Shown here piece by piece: positions 1 through 64,000 of a DNA stretch of 64,000 nucleotides. The translations under genes and the position numbers were made by a program. Every line of letters begins with the position of its first letter. The stretch's first letter is position 1. Below the pieces are notes generated by a model that was not told the origin of the DNA, did no database searches, and worked only from the letters and a program-made list of their open reading frames with translations. This DNA comes from the human T2T-CHM13v2.0 reference genome, Homo sapiens. Where the stretch lies: NCBI RefSeq assembly GCF_009914755.1, contig NC_060932.1, one strand, 5' to 3'.

Positions 1-56
1 ATCAATTGATGTCTTATGGGACTACAGAACCTCATGGAAGAGGATGATGGGTCATG

Positions 57-453
57 TGTCATCATGAGCTGAATTGTCCTCCCAAAGTTCATATGTTGTT
101 GAAGCCCTAAGCACCAGTCCCTCAGAGCGTGACTGTATTTGCAGATAAGACATAAAGAGGTGGTTAAAATTAAATGAGGCTATTAGGGTGGCCCCTAATC
201 TTATCTGACTGATGTTCTTATAAATAAAATAAATTTGGACAGATAAGGAGATACCAGGTTTGCATGCATAGAGAAGAAAGGCTATATGAGGACACAGACA
301 AAAGGCATGTCAAAAGGAGAGACCTCGGGAGAAAGCAACCCCGTGGCACAATGATCTTGCACTTCCAGCCTCCGGAACTGTGAGAAAATAAACTATTGTT
401 TAAGTCATCCAGCCCGTCGTATTTTGTTATGACACCCCAAGCAATCTGGTACA
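57..453 (+). mobile_element. MaLR solo LTR (MLT1A/B/C-like)
   Basis: Start 'gagctgaattgtcctcccaaagttcatatgttg' and end 'tttaagtcatccagcc...tattttgttatgacaccccaagcaatctggtaca' resemble MLT1 LTR termini. Confidence 0.75.
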
Positions 454-1289
454 TGTGTATTTGGCAACTGGGTCATTAAGAAAACAACCATGTCTATACA
501 TCTGTCTACTTTTCCAACTTACACTGACCCTGCAGAAGGTGCGGATATAGATTACAGCTCTCCTGTACGAGGAGCATGAATTTGATGAAAGAAACAGCCA
601 TTGATTATATCAATGAAGCCTTCTGTTTTTCTTAAGATCATTGCTGGTCAAATTTTAGAAGTTAGAAACAGATGGTTAAGGTCAGTGATGTTTTCAAACA
701 AAGTACTCTTAGAACGGATGATTTGTATTTCACAAGGAAAAAAATAATAGGTGTGCCAAAACTCTGGAGGAGTGAACGAATTACAAGAAAATGAAGCTTC
801 ACGACACTCAAAGAAGTAAGAGGTTTTTGACTTTTCACTTTTCTGATGTAAAGACAGATGTCTACTAACAGAAAAGCATAAAGAGAAAGAAAAGGGAGCA
901 TATTTTAAAACAGGTGCATTGTGACTAATACCCTAGTAAAATATGCATGAAAAATATTCATGCAACAACACAGAATAGATTTACAAAATGATCAGAGGAA
1001 ACTGTTCTTGCTCTATGGCTCATTCTCAAAAAGTCAGCAGACTGTATTTGATAAAACATGTAGAAAGATAAGAGATAAAAATATGTTTTACTAATAATTT
1101 TAGTATTAAAGATGTGAATATTTCTGAACTTTATTAGTATTAACAGTTTTAAAATATACTGTGCAAAGAGATCTCACTAATTGAAAGCACTATGAAAGTC
1201 AGTTTCCTATATTAGCCCATCTCTTCAAAAGAATAAATAACAGGAAGAGATGATGGAAGGACATATTTTCAACATTTTTATAATTTGAT

Positions 1290-2640
1290 ATCAACTCCAT
1301 TACAGTATAACTTTCATTTAAAAGTTGAACCTATTTTAAGCAAACAGTGTGATGATTTTGACAAATGTAACCACCATCACAATAAACTGTAGAATAATCC
1401 TATTATTCTAGAAAGTTCCTTTGCTCCCTTTCCAGTCAATCCTACCCACCTCTGCTTCTAGTCAATCATGCATATGCTTTTTCCATCTTTATAGATTTGA
1501 TTGGTCATTTCTAGATTGTCTTATAAATAGAATAATACAATGTATACTTTTTGTGACTGGCTTTTTCGCTTCACATCATGTTTTTGAGATCTACCCTCAT
1601 TGCTGCATATGGCAGTAGTTTTCTCATTTTTATTGTTGGATAATATCCTATTATGTGGATATTACCACAGTTTGTTTATCCATTCACCAGCTTATGGACA
1701 TGGCTGTTTAAAATTTTTGACTATTATGAATAAAGCAGTTATGAATGTTCACATGCCAGATTTTATGTAGACATACATTTTCATTTCTTTTTGGTAAATA
1801 CCTAAAAGTGGAATTTCTAGATAATTTGATAAGTGTATGGTAAACATTATAAAAAATTCCCAAACAGATTTCCAAAGTGATTATATCATTTTATACTCCT
1901 ATTTGAAATATATAAAAGTTCCAAGGCCAATACTTTTTATTGCTGATGTTTTCCATTATCAGCCATTCTACCAGGTGAGTGATACCCATTCTGGTCTGGA
2001 TTTGCATTTCCGTGGTGATTAATGATGTTGAGTATCTTTTATGTGTTTATTGGCCATTTGTAGATCTGCTTTTTTGAAGCAACTGTACAAATTTTTTGTT
2101 ATACATTATTTGATTGATTTTATTCTTACTATTGAGTTGTGGCTACAAGTCCTTTGTCAAATATATGTATTGCAGATATTTTCTCCCAGCCCGTGGCTTT
2201 CTTTTCCAATTTCTTAATGAAATCTTTCAAAAAGCAAAAATATTTAGTTTTAGTGAAGTTCAATTGATCAATGTTTTAATGATTAATGCTTTTTGTGTAT
2301 TAATAAATCTCAACCTATCCCAAGGTTGAGAGGAAAATATAGAGAAAACTCCTATATTTTCTTTTAGAAGTTTTATTATTTTTTACTGTTATATTTAGGT
2401 CTATGATTTTGAGTAAATATACAACTTTGGAATAAGAGTTAATGTTCTTTTTTATTCTAGTTTCAATATCATTTGTTTGAAGGTTTACTTCTTACCTATT
2501 AAATGCATTGGCATTTTTGGCTGTAACTCAGTGTGTCTTATATGTATGATATAATTCTGGACTCTCTAGTCTCTTCCACTGATTTACATGTGTAGCCCTG
2601 CATTAATGTCATACTACCATAATAATCGTTTCTTTGTAAT
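1290..2640 (-). mobile_element. Old L1M (L1MB/MC/MD-type) 3' portion
   Basis: Antisense L1 ORF2-end/3'UTR motifs ('ttatccattcacc', 'tttgcatttcc..gattaatgatgttgagtatcttt'); boundaries approximate. Confidence 0.7.
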
Positions 2641-2725
2641 AATGCCATACATGTTTAACCTGTTTCAGTGATCTGAAACAGTAATTGGGAGGTATGTAGG
2701 GACATATTTAGAAACATTATCTTTA

Positions 2726-4544
2726 GCTCAACTTCAAGATGGCTGACTAGAGACATCTGGTACTCGCCTCTTCCACAAAGAAGAACCAAAATAGCAAGCA
2801 GATAATCACACTTCAAATATATCCTCTAAGAGAGAACATTGGAATTCTACAGAGAAGTGACAGCAAACACCTAAAGCAAGGAAGGCAAGGGAAACGAAGC
2901 AAGGAAGACAAGGGAAACAAAGCAGTCTGCTCCACTTGGATGGGCTGGGAGTTGGGAGAGGGTCCCCAGCATGGGAAAACGGTTCATGAGTGACCCCCAG
3001 CAGTCCACATTACAAGGCTATCATGACCAAAATAGCATGGCATTGGTATAAAAACAGACACTTAGATCAATAGAGCAGAACAAAGAACACAGAAATAAAC
3101 CCATGTATTACATTCAACTGATTTTGACAAAGGTGCCAAGAACATACACTGGAGAAAGGAAACCCTCTTCAATAAATGGTTCTGGGAAAATTGGCTATCC
3201 ATATGCAGAAGAATAAAACTGGACCCCTATCATTCATTATACACAAACATCAACTCAAGACATATTAAAGAGTTAAATGTAAGACCTGAAACTATAAAAC
3301 TACTAGAAGAAAACATAGGGAAAACACTTAAGGACATTGGTTTATGCAGATTTTATGGTTAAGCCCTCAAAAGCACAGGCAACAAAAACAAAAATAGATG
3401 AATGGGACTACATTAAACTAAAAAGCTTCTTTAGTCAAAAGAAACAATTAATAGAATGAAGAGACACTTTGTTGAATGGGAGAAAATATTTGCAAACTAT
3501 TCATCCAACAAGAGACTAATATCCAGAATTTACAAGGAACTCAAACAATTCAAGAGTAAAAAAATAACCCCATTAAAAAGTGGACCAAGGGCATGAATAG
3601 ACATTTGTCAAAAAAAGACATATGGATGAGCAATAGGCATATGAAAAAATGCTCAACATCACTAATTATTAGGGAATTGGCAATCAAAACCACAATGACA
3701 TATCACCTTACCATTGTTAGGATGGCTACTATTAAAAAAGACAAAAAATAACAGGTGCTGGTAAGGATGTGGAGAAGAGAAAACTCGTATACACTCTTAG
3801 TGGGAATGGAAATTAGTACAGCCACTATGGAAAACAGTATGGAGATTTCACAAAAAACCATAAATAAAACTATCATACACTTCAGCATCCCACTCCTGAG
3901 TATTTATCCAAAGAAAAATAAATTAGTATATCAAAGAGATACCTGTACTCCCATGTTTATCGCAGCACTATTCATGATAGCAAAGATATACAACCAGCTT
4001 AACTGCCCATCAGTGTATGAATGGATAAAGAAAAGGTGGCATATGTATACAGTGGAATACTATTTGGACATGAAAAATGAAATCATGTTATTTACAGCAA
4101 TAGGAATGGAACTGCAGGTCATTATGTTAAGTGAGATAAGCCAGACACAGAAAGACAAATTTCAAGTTCTCACCAATATGTGGGAGCTAAAATGTGTGAT
4201 CTTATGGAGGTCCGGAGTAGAATGATAGTTACCAGAGACTGTGAAGGATGTGGGGTGATGGGATATGGAGAAGTTGGTTAATGTGTACAAATATACAGCT
4301 GGATAGAAGGAATAAGTTCTAATGTTCATAACAGAGTAGGGTGAGTATAGTTAGCAACAATGTATTGTATATTTCAGAATAGCTAGAAGAGAACACTTGA
4401 AATATTCTCAACACATAGAAATGATCAATGTTCAAGGTGATGGACACCCCAAATACCCTGCCTGAATTATTACACAGTTTATCCATTTAACACAATATCA
4501 CATGTACCTCATAAATATGCACAAATATTTGTATCAATAAAAAA
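2726..4544 (+). mobile_element. L1MA-type element, 5'UTR start joined to distal ORF2 and 3'UTR (large internal deletion near 3010)
   Basis: 'cttcaagatggctgactagag' L1M 5' start; ORF2 C-terminal peptide 'TCTPMFIAALF' (ORF 3755-4225); L1MA 3'UTR with aataaa near 4537. Confidence 0.8.
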
Positions 4545-4999
4545 GAATGTTTTGTTTAACAGAAAGAGACAACTTTAGAGTGTTTTGGTGTTTCTGGGCC
4601 ACCAAAATAAGCTATTTGCACACAGTAATAGCACTTCTAATAATGCACTATTAGTATACAGAGGATTAAAATATATGTACAGATCCACAGAGAGAGAGCA
4701 AATAAAAACAATCAGCTACAACTTATGCATTTAGCATAACCCAAAGAATACAATAAATGTCAAGTTGTCTATAATTAGAAAAATAAATGTCCAAATTCAA
4801 AATACCCAGCTCCAGAACCTATGCTGGTAGAGAGCATCAAGTGGACACTGTGTAGAAACGAGGAAAGAAGTTGGGGCATAGAGATGACAGAACATGGAGA
4901 TAAATCATTCCTGATAGCATATCACCTTTCATGGGGAGATAGGAAGTGTGTCAGTGTTGTGCTTTGAGAGCAGTAGCTACCAGGAATACAAAATGAAGA

Positions 5000-6730
5000 G
5001 AAATAAAGTCTAAATTACAAAAATCCCAGAGCAGAAGGGATTTAAATGAAAATATAGTAAGGTACATGAAGAAAAAGCCAAAAGAATATAATTAATTTTT
5101 AGAAGTGGAAAGAATTACATTGAAAGAAATACATGATAAGCAAAGAAGATAATATACATACATATAATGGTCCATGAAATAGAGAAATCAGTGGAAAATA
5201 ATTAAAATCTAAAACTATTATTCAAGAAAACTTTCTGGAAATAAAAGACCTAAATCTACATATTCTAGGGTCTACTGTATACCCGATAACTGATGTATTC
5301 TAATAAATCTAATAGACTTCAGAGACTGAGAAAACAATCTTCAGGGCATCAGGACAAAGGTGTCATTCAGAAAGGGAAGAAAACATGGTTGACAAAAGAC
5401 TTATTGGCAATCACACACAAAGCAAGAAAACAGTAGACTGGTATTTTAAACAGTCTTTACGAGTGAGAACCAACAAATATAATATTCAGCTAAGCTATTG
5501 TTATTTACAAAGGAAAGTCAATCTAGTTGACCACTGACTTCTTGACAACTACATATGAAGTAATACAACACCAGAGCAACCTGTACTCCCATGTTTATCG
5601 CAGCACTATTCACAGTAGCAACCCAAATGCCCACCAATGGTGGATTGGATAAAGAAAATGTACCTATACACCATGGACTACTACGCAGCCGTGAAAAGAA
5701 CAAAATCTGGTGCATATGTACCATGGAACACTGCACAATGATAAAAAAAAAAAAATCTAAATCATGTCCTTTGCAGCAACATGGAAGCAGCTGGAGACTA
5801 TTATCCTAAGTGAATTAATGCCAAAACAGGAAGCCAAATACCACATATTCTCACATAAATGAGAGCTTAACTGCAAACACATGGACATGAAGATGGCAGC
5901 AATAGACACTGGGGACTCGTAAAGGGAGTCCTTAAAAAGGAGAGAATGAAAACAAACAAATTAAATCACCAACTCAAAAAGCTAAAAAGTTAACCAAGGA
6001 AATAAAGAGAAAACATAAGAAAGAAAATAATAAAGATTAAAATAAAATTTGTTGAGTTAGAAAATAGAAAAATAATTGAACTAAAATTAACAAAATAGAT
6101 CATCGGGTAACTTGAGAATAAAGGGAGGAAAGGACAAATTCACAGAATTTAAAATGATGATTTTAAATCCAAAAATAAAATGTATCATTTCCTAAGAAAA
6201 TAAAATTAAACCAAATCTGTCACAAAAGATCTAGAAAGATTAGAAGGATTAATTTCCATAGAGGAAACAGATAAAAGAATCACAAAAGTTACCTATCTCA
6301 GGAAATTCTTAAGTGAATTTTACCAAAACTCTAAAAGACAAATAATTCCAATATTACATATATTGTTATGGAATTTATAATGAAAACTTCTACTCTTCTT
6401 ATGGAAAAAGTATAATGTTGATAACTAATTCTAAGAAAGATAGCATCAAAAAGAAAAAATAAAAACCTTCAGATCCATATCACTTATTAATGTTGATGGA
6501 AAAATTCTGAATCAAATACAAGCAATAAAATAATAAATTGTATCACTTATTCTAGGAATAAGAATGATTCAACATTTAAAATTAAATAAAATAACACGTT
6601 AATAGATACAATGAGACAATCATTATTATTTCCATATGTATAAAAAGGACTTTGATAAAATTTAATGCTGCTATAAAACAGAGTAAAATAGAATGATAGA
6701 TATATATTTATTACAATAAATTGTATGCAC
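5000..6730 (+). mobile_element. Degenerate old L1 ORF1/ORF2 remnants with an L1P 3' fragment (~5570-5930)
   Basis: 'attcaagaaaactttctggaaataaaagac' (ORF1-like), '[10 protein letters not shown]' peptide, 'tcacttattaatgttgatggaaaaattctg' (ORF2-like). Confidence 0.6.
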
Positions 6731-6802
6731 GTCAGTTCGAAAGTCATTTTTTAAAATATCTTTTTCATTAGTTGAGTCTAATCATTATAAAAGTAGAAGT
6801 AA

Positions 6803-7065
<263 letters not shown>

Positions 7066-7176
7066 AAGTAGAAGTAAAATTCTTATTGCTGAAGAAAAAT
7101 AATATACTTGAAAACTAGAGAGAGCCAACAATAAATCTAACTCAATCTAAGGTTGCAGAATATAAAATAACATAAA

Positions 7177-7286
7177 AAATCAATAGTCTTCACATATTTG
7201 AATCATAGGCAGCTAGAACCGAGGCCCGCAGAAATCAATAGTCTTCCCATATTTGAATCATAGGCAGCTAGAACCAAGGCCCGCAG
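7177..7286. repeat. 55-bp tandem duplication
   Basis: 7177-7231 and 7232-7286 differ at 2 positions. Confidence 0.95.
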
Positions 7287-7313
7287 ATTTTTTCTGAAAA
7301 CAGAGAATAAATA

Positions 7314-8583
7314 CAATCATGAGCCGCATAACAACGTCTTAGTCAACAATGGACTGCATATACTACAGTTGTCTCACAAGGTTATGAAGGGCTGAAAAAT
7401 TCCTGTTGTCTAGACATCTTAACATTGTAACATCATAGCACAAAGCATTACTTGCATATTTGTGATGATGCTAATTTAAACAGATCTACCAAGCTGGCAG
7501 TTGTATACAAGTCTAGCACATACAATTCTATACAGTACATAATACTTGATAATAAACGACTATGTTACTCATTTATGTATTTACTATACTATACTTGTTA
7601 TGGTTATTTTAAAGGGTACTCCTTTTACTTATTAAAACAAAATGTTAACTAGAAAACAACCTCAGGCAGGTCCTTCAAACGGTATCCAGAAGAAGCATTT
7701 GTTATCATAGTAGATGACAGCTCCATGTGTGTAATTGCCCCTGAAGACTTTCTAGTGGGACAGGATGTGGAGGTGGGAGACAGTGATAATGATGATACTG
7801 ACCCTGTGTTGTCTTAGGCTAATGTGTGCATTCAGCTTTTAATAAAATACTTTAAAAAGTAAACAAACTAGAAATAAAAACAGAAAGAAGCTTATAGGGT
7901 AGGGAAAATATTTTTGTACAGCTTTACAATGTCTTTGTGTTTCAAGTGTTATTACAAAAGAGTCAAAAAGTTTCAAAATTTTGAATGTTTAAAAAGTAAT
8001 CTGTGCAAGTCCCTGTGACACCAGTTTTCCTGTATAACAAACCTGCACATGTACCCAAGAACTTAAAAGTTAAAAAATATATATGTTACAGTAAGCTGTT
8101 AATTTATTATTGAAGAAAGCAAAATATTTTAAAATAAATTTAATGTAGCCTAAATGTACAGTGTTTATAAAGTCTACAGTAGTGTACAATAAAGTCCTAG
8201 GCCTTCACATTCACCCACTACTCGATCACTGACTCACTCACAGCAACTTCTTCTCCTGAGAGCTCCATTCATGGTAAATACCCTATATAGGTGTACCACT
8301 TTTAAAATCTTTTATAGCATATTTTAATTTATCATTTCTTTGTTCATATATGCTTAAATACACAAATACCATTGTGTTATAATTGCCTACAGTATTCCGT
8401 ACAGTAACATGCTGCACAGGTTTGTAGCCTATGAGCAATAGGTTATACCATCTAGTCTAGGTGTGTAGCAGGCTGTACCATCTAGGTTTGTGTAAGTGCA
8501 CCCAAGGATGTTTACACAATGATGAAATGACTTAACAATGCATTTCCCAGAACATATCCTTGTCGTTAAGCAACACATGACTG
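7314..8583 (+). mobile_element. Tigger3b/GOLEM-type DNA transposon
   Basis: TIRs 'caatcatgagccgcataacaacg' and 'gtcgttaagcaacacatgactg', flanked by TA. Confidence 0.85.
7997..8078 (+). mobile_element. Short L1PA 3'-tip insertion inside Tigger3
   Basis: 'taatctgtgcaag..ccctgtgacaccagttt..ataacaaacctgcacatgtaccc' L1PA 3' end motif. Confidence 0.7.
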
Positions 8584-9159
8584 TATTTTAGGTTTTGTAG
8601 CATTAGAGGTAAAATCAGGGATTTTATAAGTACGTGTATAACAAGAGAGAATGAATTTCCACAAAAAATGTATTGATAAAGTCCAAAATATAATAACTGA
8701 GTAAATTTTTTGCATGTAAGTTGCACATAGGTTGCACACAGTTTCTCCAATTAGAAAAATGGAATTATCTTTCTCGGGGACAACATCTCACTTAATTAGT
8801 ATTACTGACTTTTATGAAGAAAATCTGTTGGAAATGTTCAAGTAGTTTCCAGAAATTACCTGCATGTGAATAATACAAATATTTTGTATTTTCAAAGCTT
8901 TGAATTTTTTTCCAAGTAAATCTTTTTCTTCTCCACACATATTTTTACCATGATTGGATGTAACAGAACTTCAAAGATTTCACTTCAGGTTGTACTGAAT
9001 TAGAGTTTTCTCAAATATTTGAGAAATATTTGACAAATTAGAGTTTTCTCAAATATATGCAGACTTCATAGAAGCTAATTCTTCAGTCACTCAAATTCAA
9101 CACTGACTTCTTGAATAAACAACAGCTGGTCCTTTGTCATCTTATTACATGGATAAATT

Positions 9160-11470
9160 GGTGTAACTACCACCACACAATCAAGATACAGAGCTATTCA
9201 GTCATCACAAAGATCTCCCGTGTGGTAACCCTTAAGTCACACCACCATCATTACCACCATCTCTGACCCCTGACAACCACTAATCTCTTTCCCATCTTTG
9301 TAATTTCATAATTTAAAAAACAATATATAAATGAAGTCATATAGCCTGCTGCCTTTTGCAATGTTTCCATGCTCATAATGCCCTTGAAATAATTGAAATT
9401 GTTGAGTATATCAATAGTTATTTTTTAATTTTTAACACTGATGATTCATATGGATATACCACAGTTTACTTAATTATTGAGAGACATCTTGGTTATTTTC
9501 AGTTTTTGGCTATTACAAATAAAGCTGCTATGAACAAATGGGTATCAGTTTTTGTGTGGACCTAAATTTTTATTTTTCTGTGATAAATGCTGAGGAATTC
9601 ATTTGTTGAATCAATCAGTAAGTGTACGTTTAGCTTTTTAAGAAACTGCCAAAATAGTTTCCAGAGTGGGTGCCTTTACATCATATTACAAACCCACCAG
9701 CAATGTATGAGAGACTGAGTTTCTCCACATTCTTACCAGCATGTGGTGGTGTTACTATTTTTACTTTAGCTCCTCTCATAGGTATATAATGATATCTCAT
9801 TGCGGTCTTAATTTGCACTTCTCTGGTGACTCATGAGGTTGAACATCTTTTCATGTGCTTGCTATCTATATATTCTCTTCAGTGAAGCCTCTCCTTATAT
9901 TTTTTGTCCATGTTTTAGTTGAATTAATTGCTCTTTACTGTTGAGTTTTGGGTTGTCTTTTTTTTTTCAGATATGTGGTATTAAAATATTTTCTTCCAGT
10001 ATATACATTGTTTTTTTAATTCTCTTCATGAAGTCCTCTACAGACAAAAGTTTTTATTTTGATGAAGTCCAAGTTATCAATTTTATTTTTCTATGGAACA
10101 CACTTTTGGTGTCACAGCTAAGAATTCTTTACCAACCTCTCATTGAAAATCCCAAAGATTTTCTCCAATTTTATAAGCTAAAAATTTTATACTTGTTTTA
10201 CATTTAAATATATAATGTTTTGTTTAATATTTATGTAAAGTGTGAAGTTTATGTCAAGATTTCATATTTTATTATGGATATCTAATTGTTCAACACCATG
10301 TTTTGAAAAAATTATTCTCTGTTAAATTGCCTTTACATCATTGTCGAACATCAGTTGGCCATCGCTGTGTGGGACTATTCTTGGATTTTTACTCTGTTCT
10401 AACAATATACATGTATGTATGTATGTATACACCTATACATGCATATATAGAGAAAGAGTATGCATACAAATTCAATTTCATTAATAGTTATTGGGCTATT
10501 TAAATTGTCTATTTCTTATTGAGTAAGTTATAGTAGTTTGTACTTGTCAAATGGATGTACAAAGTTGTTCAGAGTATCCACTTTTCCTTTAGCTGTGCCA
10601 TGAGACACTGGGTCTTTTGTGAATCTTGTGTTTTGGCAGCTCCCTCTGACACAATTCCAGTGGGAGAAGGGGAACTACCTCATTTCACCAAGTGGGGTTG
10701 GATGCCCAGGGCTTCCACTAGGCCTCTGTTGACAGTTGGAGGGATGGGCTCCTTGTTACCACAGGTAGAGGTGGAAATTCAGGCTCCCGACATGGCCACC
10801 ACTTACACTGGGAGGGGAGTGGTCCTCGTTGTCTCTGAGGGGTTGTGAAAGCCCTGACTTTCCACTAGCCCTCCTCTTAGACCACTGTCCCGGGTAGGGG
10901 TGAATTCCAGTCTCCCCTGGTCATTGGCGCCTACCCTGTGAGTGCAGGGCGGTCCTCATTACCACCAGTCAGGAACAAAGATCCTATTTCCCCACCCAGC
11001 CTCTGATAATCATGGCGGGGGGTTGGGGTCCCTTTTTTCAGCCTGGAGAGTGTGGATAGATGTCCACATTCTCCACTCCACCTTTGCTGGTGGGGCTGAA
11101 GGTTGACCTCATATTTGTCTGTGGTGTTTGGCTGCAGTAGAGTGGTTATTATCTGAAAGCTCTCTGGTTAGGTGGCCCCTTGCCTGGCCCTTTGGCTAGA
11201 GTAAGCAGAAAGTTTACTTGGGGCTTTTATTGTCTGTGTTCATTGGCATTATTAGGTTTCTGGATTCTCCATTCCCCAGTATGGGATATATGAGTCAGAA
11301 AGAAAACTCAGGGAACTCATTGCAATGTCATTGCTTTGGCCCTAAACTCCCTTTTCAGTCTGCCTTCTTCTCTACATCTTTCAGAGTCTTCTTACGTTTT
11401 TTGTATATATTATCTAGGGCATTTAGCTGTACTTATTGGGAAGAATATGGACAGAATGTTTACTCCATCT
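9160..11470 (-). mobile_element. Old L1MC/MD-type element (3' part plus GC-richer 5' part, internally deleted)
   Basis: Antisense L1M 3' motifs 9160-10550; 'gtggtgtttggctgcagtagagtggttatt' L1M 5'-region motif. Confidence 0.6.
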
Positions 11471-11769
11471 ATTGCCCTCCGTGTCCTCAACTATTCAAGC
11501 AACTGTTATCACTAAAAGGCTAATAGTTTTAATCGTTTATTTTCTCAAGACACATTCCTTCATCTGCTGCAATCAAACACAATTTAATTAACTCAACTTT
11601 AGTAGACAGTTTCCCTTGCTTGGCTAACAAATGAGCTGCTCAGAAGCTTACATTGACTTAAACTTCATTTCAATTTTTTAAATTTTTCTGAATAAATTTT
11701 GCTTTGATATTTCATTTTAAAATTTCTAGTTTTTCTGAAATTCCTTTTTCTATGAGTGGGAATATTATA

Positions 11770-11945
11770 GTGTGCTTAGCCAAATAATGTTGATGGTTAT
11801 TATATTATTGTAGCGCAGCTACCATATCACTACATAATAAACACAATGCTTTGCCATCTAATTTGATAACAAAATAATCCATACTCCACTCTGCCTTAAA
11901 AGAACGACATTCAAAACCAACTTTTCTCTTTTCTTGCTCTGACAT
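11770..11945 (-). pseudogene. hAT transposase N-terminal zinc-finger remnant
   Basis: Manual translation MSEQEKRKVGFECRSFKAEWSMDYFVIKLDGKALCLLCSDMVAALQ*YNNHQHYLAKH fits the Buster/SPIN/GTF2IRD2-type CxxC...HxxxxH finger. Confidence 0.75.
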
Positions 11946-12111
11946 TGTGGGTATTCACTAGTAATAAAAAAAAATTATTAAATGTCATGGCACAATACTA
12001 GGCATGCTAGTTCAAGATGTTAGTCAGTTATAACTGGGACATTGTGATTTGTAGTATGCCAAGCAGCAATGGAAAGTAATGAGTGTGGCACAGAACCTTT
12101 GTTGCATGTAG

Positions 12112-12472
12112 AGATGGTCCCCAATTTACAATGGTTCAACTTAACAATTTTTTGACTTTATGATAACATGAAAGTGATATGTTTTCAGTAGAAAACATAT
12201 GTTGAGTAACCACACAACCATTGTTTTTCACTTTCAGTACAGTATTCAACAAATTACATGAAATATTCAATACTTTACCATAAAATAGGGGATTTTTTAG
12301 ATGATTTTGTTCAACTGTAGACAAATATGTGTTTTGGGCATGTTTAAGGGAAACTAGGCTAAGCTGTGATGTCTGGTAGGTTAAGGGTATTAAGTGCATT
12401 TTCGATTTACAATATTTTCAACTTATGATGGGATTATCAGGATGAAATCCATCATAAATCCAAGAGCATCAG
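12112..12472 (-). mobile_element. MER47A (Tigger5-derived MITE)
   Basis: Matches recalled MER47A consensus across ~360 bp; TA-flanked. Confidence 0.85.
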
Positions 12473-12756
12473 TATTTAGCCTTGCTATTGCAATGCAAAA
12501 GGAGGCATAGGATATATAATCAAATGAGCATGGTTGTGTTGAAATAAAACTTTATTACAGACACTGGAATCCACAGGAAACCAAATACAGAAGAGCACAT
12601 AGCCTGTGATTTCATGTGTATGAAATTCATGAATAGGCAAAAGGAATACATAGGGATAAAAATTACAATAGTAGTTTCCTCTAGAGCAGTGTAGAAGAAA
12701 GAAGATTGACTAGAAATGTGCATAAAAGAACTTTCTTGGGTAATAGAAATATTCTA

Positions 12757-15700
12757 CAGTTGACTCCTGAACAACACAGGAGTTAAAGACACCAACCCTC
12801 CTGAGCAGTCAAAAATCTATGTATAATTTTTGACTCTCCAAAAATTTAACTACTAACAGCCTGCTGTTGACTGGAAGTCTTACTAAGAACATTAAAAATC
12901 AATTAATACACATTTTGTATGTTATATGTATTATAAGCTGTATTATTATAATAAGCAAGCTAAAGGAATGAAATGTTATTAAGAAAATTATAAGGAAGAG
13001 AAAGTATACTTACTATTCATTTAGTGGAAATAGATCATCATAAAGGTCTTCATCCTTGTCACTATTGAATAGGTTGAGCAGGAGGAAGACGAGGAGTTGG
13101 TCTTGCTGTCTCAGGGGTGGCAGAGGTGAAAGAGGTGGAGGAGGTGAAAGGGGTGGTAGGAGAGGCAGGCATACTGATACAATTTTATGACATACATTGT
13201 AATTTCTGTCTGATTTTGTTTTTGTTTTTGTATTTCTCTGAAAATGTTTCTCTATGGTAGCAATTATTCTTCCACTATTTGCTTTAGTTTCATGCCTATA
13301 TCAAAAAAGGATTCATGTTGCAAAAGAAGTCAAAAGCAGCCTTGAATAATGGGAAACCCTCTGTCAGATTGTCTAACATAAATTTGCTTGCTGGCACTGC
13401 TTCTTCTACACCTTCTTCCTCATCATCTGGCACTGGTTTGAAGCACTTATTTCCATAAAATTTTCTTCTGTTAAACATTCTGGGGTGGTGACTGTTAGCT
13501 CTTGAATTTCCCCAAGTTTTATATCTTCAAACCCTTCACTCCTCACTTGTTTGCCATATCTACAATGTCTTTCGTAACTACCTTGATTGGCTCTGTTGTA
13601 AATTCTGTGAAGTCATGTACAATATCTGAAGAGTTTTCTCCTGTAAGAACTTATTGTTTGGGGCTTGATGCCTTTCATGGTCTCTTCTATAGCAATGATG
13701 ACATCTTCAATGGTGTAATCCTCCCAGACTTTCATGATGTTCTCTCTGTAGGGTTTCTCTTCCCAAACATTGGGAATCCTTCATGAAGAGTTCTAAGTTT
13801 AATGAGCCTTAAAGGTCCTATGACCCCCTAAGCTAGAAGCTGGATTAGAGATGTTGTGTTTAAGAGTGAATAGACCACTTTTATGCATTCCATGTTGAAC
13901 TCATGGGGTTCTGGGTGGCCAAGGAAATTGTACAATATGAAAAGAACTTTAAAAAGCAGTTTCTTACTGGAAGCATCTTCCTGATTTCAGGGGCAAAGAA
14001 TCAATTGAACCAATCCAGAAAAAGGGTTCTTGTTGTTCAGACCTTCTTTGTTGTACAACCAAAATACTGGTAGCAGGTGTTTATCTTTATCCTACAAAGC
14101 TCAGGGGTTATCAGCTTTAGAGATGTGGGTTGTACTGATCATAAACCTGAATGCATTGTATAAAACACTAAAGTTAGCCTGGTCTTTCCTGCCTTAAATC
14201 CTGCTGCTCACTTCTCTCCGTTACTAATAAATGTTCTTTGTGGCATTTTTTTCTAGAACAAGGCATTTTCATCTGCATTAAAAACCTGTTCAGGCAGATT
14301 CTTTTTCCTCAGTGATTGTCTCAATGGCATCTGGGAACCCATCTGCTTTCTTTTGCTTTTCAGTGGCTGCTTCTCCTGTTATTTTGGCATCTTTTAGCCA
14401 AACCCCTTTCTAAACTTATCAAGCCATCCTTTGCCGGCATTAAATTCTCCAGATTTAGATTCTTCACCTCCCTTTTGCTTTAATTTGTCATATAACTCAT
14501 ATAATGACTTCCCTTTTTTCAAAATCACTTGGCCACAACCACTACTAAGATCCCTTCCTCTGCTGCCTCCAAGTTGGAGAAGGAACATAAACACTGAGAT
14601 TATCCTAGCTGCAGTGGGCAGCCCAGGAGTGCCAAGCCATCGTCTACAGCCAGCACTCAATGGGGAGAGGAACCCACACTTTAAGAGCATGAAAAGGGAA
14701 CACAGTTGCAACTGTGAAGAAAAATAGGGGAACCACACAAACAAGCAGAGTCTACCAACTGACCAATAAGCCCAAGTGCTACCTACTGGATTATACCCCG
14801 AAGCTTCAACACCAAAAATACCTCACTAACATATACCCCTCTGAAACCAGAGACAAGAAGTCAGCTTCAAATAAAGATTGTGCAGATAGCCTCAGCCCGG
14901 TGAAGACATCCAGATAAAAAGTCTATTGACTGTAGTTAAAGGAAAACCCACACACACAGATGAGAAACAACCAATGCAAGAACTCTGTAACTCAAATGAC
15001 ATGAGTGTCGTATGTTGTCCAAACAACCACGCCAGTTTTTCAACAAGAGTTCTTAACTAGTCTGAGCTGGCTGAAATGACAGAAAAAAAATTCAGGATAT
15101 GGATAGAAATGAAAATCATTGAGATTCAGGATGATTGCAAAACCCAATCCAAGAAAACTAAGAATCACAATAAACTGATATAGGAGCTGAAGGATAAAAT
15201 AGCCAGTATAAAAAAGAACCTAACAGGTCTGACAGAGCTGAATAACACAATACAAGAATTTCACAATGTAATCCACAAGTCTTAACAGCAGAATAAACCA
15301 AGATGAGATTTTCAATCTCAGAACGTGAAGACTGGTTCTTTGAAATAAGACAGTCAGACAAAAATAAAGAAAAAAATAATTTTAAAAATTGAACAAAACC
15401 TCCAAGAAGTATGGGATTATGTAAAGAGGTCAAATCTGTTAATCATTGGAAATCCCTGAAAAGGGGGTCGGCGGGAGAAAGCAAACAACTTGGAGGATGT
15501 GATTGAGGATATTATCCATGAAAACTTTCTCAACCTTGCTAGAGAGGCCCACAGTCAAATTCAGGAAGTTCCAAAGCACATCATCAGATTTTGCAAGGTC
15601 AAAATGAAACAAAGAATGCTAAAGGAAGCTAGAGAGAAAAGGCAGGTTACTTACAAAGGGAACTCCATCAGACTAACAGCAGATCTCTCTACTGAAGCCC

Positions 15701-18700
15701 TACAAGCCAGAAGAGATTGGGAGCCTATAGTCAACATTCTTACAGAAAAAAAAAATCTTCAAACAAGAATTTCATATGCAGCCAAACTAAGTTTCCTAAG
15801 CAAAGGAGAAATAAGGTATCTTTCAGATAAGCAAATGTTGAGGGAGTTTGTTCCCCCAGACTGGCCCTACAAAAAGATCCTGAAAGGAGCACTAAATATA
15901 GAAAGGAAGGACTACTACCAGCTAATACAAAAATGCACTTAAACACACAGACTGGTGTCACCATAAAGCAACCACACAAACAAGGTAACATAATGACCAC
16001 CTAACAGCACATTGACAGAATCAAATCCACACATATCAATACTGACCTAGAATGTAAATGGGTTAAATGCCCCACTTAAAAGGCACGGAGTGGCAAGCTG
16101 GATTAAAAAAAGCAGCACCCAATAGTATGCTGTTTTCAAGAGACCCATCTCACGTAATGATGCCTATAGGCTCAAAATAAATGGATGGAGGAAAGTCTAC
16201 CAAGCAAATGGAAAACAATAAAAAAGGAAAGGTTGCAGTCATAATTTCTGACAAAACAGACCTCAAACAAACAAGGAACAAAAAACACAAAGAAGGTAGT
16301 GCATAATGGTAAAGGGTTCAATTCAACAAGAAGATCTAACTACCTTAAATATGTATGCACCCAACACAGGAACATTCAGATTCATAAAGCAAGTTCTTAG
16401 AAAGCCATAAAGAAACATAGACTCTCAAACAATAATAGTGGGAGACATCAACAATCCACAGATACCCTTAGACAGATCATTGAGGGAGAAAATTAACAAA
16501 GATATTCAGGAACTGAACTCAGCATTGGACCAAATGAATCTTATAGACCTTTACAGAACTCTCCACCCAAAAACAGCATTCTTCCCATTGTCACGTACTC
16601 TAAAATTGACCACATAATTGGACATAAAACAATCCTCAGCAAACACAAAAGAACTGAAATTATAACAAGCACACTCTTCAACCACAGGTTAATAAAAATG
16701 GAAGTCAAGACTAAGAGAATCACTCAAAACCATGCAATTGCATCAAAATTAAACAACATGCTCCTGAATGAATTTTGGGCAAAAAATAAAATTAAGGCAG
16801 GCATCAAGAAGTTCTTTGAAACTAATAAGAACAAAGATACAATGTACCAGAATCTCTGGGACACAGCTAAGGCAGTGTTAAGAGGGAAATTTATAGCACT
16901 AAATCATCAAAAAGGTAGAAATGCCTCAAATTAACCATGTAATATCACAACTGAAAGAACTGGAGAAACAAGAACAAATCAATCTCAAATCTAGCAGAAG
17001 ACAAGAAACAACAAAAATCAGAGCTGAACTGAAGGAAGCTGAGACACAAAAATCCAGGAGTTGGTTTTTGGAAAAAATTAATAATATAGAGAGAATGCTT
17101 GCTAGATTAATAAAGAAGAAAAGAGAGAAGATTGAAACAAACACAATTAGAAATAATAAAGTGAATATTACCACTGATCCCACAGGAAAAAAAATCAGAA
17201 ACTACTATGAACGCCTCTATGCACACAAACTAGAAAACCTAGAAGAGATGGATAAATTCCTGGACACATACACCCTCCCAAGACTGAACAAGGAAGAAAT
17301 TGAATCCCTGAAAAGACCAATAACAAACTCCAAAATTGAATCAGTATTATAATAAATAGCCTGCCAACCAATAGAAGCCCAGTACTTGATGGATTCACAG
17401 CCAAACTATACCAGTTGTGTGAAAAGGAGCTGGTACCATTCCTATTGAAACTATTCCAACAAATTCAGGTGGAGGGCATCCTCCCCAGCCCATTCTATGA
17501 GGCTGGCATTATCCTTATACCAAAACCTGGCAGAGACACAACAAAAAAAGAAAACTCCTGGCCAAAATCCTTGATGAACGTCAATGCAAAAATCCTGAAC
17601 AAAATACTTGCAAACTGAATTCAGCAGTACATCAAAAAGCTTATCCACCACATTCAAGTAGGCTTCATCTCTAGCATGCAAGGTTGACTCAACATATGCA
17701 AATCAATAAATGTGATTCATCACATAAACATAACTAAAGACAAAATCCACATGATTATCTCAATAGACATAGAAAGGGCTTTTGACAAAATTCAACATCG
17801 CTTCATGTTAAAAAGTCTCAATAAATCAGATATTGAAGGAATATGTTTCAAAATAATAAAAGCCATCTATGAGAAACTCACAGCCAACATTATATTGAAT
17901 GGACAAAAGCTGGAATCATCCCCCTTGAAAACTGGCACAAGACAAGGATGCCCTCTCTCACCACTTCTATTTAACCTAGTGTTGGAAGTCCTAGCCAGAG
18001 CAATAAGCAAGAGAAAGAAATAAAAGCATTTAAATAGGAAGCAAGGAAGTCAAACTATCCGTGTTTGATTCTATATCTAGAAAACACTATAGTCTCAACA
18101 CAAAAGCTCTTTCAGCTGATAAACAACTTCAGCAAACTTTCAGGATACAAAATCAATCTACAGCAATTACTAACATTCCTATACACAAACAACAGCCAAG
18201 CTAAGAGTCAAATCAGAAAGGCAATCCCATTCACAACTGCCACAAAAAGAATAAAATACCTAGGAATACAGCTAACCAGGGAGGTGAAAGATCTCTACAA
18301 TGAGAATTACAAAATACTGCTCAAAGAAGTCAGAAAAGACAGAAATGGCCAAAAAATCCCATGCACATGGATAGGAAGAATCGATATCGTGAAAATGGCC
18401 ATACTACCCAAAGCAAATTATAGATTCAATGCTATTCCTATCCAACTACCAATGACATTCTTCACAGAACTGGAAAAACTATTTTAAATTCACAAGTAAC
18501 CAAAAAAGAGCCCAAATAGCATTGGTAATCCTAAGCAAAAAGAGTAAATCTGGAGGCATCATGTTACCAGGCTTCAAACTATACCACAAGGATATGGTAA
18601 CCAAAACAGCATGGTACTCATAAAAAAACAGGCACATAGACCAATGGAACACAATAGAAAGTCCAGAAATAAGGCCACACACCTATGACTATCTGCTCTT

Positions 18701-20478
18701 CAACAAACCTGACAAAAACGAGCAACAGGAAAAAGACTCCCAATGCAATAAGTGATCCTGGGATGACTGGCTAGCCATATGCAGAGGATTGATTCTGGAC
18801 TCCTTCCTCACAACATATACAAAAATCAATTTAAATGAATTAAAGACTTAAATGTCAAACCCCAAACCATAAAAACCCTAGAAGACAACCTAGGCAGTAC
18901 CATCCTGGACATAGGAATGGGCAAAAATTTCATAACAAAGACACAAAAAGGAATCACAACAAAAGCAAAAATTGACAAGTGGGATCTGATTAAACTTTAG
19001 AGCTTCTGCACAGCAAAAGAAACTATCAACAGACTAAATAGATGACATACAGAATGAGAATAAATTTTTGCAAACTATGCATCTGACAAAGGTCTAATAT
19101 CCTGCACCTATTAGAAATTTTAAAAAAATTTACAAGAGAAAACCAAACAACCCCATTAAAAAGTGTGCAAAGAACATGAACAGGCACTGTTCAAAAGAAG
19201 ACATACATGCAGGCAACAAGCAGATGGAAAAAAGACTCAATATAACTAATCATTAGAGAAAAGCAAATTAAAAACCACAGTGAGATACCATCTCACACCA
19301 GTCACAAAGGCTATTATTAAAAAGTCCAAAAATAATAGATGATGGCAAGATTGCAGAGAAAAGGAAACACTTACACTCTGTTGGTGGGAGTGTAAATTAG
19401 TTCAATCATGGTGGAAAGCAGTATGATGATTCCTCAAAGAACTAAAAGCAGAACTATCATCCACCCCAGCATCCCATTACTGGTTATGTACTCACAGGAA
19501 TATACATCATTCTACCATAAAGACACGTGCACATGAATATTTACTGCAGCACTATTCACAATAGCAAAGACACGGAATCAATCTAAATGCCCTTCAATGA
19601 CAGATTGGATAAAGAAAATGTGGTACATATACACTATGGAATACTAGGCAGCCAATAAAAAGAACAAGATATTGTCTTTTGAAGGAGCATGGATGGAACT
19701 GGAGGCTATCATCCTTAGCAAACTAACAGAGGAACAGAAAAACCAAACACCACATGTTCTCACTTATAAGTGGAAGCTAAATGATGAGAACTTATGAACA
19801 CAAAGAAGGAAACAACAGACACTGGGATCTACTTGAGGGGAGAGGTTGGGAGGAGGGAGAGGAGCAGAAAAGAGAACTATTGGGTACTGGGCTTAATACT
19901 TGTGTTATGAAATAATCTGTTCCTCAGTCTCCCATGACACAAGTTTATCTATGTAACAAACCTTCACATGTACCCCCAAACCTAAAATAAAAGTAAAAAA
20001 AAATGTATTTTGCAAAAAGTGCAAAGTTTCTTTGCTTGCTAGTGGAGCTACATTGATGGCTTCGTGAATTTCATTTTTTTGTTTGTTTGTTTGTTTTACC
20101 ATGGTCTTTGTGCTGGGTTCATTGATCTGGAAATGATGGGCAACTGCAGCTGCAGACCTCAATCTGTAGTACATATCAAGCAATACAATTTTTTCTTCCA
20201 ATGTCATGACTTTGCTTTTTAAGAGCACTTCCAGTATCACTAGTGGCTCTTCATATGGGCCCCATGGTGTTATTCAAGGTTTACAATATTGCACAAGCAT
20301 GATGAAAAATACACAAGAACCACAAGAGATCACTTTTGACTATGATATGTAATTTACTGGAGAGACAAACTGCCACTGCAGAGATGATTAACATAACGTG
20401 ACATTTTAAGTGAATGCTTACAATGCTTGAGCTCAGGTCAATAGCAACAGGAGATGGCTATGAAGTCATTACAGTAGT
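12757..20478 (-). mobile_element. Tigger2 DNA transposon copy 1 (5' end missing), split by an L1 at 14530-20002
   Basis: TIR 'cagttgactcctgaacaac'; pogo-like transposase peptides 'GEFNAGKGWLDKFRK', 'KVMTLEEKIVLLDMYYRLRSAAAVAHHF', 'PVPDDEEEGVEEAVP'. Confidence 0.9.
14530..20002 (+). mobile_element. Near full-length old primate L1 (L1PA11-13-like), 5'UTR truncated, ORFs disrupted
   Basis: ORF1/ORF2 fragments in ORF track (15490-18487); 3'UTR 'gagaggagcagaaaagagaactattgggtactgggc' and A-rich tail. Confidence 0.9.
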
Positions 20479-21740
20479 ATGAAGAAAGAGAGAGAAAGAG
20501 CAAGAAAATGTTCCAAAAAATCAATAACTGGTGAATCTTAGTAAAGTTAATGGGTGTTTATTTCACTATTCTTGCCATTTTTCTATAGGTTTGAAAATTT
20601 TAAAATTAAATATTGAGAAAAAACCATTAATGCCAGACTAAATTCCTGGAAAAAAAAAAACAGATCTAAGGCAGTAATGAGTTGAGTAACTCTCTTGAAA
20701 ACAAATATTTGCTGATCATGGTGAAAGATGTGCAATGGACCCTTGAGAATTGGAATTTACTTACCTACACTTTTGTCATGGTAAGAAATTTATAGGCGTA
20801 AGAAATTTACCACTAACCCTAGATAAAGTGTAGTCATCTATAAATGCAGTAGCCATATCAATAATAGCCTAGATATATTTGTTCTTTCTTTTGACTAAAA
20901 TTATCCAAAACACTAGAGCTTTATAACCAACACAGAGATAGTTTCAAAGCATTAGTCATCAAAGATAGCTTCGATTTTGCAGAAAGACCACAGTCTTAAA
21001 GAATTTCCATTGCTAAATCTTTTAAGAAAAGTATAATTGCATCTAAAATCAGATTTGTGCCACTTCTTAATCCAATAAAGGCTTATATTCTTACTTTGAA
21101 TTTTAGTAGTAATTTCTTCAGTGTTGCTCAAATGCTCAACAAACAAATCTATCTCACATGTTCATTTCCAAGAAGTGATCAGATTATCTATACCATTCAC
21201 TTTGCAACTAATTGTGTAGATTTATTTCTTTCTTGTTACATTGAACTGTCACTTCCTGTCTTGGACCATGACAATATTTTTATGTTGTGTTGGTCCTCCA
21301 TGTCTACAGTGTACTCCTTAAGATCATGGACCATGCCTTATATATTTTTTAATTTCCCAGTAATTTCCATATGACTGACCTTTAAAAAAAACTTGCTAAT
21401 TGATTAGAAATTATAATTTCACCTTTATAACTTTGTGAAATATTCGTCAGAGCAGCACCAGATAACATGTCCATTTTTACAAAGCTGTCATGCTATGTTT
21501 TAATAACATTGCTATTAAAATATTTCTTTTTCAAAATTTAAGGTTATAAAAAGGAAACCTGACTTTTCTTATGTTATAGTTATTTTTATTCAAAAAATAA
21601 CACTCCAGAAAAGGAACATATAGGAATTGTATCTATTAGGAAATAAGATATCCCAGAGTAGCATAGTATATCACATTTTCTTTAAAACAGAAACAAAACA
21701 GCTAATGAAAAAAGAAAACCCCTGTAGTAAAACTGTACAA

Positions 21741-22334
21741 TGTACTGACACCCAGAGTTCTTGGTCTCACGGCCAAGAAAATCAAGGATGCAAACACACC
21801 AAGGTTGAGGTTTAGAGCAGAAATTTAATAGGAGAAAGAAAGAGAACAGCTCTCTGCTACAGAGAGGGTCCCAGAAAAAGGGTTGCTGTCCCACAGTGAA
21901 ATGCAAGGGTCTTTATAGACCAGCTAGTGGGAACCAGTATCTGATCTATATAGGGTACAAAAAACTGGTTAGGACCAGGTGTGTTATCTGCATAGAGTGA
22001 GAATCTCTGGCAGTCCCCACCCCAATCTTTTATTATGCAGGCAGGTCCTCAGCCGGAGCTACTCCATGTTGCTTATTTATTTCTTACTGTGCATGTGCTA
22101 AAAAAAAGGGAGTGGACCTGCCTGGCCCTAGACATCCCTTTCTATCTGTCTGCTGCAGGCATCCCCCATTGAAAACTTCCAGCTTCCTTATCTATGTTTG
22201 CAGCCTGATTCCCCAGGTTGCTCTTTGTTAGAAAAGGAGTGATTTCTTGGGTTGCTTTTTGTTTGAAGAAAAGTTCTGCTGAGGACTCTGCCCTCACTAT
22301 CTGCTTAAATATCTTCTTTCTACCTCCTGTATCA
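21741..22334 (-). mobile_element. ERV1-class solo LTR (MER50/MER87-like; family unresolved)
   Basis: TG...CA termini; minus strand starts TGATACAGGAGGTAGAAAG; ATTAAA near U5; ~590 bp. Confidence 0.7.
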
Positions 22335-23729
22335 ATACTACAATAAAACTCTACTCTCAAAATCTGCATTTGGAATAAAAAATAAAAGCAACTGAAAACA
22401 AACTATTGTTATATAAACAATAGTATATATAACAGAAAAAAGTTAACTATTGTTAAAAAATATATAAACTAAAAGGAAAGGGTTGGGGGACCCCTTTGCA
22501 GACTCTTAAGGGGTCTCTGAGGCCACACACAGACAGTAAACTGAACTTTGGAGAAGAATTTCACTGTGTAGTCACATATTCAGCCTTATGACCACACTTG
22601 TCTTACACTATTAGCTAGTACTCTGTAGTTGGTTTTACCAGCTGGTAGTGATTGTTTATTAGCCTAGGAGGCATAAACATCAATGGGAAAAGTTGTCATG
22701 AAAATAAAAATCTCAGAATCCATTATACAAATTAAAGGAAATAATCTATTAAATATTGATCATGATTTTTAAAAATTCATCTGTCCTCCTCCATTTTTTA
22801 ATTTTTCCCCACCCTAATTTGACCAAAAGATCCCAGGGCCACAACTGTGCTTGGGCCAATGAATAGAAATAACCAACTGGTTGTCTGCAGTCAATACTGC
22901 TAGTTACCTCTGAATGAGACCACTATTCATGATCTACTGACTTCTTGTCTATCTACACTGAGATTTCATGGTCTCTCTCAGAGTCAAGCTAATCATTTGC
23001 CTTCTTTTACTACCAACCAGCCTCAAGTTAAGGGTCCTTCTGCCTTTGAGTCATCATTTCTCAGCCAGGATGCTGCGGTATTTGCTGCCCAATCAAGATT
23101 GCTATAAGGTGATGTTCTGGAGCCTAATTGCAGGAAGAAGAGAGGACATTTGCTCTAGGCAGACAAAAAAGTTGAGTCTGAAGACACTTTGCTAGTAGAG
23201 AGGAAGGGTGTACTGGATGGAAAATAAAGTTGGTCACCTTCTTGAGCTGAAGCACTCAGATACCAAGCTTGGGATCCCGAGAGGTGAAAGAATTCTTAGA
23301 TTGCCTGTAGATACTAAATCTTTAGAGCAGACATTGTACCTTGTATACCGGTGCATCCCTCCCATAAGATGGGTGCTTTGTTGTGAGTCAATATATTTTC
23401 CCATGAAGGCGGTCATTGTAAGATAGATTGTCTGATGTAAAATGTACACCTGGATGCCTCCATAGAGAAACCATCGCTCTTCTAGCAACTTCGTATATGT
23501 GTCAGGTTAAATGAAGTCATACTTTAGATGAAAAGCCCATGCTCTACCCCAAGCTCACTGGCCCGCATCTAGGCCCAGGGAAGCTGGCTAAGAGCACAGC
23601 TCTGGATAGTGGGTAGAAAGAGGAGCTAGAGAATGTTCTGGGTGGAAGTCATGGGGACGTCAGACAGAAAATACATTCCCCAAGATGGTGACAGGACCAA
23701 GTGCCTGGATGGCATGGATTGTGATGTGA

Positions 23730-23945
23730 AGAGCGGGGTCTGGAGTCAGACTGTGCACAGGTTTTACCACTTGGTGGTTGGGACTCTGGGCGAATTCCTT
23801 AATTTTTCGAGCCTCAGCTTCCTTGTTTTGAAAATGCACATTAGGCTCTGTTGGCATGTTCCCTGAAGCACTCATACAGATATCCATGAAGAGTGCTTAG
23901 CACAGTGCCTAGCATGTGGTAGATGTCCTGGAAGTGCTAATCACT
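23730..23945 (+). mobile_element. MIR SINE
   Basis: 'ggtctggagtcagac...gcctcagcttccttgttttgaaaatg...gtgcttagcacagtgcctagcatg'. Confidence 0.75.
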
Positions 23946-26159
23946 ATGATTAAGGCACTATTTTGGTTAAGGAAACTGGAATCAAGAGCAACTAAAGGCG
24001 TAAGTATGAAGGTAGCAACATGGACTATAGTGGAGGCATGGGAATATCTGAGTGGGGGAATGTGTTGAAGCCATTGTTTAGAAATACAGGACCGAATAAC
24101 ATGCTGGGTATATAATAGTCTACAAGGCTGAGCATTTCCTCCTTCTAGCTTGATAACTGGCATGAGATTCAATGCCATATGGAGAACCTAATAAATATAA
24201 AGCCCCAAACAAGTTATACTCTACCATTCAATCTAAAGAAAAGACTATCATGTTCAATCATCTGAAACCATACCACATAACTATGTCTAGCAGCACTGTT
24301 TCTCCATCGTGTGGGAGAATCCATTTCCAATCTAATGCAGTGCAGCAAGTTCTGGAACATGTATACAAAGAGTCTTTGTAAGAGAGTAATTCAATAATTA
24401 ATAATAAATTTGCATTTAAAATTATTTCAATAAATGATTTATTTCACGGAGTAAGTGGGAAACAAATTTGTTCTACTTTAAGACACTAGTATTGTTACCA
24501 TTTTTAAAAAACAATTTGGTCTAAATAGCAAAATTAATAGGATAATTCATTTTCTTCTTGAGAATCAGTTGTAAATGAAGGTTACTAAGAGAATACTATA
24601 TTTAAAAACTATTCACATAATCTTTAGATTTTAGTGATTTTTACGTCTCTCCCACTCCTTGCCTTGCTGTGTTTCAAAATAATATGGGATTTTTAATAAA
24701 ATAAATAGTACTTGCTTATTATTTTTAATTTATTTTAAATTCTCAATTAGAAAATATGTATGTATTAATTCTGGATGCTCCTGGGAGTTTAAAGTTAATA
24801 AATGGTTTATGTGTTTTTATTATCATGAGCTTTGAGCTTTTAACTACTGGTAACATCAGAGAAGTTTAATAATCCCATAGTTTTATTACCTTATAGATAG
24901 AATTTGGTTTCTTTTTTGTTTATAATTTCCTCCTGGCTGTTTAATATTAAAAGAGAACACATTTATTATTTTGAACTAGGTATATAATAGTATATTTAAA
25001 CTGAGTGAATAAAGAATTTAGTAAACATGTACTAATGCTTTTTCATAATGCCCCCTCTGCCATCAAATTTTTGTTACATTTTTTTTATTAAGTTTGAGAA
25101 CACAAATGTATATCATGTCAATATCTTAAAGATTTTAAATTTTTCTTTACACATTTTCTAGTACTTTTTTGTAGCTTATGATTTGGGGATAGAGTACATT
25201 TTTAGTGATAACATATTCAGTCAGTACTTTATGCACAAATAAGTGGAAACCACTTATTCTGAAAACAATTGATAGCATATCTCTTGGTAACAGTGATAAA
25301 AACTGGTTAAGAAAGGAGATCCAACCTGAGAAGTAGGGATGATATGCAGGGAAGAGAGGTCCTAAATGGATTTGACTACAAGGATATTTAGGGGATTTGA
25401 ATAGAACTGTCAAAAAAATAGAGGATCTAGTCTTTACCCAAGAGGAAAACTAGTAAAATTCCAATAATCAAAGAAGGTTTTCCAGGTATTTGCAAAATTA
25501 GCACCATGGAAAATGGTGAATCATTTCTTATGATGTTTCATAAATAACAGTTTTTCAATAAACCTCTGAAGCTAATTATTATTTTCTTAGCACATTGATG
25601 TGGGTGGAATTCTTCCAAAACAGTGTTGTAAACATAAATGTTATAAACTGCTTCATAATTTACCAATTACACCTATCATGTTTCATTAGTACATTTTATT
25701 ACTTTGGGCAGAGATCATACATTGCTGATGTGGATGCATATTGAAGAGTTCAGGCCCCAATAATCATTCTATTTTGTAGAAATGAAATTAAGACAGAATT
25801 CAGATGTCATGCTTTAAGTGTCAAACAGTTATTTCCATAATATCAATCAACATGAATCAAGGTCTTCTAATGTCATTAATACGGTCTGTTATACCTCAGG
25901 AGAATACTGAAAGCAAGAAATGAGGAACATATTTTTGCTTCACATGTTTAGTTTTTGCTTACATAAGAACAATAGCATGTGTTGATGGATAGACTATATC
26001 ATTTTAGTTTTGGAGTTAAACACTTTAGGCTACTAAGATATTCCTTAAAATAAATAAGTTTAAGCCAACAAATGAGGCATAATGATCATAATTCACTGGC
26101 TGCAGAACTTAATCATAGTGGAAAATATTATTTATTGAGTGTCTGTTATGTATTAGAGC

Positions 26160-26897
26160 ACCACTGTTCAATAGAAATACAGTTCACCCTTGAACAAAAC
26201 AAAGGTCAGGGGAGCTGACCCCAGCACAATAAAAAATCTACATATAACTTTTCACTCCCCAAAAACTTAACTACTACTAAACTATTGTGGAATAGAAGTC
26301 TTACACCTTACCAATAACATAAACAGTCAATTAACACATATTTTATATGTTGTATATTTTATATATTATATTCTTCCAATAAAGTAAGCTAGAGAAAACA
26401 AAATTGTATTAAGACAATCATAAGGAAAATAAAATATATTTACTATTCATTAAGTGGACAAGTTTATCTTTGTTGTCTTCACACTGAGTGAGCTGAGGAG
26501 GAAGAAGAGGAGTCTAAGGGGTGGCAGAGGCAGAAGAAAATTCATGTATAAGTGGTCCCACACAGCTCCAATCCATGTTAAGGGTCAACTGTATAATGTT
26601 TGCCATAATGCAAGCTACATATATAATTTTAAATTTTCTAGAAGCCACCTTATAAGAAAGTAAACAGAAAAAAGAGACTAAAAATGTAAGCTTACTATAT
26701 CCACGATATCACCGTTTGCATATGTAATCAACATTAACAATTATTAATGAGATATTTTGTATTCTATTTTTTGTTTTGAGTCTTCTAAATCCATTGTACA
26801 TTTTATACTTACAGTTCATTTCCATTTATACTAACTCCCTTCGAAATACTCTGTTGTCGGTGCATGCGGCTAGGGCACACTGTATTGAACAATGGCG
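26160..26897 (+). mobile_element. MER33 (Charlie-type MITE) split by Tigger2a
   Basis: 'cactgttcaatagaaata|...taattttaaattttctagaagccac...gtattgaacaatggcg'. Confidence 0.75.
26180..26591. mobile_element. Tigger2a/MER28-type non-autonomous element
   Basis: TIRs 'cagttcacccttgaac' and 'gttaagggtcaactg' with TA duplication. Confidence 0.85.
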
Positions 26898-27409
26898 TGT
26901 TAGACACTTGGCTAGTAAGTCCTTTACAAGACTTACTTAATTTGGGTTCTCATAACTACCTGATGAGGTAGGTATCACAATTACTCTAAATTAGTGATGA
27001 AAAAGTGGGGGTTGGATAATTTTTTAAGCTCCATACCTTATAAGTCACAGAATTAGTCGATAACTCCAGAGAGGTTGACTTCATCACTAGGCTAACATCA
27101 AAGTGAATGACTAGGTGCCAGTTATGTTAGGAAAATTGATAAATATGTTATGGAAGATCAGAGACAATAGAAATCCAGGGACCAGTTACAAGAGTTTGTC
27201 AAAGAGGCATAACTGGCTATTATCTTTGTATAAGGATTTCATCCAGGGGCAAGATGAGTCAACATGGGCTCAGTCCTAATGCTGACAGTTCAATTTAAAA
27301 TAAGCCAACTGCATGTACCCCAGAACCTTAGAACTTCTCCCCAGATTACATACTGTGATTGGGCCTGATCTTCCTGACATTTATGGGATGCAGAGAACAA
27401 AAAAAGACT

Positions 27410-27620
27410 AAATTTGAGACTCAGCAGTTTTGGAATCAAATCCCATCTCTCTCATTTCTTCACTGTACAGCCTGAGGCAAGTGGTATATCCTTTCTGAGA
27501 CTTCAGTTTATTCAGCTTTAAAAAGAGCTTTCAAAATACACTTCTCATAGGATGGTAGCGTGGATTGAAATATGTAAAAACCATAATGTAGTCCATACAA
27601 TATAGTAGACGTTAAGCATT
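27410..27620 (+). mobile_element. MIR SINE
   Basis: 'ggaatcaaatcccatctct...gcctgaggcaagt...ctgagacttcagtt' degenerate MIR core. Confidence 0.6.
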
Positions 27621-29168
27621 TTCTTGTTATTATTTTTGGGGTAAATAGTGCTTTAAGCTGACACACTTGATTGTACTGAATTTGAATCCAGACATTGCTT
27701 CCAAAGTCTATAAGCTAAAGCTTATACTATCCTATCTCTTCAGGCAAACATATTTTCATATAATACACATAATTCACATAATACATATTCATATATATGT
27801 ATCATATATGTATTTGTATATGTGTGCATATAAACACATATGAAGTTTGATTCTTGTCTAAACATCTGTGAGGGAATCAAAGAATTACCTCAAAAAAGGT
27901 TATTTAAATTTACCTTTCATTCTTGGACCTTTCGTAAAGTCTGTTAAAAGCTTTGTGCTTCAGGTTTATTTCAATGTGATCTCTACCCAATAAACTACAG
28001 AAGTGAGCAATATATTTATTTTGCTTATTTTATATCAACATTAATATATGCTTATTATAGAAAAAATAATTGAACAGAATTATACATAGTAAAACATAAA
28101 AGTTCTGACTTCCAGTTTCAGCCTTGACATGGAAATAACTTGAAAGCCATCACTCTTGTACTTAAAAGAAAAACTGGAACAAACCAAAAATCAGTAGCTT
28201 TTCTTGAGGTTATTGGAGAACTGAGGTAGCCAAGCAAACAACCATCTTGAAACCTAGACAAAGAGGAGGATTCAGACAGTCACACTTGAGATTGCTGACC
28301 TAGAACAGAAGCCACTGGAACCAGAAACTGATAGGAACCTGTGAATGCTAGTTTTTGCTGGAGGCTGAGTGTGCACTAATTGGAAAATAAGAAACTCTGG
28401 GGGTTGCAGTCTTAGGGAAAGCTTACTTTTTCATTGGCTTTCCCTCATTGAATCTTACCAAATTCTCACAGTAAAGATCTGAGAAATATCCCCTCTCTTG
28501 TAGGTCTGACAGAGGAAGAGGAAGTATAACCATCATAAAACATGCCTAGACATCTCCATAGCAAAAGCCTACTCTCCAGGGTGAAGAACTTTGCAAGAAC
28601 CTTATGCCTATTGGAAGAAGGCCATACATCCACTCTGTTGCCCTCTAGACTTCCTGTCTCATCTAAGAGTGAAAACAAAGCACTCAGTGAAGTCCAGGGC
28701 TTCCAGGAAAGAGATTGGTAATTCTTCAGCCAAAGAAGGATGCGGGCGGTCAAGAGAATAGAACAGGAAAAACATGTGTGAAGTTAACGACCTTAAGACA
28801 CAGATCCACTGAAAGACTGAGATCTAATTGAAAGATATTAGAACATTTCCCATCCCTCGTACCTTAAGGCCATACCAACAATTTCAGTATATTATCAATG
28901 AATTGGTTACAGTTGCAAGAGCCACAGAACACAGACTGTCTCAGGAGTACTTAGAGAAGGCTGAAGAGGTGAGACAGAATGAGCACACTAAAGGAATTTG
29001 AGGTATCTGGCACCTGCAGCTATAACAAACGTTAAATATGGCTCAACTCCTAGCCTAATTAGCATAAATACACACTTTAAAGGCTGATTTATCTTAGTCC
29101 CTATTATTCAACTTGTCCAGCTTTCAACAAGAAATTACAAGACATAGCAAAGGCAAAAGGCAGCATAT

Positions 29169-29170
<2 letters not shown>

Positions 29171-29206
<36 letters not shown>
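29171..29206. repeat. (TG)18 microsatellite
   Basis: Direct observation. Confidence 0.97.
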
Positions 29207-29210
<4 letters not shown>

Positions 29211-29526
29211 GTCTGAATGTTGCTGACAAAGCTGGTTCTCAAAAAAAATGGGGTCTTTCCCTCTTCAGTGCCATGAAGCCAATATGCAAAACCAAAAGTG
29301 AGCATCAAGCAGTGCAAACACTATTAGATGGCCATGGAATTAAGAAGCAGGGATTTGGCTCACAAATCAACTTCTCAGCCCATGAGGGCCAGGTAGTAAA
29401 AGATATAGGGCATCTTTAATAAAGAGGTTAAGCATTAAAATTAAGGGGAGGAATATTCACGACTTTTCAGGGAATAAGTGGAGAACTTATAGGAACTGGA
29501 ATTGCCACTTTCCTTTTTGTCCTTTC

Positions 29527-29599
29527 TTTTTTTTTTTTTTCTCTGTTAACTCTTGTTTATTATATTAGCAAATCTGCTACCTTAACATCCTCTGCATCC
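29527..29599 (-). other. 59-bp L1 3' transduction plus second poly(A)
   Basis: Non-L1 sequence 29541-29599 between two poly(T) runs, AATAAA on minus strand at 29556-29561, inside the L1-A TSD. Confidence 0.9.
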
Positions 29600-29815
29600 T
29601 TTTTTTTTTTATTATACTTTAAGTTTTAGGGTACATGTGCACATTGTGCCAGTTAGTTACATATGTATACATGTGCCATGCTGGTGCGCTGCACCCACTA
29701 ACTCGTCATCTAGCATTAGGTATATTTCCCAATGCTATCCCTCCCCCCTACCCCCACCCCATCACAGTCCCCAGAGTGTGATATTCCCCTTCCTGTGTCC
29801 ATGTGATCTCATTGT

Positions 29816-33671
<3,856 letters not shown>

Positions 33672-33707
33672 TTAGTTGATGCAGTTTCTTCCTGGTCTCG
33701 ATGGTCT

Positions 33708-34721
33708 TTACATTTTGGCATGATTTTGCAGTGGCTGGTAGGGGTTGTTCCTTTCCATGTTTAGCACTTCCTTCAGGAGCTCTTTTAGGGCAGGCCTGGT
33801 GGTGACAAAATCTCTCAGCATTTCCTTGTCTGTAAAGGATTTTATTTCTCCTTCACTTATGAAGCTTAGTTTGGCTGGATATGAAATTCTGGGTTGAAAA
33901 TTCTTTTCTTTAAGAATGTTGAATATTGGCCCCCACTCTCTTCTGGCTTGTAGGGTTTCTGCCGAGAGATCTGCTGTTAGTCTGATGGGCTTCCCTTTGA
34001 GGGTAACCCGACCTTTCTCTCTGGCTGCCCTTAACATTTTTTCCTTCATTTCAACTTTAGTGAATCTGACAATTATGTGTCTTGGAGTTGCTCTTCTCGA
34101 GGAGTATCTTTGTGGCGTTCTCTGTATTTCCTGAATCTGAACGTTGGCCTGCCTTGCTAGATTGGGGAAGTTCTCCTGGATAATATCCTGCAGAGTGTTT
34201 TCCAACTTGGTTCCATTGTCCCCGTCACTTTCAGGTACACCAATCAGACGTAGATTTGGTCTTTTCACATAGTCCCATATTTCTTGGAGGCTTTGCTCAT
34301 TTCTTTTTATTCTTTTTTCTCTAAACTTCCCTTCTCACTTCATTTCATTCATTTCATCTTCCATTGCTGATACCCTTTCTTCCAGTTGATCGCATCGGCT
34401 CCTGAGGCTTCTGCATTCTTCACGTAGTTCTCGAGCCTTGGTTTTCAGCTCCATCAGCTCCTTTAAGCACTTCTCTGTATTGGTTATTCTAGTTATACAT
34501 TCTTCTAAATTTTTTTCAAAGTTTTCAACTTCTTTGCCTTTGGTTTGAATGTCCTCCCGTAGCTCAGAGTAATTTGATCGTCTGAAGCCTTCTCTCAGCT
34601 CGTCAAAGTCATTCTCCATCCAGCTTTGTTCTGTTGCTGGTGAGGAACTGCGTTCCTTTGGAGGAGGAGAGACGCTCTGCGTTTTAGAGTTTCCAGTTTT
34701 TCTGTTCTGTTTTTTCCCCAT
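33708..34721 (-). pseudogene. L1-A ORF1 with premature stop
   Basis: MGKKQNRK... 128 aa then TGA (CGA>TGA) at 34335-34337; remainder 34268-33708. Confidence 0.95.
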
Positions 34722-35176
34722 CTTTGTGGTTTTATCTACTGTTGGTCTTTGATGATGGTGATGTACAGATGGGTTTTCGGTGTGGATGTCCTTTCTGTTT
34801 GTTAGTTTTCCTTCTAACAGAGAGGACCCTCAGCTGCAGGTCTGTTGGAATACCCTGCCGTGTGAGGTGTCAGTGTGTCCCTGCTGGGGGGTGCCTCCCA
34901 GTTAGGCTGCTCAGGGGTCAGGGGTCAGGGACCCACTTGAGGAGGCAGTCTGCCTGTTCTCAGATCTCCAGCTGCATGCTGGGAGAACCACTGCTCTCTT
35001 CAAAGCTGTCAGACAGGGACATTTAAGTCTGCAGAGGTTACTGCTGTCTTTTTGTTTGTCTGTGCCCTGCCCCCAGAGGTGGAGCCTACAGAGGCAGGCA
35101 GGCCTCCTTGAGCTGTGGTGGGCTCCACCCAGTTCCAGCTTCCCGGGGGCTTTGTTTACCTAAGCAAGCCTGGGCA

Positions 35177-35392
35177 ATGGTGGGCGCCCCTCCCCCAGCC
35201 TCGCTGATGGCTTGCAGTTTGATCTCAGACTGCTGTGCTAGCAATCAGCGAGATTCCGTGGGCATAGGACCCTCCGAGCCAGGTGTGGGATATAGTCTCG
35301 TGGTGCGCCGTTTTTTAAGCCGGTTTGAAAAGCGCAATATTTGGGTGGGAGTGACCCGATTTTCCAGGTGCATCCGTCACCCCTTTCTTTGA
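35177..35392 (+). CDS. L1-A antisense ORF0, intact 71 aa
   Basis: MVGAPPPASLMACSLISDCCASNQRDSVG...RCIRHPFL*, matching length and sequence of primate L1 ORF0; expression unknown. Confidence 0.75.
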   Translation: MVGAPPPASLMACSLISDCCASNQRDSVGIGPSEPGVGYSLVVRRFLSRFEKRNIWVGVTRFSRCIRHPFL

Positions 35393-36359
35393 CTCGGAAA
35401 GGGAACTCCCTGACCCCTTGCGCTTCCCAGGTGAGGCAATGCCTCGCCCTGCTTCGGCTCGCGCATGGTGCACGCACCCACTGGCCTGCGCCCACTGTCT
35501 GGCACTCCCTAGTGAGATGCACCCGGTACCTCAGATGGAAATGCAGAAATCACCCGTCTTCTGCGTCGCTCACACTGGGAGCTGTAAACCGGAGCTGTTC
35601 CTATTCGGCCATCTTGGCTCCTCCCCCCTTTTTGTCCTTTCATCGTTTCTTCTATTTGATGTCATGGTAATTGTCAACTATCATGGCACTAGTGTGAGTG
35701 TCACTTAGCATGAAAATTAGGTTATAATGAAGCTGGAGGTTCCACAGAAATCAAGTGAGCCCTCTTGGATTCCACCAGTCTTAGCTATTCTGGTAACAAG
35801 AGGGAACTTTTGACCTCAGGCATTCTGCTTCCTAAAGATAACCGGAGTTGAGGTGGGCTAGAAATTCGCCTTGGTCACATAGTTATTGCACTAGATAACA
35901 TGAAGAGACTAAGTAATCTTCAGAACCACACTCAGATAGGATGTGCCACAAATGTGTGAAATAACAGTTAAGGAATTTAAAATAACCATGATTAATATAT
36001 TAAGGGATCTAATGGAAAAAGTAGACAAAAGCCAGAACAGATGAGTAATACAAGAAGAGAGGTAGACTCAAAAAAGAATTAAGTACAAGAAATAAAATCT
36101 CTGTAATAGAAATGAATGTCTTTAATAAGTAGATTTGACGTGGTCGAAGAAAGACTCATGGAGCCTGAAGATAAATCAATAAAAACATTTTATTTATATG
36201 TAACATAATTGTTTATATATGAATTTATCAACAAAAAGAATCAACAAAAATCTTCTAGAACTTATAGGCAATTATAACAAGGTTGTAGGACACAAGGCTA
36301 ATATTAAAAAGTCAAGTATTTTCTTGTATACCATATTAAATTATATACATATAAAATTG

Positions 36360-39300
36360 TCTTGCAAGTCGGATAATAGCTCAGCTACAGTACAATACGG
36401 CACCAGGCAAAGTCCTGAGGCCTCCATTCCAGGTTTTAGCTCCCAGATGACATTTCTAGACATACCCCGGCCAGAAGGCAACCTGCTTCTTTAAAGGAAA
36501 GGGCCCTGTCATGGAAGAATTTTCCACCTGCTGCCTAAAGAGTCCCAGTGGTATTGGTCTCAGGGGTGCTTGTGTCACCCCTCTCATACCTCCAAGCAAC
36601 TCAACACACAGAGAGAAGGACATTGCTCTTTTGGGGGAATGTAAAAGAAGAGAACAAGAGTCTCTGCCTGATATTCCAGAGAATTCTTCCAGACCTTATG
36701 CAAGACCACCAAAGCAGTAAACCTATGAGTCTGCAACAGCCACAGCACTACTGAGATGGAGATGACCCCTAAAGCAGACATGGCTGCAGTAAGCAAAAAC
36801 ATAGATCACAGCGCTGAAATCCCTTCAAATACCTGGAAAAACTCCCAGGAAGGACAGGTACAAACAAGCCCAGACTGTAAAGACTACAGTAAATATCTAA
36901 TTCTTCAATGCCCAGGTACAGTCGAACATCCACAGGCATCAAGACCATCTAGGAAAACAAGACCTCACTAAACAATCTAAATAAGCAACCAGTGACCAAT
37001 CCCAGAAAGAAAGAGAATGATGTGACCTTTCAGAAAAATAATCCAAAATAGCTGTTTTGAGGAAGCTCAGTGAAATCTAAGAAAACACGAAGAAGAAGTT
37101 CAGAATTCTATCAGATTAATTTCACAAAGAGATTTAAATAATTAATAAGAATGAAGCAGACATTTTGGAGACGAAAAATACAATTGGCATACTGAAGAGT
37201 GCTGAAAGGGCTTTTGATTAAATTTAACATTTGTTCATGATAAAAACCCTCAAAAAACTAGACATAGAAGGAGTGTATCTCAACACAATAAAAGCTATAT
37301 ACAATAGACTCACTAATAGTATCATACTAAATAGGGAAAAATTGAAAACTTTTCCTTTATGATCTGGAACAAAATGAGGATGCCCATTTTCACCACTGTT
37401 ATTCCACATTTTACTGGAAGTTTTAGCTAGAGTAATCAGTCAAGAGAAAAAATAAAAGACATCCAAATTAGAAAGAATGAAGTCAAATTATCTCTGTTTG
37501 CAGCTGATACGATCTTATATTTTTAAAAACCCTAAAAACTTGACCAAAAATGTATTGAAATTGATAAACAAATTTAGTTGGATATACAAATTCAGAAGGA
37601 TATAAAATCAACACACAAAAATTAGTAGCATTTCCATATGCCAGCAGTGAACAATCTGCAAAAGTAATTTAAAAACAGTAATCTTGTTTACGATAGCTAC
37701 AAATAAAATACCCAGGAATTAAGCTAACCAAAGAAGTGAAAGATCTTTACAATGAAAACTATAAAACATTGATGAAAGAAATTAAAGAGAACATAAAAAA
37801 TGGAAATATATTCCATGTTCATGGATTGGAAAAATCAATATTGTTAAAATGTCCATACTACCCAAAACAATCTACTGATTTAATGCAATTCCTATCAACA
37901 TACCAATGACATGGTTCACAGAAAAGGAAAAAAAAATCCTAAAATTTATACTGAGCCACAAATGACCCAAAATAACCAAAGCTAGCCAAAAAAGACTAGT
38001 TCTTATTTGTTATTCTCAGCAAAAAGAATTAAACTGGAGGAATCACATTACCTGACTTCAAATTATACTACAGACCTATAGTAACCAAAATGCATGGTAC
38101 TGGCATAAAAAATAGACACATGAACCAATAGAATAGAATGGAGAATCCAGAAATAAATCCATACATCTACAATGAATTCATTTTTGAGAGAGCTGTCAAG
38201 AATTTACATAGGGGAAAAGATAGTCTCTTCAATCAATAGTGCTGGGAAAGCTCAATATCCATATGAAGAAGAGTGAAACTAGATCCCTATCTCTTGCTGT
38301 ATACAAAAATCAAATCAACATGGGTAAAGATTTATATATAAGACCTCAAAGTATGAAACTACTACAAGAAAACATTGACTAGGGCAAAAATTTGAATAGA
38401 CATTTCTCAAAATAAGATATACAAATGACAGACATGTAAAAATGCTCAACATCACTGATCATCAGAGAAATGCAAATCAAAACCACAATTAGATATCCTT
38501 TTACCCAGTTAAAATGACTTTTAGCCAAAAGATGGACAACAATAAATGCTGACAAGGATGTGAAGAAAAGGGAACACTTGTACACTGTTGATGGGAATGT
38601 AAATTAGCACAACCACTATGGAGAGAAGTTTGGTGGTTCCTTAAAAGCTAAAAATAGAACTACCAAATGATTCAGCAGTCTCACCTCTAGGTATTCACTG
38701 AAAAGAAAGGAAATCAGTATATTGAAGAGATATCTGCACTCCTACATTTATTGCAGGACTATTTACAATAGTCGAGATCTAGAAGCAACCTAAGTGTCCA
38801 TCAACAGATGAATGAAGAAAGAAAATTTGGTACATATATACAATGGAGTACTATTCAGCTATATAAAAAAAATGAGATCTTGTCATTCGCAATAAAAGGA
38901 TAGAACTGGAGATCATTATGTTAAATAAAATAAGCCAGGCACAGAAAGACAAACTTCACATGTTCTCATTTGTTTGTAGGTGCTAAAAAAACTAAACCAA
39001 TTGAACTCACAGAGATCGATAGTAGAATGAGGGTTACCAGAAGTTAGGAAGGGTACTCATGTAGGGTCAGAGAAGTAGGATGGTTAATGTGTGCAAAAAT
39101 ATAGTTAAATGAAATGAATGAAAACTAGTATTTGATAGCACAACAGGGTGACTGTAGTCAACACTAATTTATTGTACCTTTTAGAATAACTAAAGAGTAT
39201 AATTGTATTGTTTAAAACACAAAGTAAGAATAAATGCTTGAGGTATTGGATACCCCATTTCCCCTGATATGATGATTACTCATTATATGCCTGTATCAAA

Positions 39301-39380
39301 ATATCTTACATACCCCATAAATATATACAACTCCAATGTACCCACAAAAATTAATGATTAAAAATAAATAAATAATAATT
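36360..39380 (+). mobile_element. L1MA2/3-like element with two internal deletions, nested in the L1MC/MD host
   Basis: 5'UTR/ORF1 start jumps to RT region at ~37200; second jump at ~38385; L1MA 3'UTR 'tatttgatagcacaacagggtgact'. Confidence 0.8.
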
Positions 39381-40737
39381 TTTTTAAAATGAAGTATTTA
39401 GCACATAAATCTAACAAAAGGTGCACAAGATCTATATAGGAAAATACAAAACTCTGATAAAAGAAATCAAATTATATATGTAAATAGAAATATGTTTCAT
39501 GTTTGTGGACTGGAAAACTTGATATTTGTAAGGTTTTTAAGTTCCGGCAATTACATTTCTGGGTATTTACCCAACTGATTTGAAAACTTATATCCACAGA
39601 AAAACCTGCACATGAATGTTTATAGCAGCTTTATATATGATCACAAAAACCTGGAAACAACCAAGATATTTTTCAATAGGCACATGGAAAAAAAAACCTG
39701 TAGTACATGCACACAATGGAAAATTATTAAACGATAAAAGTAATGAGCTATAAGCAAGGAGAAAACATGATGAACCTCAAATGAATATTGCTAAGTGAAA
39801 GAACCTACTATGAAAAGGCCATATATTGTATGATTCCAATTCTATTACATTCTGGGTATGGCAAAGCTACACAGATGGTAAGCAGATCAATGGTTGCCAG
39901 AAGTTCAGGGTGGTAATTAATAGATGAAGCACAATAAATGTTTTCTAAGGCAGGAAACTATTCTTATGTTACAGTGAAAGTAGGTACAGGACACGATGGG
40001 TTTCTCAAAACACATAGAACCTTGTGGCACAAAGAGTGAACTTTATTTAATGTACACAAATTTTTAAACATCATTTAAGAGGTTGAGGATCCCAGGAACG
40101 AATGCAGAATATGACATAATAATGAAACTATATTACTAACGTAAGAAGAAACTTCACTAAAGGTAGTGAGGGGGAAAAGGTGCTGACCTAAGTAACTTTG
40201 CAAGTGAGTACAGGCTGTATATAGGCAAAAGGCACTGTGTATAAGTCTCATGGCCTAGTTGATTGACTTTTCTTACCATAGTTTACAGGTTATCAATTCT
40301 GAAACAACTATATATGTATACTGAAACTGAATATTTCAGTGAATGGATGGTGGCTGATAGGAACCAGAGATCTCCCTGCTGCAGTGGGGATTTACAGATA
40401 GCAAAGAGATGAGGTTAGAATATGATAATGTATTAGAGTTGAAGACACCAGTATGAATTCATATTTAACTTAATGTAGAGACATGGTTACATTTTTATAG
40501 ACATGTGTATATACATGGGTTATACATATATACATTCTTGTTGTCTCATCTGAGAAGGCCTAGAAAGAACAATTCCCCAAAGGAACACACCTGGCCCCCA
40601 GACCTTGGTTTCTAATCCATCTGTCAATAAAGGGAACCAGGGATCCTTAAAGAAATTGCTGATTCTAGGACTAAGGCAGAAAATATACAAGATGAGCCTG
40701 GAGCATTTTGAAGTGCCAGAAAGTAAGAAAGTGCTCA

Positions 40738-40741
<4 letters not shown>

Positions 40742-40781
<40 letters not shown>
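40742..40781. repeat. (AC)20 microsatellite
   Basis: Direct observation. Confidence 0.97.
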
Positions 40782-40783
<2 letters not shown>

Positions 40784-41561
40784 CCATGGGGTATGTCAAA
40801 AGGAGGCATGATTCAACTGAAAGAGCTCCCATGGCCAAAGGTGGAAAAATTTGTGCAACAAATAAAGTAGTATGTTTTGATTCTAACTCAAAACACAAAA
40901 TAAACGTAAATGAGTCCATGATGATATAAATAAATAAATGGAGAGAATGGACTAATCTCCCATGCAAAAGAATTTCTAATAATTTATGTAAATACCCCAC
41001 CCTCAAGTGGGTGGAACATAACTCCCCATTCCTTGAGTGTGGTCTATGCATAGTGACTTTCTTCTAAAAAGTACAGTATAAAAAGTGATGGATTGGGAGA
41101 AGAGGAGAAGGTATAACCTTAGAGTAGAAAACCTGCACACACTACCTCAGCCAGGTGATTAAGGTCAACTTCAACACTGATAAGTTGTATAGATAGTGCG
41201 TATCTTTGGTATGATGTGATGAGAATGACACTTCACTTCTGTGATCTTCCCCCTAAAAATGGAAGACCCCAATCTAAAAATGAGAAAAAAATCAGACAAA
41301 TTCCAATTGATAAACATTCCACAAATACCTGACCAGGACTCCCCAGAATTGTCAAGGTCATCTGTAAGAGGAAAGCCTGATAATTTGTCACAGCCAGGAG
41401 GAGCCCAAGGAGACAGGTCAAATAAATATAATATTGTATCATGAATAGGATCCTGGAACTAAAAAAGAACATTAAATAAAAATTAAGAAAATCTTAATAA
41501 CTATGGACTTTAACAAAAATATATAAATATTGGTCCATTTAATTGTGACAAATGTATCATA

Positions 41562-42098
41562 TTAAAGTAAGATTTTAATAATAGTAGAAACCAGGAGTGA
41601 GCTCTCTGTCTTAACTCCACAATTTTTCTTTAAATTTAAAACTATGGAGTTTGAGCCAAGATGGCCGAATAGGAACAGCTCCGGTCTACAGCTCCCAGTG
41701 TGAGCGATGCAGAAGACGAGTGATTTCTGCATTTCCATCTGAGGTACTGGGTTCATCTCACTAGGGAGTGCCAGACAGTGGGGGCAGGACAGTGGGTGCA
41801 GCGCACCGTGCATGAGCAGAAGCAGGGTGAGGCATTGCCTCACTCGGGAAGCACAAGGGGTCAGGGAGTTCCCTTTCCTGGTCAAAGAAAGGGGTGACAG
41901 ATGGCACCTGGAAAATTGGGTCACTCCCACCCTAATACTGCACTTTTCCAACGGGCTTAAAAAATGGTGCACCAGGAGATTATATCCCGCACATGGCTCG
42001 GAGGATCCTACGCCCACGGAGTCTCGCTGATTGCTAGCACAGCAGTCTGAGATCAAACTGCAAGCCATCAGCGAGGCTAGGGGAGGGGCGCCCGCCAT
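41562..42098 (-). CDS. L1-B ORF0-initiated antisense ORF, 178 aa, reading out into flanking DNA
   Basis: MAGAPPLASLMACSL... open through the L1 5' end to a stop at 41562; expression unknown. Confidence 0.45.
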   Translation of the reverse strand: MAGAPPLASLMACSLISDCCASNQRDSVGVGSSEPCAGYNLLVHHFLSPLEKCSIRVGVTQFSRCHLSPLSLTRKGNSLTPCASRVRQCLTLLLLMHGALHPLSCPHCLALPSEMNPVPQMEMQKSLVFCIAHTGSCRPELFLFGHLGSNSIVLNLKKNCGVKTESSLLVSTIIKILL

Positions 42099-42681
42099 TG
42101 CCCAGCCTTGCTTAGGTAAACAAAGCAGCCGGGAAGCCGGAACTGGGTGGAGCCCACCACAGCTCAAGGAGGCCTGCCTGCCTCTATAGACTCCACCTCT
42201 GGGGGCAGGGCACAGACAAACAAAAAGACAGCAGTAACCTCTGCAGACTTAAATGTCCCTGTCTGACAGCTTTGAAGAGAGCAGTGGTTCTCCCAGCATG
42301 CAGCTGGAGATCTGAGAACAGGCAGACTGCCTCCTCAAGTGGGTCCCTGACCCCTGACCCCTGAGCAGCCTAACTGGGAGGCACCCCCCAGTAGGGGCAG
42401 ACTGACACCTCACACGGCCAGGTACTCCTCTGAGACAAAACTTCCAGAGGAAAGTTCAGAGAGCAGCATTCACGGTTCATGAAAATCCGCTGTTCTGCAG
42501 CCACCGCTGCTGATACCCAGGTAAACAGGGTCTGGAGTGGACCTGTAGCAAACTCCAACAGACCTGCAGCTGAAGGTCCTGTCTTTTAGAAGGAAAACTA
42601 ACAAACAGAAAGGACATCCACACCAAAAACCCATCTGTACATCACCATCATCAAAGACCAAAAGTAGATAAAACCACAAAG

Positions 42682-43697
42682 ATGGGGAAAAAACAGAGCA
42701 GAAAAGCTGGAAACTCTAGAAAGCAGAGTTCCTCTCCTCCTCCAAAGGAACGCAGTTCCTCACCAGCAATGGAACAAAGCTGGAAGGAGAATGACTTTGA
42801 CAAGTTGAGAGAAGAAGGCTTCAGATGATCAAACTACTCCGAGCTACAGGAGGAAATTCAAACCAAAGGCAAAGAAGTTAAAAATTTGAAAAAAATTTAG
42901 ACAAATGTATAACTAGAATAACCAATACAGAGAAGTGCTTAAAGGAGCTGATGGAGCTGAAAGCCAAGACTCGAGAACTACGTGAAAAATGCAGAAGCCT
43001 CAGGAACTGATGCAATCAACTGGAAGAAAGGGTATCAGTGATGGAAGATGAAATGAATGAAAAGAAGCGAGAAGGGAAGTTTAGAGAAAAAAGAATAAAA
43101 AGAAACAAACAAAGCCTCCAAGAAATATGGGACTATGTGAAAAGACCAAATCTACATCTGATTGGTGTACCTGAAAGTGATGGGGAGAATGGAACCAAGT
43201 TGGAAAACACTCTTCAGGATATTATCCAGGAGAACTTCCCCAATCTAGCAAGGCAGGCCAACATTCAGATACAGCAAATGCAGAGGATGCCACAAAGATA
43301 CTCCTCGAGAAGAGCAACTCCAAGACACATAATTGTCAGATTCACCAAAATTGAAATGAAGGAAAAAATGTTAAGGGCAGCCAGAGAGAAAGTTCAGGTT
43401 ACCCACAAAGGGAAGCCCAACAGACTAACAGCGGATCTCTCGGCAGAAACTCTACAAGCCAGAAGAGAGTGGGGGCCAATATTCAACATTCTTAAAGAAA
43501 AGAATTTTCAACCCAGAATTTCATATCCAGCCAAACTAAGCTTCATAAGTGAAGGAGAAATAAAATACTTTACAGACAAGCAAATGCTGAGAGATTTTGT
43601 CACCACCAGGCCTGCCCTAAAAGAGCTCCTGAAGGAAGTGCTAAACATGGAAAGTAACAATCAGTACCAGCCACTGCAAAATCATGCCAAATTTTAA
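42682..43697 (+). pseudogene. L1-B ORF1, disrupted
   Basis: ATGGGGAAAAAACAGAGC start; early TGA stops; C-terminal 219-aa ORF 43038-43697. Confidence 0.93.
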
Positions 43698-43745
43698 AGA
43701 CCATCGAGGCTGGGAAGAAAATGCATCAACTAAAGAGCAAAATAA

Positions 43746-47843
<4,098 letters not shown>

Positions 47844-48266
47844 AAAATGAGAACACATGGACACAGGAAGGGGAACATCACACTCTGGGGACTGTTGTGG
47901 GGTCGGGGGAGGGGGGAGGGATAGCATTAGGAGATATATCTAATGCTAAATGACGAGTTAATGGGTGCGGCACACCAGCATGGCACATGTATACATATGT
48001 AACTAACCTGCAGATTGTGCACATGTACCCTAAAACTTAAAGTATAATAATAATAAAACTAAATTTAAAAAATAAATAAAAATAAAAAAATTAAAAAATA
48101 AGTTTAAAACTATCCCAAAATTAAAAGTTTAATTAAGAAAAAGTGAAGGTCTCACTCCCACACCTTACAGGTAGCTCTTGTTGTCTTTCCTCTCAAACAT
48201 AATTCAATCTATGTTTTCGTGCACCTTGTCAAATATTATATATAGGATATACTGAACAAAATATTA

Positions 48267-48763
48267 CAGGTTGAGCATTCCTAACCTCAAAATTCAAAAT
48301 GCTTCAAAATCCAAATTAAAAAAATATTTTTTTACAGACAGAGTCTCACTATATTTCCCAGGTTGGACTCAAACTCCTGAGATCAAGCAACCCTCCCACC
48401 TTGGCCTCCTGAGTAGCTGGGATTAAAGGTGCACACCACTATGCCTAGCTCCCCATAACTTTTTGAGTGCCGTCATGACACCACATGTGGAAAATCCCAG
48501 ACCTGATCTCAGATGATGAAATTGCAGTCAAAACACAGTGAGAACTTTGTTGCATGCATAAAATTATTTAAAATCTTGCATAAAACTACTTTTGGGGTAT
48601 GGGCATAAGGTGTATATGAAATATAAATGACTTTCCTGTTTAGATTTGGGTCCCATCCCCAAGATATCTCATTAAATATATACAAATATTCCAAAAGTTT
48701 TTAAAAAATGAAATCCAAAACACTTCTGTTTCCAAGCATTTCAGATAAGGAATACTCAATCTG
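48267..48763 (+). mobile_element. Tigger4/Zombi (MER46B-like) element with nested Alu monomer
   Basis: TIRs 'caggttgagcattcctaa' and 'gataaggaatactcaatctg'. Confidence 0.8.
48326..48453 (-). mobile_element. Alu left monomer (FLAM-like)
   Basis: ~130-bp antisense Alu monomer with T tail. Confidence 0.75.
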
Positions 48764-49041
48764 CATCTTCAAAACAAGTAGACTTTTAAATACATATATA
48801 TACTGATGATATTGAAATTATTATATTAATTATCTTCAATTTTGAATTCTCAATATTTTTTAAAATTTGTGTTTGCTAAGTACTTTTTCATGTGTAACAT
48901 TATATTTGTGAAATGGGCACAACAGACTTTTACATCCTTCTTTAAGGTGCAAATCAGTAAACAGGCTAAGAGATCCAGCATCTTGCTCAAGAGATTGTGA
49001 ATGATATGACAGCACTGTCACTGGTATTTGTTTTGGCTCCT

Positions 49042-49191
49042 AATAGGACACCTTAATTCCTATTGGCTCTCCTCAGACCCTCCACTTATAGTATTTAAAA
49101 ATATCATGCTATAATAAGCAAATAAATAGGACACCTTAATTCCTATTGGCTCTCCTCGGACCGTCCACTTCCATGTTATAATAAGCAAATA
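49042..49191. repeat. Imperfect tandem duplication (83 bp + 67 bp)
   Basis: 'aataggacaccttaattcctattggctctcctc.gacc.tccactt...ataataagcaaata' twice. Confidence 0.9.
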
Positions 49192-51927
49192 AAATATTCA
49201 ACTTTAAGAAGATCAAAGAGGCAGTATCTTGTTAAAGGAACTTTATCAATAGAATAATAGCTTTAAATAGAAGTATGTAAGTGCAAGAATGTCTGACTAG
49301 GTCTAGCCACTGGAAACTGACAAAGCTATCTATTTAGTCACGCATGCCTGCAGCAACTTTTCCCTTTGGAAAAGTTCGACAGGCTAAAAATCAAGACAAA
49401 TGCTTTTTAAGAAATCAAAGATAGGATAAGGAAAACCTAAAAGGGTCAAACTCTTCAAATATGGGGAGACTATAAAACTCAACCTGAGGTTACAATTGGC
49501 AGCTACTAGCTCTCCTTTCACTAGGGTTTAGAGAAATACTGGAGACATTTGTATTTTGTGGCTTTGTGTGTATATTGTGTTTGCTCATCATTGTTTCTGT
49601 CAAAAGTTATAGAGACAAAGATTGATTTTCATTCCAGAATATCTTAAATTGTGCCAAATGAGTTCAGCTGTGAATGGATACAATAAAGACAAGCAATAAT
49701 AAATAAACTATTATATTTCTGGGTAGTAGAAGTGGTTCCAGCTGTTGGTCTAATTCTATCTATGTAGAAAACTGCTTTCAGCAAACTCATTCTAAATTGC
49801 TTGACTAGCTTGAATGATTGAGATCTCATTTGAGAGCATACACAATGTGATTCATAACAATTAGGTCAGAGTATGACAAAGTAAATGTTAAGATAGACAA
49901 TTTCTTTAAAGAATTTACATTGAAGTGAAGAGAAAAAGAATGTTTATCAAAATTTAATTGAATATTAACAAAAACTAGAAATTCACAGGTACTAAATTTG
50001 ACTTGAAATATTTAGTCAAAGCAATTTATTTTTATTAAATGTTTGTGGAATATGTGTATAATAAATTGCTGATGTTTATTATTTTTATCTATTTACAGAA
50101 GAACCTCCACTCTTGGGGATCACAATATATCAACAACATTAATATAATCAATAATGTCTTTAATTTCATGAAATCAAGTTGATCCCTTCACACCAATCAG
50201 ACCAACCTTTATTAAACGTTTGAGTTTTACATCATGCCCTGGAAAAAAATAGATTAGAATTTTGTCAAATCTAGAGAATCACAAAATACAAGTGGGAATT
50301 TAGAAGATTTTAAAGCTTCAGGCGACATTAAAGATGATATAACCAATTCACTTTGTGTTACAGATAAGGATGCTGGCTGTCAGCATTCTTATCTATAAAA
50401 AACAAAATTGCATCACTCAATATAGGTAATTAAACAGCTGGTCCTTCAATGCTGCCCCCTTCAATAACTAGTTCCACCCACTTCTGTTACAACATGCTTC
50501 TTTCTGTGAATGTGCCTCCACAAAAGGCTAGTTTTACCTGTTGAAGATGACAGTCAGAATTTCTCAACGTTTGGTTTGTAGAACAGCATCAGAGTCAGCC
50601 AGGTGTTCATGGGTGTTTGTTAAAATGCATATCCCTGGGGCCAACTCCAGACCTCCTAAATCAGAACCTGGGAAGTTGTACTAAAAAAGCCACAAGATTA
50701 TTTTTCTGCATTCTTTTTGTCATTAATTGCATTAATTTAGTGTTTATTTATCCTGTCTTATTATAACGCACCCAGAGGGCTTATCAAAAATATGAAATTC
50801 CAAAACTGCACAGAAATACACAAGCACACATGTATGCCCACACAAACGAATGCAGGTTTTAAAATGGTGAAAACTGAACACAATTGTAGTCTAGTTAACA
50901 ATAATGTACCGATGTCAACTTTCTGGGTTTTTTTAACTTCCTGGTTTTAGTATTTTTCTGCAGCTATGTAAAACAAAACTATTAGAGGAAACCAGATAAA
51001 GAGTACACAACATCCTTTGTATAAATATCTAGGCACTCACTGGGAGTTTCTGATTTAGTAAATTAAGTTTAAATACAGAAAGTGTGTGTTTGTATATGTC
51101 TATGTATATGCTTGTATGTATATGTGTCTCTGTGTGCTTGTACCTTAGTTTGTGTTTCCATGTATGTGCAATTGATCCTTAAACAACATGGGTTTAAACT
51201 GCAGGTTCATATGTATATGGATTTTTTTCAATACATGTATTGGAAAATTCTATAAAGCACTTTTGACAATTTGAAGAAACTTATATATGAACCATATAGC
51301 CTAGAAACACCAAAAATATTAACATAAAGTTAAAAATGTCATGAAAGCATAACATATATGTAGATACAAGTCTATTTTATCATTAACTACCATAAAATGT
51401 ATACAAGTCTATTATTAAAAGTTAAGATTTATCAAAACTTCTGCATTCACCCACTAAAACTGTACATGGCAATATTTGCAGTCAAGAGAAATGTAAACAA
51501 ACTTAAAGGTTCAGTTTTAAATCATGATTGCATAAAATTAACTGTAGTACATACTGTACTATTATAATAATTCCACAGGAACCTCCTGATGCTGTTGCAG
51601 TGAGCTCAAGTGTTGTATCTGTGTAAAACACCTTATGACACGAATCATCTCCAGGTGAACAGTTCATCACTCCAGTTAAATTGTGTATCATGGTAAAAAG
51701 TGATTGCTTACTGTCCTTGCATATTTTGCATCATTTTTAGTGCAATATCATAAACCTTGATAATTCAGTGGGATCCATTCAAATTGCTATTAGTGATGCT
51801 GAAAATGCTCCCAAGAAGCAAATTAAAGTCGTGACATCATAGAAAAAGTTGAATTGCTTGATATGTACCATAAACTGAGGTCTGCAGCTGCAAAAATTCA
51901 TTGCAAAATGTGAAAAGGAGATTTATG

Positions 51928-52480
51928 TTTTTTTGTCCTTGTGATAGTTTGCTGAGAATGATGGTTTCCAGCTTCATCCATGTCCCTACAAAGGACATGA
52001 ACTCATCCTTTTTTATGGCTGCATAGTATTCCATGGGTATATGTGCCACATTTTCTTAATCCAGTCTATCATTGATGGACATTTGGGTTGGTTCCAAGTC
52101 TTTGCTATTGTGAATAGTGCTGCAATAAACATATGTGTGCATGTGTCTTTATAGCAGCATGATTTATAATCCATTGGGTATATACCCAGTAATGAGATGT
52201 CTGGGTCAAATGGAATTTCTAGTTCTACACTGCATGTTCTCACTCATAGATGGGAACTGAACAATGAGAACACTTGGACACAGGGTGGGGAACATCACAC
52301 ACTGGGGCCTGTCGTGGGGTGGGGGGATGGGGGAGGGATAGCATTAGGAGATATACCTAACATAATGACGAGTTAATGGGTGCAGAACACCAACATGGCA
52401 CATGTATACATATGTAACAAACCTGCACGTTGTGCACATGTACCCTAGAACTTAAAGTATAATAAAATAAGAAAAGAAAA
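51928..52480 (+). mobile_element. 5'-truncated L1PA (PA4-6-like) with 5' inversion (51928-52227 inverted)
   Basis: Antisense ORF2 end followed by sense 3'UTR; the two pieces are adjacent in L1 apart from a few lost bases. Confidence 0.93.
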
Positions 52481-52502
52481 TATTAGACCAAAATAGATTT
52501 GA

Positions 52503-52774
<272 letters not shown>

Positions 52775-52954
52775 TAAACTCTGACTTTTGAAAAGGTTTT
52801 CTAAAACTGTTTATTTTGACTTATTTTTAAACAATCAACAATAAGTATTTCACTGTGTACCTATTAGTATGTCTAACACAATGCTAAGTAAGGGGAATTA
52901 TGAGAAGCTTATCACGTGATCTTGTCTTTAAATAGTTTATAACCTAGCTACCTG

Positions 52955-53640
<686 letters not shown>

Positions 53641-56018
53641 GACAGTAAGTTCTTGGAGAACAAGGTGCCTCTCTGGCTCCTCTTTGCATCTCTGGTAGCA
53701 TCTGTTGCGGTGCTTAACCACAGCAGGGGCTCAATATGAACGCACTTGTGGGCTGGAAGGGAAGGGGCTGCAGCACCTCAGCTGCTCAGCAGCTGGAGAT
53801 GCAGGGCATGGTGAGGATGAAGGCGAGGAAGGGATCCAGGTCGGATTTGAGGGCAACTTTTTTCTGTTTTATTATTTCAGGATTTTCTTTCGCTACTCCT
53901 TAGACATCTGGCTTTGACAGCAAAGGACAGAAAGGTCTGCCTGAAGCTGGCAGCAGATTCTCCCAATACTCCCTTCGAGCCCTGTGTTTTAATATATACA
54001 TAATTAATTAATTAAAAGTCTTACCTATAAAAAAAGAAAAGGAGATTTATGAAGCCATCACATTGTAGTTACATCATCACACTTAAAAATTTGCACTTTT
54101 TGCAAAATACCTTTTTATCTCATCTTGAAAACACAGCTTCATGTGGGTGCAGGATTGCTATAAGAAAGGCATACCTATAGACTCTAAATGATTCAAGAAA
54201 AAGCAAAGTTATTACACAACAACTTGAAGCAAATGAAAGGTGAAGGATCTAAGTCTGGATAATTCAATGCCAGCAAAGGATGGTTTGATAATTTTAGAAA
54301 ACAGTTTAGCTTAAAAGATGTCAAGATAACAGGCAAAAATCAGCTACTGCCAAATAAAAGAAAGCAGATGGGTTCCCAGACACCACTAAGAAAATCAATG
54401 AGGGGAAATAATCTGCCTAAACAAGTTTTTACTACAGATGAAAGTGCCCTGTTTTAGAAAAAACAAATGCCACAAAGAACATTTATCAGTAAGGCAGAGA
54501 AATGATCAGCAGGATTTAAGGAAGGAAGGGATAGGCTAACTCTAGTGTTTTGTGCAAAGACAGGTTGATGATCAGGACGACCCACATCTGTTATATAAAG
54601 CTGCTAACCCATGAGCCTGGTAGAGAAAAGATAAACACCAGCTGCAAGTTTATGACTGTACAACAAAAACATCTGGACAACGAGAATGCTTGTTCTGATT
54701 GGTTCAATTATTTCTTTTTCCCTGAAATCAGGAAGTAACTTTCCATTAAGGAAAAACTTCCTAAAGTTTTGTTCATATTGAACAATGTCCTTAACCAACC
54801 AGAACCCCATGAGTTCAACACTGAAGATATAAAAGTTGTCTACTTGCCCCTAAACACTTCTCTAATACAGCCTCTAGATCAGGGGGTCCTACGATTCTTA
54901 AGGTTTATTGCACATGATACTCTATGGAGGGGATTGTCAATGCTATGGAAGAGAACCTCTACAGGGAGAACATCATGAAAGTCTGGGAGGGTTACACCAC
55001 TGAAGATGCCGTTGTTGTTAGAGGATTGCCATTGTTGTTTCATGGGTTGTTATAAACCCACAAAAGCCATCAAGCCCCAAAACAATAAATTTCTACTAGA
55101 GAAAACTTTCCAGATACTGTGACTTCACAGGATTTACAACAGAGCCGATAAAGGAAATCATGAAAGAGACTGTGGATATGGCAAAAAAAAAAAAAAAAAA
55201 AAAGGCAGGGGATGAAGGGTTTGAAGATACAGATCTCGGAGAAGTTCAAGAGCTAACAGCCATGACACCAGAGGCAGAAGAGGTGGAGGAATTAACAGAT
55301 GACTTGATAGAGAAGATAGAGAAGAGTGCTTCTGAATGAGTGCCAGACAATGAAGAAGAAGATGTAGAAGAAGCAGTGTCAAAAACAAAGTACATTAGAC
55401 AATTGGTAGAAGGATTCCCATCATTCAAAACTGCTTTTGACTTCCTTAATAACGTGAATCTCTCTATGACACAGGCACTAAAACTAAAGCAAATGTTAAT
55501 AGAATTTGCACCATACACAAACATTTTCAGAAAAATTAAAAAGCAAAAACATCAGAGAGACATGGCAATGTATTTCCATACAGTTACACAAAGTGGGCTT
55601 CCCTCTCCTGCTCCCCGCTTCCACTTCCGCCACCTCTTCTGCCTCTGCGAGCCATGAGACAGCAAAATTAATCCCTCCTCTTCCTCCTCCTCCTCAGCCT
55701 ACTCAATCTGAAGCCCATTAGGATAAAGACCTTTATGATGGTCCATTTTCACTTAATTAATAGTAAGTATATTTTCTGTTCCTTATGATTTTCTTAATAA
55801 CATTTTCTTTTCTCTAGCTAACTTTATTGTAAGAATACAGTAAATAATATATATGACATACAAAATGTATGTTAATTGACAGTTCATGTCATGGGTAAGG
55901 CTTCCAGTCAATAGTAGGCTATAAGTAATTAAGTTTTGGGGGAGTCAAAGGCATACACAGAATTTTGACTGTGCAGTGTAGTAAGTGCCCTTTACTTCTG
56001 TGTTGTTCAAAGGCTGGC

Positions 56019-56072
56019 TGTGTGTATGTGTGTGTGTGTGTGCGCGTGTGTATGTGTGTGTATGTGTATGTA
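56019..56072. repeat. Imperfect (TG)n microsatellite
   Basis: Direct observation. Confidence 0.9.
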
Positions 56073-57699
56073 TGATCGGGTGTTTTTACAGAAACCCCAC
56101 TGATTCTTTATACTGTATCATATCTCGGTTTCACCATCCAGCATCTATCAGATCTCTGTTAACCCTTATGAGTATCTTTTCATGTAAATTTCCCCAATTT
56201 TACACTGTGGGAGCTTTGTTTAAAATTCTGGCTGAAATTTAAGAAGTATTTGCAGATAAAAAGGATTTGCAACAAAGATTTGTACTCTATAACTAGGATA
56301 GACTTCAAAGTCATTACATGGGTGGATAAATATATGTAGAAAATGTTGGGAAAGTAGGCTATCATCTTGCTTAAGGAGGGTGAAAACCAACACGAAATCT
56401 TTTAAAGCAAAGAAATTTAAACGAAAATCACATATTCCATTCACCATTGGAATACTTTGACATAAAATAACATTTGTCCAGGTTCCACATAGGACAACAT
56501 GAAAATCATAATGTACCCCACACAATTTACTAAAATACAAAGATATAATAATAAACTAATACTAGTGCTTGATACTTTCTAGGTACATTTTTAAATTGGG
56601 TGATATTCCAGTGAGGTAATAGTAAGAATTTTTTTCACAAATGGCCAATTAAGATCTAGGATAAGCACAAATTCTTAAGATGAGCTCAACGCAAAATTAA
56701 TAGAAAGATTAAAGAAATTGGAACTTTAATGTGAGGATATCGACTCCTGTTGTATTTTTTCTTCATCCCACATTTAACCTACTTTTAATTGCAAATTCTG
56801 TTCTTTAAGTATAAAATATTTTGGATACACAGATTACTAGGCAGTGATATAAAAAACAACAAAACACAACCACTAAATCTAATCAGTCTCTGCTGCAGAA
56901 ATTCAAGGGCAATCGACTTCAGCATTTTAACATTCTACAACTTATTGTCTCAAACTGCTATTTAGCTAGTTTAGTAAGAGATATAATTCCCCAAGACCAT
57001 TGCTACTGCCAGAAGCAGCAATTCCAACAAAAGGGACAGTCCTGTGACCGCCCCCAGAGGAGCAGCTGCCACAGCTGCTCTACAGGAAGCACGAGCCGCA
57101 AACACATGCAATGAGTCCAGAAGCCCCAAATCAGCCCTGAAACCTGTCAGGTGCACCTATTAATAGAATTTTGTTATTTTTATTTGTCTTGAGTAAGAAT
57201 TTAGACATCTTTTTTATTGACCTATTTTTGAGTCCAGGACTTCCAGGGGTGTGAAATGCAGGTTGTACTTTCTGTGGGCAATCTCTGCACCCTTAACAAG
57301 GGGTAACCTATCAAAGCCTTTCCTTTTCCATAATTTATTATCTCATACAAAAGATCTATCACTAGTAGTGCTCCTTTGAACTAGCGTAACATATAATCTA
57401 TACCTCTCATGTGATGTTAAACCATAGATGATACTTTAAGACATATATGTATTATCTCTCCTACTACACTGTAAGCTCATTAAAATAAAATCTTTCATCT
57501 TTTTCTACCTCACAATGGCTAGAAGACGGGGAATGAATTAATGTTGGTACTATATGTGTACACATAAGCCAATGATGTGTACACATAAGCCATTTTGTGA
57601 TTAACTTCTGTATGCTATATGCTAATGTGTACTATAACCTTATTTTTTCTAAAGTATTTTTAGTAAGTGTTTTAGTTTTTCAACCCATACTGTTGTATA

Positions 57700-58243
57700 C
57701 AGTAGTCCTCCTTATCCTCAAGGAATACATCCTAAGGCCCTCTTTGGGATGCCTGAAACTGTGACTAGCACAAAATCCTATATATACTGTCATTTTCCTA
57801 AACATCCATAATATGAGAAACAGTTTATAAATAGGCCACAGTAAGAGATTGACAAAAGTAACTAATAATAAAATATAACAATTATAAGAATATGTCAGTG
57901 TCACTGCTCTTGTACTGTAGGATCATTATTAAATAAAATAAGGGTTACGTGAACACAAGTGCTATGATATCAGGACAGTCGATCTGGTAATACAGATGGC
58001 TACTAAGTGACTAATGGGAAAGTAGTGTGGACCACATGGATACACTGGAAAAAGGGAGGATTCAAGTTCCCAGTGGGACAAAGAAGGACGGTGGGAAATT
58101 TCATCACACCCTCAAACAGTGCATGATTTAACTTAAAAAATATTTATTTCTAGAATTTTCTATCTAACATTTTTGTACTATGGTTGACTACAAGTAACTA
58201 ACACCATGGAAAGGGAAACTGTGGAATAAGAGGGGAATTATTG
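57700..58243. mobile_element. MER44B-like (Tigger7-derived) element
   Basis: TIRs 'cagtagtcctccttatcc' and 'ggaataagaggggaattattg', TA-flanked. Confidence 0.85.
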
Positions 58244-59289
58244 TATTATATTTATACATGTATACATGTATATATACTTTATGTATGTGTATACATTTAT
58301 ATAATATGTATTTTTATATACAATATAAAATTTCTTCTATTACGGATTTATTCTTTTATGACCAGCTTCTAGTACTCTCTCTGGCACTAGGAGGTAATAA
58401 ATACATATTTTTAAATTAAATAATTTAATTGACAATAACAAAACCAAAAATCAAAATAAAATAAAAGTTCTTACTTATTCAGAATTCAATTAGGTTTGAA
58501 TTTCAGATATTTTCTAAAAGTGAAGGAAAGGAGTGACATCCTTTTTGTGATCAACTTCTATTTCTTTTTCTTCTACTTCTCAGATATTCATGCATTCAGG
58601 TGGTGACATTTAAAAATTCCAATATATGAATAATAAACCATTATTCTCTTATGTCTCATTCTAACCACTTCTCATTTTCAGACATTTAGACGCCTTTCTA
58701 GATTCAAAGTAAACACATTTTATCACTGATATAATTTTTCACATAAAACTATATTCAGAAGCAGCTACAGTGTGTGGCACTCACAGAAAGGGAATGAAAG
58801 GGGCAAATGAATACAGTACCTTCAACTGAAATATCCAAGTACTTACATTGGGACTGATCAGGGAAACAAATGGACCCATGGAAAACCGAGAAAAGCAGGG
58901 CAGGACAATGGCCCGCCCAGGAGTGACATGAACCCAAGGAAACCCCCACCCCCAGCCAAGAGAAGCGGTGAGTGAATGTGTGACTCTGGGAAACCACACT
59001 TCTCCCATGGATCTCAGATCAGGAGATCCCCTCATGAATGCATTTCTCCAGGCCCTTGAGTCTGACGCACAGCTATGTGGAGTCTCACCCCTGCCTGTAT
59101 TCTATGGACAGAGCTCTGATCTCTCCATGAGACAGAGTGCCTACGGGGAGGGTTGGGCCACCACCTTTGCTGTTTGGGCAACTCAATCTTTCCAAACTGT
59201 GGGCTTTGGACAGTCCAGGCTGAGGGGCAAAGACAGGTTCCCCAGCATAGCACAGCTGTTTTGTCAAAGAATGGCCAGTCTCCTTCTTT

Positions 59290-59684
59290 TTTTTTTTGAG
59301 ACGGAGTCGTGCTCTGTCACCCAGGCTGGAATGCAGTGACACTATGTGCATTCCAAGGCTTTTGAACACCTGTGAGCATAGAATAATGGCACTAAATGGT
59401 ACACAAGGAATAGACAAAGTGCCACCTTTCTCTTCCTTCCTGAAGGTCTACTACATGAAACCAGGCAAGCTCCGCCTCCTGGGTTAACACCATTCTCCTG
59501 CCTCAGCTTCCCAAGTAGCTGGGACTAGAGGTGTCTGCCACCATGCCTGGCTAATTTTTTTGTGTTTTAGTAGAGACGGGGTTTCACCACGTTAGCCAGG
59601 ATGGTCTTGATCTCCTGACCTCATGATTCTCCTGCCTTGGCCTTCCTGAGTGCTGGGATTACAGGTGTGAGCCAACGTGCCTGG
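59290..59684 (-). mobile_element. AluY-like element containing a ~119-bp non-Alu insert
   Basis: AluY diagnostics 'gcaagctccgcc', 'caccattctcc', 'gttagccaggatgg'; TSD TGGCCAG(T/A)CTCCTTCTTT at 59272 and 59685. Confidence 0.92.
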
Positions 59685-62595
59685 TGGCCAGACTCCTTCT
59701 TTAAATGGGACCCAAATTCATTGATCCTTGCTGTGGGGGGGTCCTCCGAGCTGGGGCCTCTGGTCACCCTTACTTGTGTTCTATGGCTGACAGAGGTCTA
59801 ATTTCTCCCTGGAAAGGAGTGCCAGGGGCACAGGACAGGCTGCCACCTTTGCTGTTGGGGCATCTCAGCTGGTCCAGCCTTTACCTCAGAGAGCCCAAAC
59901 CAATTAGGTGCTGAAGGGATTCCTAACACAGCACAACTGCTCTACCAAAATGCAGCCAGATTGCTTCTTTAAGCAGGGGGATTTCATTCCTTCTGACTGG
60001 GTGAGACCTTCCAATCTGGGTCTCCTGCCACCACAAACAGGTGCATTTGGGCCAGCAACAGGTCGGTAGCCCCCTGAGACAGAGCTCCAAGTCAGGGGCA
60101 AGCTGCCAACTTTGCCGTTTTGTAGCCTTCACTGGTGATACCTCCAGGTACTGGAGAAACCAAGATGACTAGGATCTGAAGAAGATCCCCAGGAAACTTC
60201 AACAGCTCTGTAGAAGAGTGGCCAGACTGTTAAAAGAAAAACAAACAAACAAAACAACAAAGAAAACAAATAACAAAAACCCCATCCAAAGGTCAGTAAT
60301 CTCAAAGATCAAAGGTAGATAAGCCCACAAAAATGAGAAAGAATAAGCACAAAAATGCTGAAAACTTAAAAAGCCAGAGTGACCCTTTCCTCCAAATGAC
60401 CACAACACCTCTCCAGCAAGGGTTCAGATCTGGGTTGAGGCTGAGATGGCTGAAATGACAGAAGTAGGCTTCAGAATATGGATAAAAATGAATTTCACTT
60501 AGCTAAAGGAACATGTTGTAACCCAACGCAAGGAAGCTAAGAATTATGATAAATCAATGCAGGAGCTGATAGACAAAATAGCCATTATAGAGATGAGCAT
60601 AACCAACCTAACAGAGCTGAAAAACACACTACAAGAACTTCACAAAGCAATCCAAGTATTAAAGGGCAGAATAGACCAAGCACGGGGTAGAATCTCAGAG
60701 CTTGAACACTGTCTTGCTAAAATAAAACAGGCAGAGAAGAATAGAGAAAAAAGAATAAAAAGGAATGAACAAAACCTTTGAAAAATATGGGATTATGTAA
60801 AGAGACCCAATCTATGACTGATTGGCGTACCTGAAAGAGGTGTGGAGAATAGAACCAATCTGGAAAACCTATTTCAACATATCATCCAGGAGAACTTCCC
60901 CATGCTAGCCAGATAGGCCAACATTCAAATTCAGGAAATGCAGAGAACCCTAGTAAGATACTCCACGAGAAGATCATCCCCAAGATACATAATCATCAGA
61001 TCCCCACGAGGTCTAAATGAAAGAAAAAAATGTTAACAGCAGCCAGAGAAAAATGCAAGGTCATCTACAAAGGAAAGTCCACAAGACTTACAGCATGTTA
61101 GGATGTTTTTTAACATTGTTTTAAGAAAGAAATTCCAGGCCAGAATTTTATATCCAGTGAATCTAAGCTTTATAAGAGAAGGAGAAATAAGATCTGCTTC
61201 AGACAAGTGAATTTTGAGGAAATTTGCTACCACCAGACCTGCCTTATAAGAGCTCCTGCAGGAAGCACTAGATATGGAACAAGAAAACCATTAACAGCAA
61301 CTACTAAAACACACTGACATACACAGACCAGTGATACTATGAATCAACCACGTTAACAAGTCTGCAAAATAAGCAGCTAGCATCATCATGACGGGATCAA
61401 ATCCACACGTAATGACACTAACCTTAAACTAAATGGGCTACATGTCTCAATTAAAAGACACAGAGTGGGAAGCTGCATAAGAGACCAAGATCCACTGTTA
61501 TGCTGTCTTTAAGAGACCTATGTCACATACAAAGACACACAGACACAAAAATAAGGTGAAAGAGGAAAATTTACCAAGCAAATGGGAAATGGAAAAGAAC
61601 AGGGATTGCAATCCTAATTTTTGATAAAACAGACTTTAAACCAACAAATATAAAAAAGGCAAAGAAGGGCATTACATAATGGTAAAAGGTTCAATTCAAA
61701 AAGAAGAGCTAACTATCCTAAATATATACACCCAACACAGGAGCATCCAGATTTATAAAGCAAGTTAGTAGGGATTTAGACTCCCACATAAAAATAGAGG
61801 AAGACTTTAACACCTCACTGACAATATTAGACAGATCATACAGATAGAAAATTAACAATGATATTCAAGAACTGAACATAGCTCTGGATTAAGTGATCCT
61901 AAGAGATACCTACAGAATTCTCCACCTAAAAGCAACAGAATATACATTCTTCTCATCACCACAGCACACTTACTCTGAAAATGATCACATAGTTGGAAGT
62001 AAAACACTCATCAGCAAATGCAAAAGAACTGAATTTATAACAAACAGTCTCTTGGACCACAGCACAATCAAATTAGAATTCAAGATTAAGAAACTCACTC
62101 AAAACCAAACAACTACATGGACATAATTCTGAATGATATTTGGGTAAACATTAAAATTCAGGCAGAAATTAAGTTATTTGAAACAAATAAGAACAAAGAT
62201 ACAACTTACCAGAATCTCTGGGGTGCAGCTAAAGCAGTGTTTACAGGAAAATTTGTAGTAATAAATATCCACATTAAAAAAAATGCTATAAAGATCTCAT
62301 GTTAGCAACCTAACATCACAACTAAAAGAAATGGAGAACCAAGAGAAAACAAACTACAAAGCTAGCCGAAGACAAAAAAATAACCCAAATCAGAGCTGAA
62401 CTGAAAGAGACAGAGACACCAAAAACCATTCAAAAAATCAATAAATCCAGGAGCTGGTTTTATGAAAAAATTAATAAAATAGAGAGATCACTAGCTAGAC
62501 TAATAAAAAAGAAAAGAGATAAAATTCAAATAAACACAATCAGAAATGATATGGGGATATTATGGCTGACCCCACAGAAATGCAAACAACCATCA

Positions 62596-63081
<486 letters not shown>

Positions 63082-64000
63082 CTACCAAACCAAAAATGCC
63101 CAAGACCAGATAGACTCACAGCTAAATTCTACCACAGGTACAAAGAATAGCTGGTACCATTTCTACTGAAAATATTCCAAAAAATTGAAAAGTGGGGACT
63201 ACTCTCTAACTCATTTTATGAGGCCAGTGTCATCCTGGTACCAAAACCTGGCAGAGACATAACAACAACAACAAAAACTTCAGGCCAATATTCTTGAAAT
63301 ACTGGCAAACTGAATCCAGCAGCACATAAAAAGTTTATTCACCACAATCTAGTAGGCCTCATCCCTGGAATGCAAGGTAGGTTCAACTTATGCAAATCAA
63401 TAAATGTGATTTATTACATAAACAGAACTAAAGACAAAAACCACATGATTATCTCAATACATGCAGAAAAGGCCTTCAATAAAATTCAACATCCCTTCAT
63501 GTTAAAAAGTCCCAATAAAATAGGTTTTGAAGAAACATACCACAAAATAATAAGAGCCATATATGACAAACCCACAGCCCATATCATACTGAATAGGCAA
63601 AAGCTGAAAGTTTTCCCCTTGAAAAGTGGCACAAGACAAGAATGTCCTCTCTCACCACTCCTATTCAACATAGTATTGGAAGTTCTGGCCAGAGCAATCA
63701 GACAAGAGAAAGAAACAAAGCATATTCAAATAGAAAGAGAGGAAGTCAAACTATCTTTGCTTGCAGATGACATGATTCTATATCTAGAAAATTCCAGTAT
63801 CTCAGACCAAATGCTTCTGAGGCTGATAAGCAACTTCAGCAAAGTCTCAGGAAACAAAATCTATGTGCAAAAAATGCTAGCATTTCTCTACACCAACAAC
63901 AGACAAGCCAAGAGCCAAATCATGAATGAACTCCCATTCACAGTTGCTACAAAAAGAATAAAATACGTAGGAATACAGCTAACAAGGGAAGTGAAGTACC

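What the first reader, a model, noticed from the sequence alone, without database searches (positions are those of the whole stretch)
51912..54051. One retrotransposition event combining a twin-priming inversion with a ~1.55-kb 3' transduction inside Tigger2
Seen: a perfect 16-bp TSD encloses an inverted L1 piece (51928-52227), a sense L1 3' end with A-rich tail (to 52480), ~1.55 kb of non-L1 DNA, ATTAAA (54011-54016) and A7; Tigger2 resumes right after. The cargo includes a MARNA-like remnant probably older than Tigger2 and a GC-richer stretch (53700-53990) unlike the surroundings. Known: twin priming and 3' transduction are L1 mechanisms. Inference: the cargo is a copy of DNA downstream of a source L1 elsewhere.
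Basis: partly seen in the sequence, partly recalled or inferred. Interest (0 to 1): 0.75.

Follow-up and report, generated by a model that had tools for sequence, protein, structure and literature searches.

The report
Parentless L1 transduction of BHMT2 exon
A jumping-gene (L1) insertion on chromosome 8 carries a 1.56-kb backwards copy of the last exon of the chromosome 5 gene BHMT2; the parent element that likely made it is missing from the source site, so this is a well-preserved fossil of known mechanisms, not a new one.

Summary
Confirmed, and the source is found. A unique, exact 16-bp duplication encloses an inverted L1 piece, a sense L1 3' end and 1,557 nt that match chr5:79,571,088-79,569,550 (minus strand) in one block, both Alus included (84 substitutions in 1,520 aligned sites). 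That block is the antisense of BHMT2 exon 8 plus 49 nt of intron 7; the GC-richer stretch is that exon. No L1 abuts the block at the source. The full-length L1 5.9 kb away is not the parent: it has its own TSD and flank, is 9.4% divergent, shares no derived base, and a joint clade is rejected (AU p = 0.04). The copy starts exactly at an endonuclease-type nick site and ends 14 nt after ATTAAA. Best reading: read-through from an L1 that once sat antisense in or just past the BHMT2 3' UTR and was later lost ('parentless' transduction), roughly 25-30 My ago (inferred). Corrections: the A7 is also native Tigger sequence, so it is weak evidence of a tail, and MARNA is unverified. Inversion plus transduction is common (30% in one study). 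New member of a known kind.

The parts
51169..51927 (+). Left arm of the interrupted pogo/Tigger-type DNA transposon (Tigger2 by recall)
   Evidence: 952 first-look candidates, 40 scored; the 39 non-self hits are 74-78% identical; collinear with the right arm in L041, L043, L051
51912..51927 (+). Left TSD, 16 bp exact (up to 23 bp if the A7 is target DNA)
   Evidence: native Tigger sequence, present once in intact copies
51928..52227 (-). Inverted L1 piece, L1 positions 5463-5762 (ORF2 end)
   Evidence: 96-97% identical to the best genomic L1 copies; coordinates
52227..52473 (+). Sense L1 3' end (positions 5767-6001), its AATAAA (52461-52466) and a short A-rich tail
52474..54030 (+). Transduced DNA = chr5 (C5):79,571,088-79,569,550 minus strand; antisense of BHMT2 exon 8 plus 49 nt of intron 7
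   Evidence: single BLAST block, 1,566 columns, 92.1% including gaps; 84 substitutions in 1,520 sites
52500..52774 (-). Alu 1, carried over from the source
   Evidence: 18 of 273 sites differ from the source copy; 26 differences from other Alus are shared with it
52986..53310 (-). Alu 2 with its own 14-bp TSD (52986-52999 / 53297-53310), carried over from the source
   Evidence: 17 differences from other Alus are shared with the source copy
53500..53640 (+). Possible mariner (MARNA-like) remnant, unverified
   Evidence: frame reads YSPALGLNDF, resembling a recalled mariner motif; no hit in PDB, Pfam or elsewhere in the genome
53900..53981 (-). Coding part of BHMT2 exon 8, open to its stop; reads ...[12 protein letters not shown] against ...RPFCPSLSKPDF at the source; acceptor AG kept at 53983-53982
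54011..54016 (+). Cryptic poly(A) signal ATTAAA, 14 nt before the end of the source match
   Evidence: 3.6% of positions in the source region lie 10-30 nt after such a hexamer
54029..54035 (+). A7: tail remnant or target-derived A-run (first two A also match the source)
54036..54051 (+). Right TSD
54036..55397 (+). Right arm of the Tigger-type element (transposase remnant); its true end lies further right and was not mapped

Best explanation
The 2.1-kb insert is one TSD-bounded L1 insertion with an inverted 5' part and a 1.56-kb antisense copy of BHMT2's last exon, likely made by read-through from a parent L1 that is absent from the source site in this genome. Inferred steps: (1) an L1 inserted antisense at chr5:79,571,088/089, likely inside the BHMT2 3' UTR; (2) its transcript ran past the L1 poly(A) signal and a first ATTAAA, through exon 8, and was cut 14 nt after an ATTAAA in intron 7; (3) the L1 endonuclease nicked the A-rich site in the chr8 Tigger element and reverse transcription started at the RNA 3' end; (4) the second target strand primed at L1 position about 5763, copying 300 nt in reverse, and the two cDNAs joined over 1 shared base (twin priming); (5) the chr8 copy persisted while the parent allele was lost. 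Age is likely about 25-30 My.
For: Shown: unique exact TSD; one source block with both Alus; source gene is BHMT2 by its C-terminus and its BHMT neighbour 45 kb on; no L1 sequence in the 5.9 kb upstream of the block; the block starts at the base next to a TCTT/A nick motif, and 3.5% of positions lie within 3 nt of such a motif; it ends 14 nt after ATTAAA (3.6% by chance); the L1 piece has 19 differences from the panel majority in 535 nt, of the same order as half the 5.5% cargo divergence, as one event predicts; the breakpoint lies about 240-250 nt from the L1 3' end, the main inversion hotspot in PMC13009371; the copy ends in V like orangutan BHMT2, whereas human, chimpanzee and gorilla have F, so it likely predates that change. 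Parentless transductions are described and common in dogs (17 of 18, PMC7980453; 24 of 27, PMC13141329).
Against: The parent L1 is not observed, and no other primate genome or human haplotype could be searched. No sibling insertion with the same flank was found (2 exact hits, chr5 and chr8; 4 one-mismatch hits, equal to the 4 control hits). The nick motif was defined after seeing the junction, which is A-rich and ambiguous by a few bases. The A7 is not independent evidence of polyadenylation. Where the BHMT2 transcript ends was not shown by any search; four AATAAA lie on the sense strand of the region, the last one 65 nt beyond the junction. The age rests on a recalled substitution rate and one amino-acid site; source-branch change may be slowed by constraint (Alu 2: 16 chr8-only against 6 source-only changes; Alu 1: 8 against 7).
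Confidence: 0.82

Rival explanations
1. RNA-level chimera: reverse transcription began on an antisense transcript of the BHMT2 3' end and switched template to (or the RNA was ligated to) an unrelated L1 RNA, so no L1 ever sat at the source.
For: No L1 at the source. Template switching and RNA ligation are described routes to L1 chimeras (PMC13174262).
Against: The chimeras described in the passages read put the foreign RNA 5' of the L1; here it is 3'. The junction falls just after the L1's own tail and at a nick-type motif in the source, which a switch would not need. It also needs an unexplained antisense promoter.
Confidence: 0.08
2. The full-length L1 at chr5:79,577,005-79,583,015 is the parent; a 7.5-kb read-through lost 5.9 kb by splicing or deletion.
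For: It is full length, has the right orientation and lies 5.9 kb from the cargo start.
Against: 9.4% divergent from the chr8 piece, against 4.1-7.9% for 28 of 29 panel copies (panel chosen for likeness to the inverted piece, so biased; L026 is 12.6% because its 3' end is replaced); 0 columns where the two share a base against the panel majority. It groups with the two window L1s at 99/95 support, and a clade with the chr8 piece is rejected, AU p = 0.0395 (L026 left out). Its own 12-bp TSD flank is absent from the chr8 junction, and the 5.9 kb is not in the window apart from Alu-type hits.
Confidence: 0.03
3. The parent L1 was fixed at the source and later removed precisely (recombination between its TSDs), or two insertions occurred in turn at the chr8 site (orphan cargo first, L1 second).
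For: Neither can be excluded from one genome. The sequence after the L1 tail resembles the TSD at 11 of 16 positions (read).
Against: The sequence after the tail matches the chr5 source at 14 of 16, while the outer TSDs are identical, so no third TSD copy exists. No duplicated scar of 10 nt or more lies around the source junction. Precise excision is rare (own knowledge).
Confidence: 0.07

Closest known systems
Partnered L1 3' transduction with 5' inversion (PMC13009371, passages read)
   Same: L1 3' end plus unique flank, TSD, inversion breakpoint near 250 nt from the L1 3' end; 30% of partnered transductions in that study were inverted.
   Different: Those are L1Hs events, median 445 bp; this one is old and germline, with a 1.56-kb cargo.
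'Parentless' 3' transductions (PMC7980453, PMC13141329, passages read)
   Same: The cargo maps to one locus with no adjacent L1.
   Different: In dogs the parent is thought to be still dimorphic; here, at 5.5% divergence, it was probably lost long ago. The source is a gene's terminal exon.
Twin priming (Ostertag and Kazazian 2001, as described in PMC2912911, passages read)
   Same: Inverted 5' piece directly inside the TSD, small deletion at the priming point, microhomology at the junctions.
   Different: No difference found.
Exon-bearing transductions in CHM13 (Hoyt et al., 10.1101/2021.07.12.451456, passages read: 183 high-confidence L1 3' events; 295 events of all kinds with coding sequence)
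   Same: Coding sequence moved by a retroelement.
   Different: Here the exon is antisense to the L1 and landed where no gene is annotated. Whether their Table S13 lists this locus could not be seen.

Membership tests
L1 TPRT insertion | Target site duplication | tested here: met
   16 bp exact, unique in the window, single in intact Tigger copies
L1 TPRT insertion | Endonuclease-type nick site (TT/AAAA family, motif as given) | tested here: met
   nicked strand reads TTTTC/A for the 16-bp TSD, or a T-run/A if the A7 is target DNA
L1 TPRT insertion | Untemplated 3' poly(A) tail | tested here: inconclusive
   A7 present, but 18 of 20 intact target copies carry a similar A-run and two of the A match the source
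Twin-priming inversion | 5' piece is the adjacent upstream L1 segment in reverse, with a small loss or gain at the breakpoint | tested here: met
   L1 5463-5762 inverted, 5767-6001 sense, 4 nt lost
Twin-priming inversion | Microhomology at the junctions | tested here: met
   1 nt shared at 52227; the TSD 3' end matches the L1 antisense strand over about 2 nt; short, so weak on its own
L1 3' transduction | Non-L1 DNA between the L1 tail and the 3' TSD maps collinearly to another locus | tested here: met
L1 3' transduction | Poly(A) signal 10-30 nt before the cargo end | tested here: met
   ATTAAA 14 nt upstream; 3.6% by chance
L1 3' transduction | Progenitor L1 directly upstream of the source sequence | tested here: not met
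   none in this genome; nearest L1 excluded. This bars filing it as a transduction with an identified progenitor; it fits the parentless class
Parentless 3' transduction | Cargo source not adjacent to an L1 | tested here: met
   class as defined
Parentless 3' transduction | Parent L1 found at the site in another haplotype or species | not testable with these tools
   no relatives held for this genome
Processed pseudogene of BHMT2 | Spliced sense mRNA copy with the tail at the mRNA 3' end | tested here: not met
   antisense, keeps 49 nt of intron 7, lacks exon 7 (4.6 kb away at the source)
L1PA6/L1PA7, Tigger2, MARNA subfamily labels | Match to the Dfam/Repbase consensus | not testable with these tools
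   no repeat library; labels are recalled. Pfam supports only the pogo/Tigger class for the flank

The most novel reading that the evidence does not exclude
The chr8 copy is the only surviving record of an active L1 that sat antisense inside BHMT2's 3' UTR, 65 nt before the gene's likely poly(A) signal, and was purged because it disturbed the mRNA 3' end. Old parentless transductions like this one would let lost exonic L1 alleles be mapped tens of millions of years later, and this one also preserves the ancestral last residue of BHMT2.
Probability: 0.45. Interest if true: 0.45.

Novelty: new member of a known kind. Interest (0 to 1): 0.3.

Why it matters
It is a fully resolved, old example of L1 moving a complete terminal exon (acceptor, open coding end, stop and internal AATAAA sites kept on the chr8 minus strand) to another chromosome, and it pinpoints to the base where a now-missing L1 likely sat in or beside a gene's 3' UTR. 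That makes a precise, cheap test in primate assemblies. No function is shown: no gene is annotated in the window, and all mechanisms involved are known.

Tried and rejected
Full-length L1 5.9 kb upstream as parent: rejected. Processed pseudogene: rejected. Alu-Alu recombination joining the L1 to the cargo: rejected, since about 25 nt of unique source DNA lie between the L1 tail and Alu 1. A third TSD copy after the L1 tail: rejected. Sibling insertions with the same flank: none above control. MARNA: no hit in PDB at E up to 10, in Pfam (0 of 3 frames) or in the genome besides the source; left unverified. Pfam gave no hit for the short left Tigger flank or the inverted L1 piece (0 of 6 frames). 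The second chr5 hit (73%) is the paralogous BHMT exon, not a second source. Literature: BHMT2 + transduction + LINE-1 gave 4 papers, none relevant by title and abstract start; BHMT2 + retrotransposition gave 0; BHMT2 is absent from the main text and 6 supplementary files of PMC13174262; the primate section of PMC4516251 mentions no such L1. Szak 2003, Pickeral 2000 and Khan 2006 could not be read, and the supplements of the Hoyt preprint were not seen; any of these catalogues may list the locus.

Full report
Observation. The 16-mer at 51912-51927 recurs exactly at 54036-54051 and nowhere else in the window. Between the copies lie an inverted L1 piece, a sense L1 3' end, 1.56 kb of other DNA, ATTAAA and A7. 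Numbered on a 6.0-kb L1, the pieces are 5463-5762 (reversed) and 5767-6001; in most of the 29 genomic L1 copies compared they are neighbours 3-5 nt apart, and one base is shared at the inversion junction. This is the twin-priming anatomy described in PMC2912911 (passages).

Host element. The flanks are two halves of one DNA transposon. Of 14 copies fetched with the left flank, 3 carried the right flank in register; of the other 11, those printed continue with a different sequence, likely shorter deletion forms. The right flank matches Pfam HTH_Tnp_Tc5 and DDE_1; the name Tigger2 is recalled. In intact copies the TSD sequence occurs once and is preceded by an A-run: 18 of 20 copies have at least 5 A in those 7 nt and none ends in TGT. 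The A7 may therefore be target DNA and cannot be counted as a proven tail. The left arm is also about 35 nt shorter just before the TSD than L051.

Source. Two unique parts of the cargo each found one full-length match elsewhere, at chr5 (C5) 79.57 Mb, minus strand. The whole cargo, 52474-54030, aligns as one block to 79,571,088-79,569,550 with both Alus: 84 substitutions in 1,520 sites, K2P 0.058, non-CpG 64 of 1,463. On the minus strand the cargo encodes a BHMT-family C-terminus (E 1.8e-7). The source reads ...RPFCPSLSKPDF then stop, the end of BHMT2 in S2 Fig of PMC4516251 (supplement read); the 73% hit 45 kb further is the longer BHMT exon, as expected for the tandem pair (passages). So the cargo is the antisense of BHMT2 exon 8 plus 49 nt of intron 7 (boundary inferred from the AG and the paralog). 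This explains the GC-richer stretch.

The missing parent. The 5.9 kb upstream of the block gave no hit to the window's L1s. A full-length L1 in the right orientation lies at 79,577,005-79,583,015, but it has its own 12-bp TSD, is 9.4% divergent from the chr8 pieces against 4.1-7.9% for 28 of 29 panel copies, shares no base with them against the panel majority, and groups with the two window L1s (99/95), a clade with the chr8 piece being rejected at p = 0.0395 (one panel row with a replaced 3' end left out; the panel was chosen by likeness to the inverted piece). At the source the block begins at the base beside a TCTT/A motif of the L1 endonuclease type (3.5% of positions lie within 3 nt of such a motif, defined after the fact) and ends 14 nt after ATTAAA (3.6% by chance). 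Both fit a genomic L1 at that point whose transcript read through. A sense-strand AATAAA lies 65 nt beyond the junction, with three more inside the block; that the junction is inside the 3' UTR is inferred. No sibling insertion was found.

Age. Half of 5.5% per lineage points to about 25-30 My on a recalled primate rate. The L1 piece differs from the panel majority at 19 of 535 sites. PMC5554003 places L1PA8-6 at around 25 My (passage); the subfamily label for this piece is recalled. The copy ends in valine, as orangutan BHMT2 does, while human, chimpanzee and gorilla have phenylalanine: one site, consistent with copying before the African-ape change.

Mechanism. Shown: TSD, inversion geometry, source, exclusion of the nearby L1. 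Inferred: the parent's position and loss, polyadenylation at the cryptic signal, the order of priming, the age. Confidence 0.82; an RNA-level chimera (0.08), precise excision or two-step insertion (0.07) and the nearby L1 as parent (0.03) remain.

Comparison and novelty. In PMC13009371 30% of partnered transductions carry a 5' inversion, most often about 250 bp from the L1 3' end, where this breakpoint lies (passages). Parentless transductions are a named class (passages), and coding sequence in transductions is catalogued for CHM13 (passages). I found no paper on this locus in the searches made, but the older catalogues and the Hoyt supplement were not readable. Verdict: real, well resolved, a new member of a known kind; interest 0.3.

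Noticed in passing
window 3935-3983 and 5573-5621: A 34-nt exact (49-nt, 90%) direct repeat 1,638 nt apart in what reads like an old L1 3' region; longer than a usual TSD, so possibly a duplication or another insertion with unique DNA between.
   Followed up: partly
window 29603-35627 (minus) and 41653-48056 (plus): Two full-length L1s in opposite orientation, 95-96% identical to the chr5 L1 over most of their length; the second is interrupted by an Alu at about 45155-45400 and has a short AAAACTAT-type duplication at its ends. An older L1 (69-71%) lies at 37200-38968.
   Followed up: no
L007/L008, C5:79,577,005-79,583,015: Full-length L1 between BHMT2 and BHMT, antisense to both, with a perfect 12-bp TSD and broken ORF2 (open stretches of at most 386 codons).
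   Followed up: partly
window 54018-54025 (minus); L006 near C5:79,569,555: A consensus-like splice donor (AG/GTAAG) lies on the BHMT2 sense strand about 43 nt before the exon 8 acceptor, right at the cargo end; probably coincidence.
   Followed up: no
window 52490-52510: Alu 1 lacks its A-tail and last bases in both the chr8 copy and the source, so the loss predates the transduction.
   Followed up: no
L043:2231-2470: Another Tigger copy (C5:69.67 Mb) holds an L1 3' end about 70 nt from the equivalent site, in the opposite orientation.
   Followed up: no
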